Below the pieces are notes generated by a model, which was given only the letters and a program-made list of their open reading frames with translations, was not told where the DNA came from and made no database searches. Position numbers and translations under genes: made by a program. Source: Methanocaldococcus sp. 28A (lineage in GTDB: Archaea; AGJL01; Methanococci; Methanococcales; Methanocaldococcaceae). Taken from it: a DNA stretch of 64,000 nt. The stretch lies in NCBI GenBank assembly GCA_049852185.1, contig CP187540.1. One strand, written 5' to 3'. Below are positions 1 through 64,000 of this stretch, one piece after another; the stretch's first letter is position 1, and each line of letters begins with the position of its first letter.

Positions 1-61
1 ATAAGATGTTTAATGTTTTTAAAAATTTTCTAACCTCTTTAATCATACCTTCCGCCTACTT

Positions 62-1045
62 TTATATTATTCTCTTAAAATAATCGATAGTTCTTTTTAA
101 CCCTTCTTCTAATTTAATCTTTGGCTCCCATCCAAGAATTTCTTTAGCCATTGTTATATCTGGCCTTCTTCTTACTGGGTCATCTTTAGGTAAAGGTTTA
201 AATACTATTTCACTTTTACTTTCAGGAATTAACTCTAAAATTTTATAGGCTAATTCTAAAATAGTATATTCTTCAGGATTTCCCATATTAAGAACTGGAA
301 TTGTATCCCAATTAAATTTTTTCTCTAAATCATTTTTTAACTTATTTTTATCTATTTCCATAAATTTTAATATTCCATTAATTAAGTCATCGACATATTG
401 AAAACTTCTTGTTTGAGTACCATTACCATACACTGTCAAAGGTTCATTTTTTAAGGCTTGTATAATAAAATTACTTATTACTCTCCCATCATTAGGATTC
501 ATATACGGACCATAAGTATTGAATATTCTTACAATTCTAATATCTAATCCAAAATTTTTCCAATACTCATAACAGTAAGTTTCAGCCACTCTTTTTCCTT
601 CATCATAACAGGCTCTTGGACCTATTGGGTTAACATTTCCCCAATAGCTTTCTTTTTGTGGATGTTCTAAAGGATTTCCGTAAACTTCAGAAGTTGATGC
701 ATGCAATACTTTAGCATTATGTTCATTGGCTAATTTTAATACATTTATTATTCCAAATATTGATGTATTTAGAGTAAATATGGGATCTTTTTGATAGTGT
801 ATTGGTGAAGCGGGACATGCTAAATTATATATTTCATCAATGTTCTCTTTAATATTTATTGGTTTAGATATATCATGTTTTATAAATTTAAAATTATCAT
901 AATCTAAAAATTGTTTTATATTTTTAAAGCTTCCAGTATAGTTATTATCAACACATATAACTTTATTGTTTTCATCTTCTACCAATTTTTTTATTAAATT
1001 CGTGCCGATAAAACCAGAACCTCCTGTTACCAATATCGTCTTCAT
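62..1045 (-). CDS. UDP-glucuronate decarboxylase (UDP-xylose synthase), extended SDR
   Basis: GGSGFIG Rossmann motif, NLACPASP, STSEVYG, CYDEGKR and RIFNTYGP are typical of the UXS family. Confidence 0.9.
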   Translation of the reverse strand: MKTILVTGGSGFIGTNLIKKLVEDENNKVICVDNNYTGSFKNIKQFLDYDNFKFIKHDISKPINIKENIDEIYNLACPASPIHYQKDPIFTLNTSIFGIINVLKLANEHNAKVLHASTSEVYGNPLEHPQKESYWGNVNPIGPRACYDEGKRVAETYCYEYWKNFGLDIRIVRIFNTYGPYMNPNDGRVISNFIIQALKNEPLTVYGNGTQTRSFQYVDDLINGILKFMEIDKNKLKNDLEKKFNWDTIPVLNMGNPEEYTILELAYKILELIPESKSEIVFKPLPKDDPVRRRPDITMAKEILGWEPKIKLEEGLKRTIDYFKRII

Positions 1046-2391
1046 CTACCCACCCCATAATATTCAAATCCTAATTTTTTAATTTTTTCATGGTCTAATA
1101 TATTTCTACCATCAAAAATTACTTTTCTTCTGACTAAATCAGCTATTTTTTCCCAGTTTTCATTATTTAGTTTATCATATTCAACAGTTATTATAATCCC
1201 ATCGACATTTTTAACAGTTTCATATAAATCATCTAAGATATATATATTATAACCGTAAAATGCCTTTGATTTATTGAATTTGTATAAGTTTGTAGCATTT
1301 TCTCTTGCTTTTTTCACATAATCAAAGCCTTTAACGATAGCTCCATTTTCTAACAACATATCTATTAATTTTATAGCCCTACTTTCTCTTAAATCATCAG
1401 TGTTTGGCTTAAATGCTAAACCTAAAACAGCAAAGGTTTTTCCATGTAGATTTCCATAATAATTCTTTATTTTTTCAAAGAACCATTCTATTTGCTTTTC
1501 ATTAACTATATCCGTGGCTTTAATTAATATTGGTTCTATATTGTTTTTTTCAAACTGTTTTATTAATGCTTTAACATCTTTTGGAAAACAGCTTCCACCA
1601 TATCCGATTCCAGCATTTAAGAATTTATTTCCAATCCTTTGGTCTAATCCCATAGCATAGCTTATAGTTTTTATATCTGCACCTACTTTGTCAGCCAATT
1701 TTGCCAATTCATTTATAAATGATATTTTTGTTGCCAAAAATGCATTTGAGGCATATTTTATCAACTCTGCAGTTTCCCAATTGGTTATTATAAAAGGAAT
1801 TCCTTTCTCTTCAAAATATTTATAAACCTGTTTCATAATGTCTATTAGTTTTTTATTATTTAAATCTTCAAAACCTAAAACAATCCTTTCTGGATTAAAG
1901 AAATCATATACAGCTATTCCCTCTCTCAAAAATTCTGGATTTGAGACGACATCAACATTATAATCCTTTAAAAGTTTTTTAACTATTCTATTAGTTCCTA
2001 CAGGAACTGTTGATTTTATAACAATAACTTTATAATCATCTTTATTTATTGTTTCTTTTATTTTTTCTACAGCTGAGAATAAAAATCTCAAATCTGCATT
2101 TCCATCTTTGTCTTGTGGTGTCCCTACACATAAAAATATAACATCTGATTCTTTAATCGGCACATATGATGTTGTAAATACTAAATTTTTATTTACATGC
2201 TTTTTTAACAATTCTTCTAAACCCATTTCATATAAGGGATATTCTCCTTTATTCAAAGCTTTAACTTTTGTCTCATCAATATCTATTCCTATTACATTAA
2301 AACCCATCTCCGCTAGCCCTACTGCTTGAATTAAACCTACATATCCTGTTCCAATAACTGATATTTTTTTTATCTTATTCATATTTATCAC
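1042..2391 (-). CDS. ugd: UDP-glucose 6-dehydrogenase (intein-free)
   Basis: GTGYVG, NPEFLREG, catalytic GYGGSCFPKD, GLAFKPNTDDLRES. Confidence 0.9.
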   Translation of the reverse strand: MINMNKIKKISVIGTGYVGLIQAVGLAEMGFNVIGIDIDETKVKALNKGEYPLYEMGLEELLKKHVNKNLVFTTSYVPIKESDVIFLCVGTPQDKDGNADLRFLFSAVEKIKETINKDDYKVIVIKSTVPVGTNRIVKKLLKDYNVDVVSNPEFLREGIAVYDFFNPERIVLGFEDLNNKKLIDIMKQVYKYFEEKGIPFIITNWETAELIKYASNAFLATKISFINELAKLADKVGADIKTISYAMGLDQRIGNKFLNAGIGYGGSCFPKDVKALIKQFEKNNIEPILIKATDIVNEKQIEWFFEKIKNYYGNLHGKTFAVLGLAFKPNTDDLRESRAIKLIDMLLENGAIVKGFDYVKKARENATNLYKFNKSKAFYGYNIYILDDLYETVKNVDGIIITVEYDKLNNENWEKIADLVRRKVIFDGRNILDHEKIKKLGFEYYGVGR

Positions 2392-2469
2392 TATTATAAC
2401 TTTAGGATTATTTTTAATTTTTGGTATATCTATTGTCTCTCTTTCTATTAAAAAATTTTAAATTACCTT

Positions 2470-3190
2470 TTTATAGCGTTCCAAACTAAATAGCTTTCGG
2501 CTTTAAAATCTCTCTTTGTGAATTTAATTTGTTCTCTTTAACTAAATAAACATAAACAGCTTTTGGAATGTCATCAATACATAATTATCTTTAAATAATT
2601 TTAAAACGCTATTAATTTCAATAATTTCTCCTTCAATATTTACTTTTGGCTTTATGTAATCTAAATTTCTTAAAAAATCTTTTAGTTTCTCAACTTCATT
2701 CTTAAGATACCCATCTAAAACCTTTTTAATATCCTCATTCTTTATTTCTCCAACAATGTAAATTATATCTACTGATTTTCCACCAACATAACTATAAATT
2801 AGTTATTTCTCTTCATTAGATAGAAGTTTGTTTAATTTTTCTTTTACTAAGTGGTCAATAAACTTTAAAGCAGTTTCTTTATCAAAATCATCTACCAATA
2901 AATATTTACACCTCCCCTCCAACATCGCCCTTTACCACCTTCTCAAAAACTTCTTTAGAAAGTTCCAATAATTTACTCCTATCAACATCTTCCATCATAA
3001 ATAAAGAGCGAAATGCAGCAAGTTTATCGTATTCATCATTAAGAACAATTTCCCTTATGCCATCAAAACTTAAAATTTCTTTTAATTATCTCTTCTTTTA
3101 ATTCTCTACCAACTACAAGTTTCCTCTTAGCAAGCTCTTTTAAAAGGTCTTCTGTAGTCATTATGTATAGGTTTTTCATTCAGCTATTAT
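2470..3190 (-). pseudogene. Degraded Methanocaldococcus-type archaeal ATP-binding (ATPase_2-like) protein
   Basis: Manual minus-strand translation gives [27 protein letters not shown]...EEK*LIYSYVGGKSVDII with an in-frame stop and frameshifts; ends are approximate. Confidence 0.6.
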
Positions 3191-3271
3191 ACCACCATTA
3201 TAATGTTAGTTAATTTTATTGTTGTATAGTTTTCAAGTTTTAAAAATTTTCTCATTATAATTTTAGCACAT

Positions 3272-3580
3272 TTATAAGATTTCAATACCTTCATTTAAAA
3301 TTGTTGAGTAAAAGCTGCTATATTTTAATTTATTAAATTCATTCTCATTTTTTATTATAACATTTATTAAAATACCGTATTTAACCATAATATCAACGAC
3401 CAAATCTATAATATCGTCTAATTCAACATCTCCAATAATTAAAATGTCTATATCACTCTCTTCATTATAATCTCCTCTCGCATAAGAACCAAACAAAATA
3501 ACCTTTTTTATTTTATTTCCAAATTTCTTTTTTAAATTTTTTAAAAAATAGCTTAATGCTTTATCATGCATATTAATCAT
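3272..3580 (-). CDS. Minimal nucleotidyltransferase (MNT antitoxin-like)
   Basis: ILFGSYARGD...SDIDILII (GSx10DxD), about 100 aa, overlaps the upstream HEPN-containing gene. Confidence 0.85.
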   Translation of the reverse strand: MINMHDKALSYFLKNLKKKFGNKIKKVILFGSYARGDYNEESDIDILIIGDVELDDIIDLVVDIMVKYGILINVIIKNENEFNKLKYSSFYSTILNEGIEIL

Positions 3581-4473
3581 CTCTTCAAAAGCTTTTTTAT
3601 AGTATTTAAAAATTCTTCAGCATATTCAATAATTTCTTCAACATCTTCGTTCTTTGGGGAATAAAATACATCATAATCGGATAAAGTTCTTAATTCAAAG
3701 GCCTTTGATAAATATTTTCCATATTTTCTATCAATTAAATTTCCTTTAATAGCAACTTCTCCAAATTTACCAATAACACCACTGTGTTTTTTTGGATTAA
3801 TATTTTTTGATAACAACAACGCTCTTGCAGAATGGAACATACTATAATATGCTCTTGATATTGCATCTCTATATTTTTTGTTCTCAAAAAGTAGATATGC
3901 AGAAGATAATTCTTCCTCAGATAATTCAATCTCTTTATAAATTTCTAAAGTCTTGAAATCTTCTCTCTTTATAATCTCAACACAGTCATATAAACTTTTA
4001 GCAATAAAATCAGCTTCAGTTTTATCATTATTATAAAGAATCCTTATTGTTTTACATCCAACACTTTTCCCGCAAATTATATCGCTCTCAGAATCTCCAA
4101 TCATCCAACTCCTACTAAAGTCAATATTCCATTTTTCCCTGGCTTTTAAAAGCATACCATTTCTTGGTTTTCTGCAGTTACAAGTTCCCTCTAAGTGAGG
4201 GCAGTAAAATATATCATCAATCTCAGGCAACAATTTAAGCATATACTCATGGATAACTTTTAAATCCTCTTCAGTCATAACACCCTTAGCAATTCCCTGC
4301 TGATTAGTTACAACTATCAATATGTAACCCATTTTTTTAAATTCTATCAAAGCCTCTCTAACTTTTGGTAATAATTTAAATTCCTCTATTCTTTTAACAT
4401 AGTCCCCTATTAATCTTTTATTTATGACCCCATCTCTGTCTAAAAATATTGCCTTATACATAATTATCATCAT
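3577..4473 (-). CDS. gmhB: D,D-heptose-1,7-bisphosphate phosphatase GmhB fused to a C-terminal HEPN domain
   Basis: N-terminal HAD motifs FLDRDGVIN, TNQQG, CPH-x4-CNCRKP, MIGD; C-terminal ~125 aa carries AISRAYYSMFH, KHSG, RTLSDY. Confidence 0.8.
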   Translation of the reverse strand: MMIIMYKAIFLDRDGVINKRLIGDYVKRIEEFKLLPKVREALIEFKKMGYILIVVTNQQGIAKGVMTEEDLKVIHEYMLKLLPEIDDIFYCPHLEGTCNCRKPRNGMLLKAREKWNIDFSRSWMIGDSESDIICGKSVGCKTIRILYNNDKTEADFIAKSLYDCVEIIKREDFKTLEIYKEIELSEEELSSAYLLFENKKYRDAISRAYYSMFHSARALLLSKNINPKKHSGVIGKFGEVAIKGNLIDRKYGKYLSKAFELRTLSDYDVFYSPKNEDVEEIIEYAEEFLNTIKKLLKR

Positions 4474-4488
4474 AAAAATAATAATTTT

Positions 4489-5397
4489 TTAGCCAAATAA
4501 CTCATCCAAACTAACTGTTGCAGTTCCAACCTTTCCAACAACAATTGAACTTGCTTTATTTGCTAATTTAACTGCATCAATTAAATCATAACCTTTATCC
4601 AAAGCATAAGCCAAAACAGCAATAAATGTATCCCCAGCTCCAGATACATCATGAACTTCCTTAACTTTTGTAGGAATGTGGTAGATTTCTCCGTTAAGAG
4701 TTATTAACGTTGCTCCTTTTTCACTTCTTGTTATAACAAAGTTTGAATTAAATTCTTCAACCAACTCCAATCCCACTTTTTCCAATTCATCATCTTTGTT
4801 TTCTATCTCTCTTCCAATAATTTGAGAAGCTTCTTTTAGATTTGGTTTTATCAAATAGACATCTTTATAAAATTCCATGTTTTTAGGTTTAGGGTCTACT
4901 AAAATCTTACCTTTAAATTCTTTTTTAATTTTTTCCATAAGTTCCTTTGTAATTAAACCCTTTGCATAATCGGAAATTACCAATATATTTGATTTACTGT
5001 TGAGTTCTTTAATTTTATCTAAAATTTTGTTTGAAATTTCTTCATTTATTGGATAAATTTTTTCATAATCAACTCTAAGAAGTTGTTGATTATATCCAAT
5101 TGCAACAAATCTATGTTTCACTATCGTTGGTCTCCCATCTGATACAAAATAGTAATTAATACCATTTCTATTACATAATTTTTCAATACATTTTCCAAAT
5201 TCATCATTATTAGAAATACTTATTAAAAATACATCATGCTTTAAAGAGGCGATATTATTGGCTACGTTTCCAGCTCCACCAAGTGTATATTTTTCCTCAA
5301 CTACATTCAACACAGGAACAGGAGCTTCGGGGTTTATTCTCTCAACTTTTCCATAGGTGTATTTGTCAAGCATAACATCCCCTAAAACTATTATCAT
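4489..5397 (-). CDS. rfaE1: D-glycero-beta-D-manno-heptose-7-phosphate kinase (RfaE domain I, HldA)
   Basis: GDVMLDKY, RINPEAPVP, GGAGNVA, DVSGAGDT (PfkB family). Confidence 0.9.
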   Translation of the reverse strand: MIIVLGDVMLDKYTYGKVERINPEAPVPVLNVVEEKYTLGGAGNVANNIASLKHDVFLISISNNDEFGKCIEKLCNRNGINYYFVSDGRPTIVKHRFVAIGYNQQLLRVDYEKIYPINEEISNKILDKIKELNSKSNILVISDYAKGLITKELMEKIKKEFKGKILVDPKPKNMEFYKDVYLIKPNLKEASQIIGREIENKDDELEKVGLELVEEFNSNFVITRSEKGATLITLNGEIYHIPTKVKEVHDVSGAGDTFIAVLAYALDKGYDLIDAVKLANKASSIVVGKVGTATVSLDELFG

Positions 5398-5408
5398 GGT
5401 TTCCCTCT

Positions 5409-5900
5409 TTATTTATATTTATCTAAAACCCATTCTATTATATTTGTTGTTGAAAAGCCCTTAATAAGGGGGATTATTTTTATTTCCCCACCATAACTTT
5501 TAACAATCTCTGCCTCTGGCAAATCTTCCTCTTTATAATCCCCACCTTTTACATGGATATCTGGTTTAATGATTTTTATCAATTCTATAGGAGTTTCTTC
5601 ATCAAATGGCACAACAAAATCAACAGCCTTTAGATTATCTAAAACATAAGCTCTCGAGTAGAGAGGAATTATAGGTCTTTTATTTCCTTTTATTTTTTTT
5701 ACTGATTCATCTGAATTTATGCCGACAATTAAAACATCTCCCAATTTTTTTGCCTTATTTAAATACTCAACATGTCCTCTATGAATTATATCAAAACATC
5801 CATTGGTAAAAACTATCTTTAAATTTTGGCTCTTTAACTCTTTAATTATATTCTCTAATAGTTTTCTATCTTTAATTATCATAATATCTCCTATTTCCAA
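5409..5900 (-). CDS. rfaE2: Heptose-1-phosphate nucleotidylyltransferase (RfaE domain II, HldC)
   Basis: FTNGCFDIIHRGH, KGGDY, GFSTT; true start may be the later ATG (MIIKDR). Confidence 0.9.
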   Translation of the reverse strand: MEIGDIMIIKDRKLLENIIKELKSQNLKIVFTNGCFDIIHRGHVEYLNKAKKLGDVLIVGINSDESVKKIKGNKRPIIPLYSRAYVLDNLKAVDFVVPFDEETPIELIKIIKPDIHVKGGDYKEEDLPEAEIVKSYGGEIKIIPLIKGFSTTNIIEWVLDKYK

Positions 5901-5928
5901 AAATATTTGGTTTTTTATTTAAATTTAA

Positions 5929-6486
5929 CTACATAAATAACCTTTTTTCAACTTCTTCACAAATTACATGATAAATTGTTAAATGACATTCTTGTATCCT
6001 TGCTGTGTCATTAGAAGGAACTATTAATGCTAAATCAACAATGTCTTTTAGGTTACCACCACCTTTTCCTAATAAGCCAATAGTATAAATCTTCATTTCT
6101 TTTGCCTTATTAACAGCCCTTATAACGTTCTCAGAATTCCCACTCGTTGATATTCCAATTAAAACATCTCCTTTTTTTCCAAGAGCTTCAACTTGACGTT
6201 CAAAAATCTTTTTAAATCCATAGTCATTTCCAATTGCTGTTAAAATGGAAGTGTCTGTAGTTAAAGCAATTGCAGGCAATCCCTTTCTTTCCAACTTAAA
6301 CCTCCCCACAATCTCAGCGGCAAAGTGTTGAGCATCTGCCGCACTCCCCCCATTCCCACAAATTAAAATTTTATTACCATTTTTCAAAGCCTCTAATATA
6401 ATTTCAATTGCCTTCTTTAAATTTTCCTCATTTTCTTCGATAAATTTTATTTTTACATTTGCGCTTTCTTCAAAATACTTTTTCAT
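5929..6486 (-). CDS. gmhA: Phosphoheptose isomerase
   Basis: [28 protein letters not shown]. Confidence 0.95.
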
Positions 6487-6622
6487 ATGGAATCACCTAA
6501 AGCATTTATTCATTAAAAGATAGTCATGTAATTCTCATTTATTACTTTAGTGTTATCCACGAACTAATCCAAAAAAAAGATTTCAAAAAAGACTATGATT
6601 TATGACTAAAAAATTCAAAATC

Positions 6623-7936
6623 CTATTGGAAATATAGTTGAGAAAATGTAGTTTTAATTAAATTTATTATTACTTTTATAAGTCCAATGACTTGTATATA
6701 TATTGGTTCTTTATTAACATTAATTTCTTTTTCTTCAATTGCATAGTAACCTGATTTATTTATTTTTATTACTATATTGTTTTCTTCATCAACTATGTAG
6801 GGAATACTTATCCACGATTTTAATTTATCATCATAATAGAGAACTTTTATTTCTTTGTTTTGAGGTTGTTCTATTTTAATCTTTAATATTAATGGAATGC
6901 TAAACTCTGCATCTTTTGGTGATATATAATAAGCTAACGTTACATTTGGAAGGGTAATTTCTCTAATTTGTATTTCTCCTTCTTTACTCACCCTTGTACC
7001 ATCATAAATTATCAATTTAGCATTTTTCCCAATATTCTTTATTATCGTCCCTTCTATTATGTTTTCTCTTTCTTTTAAATTATTAATATTCGTCACTGGT
7101 TTAGAATTGTTTGTTGTTTCTGTAATTTTATTTATTGTTAAACTGTTGTTTAAATTTTCTTTTTCTACTTTGTTTAAGTTAATATTGTTTTCTGATACAT
7201 CTTTATTTTCTATTTTTTCGTATTCTTTATTAGAAATTTCTGTACTACTATTATTAGAATTATTGTTTATTACATTGATATTTTGACTTTCTGTTTCTAG
7301 TTTAGTATTTGTCTGAGTTGTAGTATTTTCTACTTCTGGAGGAGATGGTAAATCACTTCTAATTAAAATATCCTTATAAATTCCACCAATATTTAAATGT
7401 ATAACCGTCCCAGCAGGAATGTTATTTACTTTATATGTATATCTGAAGTTACCATTTTCATCCGCCTTTATGGTTGTAGATGCAATGATTTTTAATTTTA
7501 CAGGTTTTGATTGGTTTTTAATTGTTCCCCCTATTTTTATATCGTAGGTTCCAACAGGAACATTTGACTGGGAAACTATTGCTACACCGTTTTTATCAGC
7601 TTTCGCACTTTTTGTAATCCATATCCCCATTTTTACAGAGACTGACAAATCATTAACATTTTCTCCTATAACCTTAAAGTTATTTGGTAATGTAGGAATC
7701 TCAACATTATTCATAATATATCCATAGTATGGAGGGGATATTATTGGAGTTACTTCAAACCATACTTTACATTTTATATCCTCATTTGGATTAGCTTTTC
7801 CTGTTAATGTTATTGTATCTCCTACTTTCGGATTTGAAGGGGTTATTTGAATATCTTTAACTTCTGCATAAATAGGATGAATTAAAAATCCAAAAATAAT
7901 AAACATGAAAAATAATATTTTTTTAATATTAATCAC
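6623..7936 (-). CDS. Secreted/surface protein with Asn/Thr/Ser-rich linker and C-terminal hydrophobic anchor
   Basis: Signal peptide ending IYA, beta-rich domains, low-complexity linker, hydrophobic C-terminus. Confidence 0.65.
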   Translation of the reverse strand: MINIKKILFFMFIIFGFLIHPIYAEVKDIQITPSNPKVGDTITLTGKANPNEDIKCKVWFEVTPIISPPYYGYIMNNVEIPTLPNNFKVIGENVNDLSVSVKMGIWITKSAKADKNGVAIVSQSNVPVGTYDIKIGGTIKNQSKPVKLKIIASTTIKADENGNFRYTYKVNNIPAGTVIHLNIGGIYKDILIRSDLPSPPEVENTTTQTNTKLETESQNINVINNNSNNSSTEISNKEYEKIENKDVSENNINLNKVEKENLNNSLTINKITETTNNSKPVTNINNLKERENIIEGTIIKNIGKNAKLIIYDGTRVSKEGEIQIREITLPNVTLAYYISPKDAEFSIPLILKIKIEQPQNKEIKVLYYDDKLKSWISIPYIVDEENNIVIKINKSGYYAIEEKEINVNKEPIYIQVIGLIKVIINLIKTTFSQLYFQ

Positions 7937-8007
7937 CCCTTATTAATTTTGAATTCTTAAAATATAAAAAATTTTAATAAAAAAGATAAAAGAAAGGTAT
8001 TTTATTT

Positions 8008-9972
8008 TTATTTAATTTCTTCAATTGCCACAATTTTTTTATCTTCTGTGTCATAGGCTATTCCTATAACATAGGCATTTGATACATTTTGTAGTGTTAA
8101 AGTAACTGTACTATTTGTTGTAATGTCACTGTATGTTGCTGATGCTGTTTCTGGGTTAAATATTGTCCCTATAATGTCATTTATTTTTGATGCATTTAAG
8201 GATATTATATGGTTATTGTCTACAATTGTTTCTTTATTGTTATCTCCAACTACTGATACATTGAATAGGTCATTATTTGGATTTGTTCCATCAACACATA
8301 CTTTTACTGTAGCATCCTTATTTATCATTACTAATCCATATCTTATTTTGTGTACAGGAGTTTCATTTATTGAGATTTTGTAAGTAATATCATTAGTTAT
8401 CTTATTTGTTCCATTGTATGTTAATGTCATGTTGTATTTTGCTACTAAGAATCCTCCTACTCCAAGGATTTTTACATAGGTATCATTTGGAACACCTTCT
8501 GTAACTATTACAGTCACTACACCAGTGTAATTATCTGTTGGTAATGTCCATGTAGTTTTACCATCAGATACTGTTTTGGTAGTATATTGGTTATTTTTAA
8601 TAAGTTCAATAAATTCACTAGCATTTCCATTGAGCATATTATTTATTGCTTCTCTAAGTTTTTGTCTATCGTTTATTACTGAAAGTGTTACTTCCTTACC
8701 GTTCATATCTGCATTGTTGTAAGTTATTGTAATGTTCTCTCCTTTATAAACTACAGCGTTGAAGTTGTTCATAGATTCTATTATTGATGCTACACTATCA
8801 TTATCTTTAAAGTATATTTCTACGCCTTTTTCAGTATCTTTTTTATTAACAACATTTACTTCTGCTTCTATAGTTGTTAAATTAATAGTTTTTGTCCCTT
8901 TAATTGATAAAGTATTTTTGTCTTGTCCTTCAAATTCTATAGTTTTTCCATTTGCTATGATTTTTATTGCTGGTTTTTCTTCTACTGGTTGTGTCACTGG
9001 CTGTGTTACTATTGCACCTCCTCCAGAGCCCCCTCCTCCAGAACTTATTGATGAGACCATTAAGGTAGATGGTATTCCAACTTTATTTGCGATATTATAT
9101 ATCATGTTTGAAATTGATGTACTATCACTTAAAACTAAAATTTCTGAAGCAAATGTAAGTTTTGAGACTATTTTATTTATGACATCTTCTTTTGATACTG
9201 GAATTGGAACTACTGCACTTACATAACCTTTAACATAATCTACTATTGCGTCTATTATAATATTTTTACTTTTTTCTCCATAAACTACTGCAACATCTTT
9301 ATTTTTAACATTTGGATTTATTTTTGGAACATAAGCCAATGCAGTTTTTATAACTGAATCGTCACTACCTGATGCAATTATAGTATATTTTGCATGTGTT
9401 GATACAGTGTTTATTATTATTTTTGGAATTTTGTTACCAAGAATTATTACATTTTCTGGAGTTGTAGTTTTTAATATATCTGCTACTTCGTTATCTTTAT
9501 TTAATCCATAGTATATTACAGGAGCTCCAAAGCTTACTGCCACAGGGATAATTTTTTCATTAAATCCTTCTGCAACTACTATATTCTTTGCCATTTCAGG
9601 TTTTTCTTTTTTGATTAATTCAAACATTTTTAGGGAAGTTTCAACTCTGGTTTCACCCCATACTCTTTCAACATTTATATTTAATTTTTTTATTTGGTTT
9701 TCAACTGTATTACTAACAGCAACTGGACCTCCAACAATTATTACTTTATTAATATTATTCCTTTCGAGCTCTATTTTTGCTTGATCTGACAACTCATTTG
9801 TTGGAGTATATATAAGCATATAACCCATAGCTTTTGCATAAGGTGCTGCAACAACTGCATCTGCTGGCGTTGATACAATTATAGCTACATTTTCACTTGA
9901 GGCAAAACTCATAGGTAATACTCCAAAAATAACCAGTATAGATAAAAGTATAGAATATATTTCTATTTTCAT
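8008..9972 (-). CDS. Secreted protein with cell-wall-binding repeat 2 (CW_binding_2)-like N-terminal region and a C-terminal extracellular domain
   Basis: Signal peptide; IIVGGPVAVS...VERVWGETRVETS matches the CWB2 pattern; SSGGGGSGGG and Pro/Thr linker. Confidence 0.7.
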   Translation of the reverse strand: MKIEIYSILLSILVIFGVLPMSFASSENVAIIVSTPADAVVAAPYAKAMGYMLIYTPTNELSDQAKIELERNNINKVIIVGGPVAVSNTVENQIKKLNINVERVWGETRVETSLKMFELIKKEKPEMAKNIVVAEGFNEKIIPVAVSFGAPVIYYGLNKDNEVADILKTTTPENVIILGNKIPKIIINTVSTHAKYTIIASGSDDSVIKTALAYVPKINPNVKNKDVAVVYGEKSKNIIIDAIVDYVKGYVSAVVPIPVSKEDVINKIVSKLTFASEILVLSDSTSISNMIYNIANKVGIPSTLMVSSISSGGGGSGGGAIVTQPVTQPVEEKPAIKIIANGKTIEFEGQDKNTLSIKGTKTINLTTIEAEVNVVNKKDTEKGVEIYFKDNDSVASIIESMNNFNAVVYKGENITITYNNADMNGKEVTLSVINDRQKLREAINNMLNGNASEFIELIKNNQYTTKTVSDGKTTWTLPTDNYTGVVTVIVTEGVPNDTYVKILGVGGFLVAKYNMTLTYNGTNKITNDITYKISINETPVHKIRYGLVMINKDATVKVCVDGTNPNNDLFNVSVVGDNNKETIVDNNHIISLNASKINDIIGTIFNPETASATYSDITTNSTVTLTLQNVSNAYVIGIAYDTEDKKIVAIEEIK

Positions 9973-10114
9973 AATCTCCTCCCCGATTATGTGATGTAAT
10001 TTAATTTACTTAAAGTATCAACAATAAATTATGCATTTAATAATATTTAAATTTTTTGTAGGTAATAAAGTTGGTGCGGAATCCCAAATATTATGTTTTT
10101 TCATAACCTCTCCT

Positions 10115-10354
10115 TTATTTAATTATATTGTAAATCTTATTTATCACAATAAATACAAAGATTCCCATTAATAAATAATTTATTGATTTTAAGATTTCCT
10201 TGCTTTTCTTATTTATAAAAAAATTTCCAATCTCCAAGCAGATTAGTGTTCCAATTAACAGTATAGTAAAGAAGATATCTACAGATGGAGAGAACAATGC
10301 ATCTAAAATAGCCCATAATGATAAGAATACTATTATTATATAATCTACTTTCAT
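10115..10354 (-). CDS. Small membrane protein (about 3 TM)
   Basis: Hydrophobic 79-aa ORF with an RBS-like GGGA upstream. Confidence 0.65.
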   Translation of the reverse strand: MKVDYIIIVFLSLWAILDALFSPSVDIFFTILLIGTLICLEIGNFFINKKSKEILKSINYLLMGIFVFIVINKIYNIIK

Positions 10355-10373
10355 TTTATCCCTTCAATTATTA

Positions 10374-11120
10374 TTATAGAAAATCATCTATTTTTCCTAA
10401 TTTTTTTGTAATTATCTTAATAAAATTTTCTGTCTTTTCAAATTTATCAATCAATATTAACTGATTTTGAGATTTTGTAATTGCAAATAATATTGATGAG
10501 CATATCGGACAGCCTACTTTTTCACAAACTTTGCAATCAACATCATGACAGTACTTTAGTTTGACATTCTCTATAAGTAGCACTATTTTATCCCCCTCTT
10601 CCTTAAAATCAACACCATCAACCAACTCCAATGTGTTTAAAACTGATGACGCTATAGATACTGCTAAACTTAAATCAGCATTATTTAATTCTATATCTGC
10701 ATATTCTTCAAATTTTTTTACAAGATTATATCCTAAAGGCGGAGATATTAAAAGACCCATTTCTTTTCCTCTCCCGACATTTGTTAAAAAAACAATCTCA
10801 TCATCAAAATTTCCAAGGTTTATTTCAAAATCCTCATTTGTAGGTATAAATGTTCCACCTTTTGGTAAATTTTCATAAGGGGGGATATATATGGCCTTGC
10901 CTTCTAAATGCAGATTGTTTATAAAATTTTCAAAAAAAGATAGGTAGGGGTTTATAGTGCATTCATATGTTTCATAACTTATTAAATTGGAAGGAATAAA
11001 TGCCAGTATAAGAATCCCAATAAAAATCCCTGCAAAACCTAAATTTATAAAAGTTATGGTTTCATAGTTTATTCCCCAATAAATAAGAAATATACCAAGC
11101 GCAATAATTGAAACCCCCAA
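10374..11120 (-). CDS. Membrane-anchored hypothetical protein with a Cys-rich, V4R-like C-terminus
   Basis: Two N-terminal TM segments; C-terminal C-x4-C-x2-C-x4-CPICS; start may lie upstream at 11150. Confidence 0.6.
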   Translation of the reverse strand: MGVSIIALGIFLIYWGINYETITFINLGFAGIFIGILILAFIPSNLISYETYECTINPYLSFFENFINNLHLEGKAIYIPPYENLPKGGTFIPTNEDFEINLGNFDDEIVFLTNVGRGKEMGLLISPPLGYNLVKKFEEYADIELNNADLSLAVSIASSVLNTLELVDGVDFKEEGDKIVLLIENVKLKYCHDVDCKVCEKVGCPICSSILFAITKSQNQLILIDKFEKTENFIKIITKKLGKIDDFL

Positions 11121-11175
11121 AATTATGTTTTTAGATGCATGTTTATTTATAATATCACCCCTCAGTGTTATGTCA

Positions 11176-11271
11176 TAGGACTTCCTTAGTTTATATATTA
11201 AACTTGTAACTTTGACACCTTTGGGTGTTTATATTCAATTACAATATATATTTATTCATGCGAAAGTCTTA
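11176..11271. mobile_element. MITE family A copy
   Basis: Ends TAGGACTTCC / TGCGAAAGTCTTA, internal GACACC-TTTG-GGTGTT palindrome. Confidence 0.6.
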
Positions 11272-11470
11272 TTAAAGATAGACATACATTGCATAAAGAA
11301 GAAATTCTTACTCCAATCTATATCTATTTAGTCAAAGAAAATATCTTATTCCTTAACCTCATTAAATCTCTAAAAACTCAATCTTTCTTTGTTTGGAATA
11401 CTATACAGAAAGTATCTTTAATTCATTTGAGTTTATATTAGAGTAATAGTATATTATAGCTGGTGGTAAT

Positions 11471-12457
11471 GTGAATTTAAAGAAGTATTGGGATTTGATA
11501 GTAGTTATAGGTTTATCTTTATTACTGTTGTTTGTTATTAAATATTATCCAGATATTATCCTTAGGAAAGGTTTGGGAATGGCATTTGTTATATTCTTTC
11601 CTGGTTATGTATTTATAAATGTACTATTTCCAAAAAATAAAGAGTTGGATAATATTGAAAGGTTGGCTTTGAGTTTTGGATTGAGTATAGCAATTGTTCC
11701 ATTAATTGGTTTAATTTTAAATTACACATCTTGGGGATTAAGATTAATTCCGATATTAGTTAGTTTAACTATCTTCAATTTAATATTTGGGATTTTAGCA
11801 ATATATAGGAGAGCAAAAGCAAAAGAGCCTTGGATTCCAATAATTGATATTGAAAAACTTAAAAAAGAACTTGAATGGGATAAGGCAAGTAAATTAGATA
11901 AAGCATTAACGGTAATTTTATTAATTGCAATAATTTCTTCAATTGCAACCCTTTTTTATGTTATAACTCATCCTAAGCCAGGAGAAAAATTTACTGAATT
12001 TTATATATTAGGCCCTAATGGAAAGGCTTCAGATTATCCAACAGAGTTATTTGTTGGTGAAGAGGGGAGAGTGATTATTGGGATTGTGAATCATGAATAT
12101 AGAAATGTTACCTACTATGTGGAAGTTTGGTTGGTTAATTTAAGTTATGATTTTAATACAAATAAGACTCATATATATAATATGTATCTATTAGATAGTT
12201 TTAATGTAACTCTTCCTCCAAAGCCAGTGAATATTGAAGGAAATTGGACTCCTCAATGGGAAAAAAATTATACCTTCATCATAAATAAACCTGGAAAATG
12301 GCAAATTTGGTTTTTGTTGTTTATGGATGAGAGGCCTAAATTACCAAAGCCTATCAATGGAGATTATGCTAACACTACAGCTAAAATGAGAATTATAGAA
12401 GCAATAAATGGAAGTATTCAAAGTTTGAAATTGAATGTTGATGTTAAGAAGATATAA
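11471..12457 (+). CDS. DUF1616-family membrane protein
   Basis: FFPGY, ERLALSFGLSIA, EKFTEFYILG, DYP motifs; a family usually found in archaeal glycosylation loci. Confidence 0.75.
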   Translation: MNLKKYWDLIVVIGLSLLLLFVIKYYPDIILRKGLGMAFVIFFPGYVFINVLFPKNKELDNIERLALSFGLSIAIVPLIGLILNYTSWGLRLIPILVSLTIFNLIFGILAIYRRAKAKEPWIPIIDIEKLKKELEWDKASKLDKALTVILLIAIISSIATLFYVITHPKPGEKFTEFYILGPNGKASDYPTELFVGEEGRVIIGIVNHEYRNVTYYVEVWLVNLSYDFNTNKTHIYNMYLLDSFNVTLPPKPVNIEGNWTPQWEKNYTFIINKPGKWQIWFLLFMDERPKLPKPINGDYANTTAKMRIIEAINGSIQSLKLNVDVKKI

Positions 12458-12471
12458 AATAAGGTGAAAAA

Positions 12472-13032
12472 ATGCCATTTAAATTCAAAAGATTGGAAAT
12501 TCCAGAAGTTATTTTAATAGAGCCAGTTATCTTTGAAGATGAAAGAGGATTTTTTATGGAAACCTATAAATACAGTGACTTTTCAAAATTTGGGATTAAA
12601 GAAATATTTGTCCAAGATAATCATTCTAAGTCAAAAAAAGGTGTTTTAAGGGGTTTGCATTATCAAAAAAATCCTAATGCTCAAAGTAAATTAGTGAGGT
12701 GTATAAAAGGGGAGATATTCGATGTTGCTGTAGATATAAGAAAGGGCTCTCCAACCTATGGAAAGTGGGTAGGGGTTATTTTATCAGAAGAAAATAAAAG
12801 AATGCTATATATCCCAAAGGGATTTGCACATGGATTTTGCGTTTTGAGTGATGAAGCAGAGGTTATTTATAAATGCACTGCAGAATATTCCCCAGATGAT
12901 GATAGAGGCATAATATGGAACGATAAAGATATTGGTATAGATTGGCCAATAAAAAACCCTATTTTGTCTGAGAAAGACAAAAAACATCCTCCATTAAGAG
13001 AGGCAGACATTAACTTTGTTTATGAAAAATAA
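12472..13032 (+). CDS. rfbC: dTDP-4-dehydrorhamnose 3,5-epimerase
   Basis: DERGFF, QDNHS, GVLRGLHYQ, GFAHGF. Confidence 0.95.
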   Translation: MPFKFKRLEIPEVILIEPVIFEDERGFFMETYKYSDFSKFGIKEIFVQDNHSKSKKGVLRGLHYQKNPNAQSKLVRCIKGEIFDVAVDIRKGSPTYGKWVGVILSEENKRMLYIPKGFAHGFCVLSDEAEVIYKCTAEYSPDDDRGIIWNDKDIGIDWPIKNPILSEKDKKHPPLREADINFVYEK

Positions 13033-13044
13033 AAAGGTGATAAT

Positions 13045-13923
13045 ATGAAAGGGATTATATTGGCTGGAGGATCAGGAACAAGGTTATATCCAATAACCTA
13101 CGCTGGAAATAAACATCTAATTCCAATATACAATAAACCAATGATATATTATCCATTATCAATTTTGATGTTAGCTCAGATTAAAGATATATTGATAATC
13201 TCAACTCCTGAAGATTTACCAAGATTTAAAAAACTCTTAGGAGATGGACGTCAATTTGGAATAAATTTACAGTATAAAGAGCAGAAAGAACCGAGAGGAT
13301 TGGCAGAGGCATTTATTATTGGAGAAGATTTCATAGAAGATGATAATGTTTGTTTAATCTTAGGGGATAATATTTTGTATGGTAGTGGATTAACTGGAAT
13401 ATTACTTGAAACGAAAAAAGAAATAGAAAAGAATGGTGGAGGTATTGTATTTGGACAGTATGTAAATGATCCAGAACGATATGGTGTTATAGAATTTGAT
13501 GAAGAAGGGGGGATAAAATCAATTATAGAAAAGCCTAAGAATCCTCCATCAAACTATGCAGTTATTGGGTTGTATTTCTATGATAATGAAGTTATTGAGA
13601 TAGCTAAAAATGTAAAACCCTCTTGGAGGGGTGAATTGGAAATAACTGACATAAATAACGAATATCTAAAAAAAGGGAACCTAAAAGTTAAGCTTTTACC
13701 AAGAGGAGTGGCGTGGTTTGACGCAGGAACTCATGAGAGTTTATTGGAAGCAACAAACTTTGTTGCGGCAATAGAGAGAAGGCAAGGATTAATGATTGGT
13801 TGCTTAGAAGAAATTGCATATAGAAATGGATGGATAACTAAAGAGCAGTTGTTAAATCTTGCCAAACCATTATTAAAGACGGATTATGGAAAATATTTAG
13901 AAAGATTAGTAAATGAGGGATAA
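13045..13923 (+). CDS. rfbA: Glucose-1-phosphate thymidylyltransferase
   Basis: [27 protein letters not shown]. Confidence 0.95.
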
Positions 13924-13925
13924 GG

Positions 13926-16436
13926 ATGAGAATATTGGTAACAGGTGGAGCTGGTTTTATAGGAAGTAACTTTATAAAATATATATTGGATAAACATAAA
14001 GATTGGGAAGTTATAAATTTAGATAAACTAGGATATGGCTCCAATTTGGAGAATTTGAAGGGAATAGACGAGGATAGATATAAATTTATTAAGGGGGATA
14101 TAACTGATTTTGAGTTGATTTCAAAACTTATTAAAGAAGTAGATGCTGCTGTAAATTTCGCAGCAGAGACGCATGTAGATAGAAGTATATCTACTCCTTA
14201 TTCATTCATAGAAAGCAATGTTATTGGAGTCTATACAATATTAGAAGCAATTAGAAGGTATAATCCAGAGGTAAATTTTGTTCATGTAAGTAGTGTGACT
14301 GGGGATACTCCAGTATTGCTAAGGAATAAAGAGACTGGAGAAATATTTTTAGAGAGAATAGATTTCCTCAATGAGGATAATTATCATCTCTATGAAGCGC
14401 TTACGATTGATGAAGACCTTAAAGCTACCTTCATGCCAATTTCGGGTATAGTTAAACACCCTACTGATGAGATTTACGAAATAGAGTATGAAAGTGGAGG
14501 GAGGATTAAAGCTACAGGCTCTCATTCTGTGTTTGTATTCACGGAAGATGGAATAAAAGAAAAATATGTTACCGAGCTGAAAGAAGGGGACTATTTGGTA
14601 ACCTTACTCACTTTCAACAAGAATAATTTCGAATCAAACCACATTCTCAGGATAAAGGATTACATAGATATGAATAAAATCAAAACAAATGGACGCATTA
14701 AGAAGAGCCTAAAAACTAGAGAAAGAATACTGGAAGTTTTAAAAGATAGTCCTAAAACATGGAAAGAACTTGTTGAGAGTTTAGGAAAGTCTGTTTCTCA
14801 GTCGCTTAAAAGTATGGTAAAGGAGGGATTAATTGAGATCGTGAATAGGAAATACAAGATAACAGAGAAGGGTTTAGCTGAATTAAGGAATGGTTTTGAA
14901 GAGACTGCTTATGTGCTTTACAGGAGACAGCTTAATATTCCACAGGAGATTGAGGAAATAGAAGTTACTCCTGAATTAATGTGGCTCTTTGGTTTGTATT
15001 TGGCGGAGGGACATGCCTCCAATACGGAAAAAGAATTCAAAAGAAAGCTAAAAAAAGTTACAATAACATCAAAAGATATTGAGTCGCTCAAAAAAGCAAA
15101 AAAATTGCTAGAAAAATATTTTGGATATAAAAAAGCAGTTATTAGGGAAAAGAAAAATGAAGACACATACCAATTGGAGTTTGGTGGAGAAATTTTGCAT
15201 TCTATTTTCTCAGAGTGGGGAAGCACTTCCGAAACTAAACGTATTCCTTCATGGGTATGGAAACTCTCAAGAGATCATATAGCCAAGATGCTTGAAGGTT
15301 ATGAAGGAGATGCTCATATCAGAAAAGATGGTAGTAGAATATTCACTTCGAAAAATCAAACCCTAATATTTAGTTTAGTATGGTTAACTAGGCTTAAAGG
15401 GATAAACTCAAGGTATGTTAAGAGAGTGTGTAAAAATATGAAAGGGGAATTCCAAAAAAGAGAGGAATATGACTTAGTCATGCACGATTTAGCAGTTTCA
15501 TCTGAAAATTATGAGGAAAATAAGTTAGTAAGGACGCCTCATTCTAAGTGTATCCCTATGGAATTAGTAAAACACCATTTACCTGAGAATATCGTGGCAA
15601 AGTATAATCTCAAAAAGAACAAATTAATTGGAAAAGATATTGCAAAAAGATTGATGAAAGGAAAGAATAAGTATGTTGAATCAGATGTAGGAGTTGCAAA
15701 GGTCAAAAAAATTACACGACTTAACGAAAACTTAATGGTATATGATATTGTAATAGATAAGAATCACAAATTCTTTGGAGGAAATGTGCCAATTCTCCTT
15801 CACAATACTGACGAAGTTTATGGAGATATTGAGGAGGGTTCATTCACTGAAAATGATAGATTGCTACCTTCATCTCCTTATTCTGCAAGTAAAGCTGGTG
15901 GAGATATGCTTGTTTTAGGATGGGCAAGAACATACAACTTAAATGCAAAGATAACAAGATGTTCAAACAATTATGGTCCTTACCAATTCCCAGAAAAATT
16001 GATACCTAAAACGATAATTAGGGCAAATATGGATTTGAAAATACCAATATATGGTAAAGGGGAAAATGTTAGAGATTGGTTATATGTTTTGGATCATTGT
16101 AGTGGAATAGAATTAGTTTTAGAAAAAGGGGAAAGTAGGGAAATTTACAATATAGCTTCAAATCAGGAGAAGATGAATATAGAAGTTGTTAAGATGATTT
16201 TAAATATAATGAATAAATCTGAAGATTTAATAGAGTTTGTTGAAGATAGACCTGGACATGATATAAGATATAGTTTAGATGCTTCAAAAATTAAGGAACT
16301 TGGTTGGAAACCAAAATATAACTTTAAAGATGGTTTAAAAGAAACTGTAAAGTGGTATTTGAATAATGAATGGTGGTGGAAGCCATTAATTAATGATAAA
16401 GTTTTACATCCAACTCCTTGGAAGTTGAAATGGTGA
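13926..16436 (+). CDS. rfbB: dTDP-glucose 4,6-dehydratase, intein-containing (331 aa after splicing)
   Basis: GGAGFIG, AAETHVDRS, VHVS|TDEVYG split by an insertion, YSASK, DRPGHD. Confidence 0.93.
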   Translation: MRILVTGGAGFIGSNFIKYILDKHKDWEVINLDKLGYGSNLENLKGIDEDRYKFIKGDITDFELISKLIKEVDAAVNFAAETHVDRSISTPYSFIESNVIGVYTILEAIRRYNPEVNFVHVSSVTGDTPVLLRNKETGEIFLERIDFLNEDNYHLYEALTIDEDLKATFMPISGIVKHPTDEIYEIEYESGGRIKATGSHSVFVFTEDGIKEKYVTELKEGDYLVTLLTFNKNNFESNHILRIKDYIDMNKIKTNGRIKKSLKTRERILEVLKDSPKTWKELVESLGKSVSQSLKSMVKEGLIEIVNRKYKITEKGLAELRNGFEETAYVLYRRQLNIPQEIEEIEVTPELMWLFGLYLAEGHASNTEKEFKRKLKKVTITSKDIESLKKAKKLLEKYFGYKKAVIREKKNEDTYQLEFGGEILHSIFSEWGSTSETKRIPSWVWKLSRDHIAKMLEGYEGDAHIRKDGSRIFTSKNQTLIFSLVWLTRLKGINSRYVKRVCKNMKGEFQKREEYDLVMHDLAVSSENYEENKLVRTPHSKCIPMELVKHHLPENIVAKYNLKKNKLIGKDIAKRLMKGKNKYVESDVGVAKVKKITRLNENLMVYDIVIDKNHKFFGGNVPILLHNTDEVYGDIEEGSFTENDRLLPSSPYSASKAGGDMLVLGWARTYNLNAKITRCSNNYGPYQFPEKLIPKTIIRANMDLKIPIYGKGENVRDWLYVLDHCSGIELVLEKGESREIYNIASNQEKMNIEVVKMILNIMNKSEDLIEFVEDRPGHDIRYSLDASKIKELGWKPKYNFKDGLKETVKWYLNNEWWWKPLINDKVLHPTPWKLKW
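14292..15806 (+). mobile_element. 505-aa intein with LAGLIDADG homing endonuclease
   Basis: Starts SVTGDT, block B ATGSHSVF, WLFGLYLAEG and MLEGYEGDA blocks, ends VYD...ILLHN followed by +1 Thr. Confidence 0.92.
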
Positions 16437-16442
16437 TTTTCA

Positions 16443-17330
16443 ATGGAAAAAGTTGCCGTTATTGGCTTAGGTATGATAGGATATGAAATAATTAAGAAAT
16501 ATTTAGAATTTGATGATTATGATGTTTATATTATAACAAGAAGTGATAAAGGATTCTTTAACGATGTAGAAAGATATTTTGTAGATATAACCAATGAGAA
16601 TAAAATTAAGGAAACTATTAAAACAATAAATCCTGATTATGTTATAAATACAGCTGCAATGACTAATGTTGATTTGTGTGAAACTGAAAGAGATTTGGCT
16701 TATAAAATAAATGCGTTGGGGGCAAAATATATTGGAGAGATTTGTAAAGAAATTGGATGTTTTTTGTGTCATATATCTACCGATTATGTATTTGATGGAG
16801 AGAAAGGAAATTATACTGAAGAAGATCCTATAAATCCAATAAATTATTATGGATATACAAAAGCGGAAGGGGAGAGATTATTAAATGAGTTGGATTATGA
16901 TGCAATATCCATTGTTAGAATCTCCGTGCCTTATTGTATAAGTCCAGTTAAAGATAATTTCTTTATGTGGGTTTTAGAGAAATTGAAAAATAATGAGGTT
17001 GTAAATGCTGTAATTGACCAGTGGAATACTCCAACTTATGTAAATGAGTTGGTTGAAGGAATTATTAAGATTTATGAAAATTATGATAATGGCTTATTAC
17101 ACTTCGGTGGGGGAGAAAAAGTAAGTAGGTATGAGTTTGCTTTAAAGGTAGCTGAAATTTTTGAATTTGATATGAGTTTAATTAAACCAATTAGAAGTTC
17201 AGAGTTAGGTTGGAAAGCTAAGAGACCAAAAGATACTTCTTTAAATAGTGAAAAAGCTGAAAAATTGTTAAATATTAAATTAAAAACTGTTAAAGAAGCT
17301 TTTAATGAGTTGAAGGAAGTTTTAGGTTGA
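16443..17330 (+). CDS. rfbD: dTDP-4-dehydrorhamnose reductase
   Basis: AAMTNVDLCE, ISTDYVFDG, YGYTK, AKRP. Confidence 0.92.
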   Translation: MEKVAVIGLGMIGYEIIKKYLEFDDYDVYIITRSDKGFFNDVERYFVDITNENKIKETIKTINPDYVINTAAMTNVDLCETERDLAYKINALGAKYIGEICKEIGCFLCHISTDYVFDGEKGNYTEEDPINPINYYGYTKAEGERLLNELDYDAISIVRISVPYCISPVKDNFFMWVLEKLKNNEVVNAVIDQWNTPTYVNELVEGIIKIYENYDNGLLHFGGGEKVSRYEFALKVAEIFEFDMSLIKPIRSSELGWKAKRPKDTSLNSEKAEKLLNIKLKTVKEAFNELKEVLG

Positions 17331-17464
17331 ATGCTTAAAGATACATTGCAAGAAATACAAATTTAACAGGAAAGTATTCGGGAAATATTCATTTATAGAA
17401 TTATAAATTAAACATCTATGATTTTCTTCATCTTTTTATCGTTAAGCTTTACTCACATTTAATT

Positions 17465-17490
17465 GTGCGAAATAATTTCATGATACAACA
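17465..17490. mobile_element. Orphan right end of the IS481-like element
   Basis: GTGCGAAATAATTTCATGATACAACA nearly matches 31220-31245 and 47985-48009. Confidence 0.6.
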
Positions 17491-17955
17491 ATTTATTAAA
17501 AAAATAGGGGATAGAACTATGAACGATATAAGATTGTTGGCTATAAAATCATTTAATGAATTTATAAACGAAGTTTTGCGAATTAATCCAAGGATTTATC
17601 GAGTTGAAGATTATACAAGAGGATTTATAGAGGCGATGTCAAATAATATATATTTAGAGACCATTAGCAAGCAGCAAGCTAAATTATCCGTCGGCAGACT
17701 CTTACTATCGATATATAAATAAGGCAGGTAATTCTATGTTTAAAGAAGTTTATAAATCTTTTGTTAAAAATATATTCAATGATTTAAAAAAATAATAGAA
17801 ATTTTTGCCTATTGATAGATACGCATTGTAATGCCTAATAATTTATATTTAGAATTAATTCATGAATATAGAAAAGAGAGGGGCAGTGCTAGTTCGTATA
17901 AATATATAGCTGCTACTTTACATACTGAAGATTTTTCGTTAATAATCTATTGTAA

Positions 17956-19090
17956 TAGGACTTTTACAAGCATATTTAAATATTTTATTATAACATTTCA
18001 TGATAATCTATTTTTATTAGATATTATAATTTTTCGAAACAAAAAGTTTATTTTGGGGAAAATATGCTAAAAATGTCGAGGACTATCGTTTATATGCTTT
18101 TTATATTACTTTCAGAGATTAATTCGTGTGTAGAGTTATCGAAAACGTTGCGTATTTTCGGAATCGACATATCTCACGATACAATAAATAGAATACTTTG
18201 GGAAGAAGGAATCTTCCCACAAGAAAAGCTTTTTAATTTCGTTAAAGATTTAATCACTCCTGATTATAATATTGTCGTTATAGATGACTTTGTTATAGAT
18301 AAAATTTACTCTAAATCGACTGAATTTGCTTATTATTGTTGGAGTAATCTACATAAACGAGTAATTAAAGGCTTACATATCGTTGATTGCATAATTACAA
18401 ATGGAAAACATATTATTCCAATCGATTTTAGAGTATATGACAGACCAAGAGATGGAAAGACGAAAAATAATTTATGTAGGGAGATAATAAAGTCTTTAGT
18501 GGATAAAGGATTAAATATTAGATATATCTGTTTCGATAGTTGGTATTCAAGTAAAGATAACTTAAAACTTATCGATAGTTTAGGTTTATTCTACCTCTGC
18601 AGAATTAAAAGGAATAGAAAGGTAAAACTCTCCAAAAACAGAGAGTGGGTATCAATCGAAGACATTAAGGAAATTCCTAAGAATGGATTAATCGTTTATC
18701 TACGAAAAGTTGGCTATGTCAGACTCTTCTGCCTTTCCAAAAACGGAAAGGCAAAATATTATATAACTAATAACCTATTTATGAGTTTCGAAGAATTCCA
18801 AGAGGTCAAAAACGCCTCTTGGAGAATCGAGGAATTCCATAGGGGTGTTAAACAGTGCTGTAATACTGGCAATTTCTTCGTTAGAAAAAAATTTCCAATT
18901 TTAGGTCATATCTCCCTTTCTATGAGAGCCTTCTACCTCTTAGAGAAAATTAGAATCGATAAAAATATCAGTTGGTACGAACTTAGAAGAAAACTAAATC
19001 GAATAGCTGTTGGTAATGCCATAATCTCTTTGTGTGAAGAAATTGGTTTATCGTTAATCTAAGTATTTAAATGTGGATGCGAAAGTCCTA
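17956..19090 (+). mobile_element. IS701-family insertion sequence
   Basis: Inverted ends TAGGACTTTTACA / TGCGAAAGTCCTA flank an intact transposase. Confidence 0.75.
18064..19062 (+). CDS. IS701-family DDE transposase
   Basis: VVIDD...DK, FDSWY, WRIEEFHRGVKQ. Confidence 0.85.
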   Translation: MLKMSRTIVYMLFILLSEINSCVELSKTLRIFGIDISHDTINRILWEEGIFPQEKLFNFVKDLITPDYNIVVIDDFVIDKIYSKSTEFAYYCWSNLHKRVIKGLHIVDCIITNGKHIIPIDFRVYDRPRDGKTKNNLCREIIKSLVDKGLNIRYICFDSWYSSKDNLKLIDSLGLFYLCRIKRNRKVKLSKNREWVSIEDIKEIPKNGLIVYLRKVGYVRLFCLSKNGKAKYYITNNLFMSFEEFQEVKNASWRIEEFHRGVKQCCNTGNFFVRKKFPILGHISLSMRAFYLLEKIRIDKNISWYELRRKLNRIAVGNAIISLCEEIGLSLI

Positions 19091-19179
19091 TTTAAAATTC
19101 TTCATCATCGAAATATGTAATTTATTAAATAAATTCGATTATTTAAATGTGGTTATGTGTAGTACCAGGTTGTGTGTGT

Positions 19180-19929
19180 TTAATGCATATTCGTAGATAC
19201 TATATAAATTCCCATAAATAAGATTATTAAATTAATAAATCTATTAAGTTTGTCCTGTGGAATATTAGAGTTTACATGAGTTCCAACATAAACTCCCGGA
19301 ATAGTTCCAAGAATTAGTGATAAAGCTAATTTGTAATCAACATTTCCCAAAATTATATGGCTCAAAGCACTGAAAGACGTTAATAAGAGGCCATAGAAAA
19401 TACTTGTTCCAACAACAGACCTTGGTGAAAGTTTTGTGAAATTCGTTAATGCAAGAGTTATTAAAACACCACTACCAATTGATGTAAATTGAACTATCAA
19501 ACCTACTAAAAATCCAAATAACACTAAAACAGAAGAACCAAAACCTATTTTTTTTGCAAAACTTCTTTTCAAATTTATAATGGATGTGATTATTAAAATT
19601 ACACCAAGTATTATTGTTAAAAAATTATTTATCTCACCTCTATCCCCTAACCTTAAAACTATAGAACCAACTATTATAGCTGGTAAACTTCCTAAGAACA
19701 ATTTTAGTGCAATGTTAAAGTTTATATTCCCTTTTTTATTGTGTAAAATTGCCCCTATAGTCTTGGTTACTGCAGCATACAGTAAATCAGTCCCAACTGC
19801 TATGAGTGGTTCCACTCCTAAAAATATTAATAAAGGAGTCATTAAAGTGCCTCCTCCAATTCCAGTCAAACCTACAAGAAATCCAATAACAAATCCAATT
19901 AATATAAAATACAATGACATAAAACCCAC
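19180..19929 (-). CDS. TauE/SafE (TSUP) sulfite/sulfur-compound transporter
   Basis: GLTGIGGG...P repeat, AVGTDL, multiple TM segments; last codons lie in an IS end. Confidence 0.85.
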   Translation of the reverse strand: MGFMSLYFILIGFVIGFLVGLTGIGGGTLMTPLLIFLGVEPLIAVGTDLLYAAVTKTIGAILHNKKGNINFNIALKLFLGSLPAIIVGSIVLRLGDRGEINNFLTIILGVILIITSIINLKRSFAKKIGFGSSVLVLFGFLVGLIVQFTSIGSGVLITLALTNFTKLSPRSVVGTSIFYGLLLTSFSALSHIILGNVDYKLALSLILGTIPGVYVGTHVNSNIPQDKLNRFINLIILFMGIYIVSTNMH

Positions 19930-19930
19930 T

Positions 19931-20464
19931 TTAAAGATAATTTAGTTCCACAGCCTTTTTGATTATTGCTTCAACTTCCTCATCAACACTCATTTTGGAA
20001 CTATCCACTTTAACTTCTGGGTTATCAGGCTCTTCATAAACTCCATCGTAACCAGTTAATCCTTTTATTTCTCCTTTCAATGCCTTAGCATAAAGTCCCT
20101 TTGGGTCTCTCTTAATTCTTTCCTCTAAAGGAGCATAAACATAAACTTCCATAAATCTCCCAATCTCTTTTCTCGCATATTCCCTAACAGATTTATATGG
20201 AGAAATTAGAGAGACTATTGCTATTACACCATTTCTTGATAACAATTTGGCCATGTGAATAACAACTTTATTATGCATTTCTCTTGCCTCTTTACTAAAT
20301 CCCAAATTTGGATATATGGAATTTCTTATTTCATCTCCATCCAAAATCTCAACTCTATAACCCATTTCTTTGAGTTTTTTCTTTAAAGCATTAGCTAATG
20401 TGGTTTTTCCTGCTCCACTTGGACCTGTGAGCCAAATCGTAAAACCTACTTTCATAGTATACAT
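19931..20464 (-). CDS. cysC: Adenylyl-sulfate (APS) kinase
   Basis: WLTGPSGAGKTT, LDGD, RDPKGLY, TG-x-D-x2-YE. Confidence 0.95.
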   Translation of the reverse strand: MYTMKVGFTIWLTGPSGAGKTTLANALKKKLKEMGYRVEILDGDEIRNSIYPNLGFSKEAREMHNKVVIHMAKLLSRNGVIAIVSLISPYKSVREYARKEIGRFMEVYVYAPLEERIKRDPKGLYAKALKGEIKGLTGYDGVYEEPDNPEVKVDSSKMSVDEEVEAIIKKAVELNYL

Positions 20465-21843
20465 CTCCCTTTAAGATTTTTTTCTATCCTAAAGAGCTTT
20501 AAAATCGTAGGTGCAAAGTCGTAAATAGTTGAAGTAATTTGCTTACTATCCTCCATTCCAGGTAAATAAATAGAAAATACACCATACTCAGAATGAACCG
20601 CATCATCAGGCCCTGTGTCATTCTCTAAAAGATATAGGCTTTCATAACCTAAGGTTCCTGCAGCCCTCCAACTTAAATTATCAAAATACACCATCATATC
20701 TGGCTTATCTCCTTTTGTCTTTGGATAAATATCTTCTGGGTAAAACACTTTAGTATCCCATTTTTCTCCATTTGGTCCCCTAATGCCTCTAATAATTTCT
20801 GCTACTTCATCTCTGACTTTATGGTAATTTTCTGGCTTTATTATACCATTTGGCTCTCTTCCCACAACATTGAGGAAGATTCTTGAGTAGTAACCTCCCC
20901 AAGCCCATGCTATTGTATTTCTCCAATCCACATCCAAATCTTCAAATCTCAACTGTTTTCCAGATTTTAAAATCTCAGGATTTTTAATCTTTAATAATCC
21001 TTCCTCAATCAACCACTGGTTTATTGCAAAAGCTCCCTTCATAGCTTTTATTCCATGGTCTGATACAATAATAACAGCAGTTTTATCCAAATCTAAAAGT
21101 TCTAAAGTTTTTCCAATTTCCTTATCAAGAAGTTTGTAATAATCTGGAATAACATTTTTGTAGGGATTATAGTCTCCAGGATATAAATGATGATTTTCAT
21201 CAAAATACTTCCAGAATGCATGATGGACTCTATCCAAACCAATTTCAACAAATTGGAAATAGTCCCAATCTTTTTCTTGAATTAGGTATCTTATAACTTC
21301 AAACCTTTTCTCAGTCATCTCCCAAAGTAATTCTTTTACCTCATCTCTATTGTCCTTCCTAAAAACCACGTCAAATATATACTCTCCAACGAGGTTTTCT
21401 ATTTCACTTTTGAGAGATTTTGGATAAGTGTAATTAACTGATGCGTCAGGGGTTATAAAGCAAGAGACCAAATGTCCTTTAATAGGCTTTGGAGGATAAC
21501 TTGGAGGAACGCCAACTAAGATTGATTTTTTCCCTACTTCCCCTAAATAATCCCAAACTGCTTTTTCTTTAACCATCAAACTGTGAGCAATCCAGATATT
21601 ATTATAAGTTCCTTTCTTTCTATGCCTAAATCCATAAAGCCCTAATTCTCCTGGAGTTTTACCAGTAGCCATTACCATCCAGGCAGGAATAGTTATAGCA
21701 GGAACACAACTTTTCATAGGGCCATATATTGATTTCTCTAAAAGCTTTTTTATGTTTGGTAGTTTATCTAATAACTTATCAAATAAAAGTTCTGGAGGAG
21801 CAGAATCTAAGCCAATAACAAATACTTTTTTTACATTTTCCAT
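20452..21843 (-). CDS. Alkaline phosphatase superfamily (type I phosphodiesterase/nucleotide pyrophosphatase-like) protein
   Basis: VIGLD, PAITIPAW (Thr nucleophile position), DRVHH, SDHG. Confidence 0.8.
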   Translation of the reverse strand: MENVKKVFVIGLDSAPPELLFDKLLDKLPNIKKLLEKSIYGPMKSCVPAITIPAWMVMATGKTPGELGLYGFRHRKKGTYNNIWIAHSLMVKEKAVWDYLGEVGKKSILVGVPPSYPPKPIKGHLVSCFITPDASVNYTYPKSLKSEIENLVGEYIFDVVFRKDNRDEVKELLWEMTEKRFEVIRYLIQEKDWDYFQFVEIGLDRVHHAFWKYFDENHHLYPGDYNPYKNVIPDYYKLLDKEIGKTLELLDLDKTAVIIVSDHGIKAMKGAFAINQWLIEEGLLKIKNPEILKSGKQLRFEDLDVDWRNTIAWAWGGYYSRIFLNVVGREPNGIIKPENYHKVRDEVAEIIRGIRGPNGEKWDTKVFYPEDIYPKTKGDKPDMMVYFDNLSWRAAGTLGYESLYLLENDTGPDDAVHSEYGVFSIYLPGMEDSKQITSTIYDFAPTILKLFRIEKNLKGRCIL

Positions 21844-21847
21844 TATA

Positions 21848-22807
21848 TCACCTTAAATATAAATTTATAATTTCCAAAACATCATCAACATTACTTTTTT
21901 CCAAAATACATCCTAAGACATCCTTCTTCCCACCAGCGTTGTAATTTTTGTGTTTTAATGTTTGAATAAGTTCAGCCATCTTTATTTTGTCAGTTAAATT
22001 AGATGAAATTCTGAAATATATCTGTGCTTTTCCGTTAAAATCTTCATTTACAACTACTGCTCCATCATAACCCATTTCCCAAACAACTTTCCTTGCAACT
22101 TTTGAGATAATGTTAAATTTACTCTTAAATCTAATAAATACGATCCTATTTTTAACTATTATATTTGAAATAGCATCTTCTATTGCATCATTGATTTTTT
22201 CAAGATTCTTGTTCCATTTTTCATACTCTAAAAGTTCTTTTGGTTCTAAATTTAAAATAACTTTCACAGCATTTTCAACTTCATCCCTATCCATTACAAT
22301 ATAATTTGAATCAATCAATTGAACCAATTTTACTGCATCTTCTTTACCAATTCCTTCTAAATTTAGAAATTTTTTAACTTTTGAAATACTAAATGCCTTC
22401 TCTCCAATATCCCCCACAGCTCCAAGTGCAGATAAATAGTTCCAGAAGGAAAAATGGTATGAAACAACAAAAGATGCTGATGGGAAATTTTTACCTTCTA
22501 AAACTGGGTTTATTTGCCTAACTTTTGGATTTTCAATCCTTTTTTGTATGTGATGATCGATGAATATTGTTTCCTTGTTAATATTTTCTACGTCTTGCGG
22601 GAGATTTAAATCTAAGACATAGATTTTTTCTGCCTGTTCAATTTTTTTCCATATTCTTTCATCAAATCTAAACTCACCAATTGGTGGAATTACATTTATA
22701 AAATCCTCTAAATTTAAAGCTTTAACTGTTAAAGCTGCTGAAGTAATTCCATCAGTGTCCCAATGGTGAATTATCAACATATTAACCATCCACAAATGGG
22801 TTTTCAA
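21848..22807 (-). CDS. DHH-family phosphoesterase, probable PAP phosphatase
   Basis: HHWDTDG, VLD, IDHH, AGG; lies in the sat/cysC operon; likely start at MLIIHH. Confidence 0.75.
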   Translation of the reverse strand: MKTHLWMVNMLIIHHWDTDGITSAALTVKALNLEDFINVIPPIGEFRFDERIWKKIEQAEKIYVLDLNLPQDVENINKETIFIDHHIQKRIENPKVRQINPVLEGKNFPSASFVVSYHFSFWNYLSALGAVGDIGEKAFSISKVKKFLNLEGIGKEDAVKLVQLIDSNYIVMDRDEVENAVKVILNLEPKELLEYEKWNKNLEKINDAIEDAISNIIVKNRIVFIRFKSKFNIISKVARKVVWEMGYDGAVVVNEDFNGKAQIYFRISSNLTDKIKMAELIQTLKHKNYNAGGKKDVLGCILEKSNVDDVLEIINLYLR

Positions 22808-23930
22808 AACTCATTATTGTTTCATAAACCTCTTTTCTCATAAAGTATTCTGGAGGTATTTCACCATTAACAATCATATTTCTGATTTTAGTTCCACTGA
22901 AATATTCTCTATCTTCCATTGGGTGAGGACAAATCCTTTCATTTACTATACCTTTACATTTTTTGCAATAGAAGAATTCTTTAAAGAACATTGGTGTTAT
23001 TCCTAAATCTGGGAAGTTTTTAAATATTTCTTGTGCTTCGTAAGGGCCATAATAGTTTCCAACCCCTGCATGGTCTCTTCCAACAATAAAGTGTGTGCAT
23101 CCAAAATTCTTTCTCATTATTGCGTGATGGATAGCTTCTCTTGGCCCAGCATATCTCATCTCATATCTAACCGTTGCCAAAACTGCAGAATCCTTTGGAT
23201 AGTAGTGCTTAAATAATGTTTCATATGCTTTCAAAATAACTTCATCTCTATAATCGCCTTTCTTTTTCTTTCCTAAAACAGGGTTTATAAACAATCCATC
23301 AACAAAGGTTAATGCGGATTTTTGTAAGTATTCATGCCCCAAATGAGGAACATTCCTCGTTTGAAATGCCACAATAGTTTCAAATTTTCTCTCTTTAAAT
23401 AATACTCTTGTTTCTATTGGTCTTAAGGTGTATTTCTCAAAGGTGTTAGGTAATTCATTTAAAAGTCTAATTTCTCCGCCAACAAGATATTCATTCATAT
23501 TATAAACTTTTGCTACTCCAGGATGGTTTATATCTGTAGTTTTAAAGACTTTTTGGGCAAATTCTTTTTTATCATATTTGTAGATATCCTCCACATTCAT
23601 AACAGCTATTGGGATATTTTCATGATATAAAAGGATTTCATCTCCAACATCAAATTTTAAATCTTTCCCTTTTACATCCAAAACTATAGGAATGCTCCAT
23701 GGTAAATCATTAGGTAATCTCATATCATCTAAAACATATTGAAATTCTTCTTCTCTTAAAAACCCTTCAAGTGGGGAGTATATTCCATGTGCAATATTTT
23801 CAATGTCTATTGCAGTTCCTTCCCTAATACTTATTTTATAATATTCATCTTTTTCTTCTAAAATTCTCTCTTTACTTTTCTCAGATAATAATTTTCTAAC
23901 TAATTTTCCCCCATGAGGCTTTGAAACCAC
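22782..23930 (-). CDS. sat: Sulfate adenylyltransferase (ATP sulfurylase)
   Basis: PHGG, QTRNVPHLGH, YAGPREA, VGRDHAG, SGT. Confidence 0.95.
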   Translation of the reverse strand: MVSKPHGGKLVRKLLSEKSKERILEEKDEYYKISIREGTAIDIENIAHGIYSPLEGFLREEEFQYVLDDMRLPNDLPWSIPIVLDVKGKDLKFDVGDEILLYHENIPIAVMNVEDIYKYDKKEFAQKVFKTTDINHPGVAKVYNMNEYLVGGEIRLLNELPNTFEKYTLRPIETRVLFKERKFETIVAFQTRNVPHLGHEYLQKSALTFVDGLFINPVLGKKKKGDYRDEVILKAYETLFKHYYPKDSAVLATVRYEMRYAGPREAIHHAIMRKNFGCTHFIVGRDHAGVGNYYGPYEAQEIFKNFPDLGITPMFFKEFFYCKKCKGIVNERICPHPMEDREYFSGTKIRNMIVNGEIPPEYFMRKEVYETIMSFENPFVDG

Positions 23931-23934
23931 AGTA

Positions 23935-23958
23935 TCACCTTTAATGATATTTAATTAA
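23935..23958 (-). promoter_or_regulatory. Leader motif upstream of sat, shared with the RHH gene
   Basis: TCACCTTTAATGATATTTAATTAA is repeated at 24221-24253. Confidence 0.4.
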
Positions 23959-23988
23959 GTTTAATTAAAATAAAAAATAATAAATTTG

Positions 23989-24216
23989 CTAATCTAAATA
24001 TCCTAATGCTCTTAATCTCTCTTTAACTTTCTCCTCTTCCTCCTCACTAAATACTTCTTCTTTTTCTTTCTCCTCTAAACTTGCTAAAACCTCTCTTAAA
24101 ACGTAGGTTACATAATCTGAGACAGATGTAAATCCAGTCCCTTCAATTCTTTTTTTAATCTTTTCATAAAGTTGGATTGGTATTGAGACTGTTGTATATT
24201 TTCTTTCATCTGACAT
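23989..24216 (-). CDS. Ribbon-helix-helix (CopG-like) protein with acidic linker and C-terminal LRALGY motif
   Basis: YTTVSIP...LYEKI...FTSVSDYVTYVLRE, then EEEEEKVKERLRALGYLD. Confidence 0.8.
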   Translation of the reverse strand: MSDERKYTTVSIPIQLYEKIKKRIEGTGFTSVSDYVTYVLREVLASLEEKEKEEVFSEEEEEKVKERLRALGYLD

Positions 24217-24220
24217 CTTT

Positions 24221-24253
24221 TCACCTTAATGATATTTAATGATATTTAATTAA
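24221..24253 (-). promoter_or_regulatory. Leader motif upstream of the RHH gene with tandem GATATTTAAT
   Basis: Same motif as 23935-23958 with one extra 10-bp unit. Confidence 0.4.
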
Positions 24254-24326
24254 ATTGCATTAGGTATATATATCTTACTCTGATAAATATAAATACCCTA
24301 TTTTTTAGTAGAATAAAAAATAGAGA

Positions 24327-25871
24327 TTGAGAGGTTGGGTAATATTGAGCGAAGTTAATAAAGTCCTACATGGGATTGCGAAAGGAGCTGGAATCGTATT
24401 CTTAGGAACAATTATTTCAATGTTCTTTGGATTCTTAAGTGTAGTAATTATAGCAAGGTATTTCTCTACTGCTGAATATGGAATATACAACATGGCTTGG
24501 ACTATTCTGAATATAGCCATGGTAATTGCTATGCTTGGATTTCCTAATTCTCTTCCAAGAGAAATTGCATATTACAAAGAAAAAGAACCTTTAAAAATAG
24601 GATGTCTAATATCAACTGCATTGACAATTATATTATTAGTAAGCTTATCTGTTACAGCATTTCTGATTTTTGGATCAATTTATATTGCTCAGATATTCAA
24701 TGAAGAAATGCTAATTTATACTTTGAAGATAATGTCACTTGCACTCCCTTTTTTAGCTTTAACAGGAACTTTTGTAGCTATATCTCAAGGGTTTGGAAGA
24801 GTTAGAGAAAAGGTTTATTTTCAAAATATATTATACCCTATACTATGGTTTTCTTTTTTAGGACTTGTAGTTATTATGAAATTAAACTTTTATTACATTT
24901 TTGTATCATATGTAATAGCTCAAGTTATTACATTCTTTGCATTAGCTATAGATGTATTTAAAAAAAGATTATTTAAGATTGATATTATAGATTTAGAATT
25001 AGGGAAGGAATTAATAAAATTATCTATTCCTCTGATGTTTACGGGAATTGCTGGATTTATAATGACATGGACAGATACATTGATGCTTGGATTCTATAAA
25101 ACTTCAGAAGCTGTTGGTTTATACAATGCTGCAGCTTCATTAGCAAAGCTATTGCCTATAGTTTTATATTCTGCTGGTTTCATCTACCCTCCTTTAGCTA
25201 CGGCTCTCTATGCTCAAGGAAAAATTAATAAATTAAAGAGGGTTTATCAAGTATTAACAAAGTGGATGTTTCTTGCAACTTTACCTTTGTTTATTTTAAT
25301 GTTTCTCTTCCCAGAGGCTACATTAGGATTTTTCTTTGGAGAAAAATATTTAGAAGCTAGTAGTATTCTTCAGATCCTCGCCTTGGGTTTTATGTTCCAC
25401 ACACTCTTGGGTTTAAACGGGTTAAGTTTGATTGTTATTAAAGAGAGTAATTTTGTAATGTATTCAACTTTGATATCTGCAGTTATAAATGTGTTTTTGA
25501 ATGTTCTACTGATACAGAGTTATGGTATCAAAGGAGCTGCTATCGCTACAGCAATTTCATACTTTACAACAAATGTTTTAAATTCTCTCAGGCTTTATCA
25601 GAAGGCTAAAGTTCATCCATTTAGTAGAAATTATATCAAAGTTGTTGTTATTAGTCTTATTATGTCAGGATTTGTTTGGATTTTACATTTTAAAATGTTA
25701 AACATATTGTATGCAAGCCTTGTTTTAATAGCATTTCTGATAGTTTACTTATTATTATTATTACTAAGCAAAAGTATTGATAAAGAAGATATTGATCTAT
25801 TATTAGCTATAGAGAGAAAAATTGGGATTAATTTAAGTATTTTAAAAAAAGTTTTACAAAGGTTTATTTAA
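24327..25871 (+). CDS. Wzx-type oligosaccharide flippase
   Basis: Polytopic MOP-family protein with EYGIY, TDTLMLG, VGLYNAA, YGIKGAAIAT. Confidence 0.88.
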   Translation: MRGWVILSEVNKVLHGIAKGAGIVFLGTIISMFFGFLSVVIIARYFSTAEYGIYNMAWTILNIAMVIAMLGFPNSLPREIAYYKEKEPLKIGCLISTALTIILLVSLSVTAFLIFGSIYIAQIFNEEMLIYTLKIMSLALPFLALTGTFVAISQGFGRVREKVYFQNILYPILWFSFLGLVVIMKLNFYYIFVSYVIAQVITFFALAIDVFKKRLFKIDIIDLELGKELIKLSIPLMFTGIAGFIMTWTDTLMLGFYKTSEAVGLYNAAASLAKLLPIVLYSAGFIYPPLATALYAQGKINKLKRVYQVLTKWMFLATLPLFILMFLFPEATLGFFFGEKYLEASSILQILALGFMFHTLLGLNGLSLIVIKESNFVMYSTLISAVINVFLNVLLIQSYGIKGAAIATAISYFTTNVLNSLRLYQKAKVHPFSRNYIKVVVISLIMSGFVWILHFKMLNILYASLVLIAFLIVYLLLLLLSKSIDKEDIDLLLAIERKIGINLSILKKVLQRFI

Positions 25872-27235
25872 ATCTTGATTTTTGGAACTTTTGCTACTGT
25901 TGCGGTTTTCAGGAACTTCATAACTTCTTTTTTCATATGTTTTACAATATCCTCTGAAACCTCTATTTTAGGATTGTATGAAATTATTTCTTCGAACTTC
26001 CATTCAGTCACGTTGAAAATTCCTTTAAAGTTTTTGTAATATACTGCTATACGATATTTTTCAAGTTGTTCTATGTTTTTCTTTTCTTCTTCAGTTAATA
26101 ATTCACCAACATTTACATGTATTCCATAAGACTCTGCAAATACTGTATTAGAATATAACATACTGTCATCAGTTGATTTGTTTTCTATTAAATTTAATAT
26201 AAATGGTTTTAACATTGTTAGGCTAATATACTTTGAGTTATTCTCTATGATTTCAAGGTTAAGTCCTTTAGGATATTTTATTAATAATGGTATTCTCAAA
26301 ACTTCATCATATAAAAAAGTTCCATGACCTATTCTTCCATGTTCACCTATTAGTTGTCCATGATCACTAGTCACAATAATAAGAGAGTTATCAAAGAGAT
26401 TATGTTCTTTTAAAATCTTCATTAATTCTAAGATTCTTCCGGTTACATATTTAACTTCTTCTAAGTATTTTTGCTTCCACATTTGAACTGTTTTAGGGTC
26501 AAGTCTATTAGTTTTTAAGTTTTCTACGCTTTTATCATTTTCATTTGGAAAATAGGGCTCATGTACTTCCATTAAGTTTATAAAGATATATTTTGGATTT
26601 TTATTTGAAGTAAACCTTAAGTATTTTATAATTGTTTTTATTAAATTTTTAGCACCTTTATCTTTTGGCCATTTTTCACCAAAAGGCCAATACTTAGTGA
26701 TAATTACATTTAATCCTGCCCTTATTAATAACATACATTGTCTAGAAAATAAAAATGTTTTAAGAATGTCAAACTTATTTTTTAAGTTATATTCTTGTTT
26801 TAATTTTTCTATGCATTTTAGGTCATCATTAGATAACCATGGAAAAGAAATAATGTCATAAAAATTATTAAATCCTATGAATCCAAAGGATGGCCTTATA
26901 TATGGATTAGCACTGAATAAAGAAGTTTCAAATCCCAATTCTAACAATTGTACACTTAAAATTTCTCTATTTTTCTTAAGTTTAACTCCAAAATCTTTTC
27001 TGTTTTTAGTTTCATGAGCTCCATGAAATGCTGGATATAAGCCCGTAAAAATTGATGCATGGCTTGGGGTTGTCCATGGAGCGGGTGCTATTGCATTATT
27101 ATAGGATACAAATCCTATTTTTGTTAGTGCATCTTCCAATGGTTTGGCAAAATCTTTTCTCATAGTATCTACAATGATAATGATTACATTTGGTAAATTG
27201 TCCATTCTACACACCCTTGTTTTAAACGTGATCAA
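25868..27235 (-). CDS. Sulfatase-like hydrolase/transferase with Thr at the formylglycine position
   Basis: PNVIIIIVDTMR, APWTTPSHASIFTG, HEPY, TSDHG, GEHG. Confidence 0.8.
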   Translation of the reverse strand: MITFKTRVCRMDNLPNVIIIIVDTMRKDFAKPLEDALTKIGFVSYNNAIAPAPWTTPSHASIFTGLYPAFHGAHETKNRKDFGVKLKKNREILSVQLLELGFETSLFSANPYIRPSFGFIGFNNFYDIISFPWLSNDDLKCIEKLKQEYNLKNKFDILKTFLFSRQCMLLIRAGLNVIITKYWPFGEKWPKDKGAKNLIKTIIKYLRFTSNKNPKYIFINLMEVHEPYFPNENDKSVENLKTNRLDPKTVQMWKQKYLEEVKYVTGRILELMKILKEHNLFDNSLIIVTSDHGQLIGEHGRIGHGTFLYDEVLRIPLLIKYPKGLNLEIIENNSKYISLTMLKPFILNLIENKSTDDSMLYSNTVFAESYGIHVNVGELLTEEEKKNIEQLEKYRIAVYYKNFKGIFNVTEWKFEEIISYNPKIEVSEDIVKHMKKEVMKFLKTATVAKVPKIKI

Positions 27236-28136
27236 TCATCTTTGAGCTTATTAATTCCTCCCTAACTTTATATTCCCATAGCCCCCATAAAGGTTTCATA
27301 ATACTAGGTTGTGGAGGACTTCCAGTATATTTTATAACCTTTCTATTACCATACCAAGTCCATGCTTTTTCTACGATTTCTTTTGCCACAATCTCCCAGA
27401 ATTTGTTCCAGTCCATGATTTCTTTTAATTTCGTTAATATTTTATCATACGGGCTCCAATCATATTTTTTATAGAATTTCTTATGTTCTTCTATTCGTGT
27501 TAGATAATTACCAGGAAACAATGCATAGTAATGGTAGACTGGCTTAGGTACATATGCATAGTGAATCGACTTTAGGGCCCTTAATGGATGCGTAATATTT
27601 CTTAGAGCAATCTTTACAATCCCTAAAGGAGTAAATATAAATCCTCCACTGTCCCCACCAAGCTTAATATACTCATTATTTTTAGAAAACAATGGTGCCC
27701 AAATCTCTGGTTTAATTATCCAGTTACCTACAAAATATAGATAGGGTAAATAAAATATCTTAACTTTAGGATACATTCTTGCTAAGAAAATCAGTTCCTC
27801 TATTGTCTCTTTATCAAACACATGATCTGGATCTATTTTCAAAATATAATCTCCAGAGCTTTCCTCCATTGCTTCGTTTAAAATTTGAGCAAATAATTCC
27901 CCTAAGTCTTTTTTACCTCTCCATTTTTTTCTTTTTATTATTATCTTATCCTCATACACTTCTACTAATTTTTTAAGAACTTCATAAGTACCGTCATCAC
28001 TATAACCTTCACAAATTATCATTTCTTCACAGTATGGAATTACTGACAAAATTGCCTCTACGAAAGGATATCCTTGGGAAATTAAGTTTCTAGCCAACAT
28101 AATACATGATAATTTAATTTTCCTTTCTCTTGACAT
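27222..28136 (-). CDS. GT2-like glycosyltransferase
   Basis: EGYSDDGT and IDPD (DxD) motifs. Confidence 0.75.
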   Translation of the reverse strand: MSRERKIKLSCIMLARNLISQGYPFVEAILSVIPYCEEMIICEGYSDDGTYEVLKKLVEVYEDKIIIKRKKWRGKKDLGELFAQILNEAMEESSGDYILKIDPDHVFDKETIEELIFLARMYPKVKIFYLPYLYFVGNWIIKPEIWAPLFSKNNEYIKLGGDSGGFIFTPLGIVKIALRNITHPLRALKSIHYAYVPKPVYHYYALFPGNYLTRIEEHKKFYKKYDWSPYDKILTKLKEIMDWNKFWEIVAKEIVEKAWTWYGNRKVIKYTGSPPQPSIMKPLWGLWEYKVREELISSKMIDHV

Positions 28137-28148
28137 AAGTTTGCCTCC

Positions 28149-29246
28149 TTAGAACTTTTTGATAGTTTCGCATATGTATTTTACTTCTTCCTCTTTTAAC
28201 CAAGGATGCATAGGTAAGGAGAGTATCTCGTTGCTAATTTTCTCAGTAATTGGTAACTGAACATTAATGCCTAAATCCACATAAGCTTTTTGTTTATGTA
28301 CGGGAATTGGATAATGTATCTGGGTCTGTATTCCATTTTCTGATAAATATTTTTGTAACTTATCCCTTTCCTTATGTCTTATTATGTATAAATGATAAAC
28401 ATGTTTAGCCCACACTTTTTCAATAGGTGTGATTACCTCATAGTCTTCTAGAAGCTTATTATACAGCTTGGCCATTTTTCTCCTTCTTTTGTTCCATTCA
28501 TCTAAGTATTTCAGCTTCACTCTAAGTATTGCTGCTTGTAATTCATCAAGTCTGCTGTTGACTCCTATAAGATTATGATAATATTTTTTAGATGAGCCGT
28601 AGCTTCTTAACACTCTCAATTTCTCAGCGAGCTCATCATCGTTAGTAACTACCACTCCACCATCTCCATATGCCCCAAGGTTTTTTGTCGGATAAAAACT
28701 GAAGCAGCCAACATCTCCAATATTTCCAACTTTTCGTCCCTTATATTCTGCTCCATGTGCCTGGCTTGCATCTTCTATTACATACAGTCCATACTCCTCT
28801 GCTATTTCTAATATGGGGTCCATATCTGCAGGATGGCCATACAAATGGACCGGAACAATTGCCTTTGTTTTTTCTGTAATCTTTTTTTCGATTTGACTTA
28901 CATCTATAGTATATGTTTCAGGATCGATATCCACAAAAACAGGTTTAGCTCCATTTCTTGTAATAGCATCCACTGTTGATATAAATGTGTGAGAAACAGT
29001 TATAACTTCATCATCTTTACTAACACCAAGAGCTTTGACAGCTAAGTATAACGCATCAGAACCAGAATTCACACCAATTACGTGCTTTGCTCCCAAATAC
29101 TCAGCAAACTCCTTTTCAAAAGCTTCAAGTTCCTTCCCTAAAATGAACCACCCACTTTCTAAAACTCTTTGTATTACTTGATTAATCTCTTTCTTAATTT
29201 CTTGATATTCTCGCCTTAAATCTACAAATGAAATCATTTTAAACAC
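28149..29246 (-). CDS. DegT/DnrJ/FdtB-type sugar aminotransferase
   Basis: [39 protein letters not shown]. Confidence 0.92.
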
Positions 29247-29914
29247 ACCACCTTACCATTTATTTTTTTGTAAGTTTTTCCACATTTACATACTGCCATG
29301 TCTCCTTTAAAGTGTAAGTCCATTCCGCACTTACACACATAGCCTTTCAATTCTGCTGGAACTCCATAAACCAAGGCATAATCTGGAACATCTTTAGTAA
29401 CTACCGCTCCAGCACCAATCATTGCCCATTTCCCAATGGTCACGCCACATACTATTGTCACATTTGCCCCAATGCTTGCACCTTCTTTCACATAGGTTTT
29501 AATAAATTCAGGTGGATATATTTTACTTCTCGGTCGTAAGTCATTGGTAAATGTAACATTGGGTCCTATAAACACGTTATTCTCTATTCTCACACCATCC
29601 CATAATTGGACTCCGCTTTTTATAGTAACATTATTACCAACTATTACATCATTCTCTATAAAAACATAATCACAAATATTGCAGTTTTTTCCAATTTTTG
29701 CTCTTGGAAGAATATGAACATATGCCCAGATTCTTGTTCCTTTTCCAATATTTTCACTCTCAACAAGAGCCTTTGGATGAATAAAAACCTCTTTTTCTTC
29801 TAGTTTTTTTCTTATTCTAGATAAATACTTGTTATAATCATGATATTTTCTTTGTAATTCTCTTATCGAATTCATTCCAAAATCCCTCTCTTGCCATTTT
29901 TCTAAACGTTTCAT
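29234..29914 (-). CDS. Hexapeptide-repeat sugar N-acetyltransferase (WxcM/FdtC-like) with C-terminal Cys cluster
   Basis: LbetaH repeats, [19 protein letters not shown] twice; start probably at MNSIRE. Confidence 0.85.
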
Positions 29915-30299
29915 AATCCCTTATATAGTCTTTCTCGTCATATGGCATAGATGCTAACACTAAAGTCACTGAGTTCGAAGAAAAGTTAACTAACTCTCTC
30001 CAAATCCCCGGTGGAATATATAAACCATAGTGTGGCCTATTGAGAAAAACACTTTTTTTAGAATATCCATCATCAATTATTACTTCAAAACTACCACTTA
30101 ACGATATAATTACTTGTTCGAGTTCTATATGTGCATGCCCACCCCTAGTTGCTCCAGTAGGGACATCATATAGGTAGTATACTCTCTTAATTTCGAAAGG
30201 TACATGTTTGTACTCCTCGATAAAGGTTAGATTGCCCCTATAATCTGTAATTATTGGAAATTTAATAATTTTACACAGGTCTATTCTATCAGCTATCAT
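29838..30299 (-). CDS. FdtA/QdtA-family dTDP-keto-sugar 3,4-isomerase (cupin)
   Basis: [27 protein letters not shown]. Confidence 0.9.
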
Positions 30300-30527
30300 G
30301 AAATCACCTTACTATGTCATTACTATGTTAAATATATCATATGAGAGTGTGCATAATTAAAGAGTTAAATATAATGAGATAAAGTAATAGAGTAAAAAGC
30401 AAGAAAAAACTAAGGAGGTGAATAAAATTGGCCCCATTGAAATAGTTATAACTACCATAGATAAATACCTTACTGATAAAATCGAACAACTAAGGCGTAG
30501 AGGATGTAAGGGTTATGAGTTAATATT

Positions 30528-31245
30528 TGTTGTATCCCGAAAATATTTCGCACCTATAAGTAATAAAAAAAATAACAACATAAATAAATAACATAAATAA
30601 TATGATAGGAGTAAGACTTGACGATAAAAAGATTAAGAAAATTATTAGATGGAAGGAGAATGGATTTAAAACGAAAGATATTACTAAGAATTTGGGAATA
30701 TCTACTCGTAGAGTTTAGCAGATATGGAAAGAATATCGAGAAACTGAAGAAATCCCAAATATAAAGCGTAGAGGTAGGAAGCCGAAAGAAATTACTCGGG
30801 GAGAGGTAGATATTGGTTTCAAAGCAGTCAATATATATAGGAACAAGCTCAGTTTATTTGGAACACTTTATCGAACTTAGGTATAATATACATAGAACTT
30901 TCATAGGAATAAATAATATTAATGAAATTTGATGCATTTGGCATCATTTTTTCTTTAATTTAATTATATAAAGTGCAAAAGTCTTGCCATAGGAAAAGTT
31001 AAACGGATAAATAAAGAGTTGAATATCGACTAAATAGATTTGATAATTTAGAAGAGTTCATAGTTTGAATGAAATCACTAATATGATTTCATATCTCTCC
31101 GCTACGCTCCAATTGACATAATAAAATAAAACCTCATCGTTCTTTAGATTATAGGACTCCTTACGAGGTTTATTTCAAAAATACCGTTAATAATATTGAG
31201 GAGATTTCATGAATTATAGGTGCGAAATAATTTCAGGATACCACA
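30528..31245 (+). mobile_element. Degenerate, internally deleted IS481-like element
   Basis: Terminal IRs TGTTGTATCCCGAAAATATTTCGCACC / GGTGCGAAATAATTTCAGGATACCACA (TGT...ACA); broken HTH frame with RRGRKPK from about 30601. Confidence 0.7.
30893..30986. mobile_element. MITE family A copy nested in the IS481-like element
   Basis: TAGAACTTTCATAGGAATAAAT ... GTGCAAAAGTCTTG with internal GATGCA-TTT-GGCATC. Confidence 0.55.
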
Positions 31246-31407
31246 CAACCTCATATGACCAAAAGATTTATATACTCCCTAACTAATACTTATATCACCA
31301 CAAACCACAAATTGTATAATCTAATTTTAATTTTGTTAAGTTAAACTTGACACCATTTTGTCAATATTAAACAAAAATAAAAATTAAAAGAAAATTGGTG
31401 ATGAAAT

Positions 31408-32694
31408 ATGGCAAAGCAAAAACCAGTATTAAACGTAGCATTCATTGGACACGTCGATGCAGGTAAGTCAACAACAGTCGGTAGATTGTTATACGACAGT
31501 GGAGCTATCGACCCACAGTTATTAGAAAAATTGAGAAGAGAAGCTCAAGAGAGAGGTAAGGCAGGATTCGAGTTTGCTTACGTTATGGACAACTTGAAAG
31601 AAGAGAGAGAAAGAGGGGTTACAATTGATGTAGCTCACAAAAAATTCGAAACTCCAAAATATGAAATTACAATCGTTGACTGTCCAGGACACAGAGACTT
31701 CATTAAAAACATGATTACAGGAGCTTCACAGGCTGATGCTGCAATCTTAGTTGTCGATGTTAACGACGCTAAAACAGGAATTCAGCCACAAACAAGAGAG
31801 CACATGTTCTTAGCAAGAACATTAGGTATTAAGCAAATTGCAGTAGCTATCAACAAGATGGATACTGTTAACTACAGCCAAGAAGAATACGAAAAAATGA
31901 AGAAGTTATTATCAGAGCAGTTATTAAAAGTTTTAGGTTACAACCCAGACCAAATTGACTTCATTCCAACAGCTTCATTGAAAGGAGACAACGTCGTTAA
32001 GAGATCAGAAAACATGCCATGGTATAAAGGTCCAACATTAGTTGAAGCATTAGATAAGTTCCAACCACCAGAAAAACCAATAAACTTACCATTAAGAATA
32101 CCAATCCAAGATGTCTATTCAATTACTGGAGTTGGAACTGTCCCAGTTGGAAGAGTCGAAACAGGTATCTTAAGACCTGGGGATAAGGTAGTCTTTGAAC
32201 CTGCAGGAGTTAGTGGAGAAGTTAAATCAATCGAAATGCACCACGAACAAATACCTCAAGCAGAACCTGGAGACAACATCGGATTCAACGTTAGAGGAGT
32301 TAGTAAGAAAGACATTAAGAGAGGAGACGTCTGTGGACATCCAGACAACCCACCAACAGTTGCTGAAGAATTCACAGCTCAAATCGTTGTCTTACAACAC
32401 CCAACAGCAATTACTGTTGGTTACACACCAGTCTTCCACGCACACACAGCACAAGTTGCATGTACATTTATAGAGTTATTGAAGAAATTAGACCCAAGAA
32501 CAGGGCAAGTTATTGAAGAAAACCCACAATTCTTAAAAACAGGAGATGCTGCTATAGTTAAAATTAAACCAACAAAACCAATGGTCATTGAGAACGTTAG
32601 AGAAATTCCACAATTAGGAAGATTCGCTATCAGAGATATGGGTATGACAATCGCTGCTGGTATGGCAATTGATGTTAAAGCTAAGAATAAATAA
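31408..32694 (+). CDS. tuf: Translation elongation factor EF-1 alpha
   Basis: [30 protein letters not shown]. Confidence 0.98.
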
Positions 32695-32774
32695 ATCTAC
32701 TTTCTAATTTTTAATTAATTTTTAAATCCTATTTTGTATTTTTTATATTCTTAAAGAGACTGAGAGGGAGGAGT

Positions 32775-33080
32775 ATGCAAAGAGCAAGAATTAGGTTATC
32801 AAGTACAGACCACAAAGTTTTAGATGAAATTTGTAGACAAATAAAAGAGATTGCTGAAAAAACAGGAGTAGATATTTCAGGACCTATACCATTACCAACA
32901 AAGGTATTAAGAGTTGTTACAAGAAAGAGTCCTGATGGAGAGGGTTCATCAACATTTGACAGATGGACAATGAAAATCCACAAAAGATTAATTGACATTG
33001 ATGCAGATGAGAGAGCTTTAAGACATATTATGAAAATAAGAATTCCAGACAATGTTCAAATAGAGATACAGTTTAAATAA
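32775..33080 (+). CDS. rps10: 30S ribosomal protein S10
   Basis: [23 protein letters not shown]; follows tuf. Confidence 0.97.
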
Positions 33081-33117
33081 GGCTATTTTTATAAAGTAAA
33101 TTTTCATAGGCAGGAGA

Positions 33118-33148
33118 CGTTGCAATCCGAACAATGAGGATTGCAACG
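33118..33148. terminator. GC-rich hairpin between convergent rps10 and engB
   Basis: CGTTGCAATCC-9 nt-GGATTGCAACG followed by a T-rich tract; function not established. Confidence 0.35.
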
Positions 33149-33174
33149 AATTATTTTTTTATTTTTTAATTTTG

Positions 33175-33831
33175 TTATTTAATTCCTCTTAATTTCTTAA
33201 ACAACCTAACTCTCTCAAGAATCTTTTTCTTTATCTCTTCAATTCCTTTACCTTCTTTCAATATAGCAGGAACTATAAATTTCCACTGATGCCATGGTGG
33301 CTGACATTTTAGATATTCACAGATGCCATCTAAAACTTCATCCCATTCATCTTTTTTTATCTTATCCATTTTATTTGCCACTAAAATTGGACTAATTTTC
33401 AAATCAGTTATAAAGTCAAACATCTCTAAATCAATTGGAATTTCTCCTCTTTCTTTCCATCTCTCAACAATTTCAAAAAATGCCTTTGCATCTATAATTT
33501 GAACTGCTGCAGCAATTTCATTAGCATGGTTTTCTATGTAATGAACAATCTCATCTTTAATCTTTTCTTGAACTTTTTTTGGCAACCCTGCCATATAACC
33601 AAAACCTGGCATATCTACTAAAATATACTCCCCCATATCATATTCATTAATTTTTAACGTAACTCCTGGTTTTTTTCCTACTCTAATATCTTTTCTTCCA
33701 GTCATTAATCTAACAAAAGTGGATTTACCAACATTACTTCTACCAACTACTATAACTTTTGGTTTTATTCTTTTTTCATTATATTTTTCTTTTAAATTTT
33801 TATATCTCTCAAAAAAGTTCATAATAACCAC
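33175..33831 (-). CDS. engB: GTP-binding protein EngB
   Basis: [22 protein letters not shown]. Confidence 0.92.
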
Positions 33832-33883
33832 ATAAAACTATTTTTTAAATTTTAAAGTAAAAAGAATAGAATAAAGTATTTAA

Positions 33884-34177
33884 TTAATGTCTATCTTGTG
33901 GTGTTCTAACTTCTTCAATAATCTTTTTACCAGCAACAACTTCATCTATACTGTGTATAGTCCCTCCCAAACTTTCAATAATTTTCTGAATTTCATCGAA
34001 ATCTAAATTATTCCCTTCAATTGTTACTTTAACATTTTCTGTCTCTTTATCTATCTCATAAACTGTAATATTAACCCCATCAATATTTGATAATGATGTT
34101 AATCTTAACGCCATATCTGTTATTTTTGGCTCATGCGGCTTTAGTATATCTAAAACAATTCTTCTAATACCGTTCAA
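33884..34177 (-). CDS. DUF211-family protein
   Basis: [21 protein letters not shown]. Confidence 0.8.
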
Positions 34178-34357
34178 TTTTATCCCTCTAATTCTTTTTA
34201 ATTAATTATTATTAGGTTAATTTATTATTGAATTATTTAAGGTTATTGTTAATATATTTTTATCTATAGATTCATAGAATATTAAGTTATCAAATGATAA
34301 GATATTAATAACACTTAAGATAAATTATAATTGTCAAAATCTTAATGGGGGGAAACT

Positions 34358-35263
34358 ATGGAAATAAATGGAGTATATATTGAAGATACATTTGCAGAAG
34401 CGTTCCCAATATGGGTGTCAAGAGTTTTAATAACAGCTGCTACAAAGAAATGGGCGAAGATTGCAGCTACAGAAGCTACTGGTTTTGGATGCTCTGTTAT
34501 AATGTGTCCAGCAGAGGCGGGAATTGAGAAGTATGTCCCACCATCAGAAACACCAGATGGAAGACCAGGATATATAATACAGATATGCCACCCTAAGAAG
34601 TCAGAATTAGAGCACCAAATGTTAGAGAGATTAGGACAGTGTGTATTGACATGCCCTACAACTGCTATTTTTGATGCTATGGGAGATAAAGCTGATGAGC
34701 AATTAAAAGTTGGATTTAAGTTGAAGTTTTTCGGAGACGGTTATGAAAAGAAAGATGAATTATATGGAAGGATAGTTTACAAAATCCCAATTATGGGAGG
34801 AGAGTTTATAACTGAGGCTAAGTTTGGAATTAAAAAAGGAGTTGCTGGAGGAAACTTCTTTATAATGGCAGATACAAATGCCTCTGCGTTAATTGCTGCT
34901 GAAGCTGCAGTTGATGCTATATCAAATGTTGAAGGAGTTATAACTCCATTCCCAGGAGGAGTTGTAGCTTCAGGAAGTAAAGTTGGAGCAAGCAATCCAA
35001 AATACAAGTTTATGGTAGCTACAACAAACCACAAAATGTGCCCAACATTGAAGGGTGTTGTTGAAGATTCAGAGATTCCAGAAGATGTAAATGGAGTTTA
35101 TGAGATAGTAATTGATGGAACTGATGAAGAAGCAGTTAAAGAGGCAATGAAACAAGGTATTTTAGCAGCTACAAAAGTTTCAGGAGTTAAGAAAATTACA
35201 GCTGGAAACTATGGAGGTAAGTTAGGTAAATATCAAATCAACTTAAGAGAATTATTTGAATAA
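34358..35263 (+). CDS. ftr: Formylmethanofuran--tetrahydromethanopterin N-formyltransferase
   Basis: [31 protein letters not shown]. Confidence 0.97.
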
Positions 35264-35280
35264 ATTTTCATTTTTGATTA

Positions 35281-35379
35281 TTTTAATTCGCAGGAATAAC
35301 TAATAATAACGAACTTTGATGCCAGAGGCATCTAAATACCTTATTTAAATTTAATATTATATAAACTGCGAAAGTCCTA
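35281..35379. mobile_element. MITE family A copy with degraded left end
   Basis: TTCGCAGGAATAA ... GATGCC-AGA-GGCATC ... CTGCGAAAGTCCTA. Confidence 0.6.
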
Positions 35380-35390
35380 TAAGGTATTAA

Positions 35391-35418
35391 TGAATGCCTT
35401 CCATAAGGAAGGCATTCA
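35391..35418. repeat. Palindrome related to the MITE family B core
   Basis: TGAATGCCTTCC-ATAA-GGAAGGCATTCA, similar to 61941-61965. Confidence 0.6.
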
Positions 35419-35448
35419 AATTTTCTTTTTAAACTTTATCAAATTTAT

Positions 35449-36051
35449 TCAAATTTTAATTTCAAAGTTTTTTAATTCTGATAGACTCATTCTTTCTTTT
35501 AAAAACTCTTTTGGAATTAAATATAGAAATTTTGGCTCATAAGGTTCCCCTTTTAATCCTAAAACAACTGCATCAATGTTTTTTGGATAATTTAGTTTTA
35601 TAATTTCATTTATTGGATATGATTTTTTATATATCGGATATATTTTGAATCCTTTAAAGTATATTCCATCATCTCTAAACTCTGCCCCAATACTTTTTAA
35701 ATAATAGACAAATGTTTTTGCATTTTCATCTAAATAATCTAATAAAGTGTTTATGTTGTTTGTTTCTATTTTACTATCATCTATCTTTATTCTCTTAGCA
35801 AAATTTATCTTTACCTCGCCATTTGTTGATGCATCTTCAATTTTTATCTTTTTCTTTCTAAGTTTATACCATATTTTTTTAAAAAATGACCTTATTTTAT
35901 ATTTTAATAACATATATCCTCCAAATATTGCCATTAGAATTAAAAATATTGGTAAAGCGATTAATGCCAAAATTACTAATAGCAATAAAATTAAAAATAT
36001 TAAAAAAATTCCTGTAATCCCGCTAACTCTATAAATCTTAACTTTCATCAA
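35449..36051 (-). CDS. Hypothetical membrane-anchored protein
   Basis: Long N-terminal hydrophobic segment followed by a soluble domain. Confidence 0.65.
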
Positions 36052-36076
36052 TATCCCTCAAAGAGTTTTTTATAAT

Positions 36077-36185
36077 TAGGACTCTCACAATTTATATATT
36101 ATATATTTTATATATTTACTAATGAAAAAATTATGCTAAGGGCATCAACTATTTTTTATTAACATTTATTCCTGCGAAAGTTCTA
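36077..36185. mobile_element. MITE family A copy overlapping the 3' end of the PP-loop gene
   Basis: TAGGACTCTCACA ... ATTTATTCCTGCGAAAGTTCTA. Confidence 0.6.
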
Positions 36186-37036
36186 ATTAATCTTATGTAT
36201 TCTTCTTTTTTTGGCTCCGTTATAATCTTTTTAGAGGGCAGTTTTATAGATGCCCTAAATCCATATTTTCTTGCTATTTCAGTGGCTATTTTGTTATATC
36301 TATAGAGTTCATTAAAGAGTTTCTCATTTAATTGGGCATTTTCATCGGCATACTGCAAACAACACCCCTCCCTCCAAAATCCTATCTTGTCTCCAACTTC
36401 ATGAGCTCTCTCTATCTTTAGGTTATAATAATTCATTAAATTTAAAACATCTTCAAAAGCCAACCTTATCAAAGGTCTAAAAAATAAGATTTCTTTATCT
36501 TTCCCCTTGCTATATTTTTGAGGCACAGAAGTTAGTTCCATTTTGTTATATATTACTTCTCCATAAACTTCTCTCAAATAATTCATAACCGCTCCTGAAA
36601 TTTTCTCGAGAGCTGAATCTCCAGTCATAATTATCCTAATTCCTTTTTCTTTAGCTATATCAACAGCCTTATCTTTCATTATATTTTTACATATTCTACA
36701 TATCCTACTCCCTTTAGCTCCTTTAGTTCTTTTTAACAATTCTTCTGTTATATCATAAAATATTACTGGAATTCCAAATCTCTTTGAGAGTTTTTCAACC
36801 ATTTTTTTTGAAATATCCCAACTCCATCTATGGTAGAAATGTATTATATACTTTATATTTAATCCCAAATCCTTAGCTAAGGCTATAGCTGTTGAGCTAT
36901 CTTTTCCACCACTTGCCATAACTACAATTCCATCATTTAAAACATCTTTTTCTTTAAATTGATTTATAATGTCTATTTTTAATTCTTCTAAGCTGTTTAA
37001 TTTTCTTTTATTTTTTGTCCATTCTGAAAATTCCAT
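36149..37036 (-). CDS. PP-loop (adenine nucleotide alpha hydrolase) family protein
   Basis: MASGGKDSS, CRIC, GCC. Confidence 0.75.
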   Translation of the reverse strand: MEFSEWTKNKRKLNSLEELKIDIINQFKEKDVLNDGIVVMASGGKDSSTAIALAKDLGLNIKYIIHFYHRWSWDISKKMVEKLSKRFGIPVIFYDITEELLKRTKGAKGSRICRICKNIMKDKAVDIAKEKGIRIIMTGDSALEKISGAVMNYLREVYGEVIYNKMELTSVPQKYSKGKDKEILFFRPLIRLAFEDVLNLMNYYNLKIERAHEVGDKIGFWREGCCLQYADENAQLNEKLFNELYRYNKIATEIARKYGFRASIKLPSKKIITEPKKEEYIRLIRTFAGINVNKK

Positions 37037-37211
37037 ATTTTCACATGTGCTGTTTTATTTAATAAATTTATTTAATAAATAATAGTAAAATATTTATCTT
37101 GCAATTATTAAAATTGGATGTTCATAAAATATGAACTTTAATTCCAAATAGAAAACTTTATATACTACAGATGTATAGTTTTTAAACATATAGCTTTAGT
37201 GAGGTGATAAT

Positions 37212-38354
37212 GTGAGAAAGTTCGTTGCCCTATTATTGGGGCTAATATTAATCGTTCCAATAGTAAGTTTGTGTGGATGTGTAAATGGTAATCAAAGTTC
37301 TAATACACAAACTACAAACGAGCAAACTACAAAAATTATTATAATTAGAACTACAGGAGCTACTTTCCCTAAATACCAAATCCAAAAATGGATAGATACT
37401 TATCAAAAATTACATCCAAATGTTAAAATTGAATATGAAGGGGGAGGTAGTGGATATGGGCAAGAGGCATTTTTAAAAGGATTAACTGATATTGGGAGAA
37501 GTGACCCACCTGTTAAAGAAATCATGTGGAAAAAATTTTTACAAACTGGAGACCAACCATTACAATTTCCAGAAATTGTTGGGGCAGTTGTTGTAACTTA
37601 CAATATTCCTGAAATAGGAAACAAAACGTTAAAATTAAGTAGAGATGTATTAGCAGATATATTTTTAGGTAAGATTAAGTATTGGGATGATGAAAGAATA
37701 AAGAAACTAAATCCAGATATTGCTGATAAATTACCACATAAAGAAATTATAGTTATTCATAGAAGTGATGCTAGTGGAACTACAGCAATATTTACAACAT
37801 ATTTAAGTTTAGTTAGTAAAGAATGGGCTGAAAAAGTAGGTGCTGGAAAATTAGTTCAATGGCCAGTTGATAACATGGGTAGAGGAGTCGCTGGAAAAGG
37901 AAATACAGGAGTTGTTGCCATATTGAAAAAAACTCCTTACTCAATTGCATATACAGAACTTTCTTATGCAATTGAAGATAAATTACCTGTTGCTGCATTA
38001 GAAAATAAAAATGGCAATTTTGTTAAACCAACAGATGAAACAATAAAAGCAGCAGTTTCAGAAGTTAAAGCATATATTCCAAAGCCAACAGAAGGTTATA
38101 AAGAAAACCTAACACAATTGTTAGATGCACCTGGAAACAATTCATATCCAATTGTTGCCTTCACTCACTTATTAGTTTGGGAAAACAAAAATGGTAAGCA
38201 CTACTCTCCAGAAAAAGCTAAAGCTATAAAGGACTTCTTAGAATGGATATTAACTGATGGACAAAAACCAGAAAACTTAGCTCCGGGATATGTAGGATTA
38301 CCTAAAGATGTAGCAAAGATTGGTTTAGATGCTGTAAATATGATTAAAGAATAG
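37212..38354 (+). CDS. pstS: Phosphate ABC transporter substrate-binding lipoprotein
   Basis: Lipobox LCGC, GATFP, GSGYG, HRSDASGTT. Confidence 0.95.
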   Translation: MRKFVALLLGLILIVPIVSLCGCVNGNQSSNTQTTNEQTTKIIIIRTTGATFPKYQIQKWIDTYQKLHPNVKIEYEGGGSGYGQEAFLKGLTDIGRSDPPVKEIMWKKFLQTGDQPLQFPEIVGAVVVTYNIPEIGNKTLKLSRDVLADIFLGKIKYWDDERIKKLNPDIADKLPHKEIIVIHRSDASGTTAIFTTYLSLVSKEWAEKVGAGKLVQWPVDNMGRGVAGKGNTGVVAILKKTPYSIAYTELSYAIEDKLPVAALENKNGNFVKPTDETIKAAVSEVKAYIPKPTEGYKENLTQLLDAPGNNSYPIVAFTHLLVWENKNGKHYSPEKAKAIKDFLEWILTDGQKPENLAPGYVGLPKDVAKIGLDAVNMIKE

Positions 38355-38470
38355 ATTAGTCAAATGGATATTTTGGACTTTTTTTATCCTTTTAATTATT
38401 TTTTAGTTTTTTCCTAGTTAAATAAATTTAAAAATATTAAAAATAATAATAACTTCAAAATTTTTTATTA

Positions 38471-38540
38471 TAGGTCTTTCGTAATATATATTTAATAGCT
38501 TCAAAAATACCTTCTAATATTTATTCCTATGAAAGTCCTA
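38471..38540. mobile_element. Short MITE family A copy between pstS and pstC
   Basis: TAGGTCTTTCGTA ... ATTTATTCCTATGAAAGTCCTA. Confidence 0.55.
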
Positions 38541-38589
38541 TATTATTCCAGCCTTTATTTACTCTTAGGCTGTATAAGGAGGTAACAAT

Positions 38590-39528
38590 ATGAACATAAA
38601 GGAATTAATAAAAAAAATGGATGGATTCAAAATAATTACTTTCCCCTCAATAGTTATAGTATTTATAATATTTGCATTAATGTTAGGATTCTATTTTTAC
38701 AATGCAATTCCAGCAATAAAGCATTTTGGTATTGACTTATTTATAAAAAATGTATGGATTGCTGCTGAAGAGGCTTCTAAAGAAGTTTATGGATTAGCAG
38801 CACCTATATGGGGTAGTATTTATACCGCAACTATTGCTGTTTTAATTGCTCTACCTCTTGCTATAGGATATGCTATATTTGTCAATGACTATGCTCCTAA
38901 GAAGTTAAAATTTCCTTTAATTATTATTTCGGATATTATGGCTGGACTTCCCACAATTATTTATGGTATTTGGGGGGCTTTTATATTGGTACCTCTATTA
39001 AGAGACTATATTATGAAATTTTTATATGAACATTTTTCTTTCATTCCATTATTTAACTATCCTCCATTATCTGGATATTCCTATTTATCTGCAGGTGTTT
39101 TGTTAGGAATAATGGTAACGCCATTTGCTGCTGCAATAATTAGAGAGGCTTATGCAATGATTCCGTCAGTTTATAAAGAAGGATTGATTGCATTAGGAGC
39201 GACAAGATATGAAACTACCAAAGTTTTAATAAAATATATAAGACCTGCCATAATTTCAGGACTTATTTTGGCATTTGGTAGAGCGTTAGGAGAAACTGTT
39301 GCAGTGTCCTTAGTTATAGGAAATTCATTTAACTTAACTTACAAATTGTTTGCTCCAGGATATACTATTTCATCATTAATAGCAAATCAATTTGGAAACG
39401 CTGCCCTTTATGAATATATGACCTCTACCTTATACGCTGCTGGATTGGTGTTGTTCGTAATTGGATTAATAGTAAATCTTATTGGAATCTATTACTTAAA
39501 GAGGTGGAGAGAGTATGTCTCTCATTAA
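38590..39528 (+). CDS. pstC: Phosphate ABC transporter permease
   Basis: PTIIYG, ALGAT EAA-type loop, GRALGET. Confidence 0.93.
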   Translation: MNIKELIKKMDGFKIITFPSIVIVFIIFALMLGFYFYNAIPAIKHFGIDLFIKNVWIAAEEASKEVYGLAAPIWGSIYTATIAVLIALPLAIGYAIFVNDYAPKKLKFPLIIISDIMAGLPTIIYGIWGAFILVPLLRDYIMKFLYEHFSFIPLFNYPPLSGYSYLSAGVLLGIMVTPFAAAIIREAYAMIPSVYKEGLIALGATRYETTKVLIKYIRPAIISGLILAFGRALGETVAVSLVIGNSFNLTYKLFAPGYTISSLIANQFGNAALYEYMTSTLYAAGLVLFVIGLIVNLIGIYYLKRWREYVSH

Positions 39529-40360
39529 CTATAAAACAATTAGAATGATTAAAGATAAAATATTTCTATTAGTTGTAGGAATTTTGACCTTATTATCCAT
39601 TGTGCCATTGTTTCATATAATATATTCAATCATTGTAAAAGGTTTGCCAGTTATATTAGAAAGGGGATTAACATTTATAACAGGAACACTGAGTGAAGGA
39701 GGAATAGGTCCCGCAATAGTTGGGACACTTATGCTAACATTATTAGCCTCTCTTATAGGACTTCCATTGGCATTCTTAGCAGGAACTTATGTTTATGAGT
39801 TTCCTAATAGTTTTATTGGTAGAACTACAAAGGTTTTATTACAGATACTGTTAGAGTTTCCTACTATATTAGTGGGAACGTTTGTTATGGGCATTCTTGT
39901 AGTTCCTATGGGAACTTACTCTGCAATTGCTGGGGCTTTGGCATTGGCTTTAATCTTAACTCCTTATGTTGCAGTCTATACAGAGGAAGCTATGTCAGAA
40001 GTGCCAAGAATATATAAAGAAGGAGGTTATGCCTTAGGATGTACAAGAGCACAGGTTATATTTAAGGTCATTACAAAGATGGCTAAAAAAGGGATTTTAA
40101 CAGGAGTTTTAATAGGTATGGCAAAAGTTGCAGGAGAAACCGCTCCTCTTCTATTTACTGCTGGAGGATTATATGAAACCTACCCTACTAATCCATTAGA
40201 GCCTGTTGGAGCTATTCCTCTATTAATTTATACATTAGTCCAAAGTCCTTCCATAGAAGACCATAAAATGGCTTGGGGGGCAGCATTAGTAATGTTAATA
40301 ATATTCTTAGCAATCTTTATTCCAATAAGATACAGTTTAAAGGATGATATAAAATTGTAA
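39515..40360 (+). CDS. pstA: Phosphate ABC transporter permease
   Basis: GGIGPAIVGT, AGETAPLLFT. Confidence 0.93.
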   Translation: MSLINYKTIRMIKDKIFLLVVGILTLLSIVPLFHIIYSIIVKGLPVILERGLTFITGTLSEGGIGPAIVGTLMLTLLASLIGLPLAFLAGTYVYEFPNSFIGRTTKVLLQILLEFPTILVGTFVMGILVVPMGTYSAIAGALALALILTPYVAVYTEEAMSEVPRIYKEGGYALGCTRAQVIFKVITKMAKKGILTGVLIGMAKVAGETAPLLFTAGGLYETYPTNPLEPVGAIPLLIYTLVQSPSIEDHKMAWGAALVMLIIFLAIFIPIRYSLKDDIKL

Positions 40361-40403
40361 AAAATAATTAAAAGTAATAAAAAAGTAAAAAAAGTAGTAA
40401 GTA

Positions 40404-41171
40404 GTGGTAATTATGGAAAAAATAAAGATAGAGACAAAAAATTTAAGTTTGTGGTATGGGGAGAAACAGGCTTTATTTGATATAAATTTACCAATATATG
40501 AGAAAAAGATAACCGCTTTAATAGGTCCAAGTGGTTGTGGGAAATCAACATTTCTAAGATGTTTAAATAGATTAAATGACTTAATACCAAATGTTAGAAT
40601 AGAAGGAAAGGTTTTATTAGATGGAAAAAATATTTATGATAAAGATGTTGATGTGTATGAGTTAAGAAAAAGAGTTGGAATGGTTTTCCAAAAACCTAAT
40701 CCTTTTGCTATGAGTATTTATGATAATGTTGCCTTTGGTCCAAGAATTCATGGAATTAAAGATAAGAAAAAATTAGATAAAATAGTAGAATGGGCTTTAA
40801 AAAAAGCTGCTCTTTGGGATGAAGTTAAAGATGAATTACATAAAAATGCCTTATCTTTATCAGGAGGACAACAGCAAAGACTTTGCATAGCGAGAGCAAT
40901 AGCCGTGAAGCCAGAGGTCTTATTAATGGATGAGCCAACATCTGCCTTAGACCCTATTTCAACTTTAAAGATTGAAGAGTTAATGGTAGAATTGGCTAAG
41001 GATTATACAATAGTTGTTGTTACCCACAACATGCAACAAGCAAGTAGAGTTTCAGATTATACAGCATTTTTCTTAATGGGTAAGTTAATTGAGTTTGGAG
41101 AAACAGAGCAGATATTCTTGAATCCTCAAAAGAAGGAAACAGATGATTATATTAGTGGTAGATTTGGTTAA
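40404..41171 (+). CDS. pstB: Phosphate ABC transporter ATP-binding protein
   Basis: [33 protein letters not shown]. Confidence 0.96.
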
Positions 41172-41193
41172 AACTTTTGATTGGTGAATACTT

Positions 41194-41865
41194 ATGGTAA
41201 AAAAATTTGATGAAGTATTAAAAGAAATAGAAAAAGATTTAATAAAGATGGGTGATTTGTGTATTGAGCAAATAGAAAATGCTATAAAAGCATTTACAGA
41301 AGGAGATAGAGAGCTTGCAAAACAAGTTAGAAAGAAAGATAATGATATTGATTTAATGGAAATTGAGATTGAAGATAAGTGTGTTAAAGCTATTGCCTTA
41401 TATCATCCAGTATCTGGAGATTTAAGAGAGATTATGACTGCTATCAAAATATCATCAAAGTTAGAGAAAGTTGGAGATAATGCATCAAAGATATGTAAAA
41501 TATTGCTAAAATCCAATATAGACGGAAAGAGAAAAAATGAATTATTAATAGTTATGAAAGATTATTTAGTTAATATGCTAAGAAATGCAATGATTTCATT
41601 TAAAAATAGAGATGAGAAGTTAGCAAGAGATGTTTATGAGATGGATAAAAGGTTGGATGATTTATATGAGCAACTATATAGGAGTATGATAAGCAAAATC
41701 TTAGAAGACCCAAAAAATTTAACCTTAGCTACTGAAATAATCTTTGTAGCGAAATATTTAGAGAGGAGTGGAAATATAGTAGCTTCAATAGGAGATAGAG
41801 TTGTTTATATGATTACAGGAGAGAGAATAAAAGAAGAAGAATTAGAAGAAAAAATGAATCAATAA
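41194..41865 (+). CDS. phoU: Phosphate signalling protein PhoU
   Basis: Two PhoU repeats (DLR...LEKVGD; YLERSG); follows pstB. Confidence 0.93.
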
Positions 41866-42033
41866 CTTTTTCATAACAGGACTTTCACATGGATGATTTT
41901 TTATTGAACAATGAACACCTATAAGAAAAGTTGATAATGTAATATAATAAACAGTATAAAATCAAAAATATTAAAATATATTTAGATTTAAAACAAATAA
42001 GAAGGTTTAAAAATTAAAGATTTCTTAAAATTT

Positions 42034-43296
42034 TTACTTAGTTTTTATTAAATTAGTTAATTCATCCATGTTGATTAATTTCTGTTCTCCTGTAACCATA
42101 TCCTTTAAAGTTACTTTATTTTCATTAAGCTCTTTCTCTCCAACAATAATTACTTTCTTAAATCCTCTCGAATTTGCATAATCCAAAGCTTTTCTCAACT
42201 TTCTACCCATAATTTCAAGTTCTACAATTTTTCCAGTTTTTCTTAACTTATCAGCTATAATTAGAGATTTTTTAATTAATTCCTTATCTTTTTTTACTGG
42301 GATTATTAAAATATTCTCTTCTTCAATATTTAAGTCATCAATATTCATCATAATTCTATCAAATCCATAGGCAAAACCAACTGCTGGTGTTGGCTCTCCT
42401 CCAAATGTTTCTATTAAATTATCATATCTCCCCCCACCACATATCTGCTTAGCTCCTTTCTTTCCATATATCTCAAATACCATTCCAGTATAATAGTCTA
42501 AACCTCTTGCAATTCCAAAGTTTATTGTATATTTATCATGAATAACAAACTCTAAAATCTCTTCTAAGTTATTTATTGCCTCTATAGATTTTGGGAAATC
42601 TTTCAATATCTCCTTTAGTTCATCTAAAATCTCTCTCCTCCCTTTAAATTTTAATATATCAAATATTATCTCCTTCTTTTCTTCCCCTAAGATTTGAGTT
42701 AAATATTTCTCTAAATTTTCATAATCCTCTTTATCTATCAACCTTCTTATTTTAACTTCTTCTTCCTCACTAACATTAAACTTCTCTAAAACTCCCTTTA
42801 AAACTCCCAAATGACCAATATGAACATCAAAATCCAAACCAATATTTATTAAACCATCCATCGCTAAATTCAAAACTTCAGCATCTGCTAACGGCTCTTT
42901 ACAACCTATTAACTCACAACCCATCTGCCAAAACTCTCTAAATCTTCCAGCTTGAGGTCTCTCATATCTAAAGCAATTAGCAAAATAATATAATCTTAAA
43001 GGTTTCTGTAAATTCTTTAATTCATTTAAATAGAATCTTACAACTGGGGATGTCATTTCAGGTCTTAATGCTATTTCTCTTCCACCATGGTCTTTAAAAA
43101 CATAAAGTTGTTTTCTAATCTCTTCTCCTGTTTTTTTAGCAATTAACTCAAAACTTTCAAAGGTTGGTGTTAATATCTCTCTATATCCATATCTCTCAAA
43201 AACTTCCCTCAACTTATTTTCAATAAATCTCCTTTTTTTCATTTCTTCTGGTAAAAAATCCCTTGTCCCTCTCGGTTTTTGGAACATAACTATCAA
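42034..43296 (-). CDS. hisS: Histidine--tRNA ligase
   Basis: [36 protein letters not shown]. Confidence 0.97.
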
Positions 43297-43530
43297 CCTA
43301 ATAAATTTTTAATATATAGAAGCATGACGTTGTATCTATATCTTTAACCTATTATTTCATTATAACTACTAAGTTGTTTCTATATATACTCCATTATTAT
43401 ACATTTTTGGCTTAGAATAAAAAAGAAAATTGCTATATGGGCTCAGTACGTATTTTTAGGGTACTTTTCTGAGTTTCAATAATAGGAATTATAATTAAGT
43501 AATAATCAATAATAAAAAAATTAAAAAATA

Positions 43531-44814
43531 TCAGAATGGACACCTGAAGTTTCTTCCAGCATATTTGCTTAATCCTAATTCCTGCTCAATTCTAATTAGT
43601 TGGTTGTATTTAGACGTTCTTTCCCCTCTTGCAGGAGCTCCTGTTTTTATCTGTCCAGAGTTCAAAGATACTGCTAAATCAGCTATTGTTGTATCTTCAG
43701 TTTCTCCACTTCTGTGTGAAACTATAACACCATAACCATTTCTAAATGCTAAATTAGCAGCATCAACAGCTTCACTTAATGTTCCAATTTGATTAACCTT
43801 TAATAATAAAGCATTTGCAGCTCTTTTTTCTATGCCTTTTTTCAATCTCTCAGTATTTGTAACGAACAAGTCATCTCCAACTATCTGTATATCTAACTCT
43901 TTAGTTATCAACGCAAAGCCCTCAAAATCTTCCTCATGGAATGGGTCCTCAATTGAAACTATTGGATATTCTTCAACTAAAGCTTTATAATAATCTAAAA
44001 GCTCCTCTCTTGTTAATTTTTTGCCTTCAACATTATAGTATCCGTCTTTATAAAACTCTGAAGCAGCAGCATCTAACGCAAAGACAATTTCATCCTCATA
44101 TCCTGCCTTTTTAACACTTTCAGTTAATAAATCTAAGGCCTCTCTTGATGTTTTTAATGGAGGAGCAAAACCTCCCTCATCTCCAACATTTACAGCATTT
44201 TTACCATATTTTTCCATGATAACATTTTTTAATACATGATAGACCTCTGAACCCATCCTTACAGCTTCAGATATTGATGTAGCTCCAACAGGCATTATCA
44301 TAAACTCTTGTAAATCTAAATCATTTCCAGCATGTTTACCTCCATTTATAACGTTCATCATTGGAACAGGCATAACAAAAGAGTTAAAGCCCCCTAAGTA
44401 TTTATACAATGGCATTTTTGCTGTTGCTGCTGCTGCCTTTGCTACAGCTAAAGAAACAGCTAATATTGCATTAGCCCCTAACTTTGATTTGTTTGGTGTT
44501 CCGTCCAATTGAATCATTATATTATCTATCTCTCTCTGCATTCTTGCATCATATCCTAAAAGTTCTGGTCTAATTATTGAATTAACATTTTCAACAGCCA
44601 TTAAAACTCCTTTTCCGCCAAATCTCTTTTCTTTATCTCTCAACTCTAATGCCTCATGTGTCCCAGTTGATGCACCACTTGGAACAATAGCTGAACCATA
44701 ACCATTTCCTTTTGTTATAACTTCCACTTCAACTGTTGGGTTTCCTCTTGAATCAATAACTTCTCTTGCAACAATTTCTTTAATTTCAAATCTCTCATCC
44801 ATGTTGTATAACAA
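43531..44814 (-). CDS. eno: Enolase
   Basis: [27 protein letters not shown]; TTG start placed after GGAGGGTGA. Confidence 0.97.
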
Positions 44815-44898
44815 ATTATCACCCTCCAAATTAGTGCTCAAACTTATATATAGGTCAGTTATTTATAAGTTTTTATATACCTTTAAAGAGACTACTTA

Positions 44899-45000
44899 TA
44901 GTTTTGTGCAAAAGTTTTTATAATTAAATAAGGGATTAATGGATGTCATCCTTTTAGAAGACATTCAAAATTTCCTTAAACTTTATTTTGCACACAACTA
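44899..45000. mobile_element. MITE family B copy upstream of trpD
   Basis: Inverted ends TAGTTTTGTGCAAAA / TTTTGCACACAACTA. Confidence 0.6.
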
Positions 45001-45013
45001 TATTGGTGATAGC

Positions 45014-46024
45014 ATGATTACTGAAGCCTTAAAAAAGGTTATTGAATTTAAAGATTTAAATGAAAAGGAAGCAGAAATAGTTATGAAAGAAATTATGAGT
45101 GGAAATGCAAAGCCTACACAGATAGCTGCTATATTAACAGCTTTAAGGATGAAAGGAGAGAGTATTGAAGAAATTACATCCTTTGCAAAAATTATGAGAG
45201 AATTTTCATTAAAAATATATCCTGATGTTCCTAAGTTGTTAGATACTTGTGGAACTGGAGGGGATAATTTAAACACATTCAATATAAGCACTACCACAGC
45301 TTTTGTAGTCTCTGCCTATGTTCCGGTAGCAAAACATGGAAATAAGGTTGTTAGCAGTAAAAGTGGTAGTGCAGATGTTTTAGAAGCATTGGGAGTTAAT
45401 TTAAATGTTCCTATAGAGAGAGTTAAGGAGTCAATAGAGAAAATAGGTATTGGATTTTTGTTCGCTCCTAATTTCCATCCAGCAATGAGGTATGCTACAC
45501 CAGTAAGGAGAGAGTTAGGAATTAGAACTGTCTTTAATGTTTTAGGACCTTTAACAAATCCTGCTAATGCAAATTATCAGTTAATGGGAGTGTATGATGA
45601 AAAATTAACAGAAAAATTGGCTTATGTTTTAAAGAATCTTGGTTTAAAAGGGGCTTTAGTTGTGCATGGCAGTGGAATGGATGAAATAACAACAATTGGA
45701 AAAACAAAGATATCTGAGCTGAAAAATGGAGAAGTAAAGAGCTATTACATTGAACCAGAAGATTTTGGTATTAAGAAAGCCAAATTAGAAGATATTAAAG
45801 GAGGAAATGCTGAAGAAAATGCTAAAATAATTAGGGCAATATTTGAAGGAGAAGAAGTAGGGGCAAAGAGGGATATTGTAGTTTTAAATGCTGCCTATGC
45901 TTTATATATTGCTGAAGAGGCTGAAAATGTTGAGGAAGGCATAAAATTAGCTGAAAAATCAATTGATAGTGGAAAGGCTTTAAATAAATTAGAGGAATTG
46001 ATTGAATTCTATAGAGAGGGATAA
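45014..46024 (+). CDS. trpD: Anthranilate phosphoribosyltransferase
   Basis: [21 protein letters not shown]; ATG after GGTGA at 45014. Confidence 0.96.
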
Positions 46025-46026
46025 TT

Positions 46027-46275
46027 ATGGAAAAATTAATCATTAAATCCATGAAAAAAGTATTTTTAGAAGAGTTAAATGAACTTGAAAATGAGTTAAA
46101 TGAAATATTAAAAAAATATAATGTTAAAAGTATAAATGAGCTTAGAAATAAAATTTCTACTGGTGAAATTAAAGAAAACAAGATTAAAGAAGATTTAGAG
46201 AGAATTGAGGTTTTAGAAGAAAATATAAATAAAATTATGAAGTGTTTAAGAGAGATAAATGTTAAATCTTTGTAA
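46027..46275 (+). CDS. Small coiled-coil hypothetical protein
   Basis: 82-aa ORF tightly packed between trpD and thiD. Confidence 0.6.
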   Translation: MEKLIIKSMKKVFLEELNELENELNEILKKYNVKSINELRNKISTGEIKENKIKEDLERIEVLEENINKIMKCLREINVKSL

Positions 46276-46288
46276 CTTGGTGATTTTA

Positions 46289-47542
46289 ATGATTATTTTA
46301 GCTATTGGTGGTTACGACCCTACTGGAGGTGCAGGAATATCTGCAGATATAAAAACTTCTCATGAATTAGGAGTGTATTGTCCAACAATAACTACATCTA
46401 TAATCCCTCAAAATAACAAAATGGTTTATGAGAAATTTGATTTGCCAGAAAAGAATATAGAAAAGCAGTTTAAGGCAATTTTTGATGAGTTTGATGTAGA
46501 ATATGTTAAGACTGGTGTTTTAACACAGCCAGCCATTGATGTTTTGCTAAAATATATTGATAAATACAATTTAAAAGTTATATGCGACCCAGTTCTTGCA
46601 TCTACAACAAAGTTTTCCTTTGTTGATGAGGAATTAATGAAAAAATATGTTAAGCTTTTCAATAAAAGCTTTTTAATTACGCCAAATAGAGAAGAATATA
46701 AAAAAATAGTAGATTTTGTAAAAAATAACAATCTAAAAATTAAAGATGATTTATATATCTTAATTACTGGCATTGATGATATTTTAAAAACTGGCTCTGA
46801 AACTGTAAATACATTTAAAGGACATAAGGTTGAGAGAGAAGTCCATGGAACAGGATGTGTTTATTCAACAGCTATAACTGCATTTTTATCTAAAGGTTAT
46901 GTTTTAGAGGATGCTATTAGAGAGGCAAAAAGATTTGTTTTATCCTCTATTATATATGCTAAAAAAACAAAGTTTGGCTATAACTCTAACCCAACATATA
47001 TTAATAGAGAAAAGGTTATAAAAAACCTTAGCTATGCTATATATTTATTAAAAAAGATGGACTTTACATTAATTCCAGAAGTAGGAAGTAATATAGCTGA
47101 ATCATTACCATTTCCGAGAGATTTTAATGATGTTGCTGCATTAACAGGAAGAATAATAAAAAATAAGCTCGGAGGGTTTTATATCGTCGGAGATATAGAG
47201 TTTGGAGCATCTGAACATATAGCAAAGATAATATTATCAGCAAATAAGTTTAATCCAGAAATAAGGGCTTGTATGAACATAAAATATGATGATGAACTAA
47301 TAAAAATGCTAAAAGATAAATTTACTATTTCTTCATTTGATAGGAAAGAGGAGCCACCAAATGTCTCAACTATGGAATGGGGAACAAAATTTGCCTGTGA
47401 AAAATTTGGTAGAGTTCCAGACATTATTTACGATAGAGGAGGCGAAGGAAAAGAGCCTATGATTAGAGTTTTAGGTAGAGATACAATAGAGGTTATTAAA
47501 AAAGTTGAAGTTATTTTAAGGATATATAACTCTATAAAATAA
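46289..47542 (+). CDS. thiD: HMP/HMP-P kinase fused to ThiN-type thiamine-phosphate synthase (ThiDN)
   Basis: GYDPTGGAG-ADIK, HGTGC; C-terminal IPEVGSN, FGASEH, GKEP. Confidence 0.9.
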   Translation: MIILAIGGYDPTGGAGISADIKTSHELGVYCPTITTSIIPQNNKMVYEKFDLPEKNIEKQFKAIFDEFDVEYVKTGVLTQPAIDVLLKYIDKYNLKVICDPVLASTTKFSFVDEELMKKYVKLFNKSFLITPNREEYKKIVDFVKNNNLKIKDDLYILITGIDDILKTGSETVNTFKGHKVEREVHGTGCVYSTAITAFLSKGYVLEDAIREAKRFVLSSIIYAKKTKFGYNSNPTYINREKVIKNLSYAIYLLKKMDFTLIPEVGSNIAESLPFPRDFNDVAALTGRIIKNKLGGFYIVGDIEFGASEHIAKIILSANKFNPEIRACMNIKYDDELIKMLKDKFTISSFDRKEEPPNVSTMEWGTKFACEKFGRVPDIIYDRGGEGKEPMIRVLGRDTIEVIKKVEVILRIYNSIK

Positions 47543-47597
47543 AGTAAATAAAAGCCTTACTAAAATAAGAGCTTTACATCTAATATTAATGAAAAAA

Positions 47598-47674
47598 TGG
47601 TGGACTGGGCGGGATTTGAACCCGCGGCCTCCGCACAGCCAATGCGGCGCTCTCCCAGTCTGAGCTACCAGCCC
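47598..47674 (-). tRNA. tRNA-Ala(GGC)
   Basis: GGGCTGGTAGCTCAG...CCGCA-TT-GGC-TG-TGCGG...GGTTCAAATCC...CAGTCCACCA with G3:U70 and encoded CCA. Confidence 0.97.
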
Positions 47675-47759
47675 ACAAAATAGCAGTGTCTTTATATTAC
47701 ATTGATTATATATAAACTTTTCTATCATATATTTAAATTAATAAATTGGAAAGAAATTA

Positions 47760-47863
47760 TAATTGTGTGCAAAATAAGATAAACTTTTATAATGGTAATT
47801 TAAATGCCATCCTTATGGAGTATTATTTACTAATTTTATTTAAGACAGTTTTACACACAACTA
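47760..47863. mobile_element. MITE family B copy
   Basis: TAATTGTGTGCAAAA ... TTTTACACACAACTA. Confidence 0.6.
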
Positions 47864-47868
47864 TATTA

Positions 47869-47954
47869 TAGGACTTTCGCAGGAATAAATATTTTTTGGA
47901 CATGGACACCTTAAAGGTGTCTAAATTCCAAATTAATATATAAAGAAAGTCCTA
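47869..47954. mobile_element. MITE family A copy
   Basis: TAGGACTTTCGCAGGAATAAAT ... GACACC-TTAAA-GGTGTC ... GAAAGTCCTA. Confidence 0.7.
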
Positions 47955-47960
47955 TAATAT

Positions 47961-48009
47961 GGAGGTAATTTCATGAATTATAACTGCGAAATAATTTCAG
48001 GATACCACA
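47961..48009. mobile_element. Orphan right end of the IS481-like element
   Basis: ATTTCATGAATTATAACTGCGAAATAATTTCAGGATACCACA is nearly identical to 31204-31245. Confidence 0.65.
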
Positions 48010-48048
48010 ATATTGAAAATGGTTATATTAATTATGATTGGGATAATC

Positions 48049-48504
48049 ATGAACAAAGAGAGTAAAATAACCTTAATTGGTAGCAAATTAGCAAAGACCG
48101 GAGGAGAATTTATATACTTAGGCGAGATTGAAGAATGTAACAACTGCAAGTTTAAAAGATTATGTCATGGAAATTTGGAAGTTGGAAGAAAATATAAAAT
48201 AATTTCAGTTAGGTCAGCAAATCATCCTTGTATAGTTCATGAGGGAGGAGTCAAAGTAGTTGAGGTAATTTTAGCTGATTTAACAATTATGATTGAGGCA
48301 AAAAAGGCTCTTGAAGGAGTTAATATAAACTATGAACCAATAACTTGTGAGAATTTTAATTGTGAATATTACAACTTTTGTAATCCTGAAGGCATAAAAG
48401 CAGGAGAAAAATACAAAATAAAACAGATTTTAAATGAAAAAATAAACTGTCCAAAGGGAAAATCATTAAAAAAAGTTGTAGTTGAGCTTGTTGAAGATAA
48501 ATAA
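48049..48504 (+). CDS. UPF0179-family Cys-rich protein
   Basis: ITLIG, CxxC, HPCIVH, several further Cys. Confidence 0.75.
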
Positions 48505-48648
48505 CTACTATTTTATAGTATTTTTATTTAGGTTTGGTTGTTATATATAATATATTGTAGTTATTATGGAGTTGAAATCCCATCTACTCTCTTAAAGAAA
48601 CTCCGCCCTAAAGGGCGGAAAGCCGCCATATATAGTGCGAAAGTCTTA

Positions 48649-50850
48649 TTAAAGTTCTCCCATTATCTTTGGAAATGCGTCATAATATCTCTTTTTAATT
48701 TCATTTACATTCAAATCAATAATGTTCTTTTCGTTAATCTTTATTTTCAATCTATTTCCTCCAACTTTTCCAATTACATAGGCAGAACTTAGCTTGTTAA
48801 GAACTTTATCTTTATTTTTTTCCCTAACAGCTAAAATTATTCTTCCAGTGGTTTCTGAGAACAACAATACATCCTCTCTTAAATTGTTTTTATTATAGGA
48901 GGTTAAATCAACTTCTAAACCAATATTATTTAATATAGCCATTTTAGCCAAAGCTACAGCTAAACCTCCTCTTGAGCAATCCACAGCTTCAGTAACTAAT
49001 CCTTTTTTTATAACCTCTCTAACTTCAGCATAAATTTTCTTTTCCTTCTCTAAATCAACTCTTGGGACTTTTCCTTCTTCAGTATTGTGTATAACTTTGT
49101 AATACTCACTACCTCCCATCTCATCTTTTGTTTCATTTGTAATTATTAATATATCTCCTTCTTTAATATTGTTATCTAAAACTCCTGGAACTTTTTCAAC
49201 ATTCTCTACTTTACCTAAAACAAATATTGCTGGAGTTGGGTTTATTGGAAACTCTTTTCCTTCAATAATTGTTTCATTGTATAAACTTACATTTCCTCCA
49301 ACAACTGGAATTTCAAAAAATTCAGCAGCATCTGCTAAACCTCTTATACACTCAGCTAACTGCCAAAATCTCTCTGGTCTTTCAGGATTTCCAAAGTTTA
49401 AATTATCAAGCATGGCTATTGGTTCAGCTCCAACTGTTGCTAAATTTCTCACAGCTTCAGCAACGGCATTTACAGCCCCTACATAAGGGTTTAGTTTGCA
49501 GTATCTTGAATTACAGTCTGTTGTTAAAGCAATCCCCATAGGATAAATTTCATTTATTCTTAAAACAGCGGCATCTTTTCCTGGCTTTACAACAGTTCTT
49601 ATTTGAACTTCATGGTCATACTGTTGATAAATCCATTCTTTTGAGCAAATATTTGGACTTTCAAGCAATATTAATAACACTTCATTTAAATCTTCAGGCA
49701 TTTTTATTTTTTCTTTATCATCATCTCTTTCTTTTAAATCTTCTTTAGCTTCTCTATTATATAAAGGAGCTTCACATAACAAATCTAATGGTAAATCAAC
49801 AACAACTTCTCCTTTGTATTTGGCAATAATTCTCTTTTCTGGAATTGTTTTTCCAATAACTGATGCAGGTAGTTCATACTTTTTAAATATTTCAATTATT
49901 TCTTCTTCACTTCCTGGTTCAACAGCTAACAACATCCTTTCCTGACTTTCGGAGACCATAATTTCGTATGGGGTTAGTGGCTCCCTTAATACAACATTTT
50001 CTAAGTAAAGCTCACATCCTATTCCTCCACCGTAACACATCTCAGATGAAGCCCCTGAAAGACCTGCAGCACCCAAATCTTTCATTGCTTTAACTTTTCC
50101 TGTTTTTGTAGCTTCTAAGATAGCATCAATTAAACATTTTTCAGAAAATGCATCTCCAACCTGAACACTTGGTCTCTCTTCTTCACTTTCTTCAGTTAAA
50201 TCCTTTGATGCAAATGAAGCTCCCCCTATTCCATCCCTTCCAGTTGAGCCAACCAATATTAAAGATAAACCTGGCTCTTTAGCTTTCCCTGTAATAATTT
50301 CATTCTCCTTAACTAAACCAACACACACAACATTTACTAAGTTATTGTAATCAAAAGAGCTATCAAATTCACATTCCCCACCAACTGTTGGAACACCTAT
50401 CCTGTTTCCATAATCTCCAATACCTTTAACTACTCCTTCAATTAACCATCTAACTTTATCTCCTTCCTTTCCAAATATATCTCCAAACCTCAAAGGGTCT
50501 AATAAAGCTATTGGCTTAGCTCCCATTGATAGAACATCTCTAACAATTCCTCCAACTCCTGTAGCAGCTCCATTGTATGGGTCTATGTATGATGGATGAT
50601 TATGGCTTTCCATAGCTATTGCTAAGCAGATATCATCTTTCAATCTAATTACAGCAGCATCATCTCCAATTCCTATAACAATGTTTTTGTTTGTTTTTTC
50701 ATTTATAGTTTTAGCAAACATCCTTAAGAGTTTTTTTGATGTTCTGTAAGCACAGTGCTCACTCCATAAGTTTTCAAACATTGCTAACTCTACGTGATTT
50801 GGTTTTCTTCCTAAAACTTTTTCTATATACTTTAAATCATTCTCATCCAT
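48649..50850 (-). CDS. purL: Phosphoribosylformylglycinamidine synthase subunit PurL
   Basis: [29 protein letters not shown]. Confidence 0.97.
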
Positions 50851-50919
50851 AATTACACCTAATTATTTATATTGAGTTTATATACAAAAAATGAAAAATT
50901 TACTATTAAACTTTTATGC

Positions 50920-51342
50920 TCATTCACTGAATATTTCATCCTCTTTAAAAAATAGTTTTATCTCTCGTTCAGCACTTTCCTTTGAGTCAGAAGCATGAAT
51001 CACATTGTCTGGAGTTGTTAAAGCAAAATCTCCTCTTATAGTTCCTGGTTCTGCCTCAGCAGGGTTTGTTTTTCCTATCATTTTCCTCACAACAGATATT
51101 GCATTTTCCCCCTCAATAACCATAACTACCATTCTTCCAGAGGTCATAAAGTTTATTAATCTTTCATAGAACTCTTTTCCTTTGTGTTCTTCATAATATT
51201 TCTCTGCCATTTCTCTGTCTAATTTAACCATCTTCATAGCTATAATTTCTAATCCTTTATTTTCAAATCTTTCGATGATTTTTCCAATTAATTTTCTTTT
51301 TATGGCATCGGGTTTTAAAGCTACAAAGGTTCTTTCTTTCAT
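50920..51342 (-). CDS. ndk: Nucleoside diphosphate kinase
   Basis: ERTFVALKPD, PGTIRGDF, NVIHASDS. Confidence 0.97.
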   Translation of the reverse strand: MKERTFVALKPDAIKRKLIGKIIERFENKGLEIIAMKMVKLDREMAEKYYEEHKGKEFYERLINFMTSGRMVVMVIEGENAISVVRKMIGKTNPAEAEPGTIRGDFALTTPDNVIHASDSKESAEREIKLFFKEDEIFSE

Positions 51343-51381
51343 AACTATCCCATAATTAATTTTTAAATCCAAATAAATATA

Positions 51382-52412
51382 CAGTATCTCCGAACATCAT
51401 AAAATCGAATAGTTATTAAAAAAATAGGGGATGAGAATGAACGACATAAGATTGTTAGCTATAAAATCATTTAACGAATTCATAAACAATGTTCTTCAAA
51501 TTTGTCCAAGGATTTATCGAGTTGAAGATTATACAAGAGAATTTATAGAGGCGATGTCGAACAATACCTATTTAGAGACCATTAGCAAGCTAAATTATCC
51601 ATCGGCAGACTCTTACTATCGATATATAAATAAGGCAGATAGTTCTATGTTTAAAGAAGTTTATAAATCTTTTGTTAAAAATATACTCAATGATTTAAAA
51701 AAACTATAAAAAATTTTACCTATCGATAGATACGCATTTTGAGGGCTATTATGAAAAAAGATTGGATTTAAATGCGATTCACAAATTTAGAAAAGAAAGG
51801 AGGATTCCTTGCTTAACCATGTAAGAGAGATTTTACACTTTGCTTAACGATTTAAAAATAAATACATACGATATTATCGTCCTAACCGATAAAGAGTTTA
51901 AAGACATCAAAATAATAAAAATCTTTGAACTATATGGGTGTAAGTACATAAGTTTTATTCCGAAAAATAGTAATGTTAAATACTATCTTGAGAATACGAA
52001 AAAGGAAAAAATTGGAAGTTCGATTACTTTATTGACCAAAAAACTATAGTTGTTGTAGAGGAATAAATAACCACAAACTTAACTAATATCGACTTTGAAA
52101 ATCAAGAATCTTATATAAAAATGTATAAAAAAACGATGGAATATTGAAACACGATTTAGAATGCTTAAAGATGTATCTATTAAAACGAAATCAACATCTT
52201 TAAAAGTTAGGTCGTTCCTTTTTATGCTTAAATGCGTTATTCATAACTTATGGATTAAAATTCGTAATAAAAAAGTTCGTAATAAAAAAGAATGTATTTC
52301 TTTAAAATTCTTCATCGTCGATATATATAAGTTGTTAGAGGAGTTCGATTATTCAATTATGGTTATGCGTAATACTCGGTTGTATGTGTCTAATGTATAT
52401 TCGTAGATACTG
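51382..52412 (+). mobile_element. ISH3-like IS with fragmented transposase pseudogene
   Basis: IRs CAGTATCTCCGAACAT / ATATTCGTAGATACTG with TATA on both flanks; fragments LTDKEF and RWNIET-x-FR. Confidence 0.75.
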
Positions 52413-52439
52413 TATAAAAAATTTATTTCTACGAAAGTT

Positions 52440-53134
52440 GAGGTTGTCAAGATAAGGATTAAATAAATATGTGTAAATAAAGGAAGATATGAAACTTACG
52501 ATAGAAACGTTAAAAGAAAGGATTAAGAAGATAGTTAAGAGGAATAAGAAGTCGATAGAGATTAAAATCTTAGCAGGAATTTTGTATTATCTGGGATTAT
52601 CGTTAAGAAAGGTTAGTTTGTTTCTTTCACGGTTTGAGAGCATAAGCCATGAATCGGTTAGAATATATTACCACAAGATTAAAGATATTTTAAACGAGCC
52701 TGAAAGAAAGACAAGAAACCTAATTGCAATCGATGAAACTAAACTAAAGCTTGGAAATGAAACTATTTATGTATGGTCTGCTATCGATGTGGAGTCTAAA
52801 GAATGTTTGGGTATCTATGTCTCTAAAACAAGATGTTATCTCGATACTATGTTATTCGTAAGAAGGATATTAAAATTTTGCTCGAATAAACCAAAAATTT
52901 TGGTTGATGGTGGTAAATGGTATCCGTGGGCTCTACAGAGATTAGGCTTAAAATTCGAAAGAGTTCGATTCGGTTTAAGAAATTGTGTCGAAAGTTTCTT
53001 CTCTCTACTCAAACGAAGAACCAAATCTTTCTATAACCGATTCCCTAATAACTCTAAATTCTCATCTGTCATTAGTTGGCTTGAATCTTTCTCCTCTTTC
53101 TATAACTTCTTCCTTTACTTATCTTGACATCGTC
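52440..53134 (+). mobile_element. IS6-family insertion sequence with 9-bp target duplication
   Basis: IRs GAGGTTGTCAAGATAAG / CTTATCTTGACATCGTC; ACGAAAGTT at 52431-52439 and 53135-53143. Confidence 0.9.
52489..53127 (+). CDS. IS6-family transposase
   Basis: [28 protein letters not shown]. Confidence 0.92.
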
Positions 53135-53543
53135 ACGAAAGTTCTATATATTTTTCAATAACTTTTGGAGAGACTCTCGTTTGAATACCTAATCTCTCTA
53201 AGATTATATTGTTTAAAATAGCTTTAAGTATTTCTTTTCCTTCTTTTGATTCAGTTATTTCATTTAATTTTCTTGTAGTTGTAGGGGATTTTAGCTTTTT
53301 TAAAACTTCTGCTATCTCTTCTTCTGTAATTCTTCCTTTCTTTTTTTGATATATCTCATCAGCTATTTTATACAACTTATCCATATCAAATGGTAAATAT
53401 TCAGGGATTTTATTTAAAACTGTCTCATCTATAGATGCCAATAATCTTGCTATCTCAATATCTTCAGTATTTTCATCTATTTTCAATTTTTTAACTACAA
53501 ACCATTTTTTATGTTTTGCCATAAACTCAATTTTATCCTCCAC
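53133..53543 (-). CDS. Conserved archaeal hypothetical protein (DUF2666-like)
   Basis: 136-aa ORF with GGTGA RBS; family name recalled, not verified. Confidence 0.6.
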   Translation of the reverse strand: MEDKIEFMAKHKKWFVVKKLKIDENTEDIEIARLLASIDETVLNKIPEYLPFDMDKLYKIADEIYQKKKGRITEEEIAEVLKKLKSPTTTRKLNEITESKEGKEILKAILNNIILERLGIQTRVSPKVIEKYIELS

Positions 53544-53642
53544 AATCTCACCAAAATAGGCTTTACTTTAAAAATAGGGGAAAAAGAATAATCTAACAAA
53601 ATAATAAAACAAAAATTATAAAATCAAAATATACTTTTTATC

Positions 53643-53870
53643 TTATGCAGTGGCTAATCTCTTCAAAATAGGGTCAGTTACATCTTCTGGGCTTATCTCT
53701 TCTATATTTAATATTTTTATTTTTGTTCTTTTAACTTTGTATCTTCCACCAAATTCAGAGTATAAAATCTCCAAAGCATGCTCTGGCTTTAAAGCTTTGT
53801 ATTCTTTTTTGAAGAGCATTGGTTCTCCTTTTCTTAATATTTTTCCTGTTATTCTGAATATCTTAGCCAA
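53643..53870 (-). CDS. rpl18a: 50S ribosomal protein L18Ae (LX)
   Basis: FKKEYKA, YSEFGGRYKVKR; TTG start after GGAGGTGG. Confidence 0.9.
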   Translation of the reverse strand: MAKIFRITGKILRKGEPMLFKKEYKALKPEHALEILYSEFGGRYKVKRTKIKILNIEEISPEDVTDPILKRLATA

Positions 53871-53907
53871 ATTACCACCTCCTTTTATCAATATTAAAAA
53901 GGATAAC

Positions 53908-54150
53908 TTATTCTTTACAAATCTTATAAATGTTTTGTGCTACACCTATCCATCTTAAGTAAGAGTAGATAGATGCCTTTAATATAGAAATATCTTCAGC
54001 TTTAACATTTATCTTTATTACATTTTTATTTATTTCCATTGTAGCAGAGGATTTTATTTGAGATGTTAAATGTTCTAAAAATATAGATTTATAAATAGTT
54101 TCTGCCTCTTCCTCACTATCGAATTCTAATATCAGTTCAAAAGAATTCAT
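53908..54150 (-). CDS. pcc1: KEOPS complex subunit Pcc1
   Basis: AEDISILKASIYSYLRWI; conserved position next to Brix. Confidence 0.85.
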   Translation of the reverse strand: MNSFELILEFDSEEEAETIYKSIFLEHLTSQIKSSATMEINKNVIKINVKAEDISILKASIYSYLRWIGVAQNIYKICKE

Positions 54151-54167
54151 AAAAATCCCCATAACAT

Positions 54168-54677
54168 TTAGAAAAGGCTATCAAATAGTTTAATAGACTT
54201 TACTCTAATTAAAGGACCTATTTTAACTCTTCCTTTATAGAATTGGATAGCAAATAGATATTTTGGGTCTCTCTCCAATCTTAATGTTATATTGCTATCT
54301 TCATCAATATTTAAATATTGGAACAAAAATTCATCGTAAATTTCATAATGTTTTTGGAACTCTTCATTATCTTTAAGCTCTTTGCTAATCTTTATTTTTA
54401 TACCATCATCATTGTATATTTTCTCTCCACAAATCTCTCTCTGTAATTTAACAGAAATGAAGCTTGACAACCTTCTCTCATTTTCAACATCATAAACTAC
54501 TAAAGTTCCAGGGTTAGCTTTAAATTCACCAATTAAAAGAACATGCTTATCTATTTCAAAAATCTCTTTTAATGAAAGCTTTCCTCTTTGAACATAAGGT
54601 AAATTTAGGGTTCTCTCTAAATCTCTGACAAAACTTCTTGTTCTTTGAGAAGGTTTTCTTGAGGTTGTTAAAATCAT
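54168..54677 (-). CDS. Brix/Imp4-domain ribosome biogenesis protein
   Basis: [21 protein letters not shown]. Confidence 0.88.
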
Positions 54678-54681
54678 ATAC

Positions 54682-54822
54682 TTACCTCGCCTTTACATGT
54701 TTAACTACTTTTGGTCTAAGTTTAACCAATATTTTATAACTGCAGTAAGGACATCTTGCTCTATTTCCTAACTCTTCAAATTTTATAATTTTTTTACAGT
54801 TTAAACACTTGTATTTAACCAT
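54682..54822 (-). CDS. rpoP: RNA polymerase subunit P (Rpo12), 46 aa, missed by the ORF track
   Basis: [46 protein letters not shown]. Confidence 0.95.
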
Positions 54823-54886
54823 AATTTATCCCCAAATAATTTTGGTCTCTTAAAAGAAAAAAATTAGATATATATGGTTTGATAAA

Positions 54887-55165
54887 TTATTCTTCTTTTC
54901 TCTCAACAATTCTTCTAATTGCTTTCATAACTGCTTTACCAGCCCCAGTCTCTGGAGTATAAGCACCTCCAGCTATCTTAGCTCCACACTTTCCACAAAC
55001 CCATATTGATGTTGAAGCTCTTTTTAATTTTGGAAATCCACAAACAGGACATTTGTATTTTTTCTTTGCTTTAATTTCAACATCTCTAACTCTAACTCTT
55101 ATTTTTAAACCGTATCTTGGACCAAATCTTCCCGCAGGACCTACTTTCTTTGTGTGACTGAACAT
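54887..55165 (-). CDS. rpl37ae: 50S ribosomal protein L37Ae
   Basis: [21 protein letters not shown]. Confidence 0.96.
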
Positions 55166-55195
55166 ACACTCTCACCTCATTTTTAATTTCTATAG

Positions 55196-55903
55196 CTATT
55201 CACTATATTTCTTAACAACTTTTGTTTGGACATTTCCTTTGGTTATTTTGTTTAGATGAGCATAGAACTCTGCTTCAATACCACTTGGTATTTCAATTAA
55301 TACAATTAAAGAACCATCTGGTTGCCATTCTTCTTGTTTAACAGCTCCAAATTGATATAAAGCATTATATGCCTTAGAAGCAAATTCTGCAGGAATTTTG
55401 ACAGCAATATCTCTCTTTTCAAATCTAATTGGTAAAAGTTTTTTAAGCTTTTTAACAATTTCAGGAACTTGTTCTTCAGCACTTTTGTAAATGTCAATAT
55501 TAATTCTTAACTCTTCAATTGCCTTTTCAATTCTATGTGGTGGATGTGGAGTATCTGTTTGTGGGTTTATGGTGTTTCTACTAATTATGGTTATAATTTG
55601 TCTTTTCTTTTGTTCTCTAATTTCTTCTCTCTGCTTAGCAGTTAATTGAACTTGACCTTTTAATATAATTTTTTTAGCAATTTCTTTAACATCAGTAGTC
55701 CCAAAAACTTTTAATAAAATATCTTCAGGGGCTTTTTCCCCTTTATTTGCGTCTCTAAACACTACTTCAACAGCTAAAAGCTCATCCATATCTACATTTT
55801 GACCTTCTTTAAGTTTAGCTGCTAAATATGGGTCAACTAAAATTTCAAATTTTTCGCCATGTGAATTATATCTTGCAATTACAGCCTCTTCTAAGGACAC
55901 CAT
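55196..55903 (-). CDS. Ribosome maturation factor SBDS/Sdo1
   Basis: AVIARY, GEKFEI, GQVQLT, PHPP. Confidence 0.93.
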
Positions 55904-55945
55904 AATATCCCTCCCTACATTATATAAATGTTTCGGATTATCAAT

Positions 55946-56220
55946 TTAAATATTTTCTCTTTTTTCATTTAAGCCCAAATATAATGTATAGTACTGCAGT
56001 ATAATTGTCATCTTTCCAATATAGTTTGGGGAGTAATGTCTCCATAACCTATTGTTTATTTTTGGATTTGCTCCATTCTCAGCCAACCCTATAAAACGTG
56101 ACAATATGAAACTAAATATTTAAATTATTGTTATAAAGTTAAGAGTTTCAGAATATATCAAATAATATAGTTTTAATTAACCCTAAACTGACAAATGCTG
56201 ATGCTGTTGTTGATTGTAAT
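55946..56220 (-). pseudogene. Potassium channel remnant
   Basis: One frame reads LAENGANPKINN; a shifted frame reads TIGYGDITPQT (selectivity filter near 56023-56055); the pore helix is missing; ends approximate. Confidence 0.65.
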
Positions 56221-56316
56221 GAATAAAAATGGTTTTAGAAAAATATTTTAATATGGAAAAATATAATACACTAAGAATAATGTAATTATAATTTTAATTT
56301 TATGTAGGTGGAGATA

Positions 56317-56910
56317 ATGGAACTTGAAGAAGATCTAAGGAGGACTGTAGAATTTCATGGACATCTTTGTGTTGGGTTGGCTTTAGGTTATAGAGTAGCA
56401 AAATATGTTAAAAAATATTATAAAAGGTCTGAAGATGAAGAACTAGTAGCAATAGTATATAATAACTCATGTAGTGTGGATGCTATTCAGTATTTGTTAG
56501 GTTGTACATTTGGTAAAGGGAATTTAATATTTAAAGATTATGGTAAGCATGTATATATCTTTTTTTCAAGAGAAAATGAAAATAAAAAAGGATTAAAAAT
56601 AACTTTTAAAGATTTTTTATTTGAAGAAATAAATGAAACAAGAGATTTATTAAAAGATATTGAAAACCCTGAAGAAAAGAAAAAATATATTGAAGATTTA
56701 AAAAATAAATGTATAGAGAAAATTCTAAGTCTATCAGATGAGGATCTTTTAATTATAAAAGAAGTAGAAATTCCTGAACCTAAAAAAGCTAAAATTTATC
56801 CATCAATTAAATGTGAAGAGTGTGGAGAGTATTTTATGGAAATTAAAGGAAGACTGATTAATGGAAAAATAGTTTGTATAGAATGTTTTAAAAAATTAAT
56901 AGAAAAATAA
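56317..56910 (+). CDS. FmdE-family protein with C-terminal zinc finger
   Basis: FHGHLCVGLALG, CSVDAIQ-GCTFGKGN, CEECGE...CIEC. Confidence 0.9.
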   Translation: MELEEDLRRTVEFHGHLCVGLALGYRVAKYVKKYYKRSEDEELVAIVYNNSCSVDAIQYLLGCTFGKGNLIFKDYGKHVYIFFSRENENKKGLKITFKDFLFEEINETRDLLKDIENPEEKKKYIEDLKNKCIEKILSLSDEDLLIIKEVEIPEPKKAKIYPSIKCEECGEYFMEIKGRLINGKIVCIECFKKLIEK

Positions 56911-56926
56911 AAAATAAAAAAGATTC

Positions 56927-57526
56927 TTAAACTGATACTTTTTGTTTTGAGAAATAATATGATCTGATAAATTTAGCCACATATCTTGCTACATAATCTC
57001 CAACGAATCCAGATACTATTGATAATATTAACGCAATAATTACTCCTGATAAAGTATAGTATGATGACCAGTGAGGATATACTGCTATAGTATAGTAACA
57101 AATCCAATTAATAATCATAAATACCGCAAGTCCTACAGCACCATTAAATCTCTCTGTTAAGTAACCCAGAACTAATGCAGATATAATTCCAATAATACTA
57201 TACCATGTAGGAACTACAATACTAAACCATGGGCCCTCTAAAAGATAAAATGAGGCCAGTAATAATGAAACAACAATTCCATAATATTTTCCACATAACT
57301 CCTTAGCAAGAGTTATCCAGAATATATAGTATATCCCTCCAAATATTGCAGGTCCTAGGAATGGAGCATGTAACCAGGATGCGAATGTACTTTCTCCTCC
57401 AGCTGCAAGACTTATAAAATACCCAATACTTGCGAATATAAAGGAAACTCCAAGTTTAGCGATACTATTTGTGATTACTGGAGTGTGCTCATTTACATTA
57501 CCAGATACAGTATCTACAGATGTCAT
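56927..57526 (-). CDS. Integral membrane protein (about 6 TM), ECF S-component-like size and topology
   Basis: 199-aa hydrophobic protein whose start overlaps the radical SAM gene end; family uncertain. Confidence 0.6.
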   Translation of the reverse strand: MTSVDTVSGNVNEHTPVITNSIAKLGVSFIFASIGYFISLAAGGESTFASWLHAPFLGPAIFGGIYYIFWITLAKELCGKYYGIVVSLLLASFYLLEGPWFSIVVPTWYSIIGIISALVLGYLTERFNGAVGLAVFMIINWICYYTIAVYPHWSSYYTLSGVIIALILSIVSGFVGDYVARYVAKFIRSYYFSKQKVSV

Positions 57527-58334
57527 TTTTTTTCACCATCTTTTTTATATATTGAATATGTCTTTTCCTTAATTCACTATATGAAGTTCTTGCATCTCCT
57601 AAAGAGTCTTCAGTTAGATAAACACACGGAGATTGCATACAATCCCATCGAACAAATATACAGTTTAGTAATATTCTACAGGGCGTAGTATGAGGAAGTG
57701 GTGGATAGATTTTTATTTTATTTTTATATTTTGACAATAAATTAGTTAAAAATTCTTTTTCTTCTTTTGACGTTAATCCATACTTTACATCAGGATCTAC
57801 TCCATAGATATCAAATAATCTATGTAACACAATTCCATCAACACCTAATTCTATCCCTACATCTATAATTTCTGGAATATGGTCTAAATTATCCTTGAAC
57901 ATAGTAACATCAATATAGGTAACTAATGGAATATCCCTTTCATTTCTCTCCTCAATAAGTTTTTTTATATTTTCTAAAACTTTTTCTTTTCCATCTAATG
58001 AAAATATACCAAATGCGATTTCGTCTAATCCACTATTTAATATTTCTTCTAATCTTTTATCGAGTAATGTTCCATTAGTACAAAGACTGGCTTTAATGTT
58101 TAACGATTTTACATAGGAGACCATTTTAAATAAATCTGGATGAAGAAGACATTCACCCCAACCATGCAACGCCACTTCATTAAAATCTTTAAGAGGCAAT
58201 TTTTTGAAATCTTCAAATGACATATACCCTACAGGTCTATTTAAATGACGTCTCATACAAATTTTACAGTTACTATTACAGTCATTAGTCGTCTCCACTT
58301 GTAATATTTTAGGCTTTATTATAAATGAAATCAT
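57498..58334 (-). CDS. Radical SAM protein with SPASM/Twitch-like C-terminal Cys domain
   Basis: CNSNCKIC, HGWGE, TNG, C-terminal PC...SPC...CRYC. Confidence 0.88.
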   Translation of the reverse strand: MISFIIKPKILQVETTNDCNSNCKICMRRHLNRPVGYMSFEDFKKLPLKDFNEVALHGWGECLLHPDLFKMVSYVKSLNIKASLCTNGTLLDKRLEEILNSGLDEIAFGIFSLDGKEKVLENIKKLIEERNERDIPLVTYIDVTMFKDNLDHIPEIIDVGIELGVDGIVLHRLFDIYGVDPDVKYGLTSKEEKEFLTNLLSKYKNKIKIYPPLPHTTPCRILLNCIFVRWDCMQSPCVYLTEDSLGDARTSYSELRKRHIQYIKKMVKKNDICRYCIW

Positions 58335-58468
58335 ATTATTCACATTATAATTTTTTAAACTTTTTAAAATTTTTATTAATTAATTTTATTATTATTTATT
58401 AATATCAACATTAAATTGGGGTATTAAAATAATTTATATAAAAAAATTAAAAATAAAAGACCAAGATG

Positions 58469-58621
58469 TTATGATCTACTTAAGACTGGAATTTTTAATG
58501 AATCTTTTATAGCTAATAACATAGCTCCTACTAAGGCGGCAATTCCTACAACTTGTGCAATTGAGAATGCAGTTATTATAGTTGATGCTGAAACTGTAGT
58601 TACTGAAACTGGAGCACACAT
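58469..58621 (-). CDS. Small hydrophobic peptide B (50 aa, MCAP start)
   Basis: MCAPVSVTTVSASTIITAFSIAQVVGIAALVGAMLLAIKDSLKIPVLSRS; GGAGGTGA RBS. Confidence 0.85.
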   Translation of the reverse strand: MCAPVSVTTVSASTIITAFSIAQVVGIAALVGAMLLAIKDSLKIPVLSRS

Positions 58622-58670
58622 ATTTCTCACCTCCAAAAAATTTTATAAAAATTTAAAAATATATAAAGAC

Positions 58671-58835
58671 TTAGTTTGAAGAGACACTTTTAGCTTTTGC
58701 AATTTCTGAAGCTTTAGCTGAAGTTATTGCCATAATTCCTACAAGTCCTAAAACTATCATTCCTATTATTTGTGGGAGGACTAATCCAAGAGTTGGAACA
58801 CCAGTTCCAGTAGTTATTGCTATTGGAGCACACAT
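58671..58835 (-). CDS. Small hydrophobic peptide A (54 aa, MCAP start)
   Basis: MCAPIAITTGTGVPTLGLVLPQIIGMIVLGLVGIMAITSAKASEIAKAKSVSSN; GGAGGTGA RBS. Confidence 0.85.
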   Translation of the reverse strand: MCAPIAITTGTGVPTLGLVLPQIIGMIVLGLVGIMAITSAKASEIAKAKSVSSN

Positions 58836-58880
58836 ATTTCTCACCTCCAAAAAATTTTACAATAATTAAATGTTACTTGC

Positions 58881-58935
58881 AAATATATAAACTTTTCTGT
58901 GAAAAATTTTTATAAAAATCATAAAATTTATGATT
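58881..58935 (-). promoter_or_regulatory. Putative BRE/TATA promoter and palindromic operator for the MCAP peptide genes
   Basis: Minus strand AAAAGTTTATATATTT at 58881-58896; AATCATAAA-A-TTTATGATT at 58917-58935. Confidence 0.45.
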
Positions 58936-58991
58936 AATAATTATGTAAAGTAATAATATAATGTTATAAAAATAAAAAGAAGAAAGTTAGT

Positions 58992-60404
58992 TTAGTGCTC
59001 TATTTGGTACAAGACAGCTGGTAAAGGAGTTTCATTTAATTTACCTTCTTTTGCAAGTTTTAATATATTCTCTGCCTCAGGTTTGAAATATTTTGCCCAA
59101 CCGACAAGTTGTGCTTTATCATACCATGTTTTTAAATTTAACTCATCTACAGCTTTTTGGGCATATTTTATTGAGTCATTCTTATCTCCTAATTTAGCAT
59201 ATGTAAACGCAGCCATTTCAGTACCTAAGAAGTAATAGTTTTCATGTGCAATTGATCTGTCAGAGATGTTCCAGTAGTTTGAAAGGTATAAGAAGTCATT
59301 TAATGCTTTTTTGTAATAACTTTTATTTCCAGTGTATTCTCCAAGGTAGTAGTATGCCAATCCTCTTTCATAATGTCCTACTGGTAAGTCACCTGGATAG
59401 TGATCTCCACCATCTTCTGTCATTCCTGTAGAGTACTCAACATTTGCTAAAAGGTTTTTTATAGCATCTTTTTTATCTCCTCTTTTCATATCTACCATAG
59501 CAATGTATCTGTGAGCCTCTCCAATATATGGTGAATCAGGATAATCATTTATTATTTTATTACATAAGTTAAGTACCTCATCATATTTACCAAGTTCATA
59601 AGCGGAAACAGCAGTAGGCATATATCCTAAATCCATAGCCCAACCATATTTTGGTCCATAATCGTCAATAAATTTATGACAGTAGTAATATGCAGTTGAG
59701 TAATTTGCATTACCAAATTCTGAATTTATTATGTATGACCAAACATAGTGCTCGTATGCTGGACCTTCCGGTGCAATATTTACTGATAAATTATAGTAAT
59801 ACAATGCTGTTGGGAATTCCCCCATAGCCAAATAAGTTCTTGCAGTATTTGCATATAACGTTGCTAAAGCCCCTTTTCCACCATATTTTTCAAGTACGGG
59901 AATATTTTGCATTGCTTTAAAGTAGTATGGTAATACTTTATTTTTTCTATCAGGATATGAATCATAGTAGAAGTAATTAGCATCTCCAATTCTTACATAA
60001 CCTAATGCTTTTGCTTCAGGCATTAAGTTCATAAATCTCTCAACAGCATAGATACCTTCATGATAATATTTATCTTCCTGTTCTAAGCCATCTTGTTTGT
60101 ATGTATGGTATGGGAATTTATCATAATGGTGGAAGTGATCTTGATTGATATACACATTCGCTAAATTGTACCAAGCCCATGGATAGTTTGGATCAGCCTC
60201 TATAGCCTTTTTTAATAATTGTTCCGCGATTTTATACTCTGTCATGTTACTATTTGCTATAGCATCTCTAACTATTGGAACTGCTTCATTAGTATATTTT
60301 ATAGCAGTTGCTTCTGCAGAATATGTTTTGTAAGCATCTACTGCTAAACCTAACGCCAATGCAATGCATATAATACCTATTATTAACTTTACGTAATTTT
60401 TCAT
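58992..60404 (-). CDS. Exported or membrane-anchored Tyr-rich tetratricopeptide-repeat protein
   Basis: N-terminal signal/TM; TPR patterns KAIEADPNYPWAWYNLANVY and LGKYDEV...YPDSPY. Confidence 0.8.
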   Translation of the reverse strand: MKNYVKLIIGIICIALALGLAVDAYKTYSAEATAIKYTNEAVPIVRDAIANSNMTEYKIAEQLLKKAIEADPNYPWAWYNLANVYINQDHFHHYDKFPYHTYKQDGLEQEDKYYHEGIYAVERFMNLMPEAKALGYVRIGDANYFYYDSYPDRKNKVLPYYFKAMQNIPVLEKYGGKGALATLYANTARTYLAMGEFPTALYYYNLSVNIAPEGPAYEHYVWSYIINSEFGNANYSTAYYYCHKFIDDYGPKYGWAMDLGYMPTAVSAYELGKYDEVLNLCNKIINDYPDSPYIGEAHRYIAMVDMKRGDKKDAIKNLLANVEYSTGMTEDGGDHYPGDLPVGHYERGLAYYYLGEYTGNKSYYKKALNDFLYLSNYWNISDRSIAHENYYFLGTEMAAFTYAKLGDKNDSIKYAQKAVDELNLKTWYDKAQLVGWAKYFKPEAENILKLAKEGKLNETPLPAVLYQIEH

Positions 60405-60522
60405 ACATAACCCCCCTACTATTTACTAAATTATTTCTTAATTGTAATAAAATTAACATGATATAAGTTGGAGGTAGAGGTATATATATGTAACTATTTG
60501 ATATATCCAAATGTGTATATTA

Positions 60523-60830
60523 TTTTTGAGATAAACCTCGTAAGGAGTTTTAAAATCACTACGTAGTAAGCGAGCAACGAAAACCTTAGGTTTTCGTCTA
60601 ATCTAAAGAAAGATATGGTTTTATTTTACTATGCCATTTATTAAACTTATTTAGTCGATATTCTACTTCTCTATTTATTCGTTCAACTTTATCAATTGTT
60701 TTAGGATGTCTAACGGAAGTTCTTATGTGTTCAATATTATGCTCTGCAAGAAACTTCTGGAATTTGGATATACCTCATTTTGCAGGAACGAATTGAGTTC
60801 CATTGTCTGTTAATATTTTCTCTAGCAATC
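60523..60830 (-). pseudogene. IS481-like integrase-core transposase remnant
   Basis: Minus-strand ILTDNGTQF; 60524-60620 matches the reverse complement of 31131-31180. Confidence 0.65.
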
Positions 60831-60943
60831 TATATGACGATTTGAAACAGTTGAGCAGATATAACAACAAATCACAAAAATTAAATAAAGGGAAAGTAAT
60901 AGAAGAATTTCTAAAATAAAAGAGTTTAAGATATACGTTTTAT

Positions 60944-61708
60944 TTATTCTTTATTTTTTTCTTCTGTTCTCTTATTTTCTTCATTTAATTTATTTTTAAC
61001 TTTCTCTATGAGTTTTTTTATTTCTTCTACAGAGATTTTCTTAAATTGTGAATCTTTAACTGTTATTACACAAACATCAACATTTTCTGCTTTTATATCT
61101 TCATTTGCTTTTGCTAATGCAGTTATGGCTAACTCTAAACCTTCGTCTAATGTTATATCATCTTTATACTCTTTTTCTAACAACTCCATAACTACAGGTC
61201 TTCCACTACCAATTGCAGTCGCTTTATATTCAATTAAAGCCCCACTTGGGTCTGTTTCAAATAATCTTGCTTCATTTTTATCAATTCCAGCAATTAATAA
61301 TGAAACTCCAAATGGTCTAACTCCTCCATGTTGTGTATATGCTTGTTTAATATCGCAAATTTTTTTTGCTAACATTTCAATTGATATCTCTTCTCCATAA
61401 GTTAATCTGTAAATCTGAGCTTCCAATCTCGCTCTATCAATTAAGACTCTTGCATCAGCGACTAATCCAGATGTAGCAGCTGCTACATGGTCATCAATTT
61501 GGAATATCTTCTCTATTGACCTAATTTTTACGAGTTTGCTTGTTATTCTTCTATCAACCGCTAATACAACACCATCTTTACAGGCAATACCTATCGCTGT
61601 AGTTCCTCTCCTTACAGCCTCTCTTGCATATTCTACTTGATATAATCTACCCTCCGGACTAAATACTGTAATTGCTCTATCATAAGCACTTGGTGGTACC
61701 ATTTGCAT
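60944..61708 (-). CDS. psmA: Proteasome subunit alpha
   Basis: [31 protein letters not shown]. Confidence 0.97.
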
Positions 61709-61892
61709 GCTTTCCCCCAGTATAATATTTTTAAAATAAACATCAACTTTGGATGTTTTTTAGTTATTTATTTCATTCATAATAAATTTTTATTTTTATT
61801 CTTTTTTATTTTTATGTGTAATCTCATTTTGTTATTGTTTGTGTTAAGTATGGACATAACCATAAATTATATATATGATGATGAATAAAATA

Positions 61893-61969
61893 TAGGTGTG
61901 TGTAAAACTATCTTAAATAAAATTAAGGTATTTATTTGAATGAATGCCTACCTTATGGTAAGCATCTAG
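61893..61969. mobile_element. Partial MITE family B copy
   Basis: TAGGTGTGTGTAAAACTATCTTAAATAAAATTA matches the reverse complement of 47831-47863; core AATGCCTACCTTATGGTAAGCAT. Confidence 0.55.
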
Positions 61970-61985
61970 TGTGTGGTGATACAAA

Positions 61986-62273
61986 ATGAAAAAGGTAGTT
62001 ATATCAGATGAAGCTAAAGAGTACATCTTAGATAAGTTAAAGAAAGCTAACCATGATATAATTGTTATACACTTTGAAGGATTCGGATGAGGAGGGCCTA
62101 AATTTGGAATTTCTATAGCCCACCCCAATGATAATGACAAATTAATCTATAACAAGGAATTTAAAATCTATATAGACCCTATTGCCGACCAATGGCTTGA
62201 TGAAGTTAATATCTTATTAAGAAGATCAATATTTGGAAAGTCTCTTAAGATAAAAGATAGTAGTAAGTGCTAA
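61986..62273 (+). CDS. HesB-like selenoprotein (in-frame UGA at 62088-62090), 95 aa
   Basis: MKKVVISDEAK...HFEGFG-U-GGPKFGISI...SSKC; GGTGA RBS; frame stays open for 60 codons after the UGA. Confidence 0.88.
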
Positions 62274-62279
62274 CTAAGA

Positions 62280-62342
62280 ACCGTTTCCCATTTTCATAGT
62301 AATTTTATATACAAACCGATAGCTATGAAAATGGGAAACGGT
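62280..62342. repeat. Perfect 20-bp inverted repeat in the selenoprotein 3' UTR (SECIS candidate or mobile end)
   Basis: ACCGTTTCCCATTTTCATAG-23 nt-CTATGAAAATGGGAAACGGT. Confidence 0.7.
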
Positions 62343-62389
62343 AGTAATGGTCTATATAAGCTTTATATAATAATAAGTTTATATAATAA

Positions 62390-63072
62390 TAGAAAATTTT
62401 TCGTTAATAATCTATTGTGATATTCTTTTTAAGGAATATTCGTTGCTTAATCATGTGAAGGAAATTATAGACTTTACTATTAACGATTTAGAAATAAATC
62501 CATCTAATATTGTAGTACTTACCGATAGAGAGTTTAAAAATTTTGAAATAATAAAAATTTTTGAAAAATACGGATGTAATTACATAAGCTTTATTCCGAA
62601 AAATGATAAAGTTAAATACTATCTTGAGGATGAATATAAAAAAGAAGAAAAATGGAAATTCGATTATGTTATCGATAGAAATACTATTCCTAAATTAGTT
62701 ATTGCTGAGGACGAAATAATTACAAACAACGAAAGAAAAAAGGTATATTATACCTTTTTAACTAATATCAACTTTGAAAATCAAGAATCTTACATAAAAA
62801 TGTATAAAAAACGATGGAATATTGAAACACAATTTAGAATGCTTAAAGATGCAGTTATAAAAACGAATTTAACATCTATAAAAGTTAGGTTGTTCCTTTT
62901 TATGCTTAAATGCGTTATTCATAACTTATAGATTAAAATAATAAAAAAGAATGTGTTTTTTTAAAATTCTTCATAATCGAAATATGTAAGTTATTAAATA
63001 AATTCGATTATTCACTCATGGTTATGCGTAATACTCGGTTGTGTATGTCTAATGCATATTCATAAGATACTG
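62390..63072 (+). pseudogene. ISH3-like transposase remnant (3' half with right end)
   Basis: ORF 62443-62931 with LTDREF and YKKRWNIETQFR; right end ...AGATACTG as at 52412. Confidence 0.7.
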
Positions 63073-63114
63073 ATAAAATTTAAAATTAAATTAAAATTAA
63101 ATAAAACTTTATAT

Positions 63115-63786
63115 TTAAATATGTAAATTTGTTATTCTAATTCCAGTCCCTTTTGACTTGTATTTTATATTTAATCCAATTAGTAATGGAGTTATTGCCT
63201 CTATAATCCTTGATTTTTCTAAATTACCACAATCAATTGCTCTAACACCATCAATTTGGTTTGCCAACTCAATAACTACCTTTTTTGCTTCTTCATCATT
63301 TCCACAAACTAAGATATCGCAATCAACAGGATTATCTAAATCTTCTAAAACAGCATGACAAATATTTTGAAATGCACTAACTACTTTACTTTCTTTTAAT
63401 ACATTCTGAACCATTTCAGCAACAGAGCCATCTGGTGGAAACAATAATCTTGTTGGTTTATCTCCAATAGCTGTTGCCAAAGGAACGCCAATAGAAACAA
63501 CTATTTTCCCCTTTAACTCTTCTTTCAACTGTTTTATTGTTGATAAGGTGTATTCATAAGGTAAAGATAGAATAACAACATCTCCCTCTTTTGCTGCATC
63601 TTTGTTCTCTAATCCAATGATATCAGCCTCAATTCCTCTCTGCTTTAATATCTCTTTAGCTCTTTTAGCTGCTTCTTCTGCTTTTTCTTTTTTCCTTGAA
63701 CCAATTATTATCTTATTGTTTTTAGCCAATCTTAAAGCTAAACCAAATCCTTGGTCTCCAGTACCTCCCAATATAGCTACTTTCAT
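63115..63786 (-). CDS. npdG: F420-dependent NADP oxidoreductase
   Basis: GGTGDQGFGLA, IGSR, GSVAE, SAFQN. Confidence 0.93.
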   Translation of the reverse strand: MKVAILGGTGDQGFGLALRLAKNNKIIIGSRKKEKAEEAAKRAKEILKQRGIEADIIGLENKDAAKEGDVVILSLPYEYTLSTIKQLKEELKGKIVVSIGVPLATAIGDKPTRLLFPPDGSVAEMVQNVLKESKVVSAFQNICHAVLEDLDNPVDCDILVCGNDEEAKKVVIELANQIDGVRAIDCGNLEKSRIIEAITPLLIGLNIKYKSKGTGIRITNLHI

Positions 63787-64000
63787 TATTCCACCGTTAA
63801 GTTTTTTATATCATAAGATTTTAAATCTTCGCTGATAATAATTTTAAAGCTCTCATTATACTGTTTAACGTTCATTTTATATATGTTGAAATATTCCTCC
63901 TTATCATACCTTGCTGAAATATGAGTTAAGATTAATGCCTTAACATTTGCCAATTTAGCTATATTTACAGCATCTCCAATTGTTGAATGCATATTCTCTT
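63786..64000 (-). CDS. rnz: Ribonuclease Z, C-terminal part (truncated by the window edge)
   Basis: HST...A...LILTHISARY motifs. Confidence 0.85.
   Translation of the reverse strand, partial: ENMHSTIGDAVNIAKLANVKALILTHISARYDKEEYFNIYKMNVKQYNESFKIIISEDLKSYDIKNLTVE

Follow-up and report, generated by a model that had tools for sequence, protein, structure and literature searches.

The first gene of a sulfate-activation operon in the window, the whole 64,000-nucleotide stretch of Methanocaldococcus sp. 28A DNA analysed here, encodes a 75-aa ribbon-helix-helix (RHH) protein, RHH-LGY, that ends in an LxxLGY tail. Judged by the range of proteins that carry it, this tail is a portable module of sulfation-pathway proteins, and co-folding predicts that it docks into the active-site cleft of NPP463, a tail-less enzyme encoded by the same operon. 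We see about an even chance that RHH-LGY is an autorepressor whose tail serves as an active-site-docking sensor arm on NPP463, by the logic of the CymR-CysK pair. The operon was already known; the tail, its predicted docking, the candidate operator and the link to the haloarchaeal proteins Agl30 and Agl31 are apparently new, none of them having been found in print in the open literature, covered mostly as listings and beginnings of abstracts, where nothing on this regulator turned up apart from the copG remark cited below. The genes of the operon and its surroundings, and the tail itself, are as follows.

19180..19929, minus strand: TauE/SafE transporter (Pfam)
19931..20464, minus strand: cysC, APS kinase (TIGR00455 above cut-off)
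20452..21843, minus strand: NPP463, tail-less AlkP/NPP-fold enzyme, 463 aa (PF01663, E 1e-47)
21848..22807, minus strand: DHH/DHHA1 pAp phosphatase (Pfam)
22782..23930, minus strand: sat, ATP sulfurylase (NF003166 above cut-off)
23989..24216, minus strand: RHH-LGY protein, 75 aa, first gene of the operon (ORF translation, homologues, predicted structure)
23992..24051, minus strand: LGY tail F56-D75, with helix 58-71 followed by G72-Y73-L74-D75; Y73 codon at 23998-24000
24327..25871, plus strand: Wzx-type flippase, divergent from the RHH gene (Pfam)
25868..27235, minus strand: SULF455, sulfatase-fold protein, 455 aa (PF00884, E 7.5e-24)

The gene order RHH-sat-DHH-NPP463-cysC-TauE is that of the Thermococcales sulfate-activation cluster (PYCH_17520-17560 type). 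In the accessible text of PMC8268124 and PMC4463584, the clusters of P. yayanosii (PYCH_17520-17560) and T. onnurineus (TON_1704-1707) contain the same genes in the same order, a putative copG factor, the lead gene in P. yayanosii, ‘potentially regulates’ the pathway, and TON_1705 is assigned as a pyrophosphatase, the P. yayanosii phosphodiesterase being thought to remove PPi (PMC8268124). The tail, operator boxes, an RHH-enzyme contact and a test of the regulator were not found in the accessible text of these two papers. The DHH/DHHA1 pAp phosphatase family is characterised in PMC8268124 and PMC10322725, as far as their accessible text goes. The divergent flippase, SULF455 and a GT2 form a glycan locus around the cluster, and immediately beyond the left edge of the window the same glycan region encodes a canonical PF13469 sulfotransferase of 311 aa (G000:C1:541903-542838). 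Because the cluster sits in a glycan region that also encodes this sulfotransferase, the PAPS made here probably serves glycan sulfation; the sulfotransferase would be a plain PAPS consumer and alone could account for PAPS use. An IS4/ISC1217-like DDE transposase (18064-19062, plus strand) directly follows the PAPS operon, which is consistent with a mobile cassette, and a cassette of 90-99% identity is shared by 6 of the 40 class genomes. Decaying or partly deleted copies at L219 (G141), L230 (G091), L231 (G120), L233 (G092) and L234 (G087) point to frequent loss of the operon.

The initial annotation had described a 75-aa RHH protein with an LGY tail and two nearby AlkP-superfamily enzymes without one, and this was confirmed. 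RHH-LGY (ORF 23989-24216, minus strand) ends in FSEEEEEKVKERLRALGYLD, NPP463 ends in LKGRCIL, exactly at the G-R-x-L segment beyond which its tailed homologues continue, and the C-terminus of SULF455 is Lys-rich, Tyr-less and without LGY. RHH-LGY consists of an N-terminal ribbon-helix-helix at about K6-L48, an acidic linker and the C-terminal tail. Evidence for the RHH label is weak but concordant: the Pfam RHH_1 match (E 0.04, 14.3 bits) falls below the cut-off of 20.5, the top Foldseek matches are mostly RHH proteins (NikR/Arc/ParD/MazE) although all at E>0.001, the monomer model forms helices 14-24 and 32-53 but not the strand, and source names and atlas clusters (named CopG at 0.95) agree with the label. 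PDB sequence searches with the protein, its alignment and the tail profile returned nothing significant. The family comprises 2019 homologues out of 2024 candidates, many of them 80-97% identical across distant archaea, and K65, L68, L71, G72 and Y73 are invariant in an alignment of 48 sequences. A search of the host genome with the tail profile gave one significant match. At L041, L047, L225, L226, L252 and L254-L258, two paralogous RHH-LGY genes lie adjacent to each other or bracket the operon; they might form heterodimers.

Upstream of the RHH gene and of sat, the following elements were recognised.

23942..23967, no strand assigned: three further boxes between the RHH stop and the sat start, second candidate operator
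24227..24262, no strand assigned: four tandem 10-bp boxes with core TAAT(T/G)A, candidate operator (repeat tests, 15-mer counts)
~24265-24273: TATA-like run, upstream of the four-box array (by eye)

The 15-mer TTAATGATATTTAAT occurs three times in 1.56 Mb, each time flanking the RHH gene, and the three-box array before sat was also present in the five class relatives fetched. An unbiased test detected period-10 repeats upstream of RHH homologues at 47 of 80 loci (shuffles 1.0; other periods 0-2). A double box was found at 72 of these 80 loci (shuffle mean 1.2, maximum 4), but the box pattern had been derived from those very loci, so 47/80 is the fair count. From these repeats, the tandem boxes are likely the operator of the RHH protein, and RHH-LGY likely represses its own operon through them. 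MetJ/Arc/CopG/NikR repressors and RHH antitoxins combine the RHH fold with tandem operator boxes before their own gene and a C-terminal extension that binds an effector or partner, an arrangement that the putative RHH protein of this operon would resemble; here, the boxes have a 10-bp period, the extension is a module common to pathway enzymes, and no toxin is involved, the neighbours of RHH-LGY being sulfate-activation enzymes instead of the adjacent toxin of type II toxin-antitoxin systems. Triple boxes also occur at a third site (G000:C1:1508414), which overlaps the end of a gene and was taken as chance. A sigma-70 promoter scan, a model unsuited to archaea, stayed at chance level.

An acidic helix with L-x-x-L-G-Y after a G-R-x-L segment had been described in the initial annotation as common at the C-terminus of sulfatase-like and phosphodiesterase-like proteins, and 23 of the 150 best representative NPP463 homologues, fragments included, indeed carry the tail in cis, as G-[RK]-x-L, linker, acidic helix and L-x-x-L-G-Y. 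In the AlphaFold model of one cis-tailed homologue, the linker is disordered (pLDDT 53) and the tail ordered (87-88). In AlkP-TPR-sulfotransferase fusions the tail separates the AlkP domain from the TPR domain, in 92 of 93 full-length proteins by a looser pattern; a strict pattern placed the motif after the AlkP domain in 74 of 105 fusions, compared with 0.25% of shuffles. CysD and CysD-like proteins close with the tail as well, where the canonical KKEGYF lies (canonical CysD terminates in a related K-x-E-G-Y-F, as at L008). The tail further follows CysC's own last helix in some CysC proteins (L195, L229) and terminates the CysC-NPP fusion P0154. Other fusions (the fusion set being P0137, P0154, P0180 and P0271) join Sat to NPP, a nucleotidyltransferase to NPP (P0180) and a sulfotransferase to a small AlkP. 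Tail-less AlkP genes lie beside tail-bearing CysC at L195 and L229, and beside a tail-bearing CysD-like protein at L033, L038, L050, L080, L207, L225, L226 and the haloarchaeal L265-L267, where the AlkP is about 450 aa long. The tail profile matched in 56 of 151 genomes of another phylum. No tail family was found in Pfam, with 0 of 33 members over the cut-off; PG_binding_2 matched the tail weakly.

CysD-type proteins ending in RLRxLGY (L033, L038, L050, L072, L080, L207, L225, L226) adjoin a small AlkP of 230-260 aa, with no cysC seen nearby, and those ending in KKEGYF (L008, L009, L023, L026) accompany DHH, cysC and a P-loop sulfotransferase. Inteins with LAGLIDADG domains split the CysD genes at L072:4726-6801 and L080:1966-3993.

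The same motif was recognised in Agl30 (VNG1056C) and Agl31 (VNG1057C) of Halobacterium salinarum, AlkP-fold proteins with genetic evidence for a role in N-glycan sulfation, whose cloning primers in PMC11980604 translate to the ends HLEDLGYL and LEELGYT, respectively; the VNG1063H primer gives KELGYIE. Agl30/31 thus resemble the proteins of the window in having an AlkP/sulfatase fold within a glycosylation cluster (PMC11980604, accessible text), but carry the tail in cis, whereas the window's candidates are tail-less. Both remained active with C-terminal tags (PMC11980604). The accessible text of that paper names no sulfate donor (0 occurrences of PAPS), and a discussion of the tail was not found there. 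Agl30/31 were the only archaeal glycan sulfotransferases found described in the open literature. A shared arm would link the repressor, the sulfate-activating enzymes and Agl30/31-type transferases.

NPP463 retains its metal ligands and Thr nucleophile (D13, T51, D204, H208, D262, H263, H417). T51 aligns with the nucleophilic threonine of the T-F-P-N-H motif of Xac NPP, and G71/F72 align opposite H-N of its HGIVHN motif, the Asn of which we take to be catalytic. NPP463 is 71-86% identical to orthologues in the class centred on a Thermococcus genome, and this identity together with synteny suggests that it is the orthologue of TON_1705/PYCH_17550. For PPi, TON_1705 has a kcat of 2.1/s and a Km of 18.8 uM, and Ton1914 a kcat of ~3e4/s (table in PMC9653972, accessible part).

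The initial annotation had proposed co-folding the RHH protein with the product of 20452-21843, and docking was predicted: residues 44-75 of RHH-LGY with NPP463 and two Zn gave an ipSAE of 0.82 (0.81/0.85/0.82), and the best of three controls 0.02. The ipSAE mark was reached by 116 of 157 solved pairs and 2 of 215 mismatched pairs, counts that apply here only roughly because our own alignments and Zn were used. Contact agreement between runs was at least 94% and partner pLDDT at least 69. On NPP463, the predicted interface comprises residues 50-52 (with T51), 71-73, 129-136, 158-163, 205, 208 and 315-318. The tail helix face F56/V64/L68/L71 is predicted to pack against I85/P132/F72, R67 to meet D158, and G72-Y73-L74 to lie at G71/F72/R73, all three of which Y73 touches; the pair Y73-T51 is absent from the listed contacts, though T51 lies within the interface. 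Interface residues G71, F72, R73, P132, D158, R205 and H208 were 100% conserved in 19 RHH-operon enzymes, and the interface is conserved in all three groups, RHH-linked, cis-tailed and other tail-less enzymes. Since the enzyme alignment included 16 cis-tailed rows, the model may show a family-level groove instead of the use of it by this RHH protein. Memory of a like complex is unlikely because the nearest solved folds are NPPs of only 11-15% identity, and a phmmer search of the PDB with NPP463 gave no match.

In the autorepressor model, transcription would be blocked by RHH dimers arrayed on the boxes that directly follow the TATA element, and the tail, a copy of the pathway arm, would dock in the NPP463 cleft and so report the state of the enzyme to the promoter. 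Repression would be gated by this docking, at other loci with the sulfotransferase or the small AlkP as the partner in place of NPP463. Within this model, it is roughly a toss-up whether the signal would be O-sulfation of Tyr73 from PAPS through Thr51, a sulfated repressor meaning that activated sulfate is plentiful; alternatively, substrate or product would merely displace the plug. The precedent comes from Bacillus subtilis and E. coli, where, in the accessible text of PMC12895370, repressor and upstream enzyme share a type of C-terminal peptide that enters the partner's active site (CymR-CysK, CysE-CysK), and DNA binding is stabilised by the CymR-CysK complex, itself modulated by a metabolite of the pathway. 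Here, in contrast, the regulator is an RHH protein and the predicted partner an AlkP-fold metalloenzyme, an analogy and not homology, and the peptide, a helix of 20 residues, contains an invariant Tyr and ends in GYLD, not in Ile. As the tail also occurs internally in fusions and tagged Agl30/31 were still active, no free C-terminal Ile is involved. If docking alone holds, this would be a second case, independently evolved, in which an enzyme gates the repressor of a sulfur pathway by means of a peptide in its active site; the family counts about 2000 protein clusters and has a predicted operator.

The distribution of the genes was compared with this model. RHH and the NPP463 orthologue were found in the same 6 of 40 genomes of the class. 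Among 100 genomes of the other class, 58 had both, 5 only RHH and 1 only NPP, with 63 RHH matches at E<=1e-16 and 59 NPP matches at E<1e-100 and after 4 genomes with only weak RHH matches had been dropped. The operon of the single NPP-only genome is decaying. Among the RHH-only genomes, the operon includes a sulfotransferase in one, a small AlkP accompanies a tail-bearing CysD in two, one has only a distant AlkP, and in one the contig is cut. At the 51 RHH loci with at least 6 kb downstream, cysC was present in 46 and NPP463 in 22, and this more frequent company of cysC counts against the autorepressor-docking model. Across 57 RHH loci, NPP463 alone occurred at 23, a P-loop sulfotransferase alone at 20, a small AlkP at 3, none at 11 (one of which, L072, has a small AlkP that the query missed) and both at 0, NPP463 being missing from 34. 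The exchanged sulfotransferase is a ~190-aa P-loop protein (PF00685/PF13469), long forms of which are fused to AlkP and the tail; it was found elsewhere in 7 of 10 genomes whose locus had neither, and in 0 of 5 NPP463 genomes. One RHH genome without NPP463 in its locus, G052, also gave no sulfotransferase match with this query. Genomes with RHH loci lacking NPP463 had no orthologue in 5 of 5 tested, and 2 have distant paralogues. On a CysC tree of 56 rows, the mutual exclusivity of NPP463 and sulfotransferase comes down to no more than 2 changes. The idea that NPP463 serves RHH-NPP-cysC operons as a non-canonical ATP sulfurylase was rejected, since sat lies elsewhere in 4 of 5 such genomes; CysD-family matches in those genomes were weak.

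The proposal of the initial annotation that the tail is supplied in trans to complete the enzyme stood in part. The RHH tail is the same module as the cis tails, and the co-fold places it in the NPP463 cleft. Against completion in trans stand the pyrophosphatase kinetics of TON_1705, the many RHH loci without NPP463, the presence of RHH-LGY beside three cis-tailed transferases at L269, and a survey of 78 complete, apparently bacterial metagenome homologues of NPP463, 44 cis-tailed and 34 tail-less. Within loci of at most 6 kb per side, an RHH gene was near 0 of 44 cis-tailed homologues, in agreement with the suggestion that the tail is in cis where the RHH gene is absent, but near only 3 of 34 tail-less ones; the other 31 had no RHH, and 29 of the 34 had no tail-bearing ORF at all, 5 having one. 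Tail-less enzymes thus occur without RHH, one half of what was to speak against the proposal, yet the interaction itself is predicted. The presence of RHH as the cause of Tyr-less enzyme ends was likewise weakened by L269. Tail-less NPP463 homologues also lie in bacterial ketosynthase/ACP clusters (L160-L191), many of which also encode a Sat-CysC fusion and, downstream, an AlkP of 535 aa with the tail in cis; the gene content suggests that these clusters make sulfated lipids.

SULF455 contains W-T-T-P-S-H, with a Thr nucleophile, in place of the C/S-x-P-x-R signature of formylglycine sulfatases, and most of its 120 homologues have T-x-P-x-H. By analogy with the proteins described in PMC11980604, it is a candidate Agl30/31-like glycan sulfotransferase. 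In RHH genomes, the C-terminus of glycan-locus AlkP enzymes is often a basic helix without Tyr, e.g. EDEKLKKAIKNLKLKGKI, that has the hydrophobic spacing of the LGY tail (L104, L106-L109, L116, L209, L210, L216, L220, L222, L231); it is possibly a variant docking helix.

A rather unlikely alternative makes RHH-LGY an obligatory carrier in trans: NPP463 would load sulfate on Tyr73, and the RHH protein would deliver it to Tyr-less glycan transferases such as SULF455, whose basic ends would recruit the acidic linker. In keeping with this, 119 of 120 SULF455 homologues lack the LGY tail, 116 of 120 have a net-positive C-terminus and P0447 bears an RHH-like tail in cis, RHH is present in all 23 of the 100 other-class genomes with a close SULF455 homologue, and RHH-LGY is the only tail-bearer of its host genome, the sole ORF with an LGY-type end among 3501. 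Acetyl-Tyr shuttling by the C-terminal peptide of PatA offers a precedent (PMC12148441, accessible text). However, the need for PAPS made by the same cassette explains the SULF455 link just as well, and RHH-LGY is retained at L269 where no Tyr is missing, as the transferases there have their own tails. Moreover, repressors are normally scarce, which suits bulk glycan sulfation poorly.

Within the autorepressor reading, the tail tyrosine may have a chemical role. This Tyr is present in 119/120 and 82/82 RHH proteins, 23/23 cis tails and 92/92 fusion motifs, a total of one Phe among 317 tails in sets that overlap and are related; the like position in CysC's own last helix holds Tyr in 21 of 59 by a rough pattern. 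The tail thus has an invariant Tyr in a terminal motif, as in PatA-type shuttles. In PatA/PatB and DltX-type systems, a group travels from one active site to another on the invariant Tyr of a short C-terminal motif, according to the accessible text of PMC12148441; those systems differ in that the group is acyl and not sulfuryl, the folds are MBOAT/SGNH, no transcription factor is involved and the shuttle was experimentally shown, whereas here it is proposed only (PMC12148441). The CysD-like tail, by an alignment that extends up to that point, falls where APS/PAPS reductases carry their C-terminal tail. The tail motif of those reductases has a sulfite-bearing Cys. Canonical CysD ends in K-x-E-G-Y-F, so the tail Tyr is also kept without any known relay. 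Further points in favour of Tyr chemistry are that catalytically degenerate homologues keep the tail, that none of 5 haloarchaeal genomes has an APS kinase over the cut-off, and that long forms of the P-loop sulfotransferase are fused to AlkP and the tail. Counting against Tyr chemistry are the pyrophosphatase activity of TON_1705, the nucleotidyltransferase-NPP fusion P0180 and the two-event swap of NPP463 and sulfotransferase; that activity and that fusion fit a pyrophosphatase.

Tyr invariance, the sulfotransferase exclusivity and the Agl30/31 tails lend circumstantial support to a Tyr-sulfate carrier, and we regard covalent sulfation of Tyr73 as plausible but doubtful. The broader scheme, put forward tentatively, is that the LxxLGY helix may be a sulfuryl-carrier arm: CysD-like proteins, the P-loop sulfotransferase or NPP463 would load the Tyr, Agl30/31-type enzymes would pass the sulfate to glycans, and sulfation of the Tyr in the RHH copy would switch the operon. 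If so, a tyrosine-sulfate relay would work even without PAPS in haloarchaea lacking APS kinase, a transcription factor would be controlled by tyrosine sulfation, and NPP463/TON_1705, although annotated as a pyrophosphatase, would act as a sulfotransferase. A tyrosine that carries sulfate would be categorically new, both as group-transfer chemistry and as a regulatory modification.

It is improbable that the tail binds another partner, such as APS kinase, a small ligand like PAPS, or neighbouring RHH dimers, and that the docking model reflects only the cis arrangement of the homologues. The presence of cysC in 46 of 51 loci, the resemblance of CysC's own last helix to the tail, the commonness of L-x-x-L-G-Y as a helix-cap pattern (the weak PG_binding_2 matches) and the tandem boxes, which imply dimer-dimer contacts, speak for such a partner. 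On the other hand, RHH loci without cysC exist (L033, L038, L225, L226), APS kinase exceeded the cut-off in 0 of 5 haloarchaeal genomes tested although tails abound there, the tail follows CysC's own helix in L195 and L229, and the docking controls were clean. The loci without cysC and the haloarchaeal tails also weaken CysC as a universal tail partner. About as improbable is a structural lid, in which the tail would do no more than complete NPP463 or activate it, the enzyme pulling ATP sulfurylase in the role of a pyrophosphatase (or PAPS/pAp hydrolase), with neither covalent chemistry nor DNA feedback: the predicted docking over the cleft, the kcat of TON_1705, so far below that of Ton1914 as if a part were missing (PMC9653972, accessible part), and the Sat-NPP and nucleotidyltransferase-NPP fusions would fit, but a lid would leave unexplained the invariant tail at the 20 of 57 RHH loci with a P-loop sulfotransferase in place of NPP463, with no orthologue in 5 of 5 such genomes, and the finding that homologues with the tail in cis include catalytically degenerate ones: 12 of 36 (one of them a fragment), compared with 2 of 49 among the tail-less.

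Two further features of the region were noted by eye. An 836-aa dTDP-glucose 4,6-dehydratase-like ORF (13926-16436, plus strand) contains a large insertion that starts with S-V-T-G-D-T and ends in ...LLHN before TDEVYG, and by its sequence looks like an intein with a homing endonuclease. Genes resembling the ADP-heptose pathway (GmhB, HldE halves, GmhA), unusual in an archaeon, lie at 3577-6486 on the minus strand, and an epimerase and a heptosyltransferase-like ORF lie left of the window.

Follow-up and report, generated by a model that had tools for sequence, protein, structure and literature searches.

The SBDS and psmA genes of this Methanocaldococcus genome are separated by an undescribed gene set that recurs across many anaerobic archaea. 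It appears to be a horizontally mobile and widely conserved cassette, whose core would be a minimal radical SAM/Twitch enzyme together with one or two peptides that lack a leader, begin M-C-x-P and are some 50 residues long. The explanation that we favour, by a modest degree, is that the enzyme modifies Cys2 of these membrane-anchored peptides within a larger membrane module, a modification that we infer from gene neighbourhood alone. The cassette thus probably makes a cysteine-modified membrane peptide, and its function is possibly related to metals. Database entries call the homologues only "radical SAM protein" or "hypothetical protein", and our literature search found neither a family name nor an earlier description of the cassette, in keeping with the remark in an earlier note on this DNA that no archaeal system of such layout had been described.

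Within the window (the whole 64,000-nucleotide stretch that was analysed), the island occupies about 5 kb between the end of SBDS at 55903 and the start of psmA at 60944. A TPR protein, peptide A, peptide B, the radical SAM enzyme and a membrane protein follow one another on the minus strand, and an FmdE gene is convergent with the membrane-protein gene. This is the content and order given in the earlier note, and it is borne out by the open reading frames and by Pfam, which matched TPR repeats, Radical_SAM, FmdE, SBDS and proteasome alpha in the window; nor did either source reveal a peptidase, RRE or ABC ATPase within the island, again as noted before. That the block is an insertion is clear from the synteny of 25 Methanococcales genomes: psmA directly adjoins SBDS in 19, lies outside the 1.5-kb flank in 4, and is separated from it by the cassette only in G000 and G005.

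The remnants once proposed to mark the borders were recovered in part. The left spacer (55904..56307) holds, at about 55946-56104, a weak tblastx similarity (about 40% over two short stretches of 42 and 26 residues, E 1.5e-5) to C1:778318-778560 of the same genome, in a gene for a 209-residue protein that carries TVGYGD, the K+ channel filter motif. In the right spacer (60405..60943), pieces at about 60516-60764 are 85-91% identical by blastn to at least ten other sites in the genome, so a dispersed repeat is indeed present; the IS481 identity assigned to it was not confirmed, its 31- and 26-residue fragment ORFs having no Pfam match.

Peptide A (54 residues, 58671..58835, minus strand) begins M-C-A-P and continues into a hydrophobic span and then a basic or polar tail; peptide B (50 residues, 58469..58621, minus strand) shares this start and has a conserved Gln in mid-helix. 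The two are paralogues (profile-profile hhalign probability 97%, E 6.8e-11), and neither belongs to a Pfam or NCBIfam family. Orthologues of peptide A occur in all eight Methanococcales cassettes. Each gene has the Shine-Dalgarno sequence GGAGGTGA 6-7 nt 5′ of its ATG-TGT start, a repeated upstream stretch is common to both, and by eye each also has a candidate TATA-like box, TTTATATA for peptide A (58884..58891, minus strand, about 48 nt upstream of the start) and a similar one for peptide B (58660-58667, about 39 nt before the start). Across the 98 unique peptides of the loci, M1, C2 and P4 never vary, and residue 8 is T in 78 of them and S in another 13. A net positive charge marks the final 15 residues of 96% of peptides (mean +2.9), the opening 15 being roughly neutral, and types A and B each retain a distinct pattern of intramembrane residues across phyla (alignments A5 and A4). 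Judged from these sequences, the peptides are leaderless and look membrane-resident, like conserved membrane anchors.

Reading frames this short, unannotated in most records and without a Pfam or NCBIfam family, might be chance ORFs or annotation artefacts in a meaningless neighbourhood. That idea is effectively refuted and we give it almost no credence. Of the 5958 ATG-initiated ORFs of 30-100 residues in the whole 1,555,991-bp genome, 2 have the strict N-terminal motif, both in the island (the loose form MC.P occurs nine times), and all 16 peptide genes listed for the eight Methanococcales cassettes have a ribosome-binding site. A search of public data with a profile of the peptides further found 36 predicted proteins at E <=0.001 (best 2.6e-14), and 102 such peptides, with M, C and P unvarying at positions 1, 2 and 4, were found in 56 of 58 loci of the radical SAM family.

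The enzyme itself (281 residues, 57498..58343, minus strand, with the true start probably the ATG at 58334) carries the CxxxCxxC motif and is Twitch-like, with four C-terminal Cys residues that are invariant among its homologues. Radical_SAM (PF04055) was matched at 55 bits against a cut-off of 29.5. SPASM/Twitch radical SAM enzymes frequently modify small peptides encoded next to them, often at Cys, and the structure model (pLDDT 92) is consistent with such a role: its Foldseek neighbours include BlsE, SkfB (6efn, E 7.7e-12, TM 0.72), SuiB, CteB (5why, 5wgg), PqqE, BtrN and anSME (4k36-4k39), among which SkfB and CteB are Cys-modifying. Against a peptide substrate, the best solved relatives by sequence are BlsE, GDGT-MAS, BtrN and NifB, which act on small molecules or lipids, and its highest NCBIfam scores, far under the cut-offs, are to metalloenzyme "maturases" whose chemistry is unknown.

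The company kept by the enzyme argues for peptide maturation. At least one M-C-x-P peptide accompanies it in 56 of the 58 loci, which come from Methanococci, Thermoproteota, Archaeoglobi, ANME-1, Altiarchaeota and other archaea, and at least two do so in 42; 89 of the 102 peptide genes are no more than 500 bp away from that of the enzyme, and the two loci lacking a peptide (L061 and L065) are cut contigs with ANME-type gene order. The membrane protein is encoded in 44 loci, the TPR protein in 39 and an FmdE domain in 18. In Methanococcales, the same 8 of 41 genomes carry the enzyme, the membrane protein and peptide B, although such locus and genome counts overstate independent support because related genomes are not independent. 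The phylum labels should also be read with care, as those of metagenome-assembled genomes may be unreliable: L040 and L041 bear different ones and have identical peptide and FmdE proteins. The proposed coupling of enzyme and peptides, and the co-occurrence of the genes elsewhere, are thereby upheld. The distribution is patchy and island-like. The ANME-1 loci L072 and L062 contain tandem modules in which TPR and peptide genes have multiplied together.

The export that the earlier note envisaged for a RiPP or metal-acquisition system deserves separate consideration. The twins could form a two-peptide archaeocin or signal akin to sactipeptides or ranthipeptides, which would leave the cell once the radical SAM enzyme had matured it, with the S-component-like membrane protein (described below) serving in immunity or export and the TPR protein as an accessory. 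Two-peptide sactibiotics such as thuricin CD do exist; the adjoining SPASM/Twitch-type enzyme has SkfB, CteB and SuiB among its fold neighbours; the strong ribosome-binding site and candidate TATA-like box of each peptide gene suggest a high ratio of peptide to enzyme; and the patchy distribution and the repeat remnants at one border would suit such a system. We nevertheless regard it as improbable. In every one of the 98 unique peptides the invariant motif begins at residue 1-2, leaving no leader, and the CxxxCxxC motif begins at residue 22 of the enzyme, too near the N-terminus for an RRE to fit. The 950 other ORFs of the 58 loci include no recurrent family of peptidases, ABC exporters or other export proteins, and the ABC ATPases of nine loci are heterogeneous and variously placed. 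With Cys at residue 2, the peptides are therefore not leader-plus-core precursors, and the conservation of both types across phyla, with anchor-type basic C-terminal tails, is unlike that of fast-evolving antimicrobial cores. A classical exported RiPP thus has less in its favour than the earlier note suggested.

The membrane protein (199 residues, 56927..57526, minus strand) has no Pfam or NCBIfam family, and its gene begins 29 nt before the enzyme gene ends; the same arrangement, directly downstream with overlapping ends, is seen in 41 of the 58 loci. Its six-helix model (pLDDT 88.4) has the fold of an ECF-transporter S component: the top 13 chains in VIA-align are all S components (Z 14.9 to 9.6, the next chain 7.1), and Foldseek and Atlas agree. 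Nearest are the vitamin-type YkoE, ThiT, PanT and RibU, with NikM (Z 9.6) and CbiM (Z 7.0) lower. No His, Cys, Asp or Glu stands among its invariant or near-invariant columns, and there is accordingly no obvious metal ligand. Co-folding with a peptide, as had been proposed, gave ipSAE 0.32 for peptide B (runs 0.32, 0.36 and 0.26; best of three controls 0.00). Of 80 solved complexes 58 attain the mark, as do 2 of 110 mismatched pairs, and scores of 0.60 or under account for only 7 of the 80 solved complexes and for both passing mismatches. The runs share at least 94% of contacts with partner pLDDT of at least 62, and the model weakly supports the pairing.

This fold raises the possibility that the peptides are not substrates at all but unmodified small subunits of an S-component-like membrane device, their M-C-x-P loop acting like the M-H-x-P loop of CbiM/NikM, or the peptides like CbiN, while the enzyme acts on a small molecule or metallocofactor that is taken up or delivered. 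NikM has an additional N-terminal helix, which inserts a conserved nine-residue loop into the pocket so that Met1 and His2 of the loop bind Ni (PMC3945884), and the CbiM of the present genome starts M-H-I-P where the peptides start M-C-A-P. The gene overlap in 41 loci and the small-molecule and metalloenzyme relatives of the enzyme point the same way. Even so, we consider this reading unlikely, if a less remote prospect than secretion: the peptides are tied more tightly to the enzyme (56 of 58 loci) than to the membrane protein (44 of 58), and the protein is less like NikM/CbiM than vitamin-type S components and has no conserved metal ligand, two points that also weigh against a metal role in general. 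Neither EcfT nor EcfA is encoded in any of the 58 loci, and the only CbiQ of the genome lies beside CbiM some 670 kb away. Since the membrane protein is absent from 14 loci, including ANME-1 loci with long flanks that keep enzyme and peptides, it is not essential to the core.

The remaining two proteins are a TPR-repeat protein and an FmdE-domain protein. The former (470 residues, 58992..60404, minus strand; TPR_2, TPR_19 and other TPR families) is anchored to the membrane at its N-terminus, and because all listed homologues have a basic and then hydrophobic N-terminus, the positive-inside rule predicts that its bulk lies outside the cell. The latter (200 residues, 56308..56910, plus strand; PF02663 at 137 bits, with a C-terminal zf-dskA_traR zinc finger) is of cytoplasmic type and has the FHGHxC motif, which is metal-binding (PMC2954224); according to the same paper, most PF02663 genes adjoin metal-ion transporter genes, a tendency that hints at a metal role for the cassette and would also suit peptides acting as unmodified subunits. 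Long FmdE forms also occur: all seven scanned match PF02663, and all six listed have a signal-like N-terminus and a C-terminal anchor. The inclusion of FmdE in the system holds to the extent that it adjoins the cassette in 18 of 58 loci, but 27 of 41 Methanococcales genomes, a good number of them cassette-free, have the short orthologue, which is located elsewhere in G004, G014, G024 and G034 and was not found in the cassette-bearing G009. In Methanococcales it is an accessory, loosely linked part.

Returning to the peptide-maturase explanation, several steps can be envisioned. The cytoplasmic enzyme would recognise the invariant N-terminal octapeptide directly, with neither leader nor RRE, and modify Cys2, most likely by a thioether to a nearby residue (as in SkfB/CteB) or by Cys oxidation (as in anSME). 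The product would be kept rather than released: its hydrophobic span and basic C-terminal tail would retain it in the membrane, and the modified N-terminus would face outward. There it may meet the co-translated S-component-like protein, the outward TPR protein and, in many lineages, the metal-binding FmdE-domain protein, the parts together forming a membrane module that possibly captures or handles a metal or cofactor.

Known systems resemble the cassette in part. NikM/CbiM with their small partners CbiN/NikN combine an S-component fold with an N-out transmembrane helix and an invariant N-terminal loop, as the cassette is predicted to do; in the cassette, however, helix and loop are separate peptides, Cys replaces His, T and A components are not adjacent, a radical SAM enzyme belongs to the set, and the membrane protein, with no conserved ligand residue, is structurally closer to vitamin-type S components. 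The best NCBIfam match of the enzyme is TIGR04317, the tungsten cofactor oxidoreductase radical SAM maturase (E 1.9e-31, residues 11-245); at 109 bits against a cut-off of 380 the enzyme is not a member, and the island has no AOR-type gene. With QhpD/QhpC, the radical SAM cross-linking system for the small gamma subunit of quinohemoprotein amine dehydrogenase, the likeness is one of concept: Cys thioethers are formed by a SPASM enzyme in a small subunit, which then functions outside the cytoplasm in a larger complex. The Qhp system, however, belongs to the bacterial periplasm and comes with an exporter and a peptidase of its own, and the subunit does not serve as a membrane anchor. SkfA/SkfB (the Bacillus subtilis sporulation killing factor) and CteA/CteB, of sactipeptide or SCIFF type, also place a SPASM/Twitch-class enzyme beside a small Cys peptide. 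In the SkfA and CteA precursors, an RRE binds an N-terminal leader, which is subsequently removed, and an ABC system exports the product; in the cassette, by contrast, Cys is residue 2, RRE, protease and exporter are missing, and the peptide looks membrane-resident. Finally, anSME enzymes share the radical SAM structural class and act on a short, leaderless C/S-x-P-x-R motif, of which the peptides keep Cys and Pro invariant and lack the +4 Arg (S, A or Y instead). The cassette enzyme is about 100 residues shorter than anSME, with four auxiliary Cys against at least seven, and no anSME family is among the 25 listed of its 31 matched NCBIfam families. The substrates of anSME are sulfatases, whereas the candidate substrates here are 50-residue membrane peptides.

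The cassette is an insertion between two genes that are otherwise commonly found side by side. Its left neighbour, SBDS (55196-55903), and its right neighbour, psmA, which encodes proteasome alpha (60944-61708), are both Pfam-supported and lie directly adjacent in 19 of the 25 genomes entered in a synteny comparison; the cassette separates them only in the genome under study (G000) and a close relative (G005), and it occupies other positions in G001, G004, G014 and G024. The proposal of the earlier note that the block had been inserted between psmA and SBDS is thus borne out, and the gene order it gave is reproduced by the ORF calls. The minus strand carries a TPR protein of 470 aa (58992-60404), peptide A of 54 aa (58671-58835), peptide B of 50 aa (58469-58621), a radical SAM protein of 281 aa (57498-58343) and a membrane protein of 199 aa (56927-57526), the first 29 nt of whose gene coincide with the end of the enzyme gene; an FmdE protein with a zinc finger (200 aa; 56308-56910) is encoded on the opposite, plus strand and converges on the membrane protein gene. 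The TPR, Radical_SAM, FmdE, SBDS and proteasome alpha assignments were confirmed with Pfam and NCBIfam, in neither of which did peptides A and B or the membrane protein match a family.

At the left border there is a weak K+ channel-like remnant, as had been supposed; the IS481 label given to the right border was not confirmed, since Pfam was empty on its 31- and 26-aa fragments, and what is found there are only fragments of a repeat dispersed over at least 10 genome sites. This repeat (window 60516-60764), which may be a MITE or an IS end, is represented by pieces of about 50-120 bp that are 85-91% identical, with copies at, among others, C1:1504621-1504869, 119503-119754, 635763-636007 and 1138017-1138265. 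IS elements are abundant around the island, and the wider flank holds a DDE_Tnp_IS240-type transposase gene at window 52489-53127 (+; E 3.7e-11) and a DDE_Tnp_1 transposase fragment at window 62443-62931 (+; E 3.9e-10). The search for RNA families in 55500-61200 returned a single sub-threshold snoRNA-like match and hence no riboswitch, and a promoter and terminator scan gave 36 sites against 33.7 expected, with bacterial-type models that are uninformative for an archaeon. Membership in a defence system was considered and rejected: PADLOC found no match for five of the six island proteins, and residues 18-119 of the radical SAM core alone match its pVip models.

The cassette is real, conserved, mobile and archaeal. 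Orthologues of the enzyme (67-96% identity, E < 1e-100) are present in 8 of 41 Methanococcales genomes, namely G000, 5 of 16 others of the same genus and 2 of 13 of a second genus, and profile searches place the membrane protein and peptide B in the same eight and in none of the remaining 33, so the co-occurrence that the earlier note had looked for does extend to other genomes. Both peptides, enzyme, membrane protein and TPR protein are all retained at each of the seven other loci, where the TPR gene stands either upstream or downstream. Two side observations concern the history of these copies. The enzyme gene of G024, a Methanothermococcus (C1:66053-66882; L019 8021-8883), has an internal TAA stop while the peptides, membrane protein and TPR gene are still open, and the cassette may be decaying there. 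The island FmdE is 76% and 72% identical to its orthologues in G034 and G024, both of the second genus, against 60-64% for those of its own genus other than the near relative G005, and the enzyme leans in a similar direction (G034, 80%); this greater closeness hints at acquisition of the island from a donor of the second genus.

Beyond Methanococcales, a scan for the enzyme in one genome per GTDB species returned 66 loci. Clear family members account for 54 of these (38-96% identity, E 2e-60 or better); the 12 weakest (L074-L085), which are partial matches with E 5e-15 or worse and carry bacterial labels in 11 cases, were left out of all tallies. The 54 cassette-bearing, species-level archaeal genomes come from hydrothermal and anoxic settings, and their record titles assign them to Methanococci (4), Thermoproteota groups (11), Archaeoglobi (13), ANME-1, Methanophagales or Methanoxibalbensis (6), Altiarchaeota (2), Methanosarcinales (2), Thermoplasmata, Micrarchaeota, Baldrarchaeota, Methanobacteriota and Halobacteria (1 each) and 'uncultured archaeon' (11). 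Loci L040 and L041, on contigs labelled Micrarchaeota and Baldrarchaeota, have identical peptide and FmdE proteins, and MAG binning or taxon labels may be unreliable here.

Gene content was tallied by iterated HMMs and a motif scan over 58 loci (L020-L073, the window, L017, L018 and L019), among which related genomes are non-independent observations and L020, L021, L022 and L024 are the same places as the cassettes of G005, G034, G004 and G009. At least one M-C-x-P peptide is found in 56 of the 58 loci, which agrees with the earlier expectation of such ORFs near relatives of the enzyme, and at least two in 42; the two peptide-less loci are on short contigs that break off at the point where the peptides stand in ANME-type loci. 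The membrane protein is encoded in 44 loci, in 41 of them directly downstream with overlapping coding ends, the TPR protein in 39 and an FmdE-domain gene in 18, and peptide, membrane protein and TPR protein occur together in 29. Of 102 peptides, 89 lie at most 500 bp from the enzyme gene. Clustering of the 950 other ORFs in these loci revealed no other recurring family except heterogeneous ABC ATPases, which were rejected as cassette parts, being present in 9 loci at varied positions. No peptidase family was found among these ORFs, as the earlier note had it for the island, and no dedicated protease or exporter of the classical RiPP kind recurs in the 58 loci. Nearly every SPASM/Twitch-class enzyme of this family thus has its counterpart in a small-ORF family whose short motif contains an invariant Cys, a pattern expected of a radical SAM enzyme with a candidate peptide substrate.

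Both peptide genes begin with ATG-TGT, 6-7 nt 3' of GGAGGTGA, and have a TTTATATA box, read by eye, 39-48 nt upstream; the two genes also have a duplicated upstream stretch in common; longer, TTG-initiated versions of the ORFs are a read-through of the ribosome-binding site. The strict N-terminal motif is met by only 2 of 5958 ATG-initiated ORFs of 30-100 aa in the 1.556-Mb genome, both being peptides A and B, and a six-frame search of the whole genome for the motif without a start codon recovers the same two only. M1, C2 and P4 never vary across 98 unique peptides (median length 50 aa; 'hypothetical protein' at most in public annotations). Residue 3 is mostly A (74 peptides, against T in 19 and V in 5), and residue 8 mostly T (78 peptides, with S in 13). 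All 98 have the invariant motif from residue 1 onward, which is not the arrangement of a leader-plus-core precursor. Type A peptides have a Pro within the hydrophobic span and type B peptides a Gln or His at mid-helix; the two are homologous (hhalign probability 97%), and both persist across phyla. In 96% of the unique peptides the final 15 residues carry a net positive charge, and the first 15 are about neutral; we infer from the positive-inside rule that the C-terminal tail is cytoplasmic and the N-terminus faces outward. Hydrophobic span, basic tail and deep conservation together argue that the product stays in the membrane.

The enzyme belongs to the radical SAM superfamily (PF04055, 55.2 bits against a cut-off of 29.5), and C22, C26 and C29 of its CxxxCxxC motif are nearly invariant among 28 family members. 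SPASM domains carry a C-terminal seven-Cys motif for two auxiliary clusters. PF13186, the SPASM model, is absent from the window enzyme at E <= 0.01 and is precomputed for only 2 of 29 close clusters, so the enzyme does not fall in the SPASM subgroup proper; its only invariant C-terminal Cys are C222, C240, C276 and C279. Twitch-type enzymes have a shortened C-terminal domain in which about four Cys bind one auxiliary cluster. These four Cys, combined with a fold like that of the BtrN, SkfB and MoaA class, fit a single predicted auxiliary cluster of Twitch type rather than seven-Cys SPASM. The AlphaFold model is confident (pLDDT 92), with Foldseek probability 1.00 to BlsE, SkfB, BtrN and MoaA, and the nearest solved folds are BlsE, SkfB, SuiB, CteB, DesII, PqqE, BtrN, MoaA and anSME; by sequence, matches among solved proteins are distant only (BlsE, GDGT-MAS, BtrN and NifB). 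The best NCBIfam match, the tungsten-enzyme maturase W_rSAM_matur (TIGR04317), was rejected at 109.4 bits against a cut-off of 380. Because CxxxCxxC begins at residue 22 of 281, there is no room for an N-terminal domain of RRE size, nor does any extra small domain protein that could be a classical RiPP recognition element recur in the 58 loci. The family is small: in a set of 5.8 billion proteins clustered at 90% identity it makes up 29 clusters, which are named only 'radical SAM protein'.

The membrane protein, encoded 3' of the enzyme, is modelled with six helices (pLDDT 88.4) and has the six-helix fold of an ECF S component: VIA-align gives Z 14.9 to 5edl (rmsd 3.9 over 161 residues), and the top 13 chains among the representatives are all S components (Z 14.9-9.6), with the next chain at 7.1. 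Foldseek agrees (probability 0.93-0.99, though E is 0.13 or worse), as do the Atlas structure rows (TM 0.62-0.64), while no Pfam or NCBIfam S-component family is matched by sequence at E <= 0.01. Metal S components of the NikM/CbiM type have a seventh, N-terminal helix in the same chain, an M-H N-terminus and a His ligand in the body. Membership in this type was considered and rejected: only six helices are present, His, Cys, Asp and Glu are absent from all invariant or near-invariant columns, and NikM2 (Z 9.6) and CbiM (Z 7.0) both score below vitamin-type S components. An N-terminal loop of the NikM/CbiM type is mimicked only by the peptides, in trans. No ECF T component recurs among the clustered ORFs of the 58 loci, and the sole CbiQ of the genome stands beside CbiM at C1:1.27 Mb, about 670 kb from the island; the membrane protein may share that module or act alone. 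That CbiM (G000:C1:1271289-1271912, -) starts M-H-I-P-D-G, in parallel with the island M-C-A-P. Co-folding gives the pairing of membrane protein and peptide B weak support: ipSAE is 0.32 against 0.00 for the best of 3 controls, with at least 94% of contacts shared between runs and partner pLDDT at least 62. Of 80 solved complexes 58 pass the mark used, as do 2 of 110 mismatches; at 0.60 or below, only 7 of the 80 pass, together with both of those mismatches.

Every full-length TPR homologue has an N-terminus that is basic and then hydrophobic, which places the TPR repeats probably outside the cell. ANME-1 loci contain tandem TPR-plus-peptide modules, three and a partial fourth in L072, an arrangement which suggests that TPR protein and peptide act together. 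Loci of this type (L072 8038-14806, L062 8045-12416, L071 7297-9474 and L067 2634-2789), with such tandem modules, lack the S-component-like gene; a second type of MCAP peptide is found in them, 52-56 aa long and rich in aromatic residues along its hydrophobic span. As a separate observation, 26 of 38 full-length TPR proteins (window 58992-60404 and L017-L073) end in [E/S]-His, all from loci that also hold the S-component-like gene, and 9 of the 12 with other endings come from loci without it; the ending may be a functional C-terminal tag or ligand.

The FmdE protein is a member of its family by score (PF02663, 137.3 bits against 22.9) and by an FHGHxC motif, and Axelrod et al. 2010 (PMC2954224) describe this motif as coordinating metal and most PF02663 genes as adjoining metal-ion transporter genes. 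Outside Methanococcales, the cassette-linked FmdE proteins are 375-528 aa long; PF02663 matched 7 of 7 long forms scanned, 6 of 6 inspected have a signal-like N-terminus and a C-terminal anchor, and an Atlas search with a long form found FmdE clusters only (scores up to 0.76). The short Methanococcales form is a single orthologue present in 27 of 41 genomes, many without a cassette. Only three genomes have it next to the cassette: G000 and G005, where it is convergent, and G001, where the arrangement is another. It lies away from the cassette in G004, G014, G024 and G034, and was not found in cassette-bearing G009. Because it occurs without the cassette and at separate positions, we treat it as an accessory, loosely linked part. 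Neighbours of the orthologues that lie elsewhere vary and give no clear functional lead, those in G024 being a tetrapyrrole methylase, an AI-2E transporter and an AOR-like protein. The cassette-free G006 has the orthologue at the head of a same-strand gene row (L111, C1:523500-531500) with an ArsR-type regulator, an MMPL-type membrane protein and a CARDB/DUF11 protein.

No description of the cassette was found in the main texts of the literature searched or in database names, consistent with the earlier statement that no described archaeal system with such a layout was known. To our knowledge, peptide-modifying radical SAM enzymes are known almost entirely from bacteria, where they act on leader-plus-core precursors. 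One passage on 'dark matter island' families includes a radical SAM arCOG and a TPR arCOG 'outside of any conserved context' (PMC4158269), not necessarily those of the cassette, and another source mentions ranthipeptide-type clusters expressed in an Alkanophagales MAG (PMC13635244), not necessarily the same cassette. Judged from its genes, the cassette is a candidate for radical-SAM peptide maturation of a new form with unprecedented partners: a leaderless putative substrate with its invariant Cys at residue 2, an enzyme pared to core and Twitch domain, and, as fixed partners of this pair, an S-component-like membrane protein and a surface TPR protein. The unannotated cassette provides a small, tractable enzyme-peptide pair in which to look for new radical chemistry and for a rule of recognition that needs no leader. 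It also suggests what an orphan S-component fold might do beyond ECF transport, and connects in a testable way to the FmdE family, which is still unexplained. Should the product handle metals, it would bear on the trace-metal supply of vent archaea under sulfidic conditions.

One specific function can be envisioned, although we think it improbable. In NikM/CbiM, an extra N-terminal helix puts a conserved loop into the S-component pocket, and Met1 and His2 bind the metal (PMC3945884). Since this loop parallels the peptide N-terminus, the cassette might be an analogue of the NikM/CbiM metal-capture site that is split and based on a thiolate. The ~50-aa peptides would supply an outward-facing helix and the invariant M-C-x-P loop in trans, and this loop would insert into the pocket of the S-component-like protein, with Cys2 turned into an unusual ligand by the radical SAM enzyme. 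A scarce metal, sequestered by sulfide in hot anoxic habitats, would be passed on by the surface TPR protein and the FmdE-type metal-binding protein. If true, this would be the first function for a leaderless, N-terminally modified radical-SAM peptide, and uptake or sensing devices that depend on a peptide cofactor would form a new class.

Set against known systems, the candidate maturation pathway departs from RiPP logic, which relies on a leader, an RRE and a protease or exporter; the cassette appears to have none of the three. The CbiM of the same genome starts M-H-I-P where the island peptides start M-C-A-P. For recognition, the closest analogy is anSME acting on a Cys-x-Pro motif. The substrate motif of anSME is C/S-x-P/A-x-R; in these terms C-x-P is invariant in the peptides, but position +4 is S in 63, A in 18, Y in 15 and never R. 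Sactipeptides and ranthipeptides are marked by a thioether from Cys sulfur to carbon in the mature product. For chemistry, the closest analogies are the thioethers of SkfB and CteB, or oxidation of the anSME/BtrN type.

Follow-up and report, generated by a model that had tools for sequence, protein, structure and literature searches.

Two short reading frames lie directly upstream of a radical-SAM enzyme gene in Methanocaldococcus sp. 28A, and the locus raises the question of whether they are genes and, if so, what their conserved cysteine is for. The frames, pepA and pepB, stayed outside the initial ORF listing of the window (the whole 64,000-nt stretch of DNA that we analyzed); counted from an upstream in-frame TTG, they reach 59 and 55 aa, respectively, below a default ORF cut-off of 60 aa. 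An initial annotation described them as paralogous small peptides with a common leader and proposed that an exposed N-terminal Cys could chelate metal, be lipidated, or form a thioether crosslink. The features of the locus are collected in Table 1.

Table 1. The peptide locus and its surroundings, with positions in the window
Feature	Position	Strand	Remarks
pepA, 54-aa A-type peptide (MCAPIAITTG...)	58671..58835	-	ATG 58835, stop 58671; LPQI motif in TM helix, Lys-rich tail
pepB, 50-aa B-type peptide (MCAPVSVTT...)	58469..58621	-	ATG 58621, stop 58469; AQVVG motif
pepA leader	58836..58859	-	Shine-Dalgarno GGAGGTGA; identical to pepB leader
pepB leader	58622..58645	-	Shine-Dalgarno GGAGGTGA; identical to pepA leader
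Promoter-like element 5′ of pepA	58884..58899	-	Purine-rich stretch and TTTATATA, 49 nt before ATG
Second TTTATATA between pepA and pepB	58660..58667	-	This genome only; in none of the 4 other loci compared
Coding-strand T-runs just 3′ of pepB	58430..58462	-	Before the radical-SAM gene; resemble an archaeal oligo-T terminator/attenuator
Radical-SAM enzyme, 281 aa	57498..58343	-	GTG 58343; relatives begin at an ATG three codons later (58334); PF04055, 1.2e-14
c1, 199-aa six-helix membrane protein	56927..57526	-	Start overlaps the radical-SAM stop by 29 nt
FmdE domain and C4 zinc-ribbon protein	56308..56910	+	PF02663 at 4.3e-40; convergent with c1, inside the island
Membrane-anchored TPR protein, 470 aa	58992..60404	-	N-terminal TM helix; TPR Pfam matches
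Island of ~5.0 kb with six genes (pepA, pepB, radical-SAM, c1, TPR, FmdE)	55939..60937		Between SBDS (55196-55903) and psmA/proteasome alpha (60944-61708)

Two Short Frames Conserved as Genes

Comparison of the two frames bore out the identical 5′ leader. pepA and pepB agree over 36 nt by alignment (58824-58859 and 58610-58645), and a perfect Shine-Dalgarno sequence, GGAGGTGA, lies inside this identity 7 nt before each ATG. The 25-nt core, GGAGGTGAGAAATATGTGTGCTCCA, has exactly two copies in the window (58824-58848 and 58610-58634) and exactly two in the 1.556-Mb genome as a whole; none of 100 dinucleotide-preserving shuffles contained two matches. Past codon 4 the DNA is divergent, and the proteins have 12 of 36 aligned residues in common (BLASTP E 2e-4). 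Each peptide carries what had been ascribed to it: MCAP-x3-TT, a Q-(I/V)-(I/V)-G segment, a Lys-containing tail, and a lone Cys at residue 2.

Judged from substitution ratios and codon choice, these comparisons show pepA and pepB to be real genes under selection. The dN/dS ratio among orthologues, a check proposed at the outset, was below 1 in all 29 peptide pairs (range 0.03-0.84), with 0.13-0.84 for pepA and 0.13-0.73 for pepB (10 Methanococcales pairs each) and 0.03 in three Archaeoglobaceae-type pairs. Orthologues of pepA were found in 7 related Methanococcales loci. The codons of 77 peptides vary synonymously, with Cys written as TGT in 52 and TGC in 25 and with four Ala and four Pro codons in use. 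A quite different account would have the ORFs be chance or nonfunctional frames, or type I toxin-like remnants, and the leader a duplicated regulatory DNA element. Frames this short and unnamed would suit that account (annotated copies, for example Metvu_0465, are called “hypothetical protein”), but it is already contradicted by the dN/dS and codon data and by amino acid conservation over about ten archaeal lineages; the perfect Shine-Dalgarno sequence at the right spacing and the lack of an Rfam match at E ≤ 1 across 58300-59000 also speak against it, and we regard it as highly improbable.

The N-terminal head is far more conserved than the remainder of the peptide. We searched 1.84 billion representatives by profile, without requiring the motif, and obtained 13 proteins, all of them with M-C-[A/V/T]-P, which stands at residue 1 in 12 and behind a 9-residue annotated upstream extension in one. 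Conservation of Cys2, named beforehand as a point on which the proposal could fail, held in every protein that this search retrieved. Among 75 unique peptides, position 3 is Ala in 68, Val in 5, and Thr in 2; position 5 is Val in 44, Ile in 19, Ala in 8, and Thr in 4; position 6 is Ser in 57, Ala in 16, and Thr and Glu in 1 each; position 7 is Val in 56, Ala in 13, and Ile in 5; and position 8 is Thr in 57 and Ser in 13. Positions 1, 2, and 4 are invariant in this set partly through its selection, and the motif-free search is their independent support. An M-C-x-P ORF in locus L074 (start 8180), which lies 4 kb off and is unlike the family, was left out of the counts.

The peptides are 45-76 aa long and have one hydrophobic stretch. 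Their first charged residue falls at a median position of 39, and the C-terminal tail is net positive in 75 of the 77; both observations fit the N-out topology that had been predicted, in which the head would lie outside the cell. The remark that no classical leader is present was also correct, since the conserved motif begins at residue 1, and the missing leader together with conservation at the extreme N terminus is the unusual point of these peptides. Searches of Pfam and NCBIfam gave chance-level rows only (NuoJ, 16.5 bits where 284 are required; ATP1G1/TraL, E 0.15), and the ESM Atlas yielded no usable match to pepB.

The flanking DNA is also conserved. In all five Methanococcales loci compared, an AAAA(C/G)TTTATATA element (TTTTATATA in locus L051) occupies the same place 5′ of pepA and may act as a promoter, and T-runs follow pepB, where they may form a terminator or attenuator before the radical-SAM gene. 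This arrangement suggests that the peptide transcript would exceed the enzyme transcript.

An Archaeal Cassette of Peptide, Radical-SAM, and Membrane Proteins

pepA and pepB, both directly upstream of the radical-SAM enzyme gene, belong to a recurrent cassette of one to three M-C-x-P peptides, the 281-aa enzyme, and c1, a six-TM protein of predicted S-component fold, usually joined by a membrane-anchored TPR protein and sometimes by an FmdE-domain protein. We collected 54 archaeal loci with an orthologue of the enzyme at ≥38% identity. One to three ATG-started M-C-x-P ORFs lie on the same strand at most 1.5 kb upstream of the enzyme gene in 48 of them, and adding GTG starts and a whole-locus scan brought the loci with peptide genes to 52; the other two are contigs of 4.3 and 4.9 kb.

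Peptide and radical-SAM genes strictly co-occur and adjoin. In Methanococcales, the peptide profile matches 8 of 40 genomes, twice in each, and these are the same 8 that have the radical-SAM orthologue; the 32 genomes without the enzyme have no peptide, and the cassette is missing from all 7 genomes of one genus in this set, which may be Methanococcus. In an Archaeoglobaceae-type family, the enzyme is found in 23 of 92 genomes and the peptide in 22, all within the 23, the exception being a partial radical-SAM match at a contig edge; the peptide is found in none of the 69 genomes without the enzyme. Profile A5 located the B-type peptide beside the enzyme gene in 22 of these 92 genomes. In five genomes from five lineages, all eight peptide matches fell on the cassette contig.

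By record title, the cassette extends over about ten archaeal lineages, including Methanococcales, Archaeoglobaceae, Thermoproteales, Desulfurococcales, ANME-1/Methanophagales, Methanosarcinales, and Altiarchaeota. The B-type peptide is present in nearly all lineages; A-type copies beyond Methanococcales come from records titled Archaeoglobaceae, Archaeoglobales, Thermoproteales, and “uncultured archaeon.” The TPR protein (orthologous cluster c2) is encoded in 36 of 55 loci, and its full-length members have an N-terminal TM anchor. A secreted, anchored FmdE-domain protein (c4), different from that of the window, is encoded in 13 of 55 loci. The cytosolic FmdE protein of the window was rejected as a general cassette member: only the nearest relative (L004/L049) has it beside the cassette, and tblastn with it elsewhere gave weak matches to the secreted c4 type only. 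According to section 3.7 of the paper on the FmdE structure (PMC2954224), genes for metal-ion transporters adjoin most PF02663 genes. In our search on FmdE, FwdE, PF02663, and COG2191, only the 2010 structure paper was relevant. We found no protease or dedicated exporter in the cassette; ABC ATPases are present in 7 of 55 loci and absent from the island in the window. Antisense ORF clusters (c3, c5, c7, c8, c10, c11, c13, c14, and c15) were treated as shadows of real genes and were rejected as members.

In this genome, the boundaries point to a discrete island. BLASTN homology to cassette-free relatives ends at 55935-55938 and resumes at 60938-60944, and SBDS adjoins psmA in 3 of the 5 cassette-free relatives examined; judged from these alignments, the cassette here is an insertion between the two genes. 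A relative with a psmA gene 99-100% identical to the one here lacks it. The radical-SAM enzyme is 81% identical to that of a Methanothermococcus MAG from another family, compared with 66-72% to those of other Methanocaldococcus, which suggests transfer.

Patchy spread, a 5-kb insertion absent from so close a relative, and apparent transfer could also be expected of an archaeocin, that is, a leaderless one- or two-peptide, membrane-active antimicrobial tailored by the adjoining radical-SAM enzyme, with c1 providing immunity or export. The peptides match leaderless two-peptide bacteriocins in occurring as tandem paralogues without a leader and in their hydrophobic, cationic character. Subtilosin homologues in Thermococcales, and not this cassette, are the subject of an archaeal bacteriocin preprint (10.64898/2026.07.27.741052), as far as its available text goes. 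We think an antimicrobial role quite unlikely. Some lineages show very strong purifying selection on the peptides (the three Archaeoglobaceae-type pairs at 0.03), motifs of the TM helix are kept across phyla, which is unusual for weapons, and the uncharged 38-residue N-terminal part with its basic tail looks like a resident membrane anchor. Such systems also have no place for a conserved membrane-anchored TPR partner, and the exporter and protease are missing from the cassette.

The Radical-SAM Enzyme

In a 27-member alignment, the enzyme has the motif CNSNCKIC, invariant C222, C240, C276, and C279, and a terminal Trp. Its AF2 model (pLDDT 92) shows a radical-SAM fold of SPASM/twitch-like type. 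It matched SPASM/twitch enzymes best, among them the peptide modifiers SuiB (Z 23.3, rmsd 3.2, 267 residues), PqqE (21.2), SkfB (20.9), anSME (19.6), and CteB (19.5). Small-molecule enzymes reached tied scores (BlsE 21.3, DesII 21.1, MoaA 20.0, and viperin 19.9), so the fold cannot tell whether the substrate is a peptide. Residues 1-279 of the model align to SuiB 94-423, which indicates that the enzyme is without an RRE and would fit recognition of the peptide core itself.

Against PDB sequences, the profile of the enzyme gave generic matches only (BlsE 1.3e-8, GDGT-MAS 5e-7, BtrN, NifB, and SkfB), and none of the curated NCBIfam cutoffs was reached (AlbA, 29.4 vs. 850 bits; WgkB, 23.7 vs. 650). 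The closest curated families, which were the best matches for all 27 members (best E 7.7e-35 and 5.9e-30, respectively), are TIGR04317 (tungsten cofactor oxidoreductase radical SAM maturase) and TIGR04311 (putative metalloenzyme maturase); neither is a family of RiPP maturases, the members of both being putative maturases of metalloenzymes or cofactors, and the enzyme of the window is far under their cutoffs (109.4 vs. 380 bits and 61 vs. 400 bits). By Pfam, no aldehyde-oxidoreductase gene was found among the larger ORFs of the window between 48.6 and 63.8 kb.

c1 and the ECF S-Component Fold

Of 41 loci, 39 preserve the overlap of the c1 start with the radical-SAM stop. Neither Pfam nor NCBIfam has a family that matches c1 at E ≤ 1. 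When its AF2 model (pLDDT 88) was compared with 48,161 PDB representatives, the top 13 matches were ECF S components (Z 15.1-8.4), led by the YkoE-like 5edl (Z 15.1, rmsd 3.8 over 161 residues), which was also the best Foldseek match (E 0.097, probability 1.00, TM 0.54). In this model, c1 shows the S-component fold of ECF transporters. Metal-type matches included 4m5c, titled as a truncated transition-metal transporter (Z 9.6), and CbiM (7.0); the Cys-using B12 protein BtuM scored 6.6. Atlas neighbors of c1 carry PF09819 ABC_cobalt. The invariant residues of c1 are P55, L95, W100, W141, and G173; no Cys or His is among its conserved positions. The N terminus of c1, conserved as M-x-S-A-x-x-V-x-G-E and likewise free of His and Cys, was set aside as a protein motif, since the 3′ end of the radical-SAM gene, which overlaps it and encodes the invariant C-x-x-C-x-W, probably imposes this conservation.

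Complex prediction of c1 with PepB gave an ipSAE of 0.38 (runs at 0.25, 0.38, and 0.39), compared with 0.00 for the best of three controls; the verdict was “weak support,” with the runs agreeing in at least 85% of contacts and a partner pLDDT of at least 62. Of 80 solved complexes, 58 attain the mark used, as do 2 of 110 mismatched pairs; at an ipSAE of 0.60 or under, 7 of the 80 and both mismatches do so. These counts are only rough here because we supplied our own alignments.

These data bear on a further alternative. Ni/Co ECF types have small membrane partners and N-terminal chelating residues, and in CbiMN and NikMN, the metal-chelating extreme N terminus is on the M component and the small partner has two TM helices. 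By analogy with the small partners in metal-specific ECF transporters, the peptides could be unmodified accessory subunits of a c1-based ECF-type uptake unit, in which the N-terminal amine and Cys2 thiolate would give a metal or cofactor site in trans and the substrate of the radical-SAM enzyme would be the small molecule or cofactor being transported, not the peptide. Such a unit would account for the S-component fold of c1 with 4m5c, CbiM, and BtuM among its matches, the ABC_cobalt neighbors, and the weak c1-PepB score. It would also suit the FmdE-domain protein in the island and its secreted, anchored form elsewhere, the setting of PF02663 genes beside those for metal-ion transporters, and the kinship of the enzyme to putative metalloenzyme or tungsten-cofactor maturases.

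We consider an uptake unit of this kind possible, although we would not expect it. c1 shares the six-helix fold with ECF S components (5edl, ThiT, RibU, 4m5c, CbiM, and BtuM), but it falls in no Pfam or NCBIfam S-component family, and its translation is coupled to that of a radical-SAM enzyme; the cassette lacks T and A components, EcfT and EcfA not being regular cassette genes and any ABC ATPase being present in so few loci. Unlike in the Ni/Co types, the N-terminal head is on a separate peptide and bears Cys instead of His, and, unlike in CbiMN and NikMN, the c1 N terminus has neither residue and the peptides have a single hydrophobic stretch. The strict pairing is of peptide with radical-SAM enzyme, not with c1: nine loci with at least 1.3 kb of sequence downstream of the enzyme gene lack c1 and keep the peptide, radical-SAM, and TPR genes, so c1 is not essential everywhere. 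Furthermore, a conserved eight-residue head exceeds what a two-residue chelator needs.

A Candidate Radical Modification of the Peptide Head

We put the probability at about 0.5 that PepA and PepB are translated as single-pass membrane peptides and are substrates of the downstream radical-SAM enzyme. Under this explanation, the peptides would be leaderless, and the head M-C-[A/V/T]-P-[V/I]-[S/A]-[V/A]-[T/S] would serve as both recognition and reaction site. The SAM cluster of the RRE-less enzyme would abstract hydrogen within the head, and a single auxiliary Fe-S cluster would engage Cys2, giving an intramolecular thioether (-2 Da) or an oxidized Cys such as formylglycine (-18 Da). c1, produced in step with the enzyme through the 29-nt overlap, would hold the TM helix of the peptide at the membrane. 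The finished head would then be displayed on the outer face, beside the TPR protein and, where a lineage has one, an FmdE-domain protein, and there would probably handle a thiophilic metal or metal cofactor.

For the fates first proposed for the N-terminal Cys, this leaves a graded picture. A thioether or other radical modification of Cys2 is the leading option, because both peptide genes lie directly 5′ of a radical-SAM gene whose product has an auxiliary-cluster domain. Metal chelation is also possible. Lipidation found no support, and the cassette contains no lipid-transfer gene. A defined thioether partner is not evident, since 63 of the 77 peptides have a single Cys and Pro4 is the only other invariant acceptor position. 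Counting against modification by this enzyme is the predicted location of the head outside the cell, by which a cytoplasmic enzyme would have to act before membrane insertion. So do the tied scores of small-molecule enzymes, the kinship of the enzyme to putative metalloenzyme or cofactor maturases, the missing protease and exporter, and the loci without c1.

Known systems offer partial precedents. As in sactipeptide and ranthipeptide systems with radical-SAM/SPASM enzymes (SkfA/SkfB, SboA/AlbA, CteA/CteB, SuiB, and PqqE), small Cys-peptide genes stand directly 5′ of a gene whose radical-SAM product has an auxiliary Fe-S domain at its C terminus. Unlike those systems, the cassette has no leader, RRE, protease, or exporter; its motif starts at residue 1, mostly with one Cys per peptide, and a TM helix with a basic, putatively cytoplasmic tail is kept; and the enzyme is below every curated RiPP-maturase cutoff. 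anSME acts on sulfatases at the motif C/S-x-P/A-x-R. The cassette is similar in its leaderless candidate substrate, a short motif beginning Cys-x-Pro, and an enzyme with auxiliary cluster(s), as well as in structural score, which is tied with many others. It differs in that residue +4 is never Arg (73 of the 75 unique peptides have Ser or Ala there), the candidate substrate is a 50-aa membrane peptide and not a sulfatase, and the enzyme is shorter by ∼100 residues and carries four invariant Cys in its C-terminal part. The enzyme of the window matched 19 NCBIfam families at E ≤ 1e-5, none of them an anSME model. An archaeal parallel is Crp of Methanococcus voltae, in which, according to the available part of the report, the radical-SAM/SPASM enzyme CrpC installs ranthionine links in the Cys-rich CrpA (PMC13692751). 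Here too, an archaeal radical-SAM enzyme may act on Cys of a neighboring gene product; CrpC is described there as an RRE-containing enzyme with three clusters and CrpA as rich in Cys, whereas the cassette enzyme has no RRE and its candidate substrates have one Cys, at residue 2.

A bolder version of the modification hypothesis, which we hold to be unlikely, would make the peptide a membrane-anchored, peptide-derived prosthetic head. The Cys-x-Pro would be radically modified by the enzyme docked on c1, c1 would carry the head across the membrane by S-component toppling, and, in habitats that are sulfidic, hot, and anoxic, the outer head would work with the TPR and FmdE-domain proteins to capture a thiophilic metal, either as such or as a metal cofactor (W, Mo, Ni, or Co). 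If true, a RiPP-like modification would be serving an uptake machine and not a secreted natural product.

Implications

Our literature searches on archaeal radical-SAM peptides, FmdE/ECF/TPR, Methanocaldococcus RiPPs, and the locus tags Metvu_0463-0466/MFS40622 found no paper on the cassette, and the supplements of the Crp report may list further radical-SAM-adjacent archaeal candidates. With no curated family or paper found to cover it, the cassette is undescribed. To our knowledge, radical-SAM peptide chemistry comes almost entirely from leader-dependent, secreted natural products of bacteria. The cassette departs from these in being restricted to archaea, in having a leaderless and membrane-retained candidate substrate whose motif runs from the initiator Met, and in coupling the enzyme translationally to a protein of transporter fold. 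Methanocaldococcus sp. FS406-22 carries the cassette, and genetics in this strain is reported in [quoted passage not shown] (PMC8809328, as far as the text available to us goes), which makes the question testable. If the peptides are indeed modified, their precursor architecture would be new, as would this use of the ECF S-component fold, and a function could be given to “hypothetical” small proteins, such as Metvu_0465, that lie near or below gene-calling length cut-offs such as 60 aa.

Paired Peptide Genes with a Shared Leader

The initial annotation had pointed to paired Met-Cys-Ala-Pro peptides with an identical 5′ leader, and this held wherever it could be checked. The same 24 nt, containing a perfect Shine–Dalgarno (SD) sequence (GGAGGTGA), precede the start codons of the two small peptide genes, pepA and pepB. 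The first four codons are also identical, giving 36 nt of identity in total (58824–58859 and 58610–58645). Beyond codon 4 the DNA is dissimilar; aligned over 36 residues, the two proteins agree at 12. A 25-nt core of this identical stretch has two copies in the window, which are also the count for the entire 1.556-Mb genome, and two copies were found in 0 of 100 shuffles. SD-spacer stretches of peptide genes are similar inside one genome (identical in the window genome and at loci L050 and L053) and vary from genome to genome; the “identical leader” is, therefore, probably due to local gene conversion, added to a conserved SD and head (the N-terminal ∼8 residues). Upstream of pepA, 49 nt from its ATG, a purine-rich stretch leads into TTTATATA, an element kept in all five Methanococcales loci inspected; T-runs follow pepB in the same number (5/5). 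Together, these elements would fit one strong peptide promoter with attenuation ahead of the gene for rSAM, the adjacent radical-SAM enzyme.

Coordinates of the peptide genes, their partner genes, and the surrounding island
Feature	Position	Strand	Description
Island	55939–60937		∼5.0 kb between SBDS and psmA; breakpoints vs. cassette-free relatives
c1	56927–57526	minus	membrane protein, ∼185 aa in family
rSAM	57498–58343	minus	radical-SAM enzyme, downstream neighbor of pepA/pepB
pepB	58469–58621	minus	small ORF, 50 aa, MCAPVSVTTVSASTIITAFSIAQVVGIAALVGAMLLAIKDSLKIPVLSRS
pepA	58671–58835	minus	small ORF, 54 aa, MCAPIAITTGTGVPTLGLVLPQIIGMIVLGLVGIMAITSAKASEIAKAKSVSSN
TPR protein	58992–60404	minus	∼460 aa in family, N-terminal TM anchor

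Selection on the Peptides

Of 40 related Methanococcales genomes, 7 encode close orthologs of rSAM (67–96% identity), and two M-C-[A/T]-P ORFs lie directly upstream in all 7 and in the window genome. A profile built from 14 peptides of these orthologous loci matched 8 of the 40 genomes, precisely the rSAM carriers, with two matches each. Searched against 1.84 billion representative proteins, it returned 13 matches at E ≤ 1e-3 (44–60 aa), all with M-C-[A/V/T]-P, at residue 1 in 12 and behind a 9-residue annotated extension in 1. Some annotations name the peptides “hypothetical protein” (e.g., Metvu_0465 of Methanocaldococcus vulcanius M7). In all 29 orthologous peptide-gene pairs dN/dS was below 1 (0.03–0.84, Nei–Gojobori), and synonymous codons vary freely at conserved positions of 77 genes (Cys TGT 52/TGC 25; four Ala and four Pro codons). 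Both patterns indicate that selection acts on the protein. Rfam gave zero family matches over the peptide region of the window. That the ORFs are nonfunctional we regard as highly improbable.

The Peptide Family Across Archaea

The rSAM family forms 29 clusters at at least 43% identity in a collection of 5.8 billion proteins. Scanning one genome per prokaryotic species yielded 66 loci, 54 of which (L049–L102) were at least 38% identical to rSAM and all archaeal; their record titles name Methanococcales, Desulfurococcales, Thermoproteales, Archaeoglobaceae, ANME-1/Methanophagales, Methanosarcinales, Altiarchaeota, Micrarchaeota, Baldrarchaeota, Thermoplasmata, and others. The remaining 12 were generic, mainly bacterial matches (22–39% identity over partial length). 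ATG-started M-C-x-P ORFs lie within 1.5 kb upstream of rSAM on the same strand in 48 of the 54 loci: one in 31, two in 15, and three in 2. A leaderless one- or two-peptide archaeocin would be a quite unlikely reading of these cassettes. One further peptide gene starts with GTG (L058), those of three ANME-1-like loci (L091, L100, L101) follow the TPR gene, and none was found in L090 and L094, whose contigs span only 4.3 and 4.9 kb. A short M-C-T-L frame overlaps the rSAM start in ANME-1-like L090, L091 (15 codons), L094, L100, and L101; it occupies the peptide gene’s site in other lineages and is possibly a relic. Extra or stray M-C-x-P genes also occur away from the usual site (L058 minus strand 525; L072:5424–5582; G071:C64:710–847; G079:C16:1700–1834).

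After removal of one unrelated ORF, the peptide set comprised 77 members, 75 of them unique. Positions 1–4 of the unique peptides read M, C, A68/V5/T2, P, and positions 5–8 V44/I19/A8/T4, S57/A16, V56/A13/I5, T57/S13/A3/I2; the invariance of positions 1, 2, and 4 is partly due to our having chosen ORFs by M-C-x-P, on which the 13-protein profile search provides the independent check. The first charged residue falls at a median position of 39, and all but two of the 77 tails (75) carry a net positive charge. A single Cys is present in 63 peptides and a pair in the other 14. We distinguish two old paralog types by sequence: A (L-P-x-I in the helix; pepA) and B (S/N-Q-[IV]-L-[GA]; pepB), the latter in nearly all lineages.

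Peptide and enzyme occur together. Among the 92 genomes of the family that includes G041 (the genome of L092, titled Archaeoglobaceae), 23 carry rSAM and 22 the peptide, all 22 within the 23 and the peptide invariably adjoining rSAM. The sole exception, G068, has a partial rSAM match at a contig edge, and a peptide was found in 0 of the 69 rSAM-negative genomes. In five genomes of five lineages, 8 of 8 peptide matches were on the cassette contig. Literature searches on archaeal radical-SAM/precursor peptides, FmdE/ECF/TPR, Methanocaldococcus RiPPs, and carrier locus tags yielded no account of the cassette; for FmdE, the 2010 structure paper was the only relevant item retrieved.

An Inserted Island

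Of the five cassette-free relatives compared, three have SBDS beside the proteasome alpha gene (psmA), and psmA of one of these three is 99–100% identical to that of the window. The relatives’ homology ends at 55935–55938 and restarts at 60938–60944, which indicates an insertion carrying an FmdE/zinc-ribbon gene, c1, rSAM, pepB, pepA, and the TPR gene. The window rSAM is 81% identical to that of a Methanothermococcus MAG, from another family, and 66–72% to those of other Methanocaldococcus. This, with the absence from close relatives, argues that the cassette is accessory and probably mobile. By eye, short fragmented ORFs near the psmA end of the island (60600–60900) resemble a transposase/integrase remnant, and two DDE transposase ORFs (PF13610, PF01609) lie close by at 52489–53127 (+) and 62443–62931 (+). 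A ∼95-nt element of the SBDS–psmA spacer in the relative G011 has ∼80% identical copies at 11175–11272 and 47867–47956, and we class it as a small dispersed repeat.

The Radical-SAM Enzyme and Its Partners

The rSAM ORF opens at GTG 58343; relatives start M-I-S at an ATG three codons downstream, and the true start is probably 58334. The enzyme has CxxxCxxC and four invariant C-terminal cysteines (C222, C240, C276, C279), and the family ends in a terminal Trp. Its structure model (pLDDT 92) resembles SPASM/twitch enzymes, SuiB foremost (Z 23.3); model residues 1–279 align on SuiB 94–423 only, which indicates that rSAM has no RRE. BlsE (21.3), PqqE (21.2), DesII (21.1), SkfB (20.9), MoaA (20.0), viperin (19.9), anSME (19.6), and CteB (19.5) follow. 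For 27 of 27 members the best curated matches were TIGR04317 (W-cofactor oxidoreductase maturase) and TIGR04311 (putative metalloenzyme maturase), both far under cutoff. At L010 (Methanococcales; G024:C1:66053–66882) a single TAA interrupts the rSAM gene and both peptide genes are intact; a matching public 206-aa protein is named as from Methanothermococcus okinawensis.

Clustering of ORFs across 55 loci placed c1, a six-TM protein, in 41. In 39 of these the c1 gene starts inside the end of the rSAM gene, with an overlap of 22–35 nt (exactly 29 nt in 34); the 29-nt version spans phyla and lies at 57498–57526 in the window. The conserved c1 N terminus is probably a by-product of overlapping codons for the C-x-x-C-x-W end of rSAM. 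Among the 14 c1-less loci, the sequence stops within 44 nt of rSAM in 5, and 9, mostly ANME-1-like, are genuinely without c1 within the sequence covered. The TPR protein occurs in 36 of the 55 loci, an FmdE-domain protein with signal peptide and C-terminal anchor in 13, ABC ATPases in 7, and DUF447 in 4. The DUF447 gene follows the TPR gene in one clade (L055 at 7089–7763, L057, L059, L065) titled Thermoproteaceae or Thermoproteota, where the TPR protein has 14 Cys vs. 1–7 among other full-length members.

Against Pfam and NCBIfam, c1 gave zero family matches. Its AlphaFold model (pLDDT 88) has the fold of an ECF-transporter S component: among 48,161 PDB representatives, each of the best 13 matches is an S component, led by 5edl (Z 15.1, rmsd 3.8, 161 residues; also the top Foldseek match, E 0.097), with ThiT at 11.9, the truncated transition-metal transporter 4m5c at 9.6, and BioY at 8.4. 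CbiM (Z 7.0) and BtuM (Z 6.6) rank lower, and Atlas neighbors bear PF09819. This fold and the FmdE link would suit an S-component uptake unit in which the peptides are unmodified accessory subunits, their N-terminal amine and thiolate forming a chelator; one report states that most PF02663 genes neighbor metal-ion transporter genes (PMC2954224, section 3.7). The cassette, however, lacks the remaining parts of an ECF transporter, and we consider this explanation rather unlikely.

A Putative Leaderless Substrate

The reading we favor, at a probability of about 0.5, is that the leaderless peptides are putative substrates of rSAM. Against it, small-molecule enzymes tie with peptide modifiers in the fold ranking, the nearest curated families are cofactor/metalloenzyme maturases, and the peptides offer a single Cys and no invariant acceptor residue. 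The closest likeness in manner of working is the rSAM-SPASM RiPP pair, but that is defined by a leader and an RRE, and the cassette has neither. The proposed recognition resembles the leaderless Cys-x-Pro recognition of anSME, whose substrate motif includes an Arg that the cassette peptides lack.

A predicted complex of c1 with pepB scored an ipSAE of 0.38 (runs 0.25, 0.38, 0.39) vs. 0.00 for the best of three controls, graded as weak support; the runs share at least 85% of contacts, with partner pLDDT at least 62. Of 80 solved complexes, 58 reached the mark, as did 2 of 110 mismatches, and at scores of 0.60 or below just 7 of the 80 and both mismatches passed, counts that are approximate because custom alignments were used.

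If the peptides are rSAM substrates, the invariant head would be recognition site and reaction site at once, with Cys2 engaging an auxiliary cluster or losing its beta-hydrogen by abstraction. In this scheme c1 would be co-translated with rSAM and keep the peptide at the membrane, and the finished head may do its work on the membrane’s outer side, alongside the TPR and FmdE-domain proteins.
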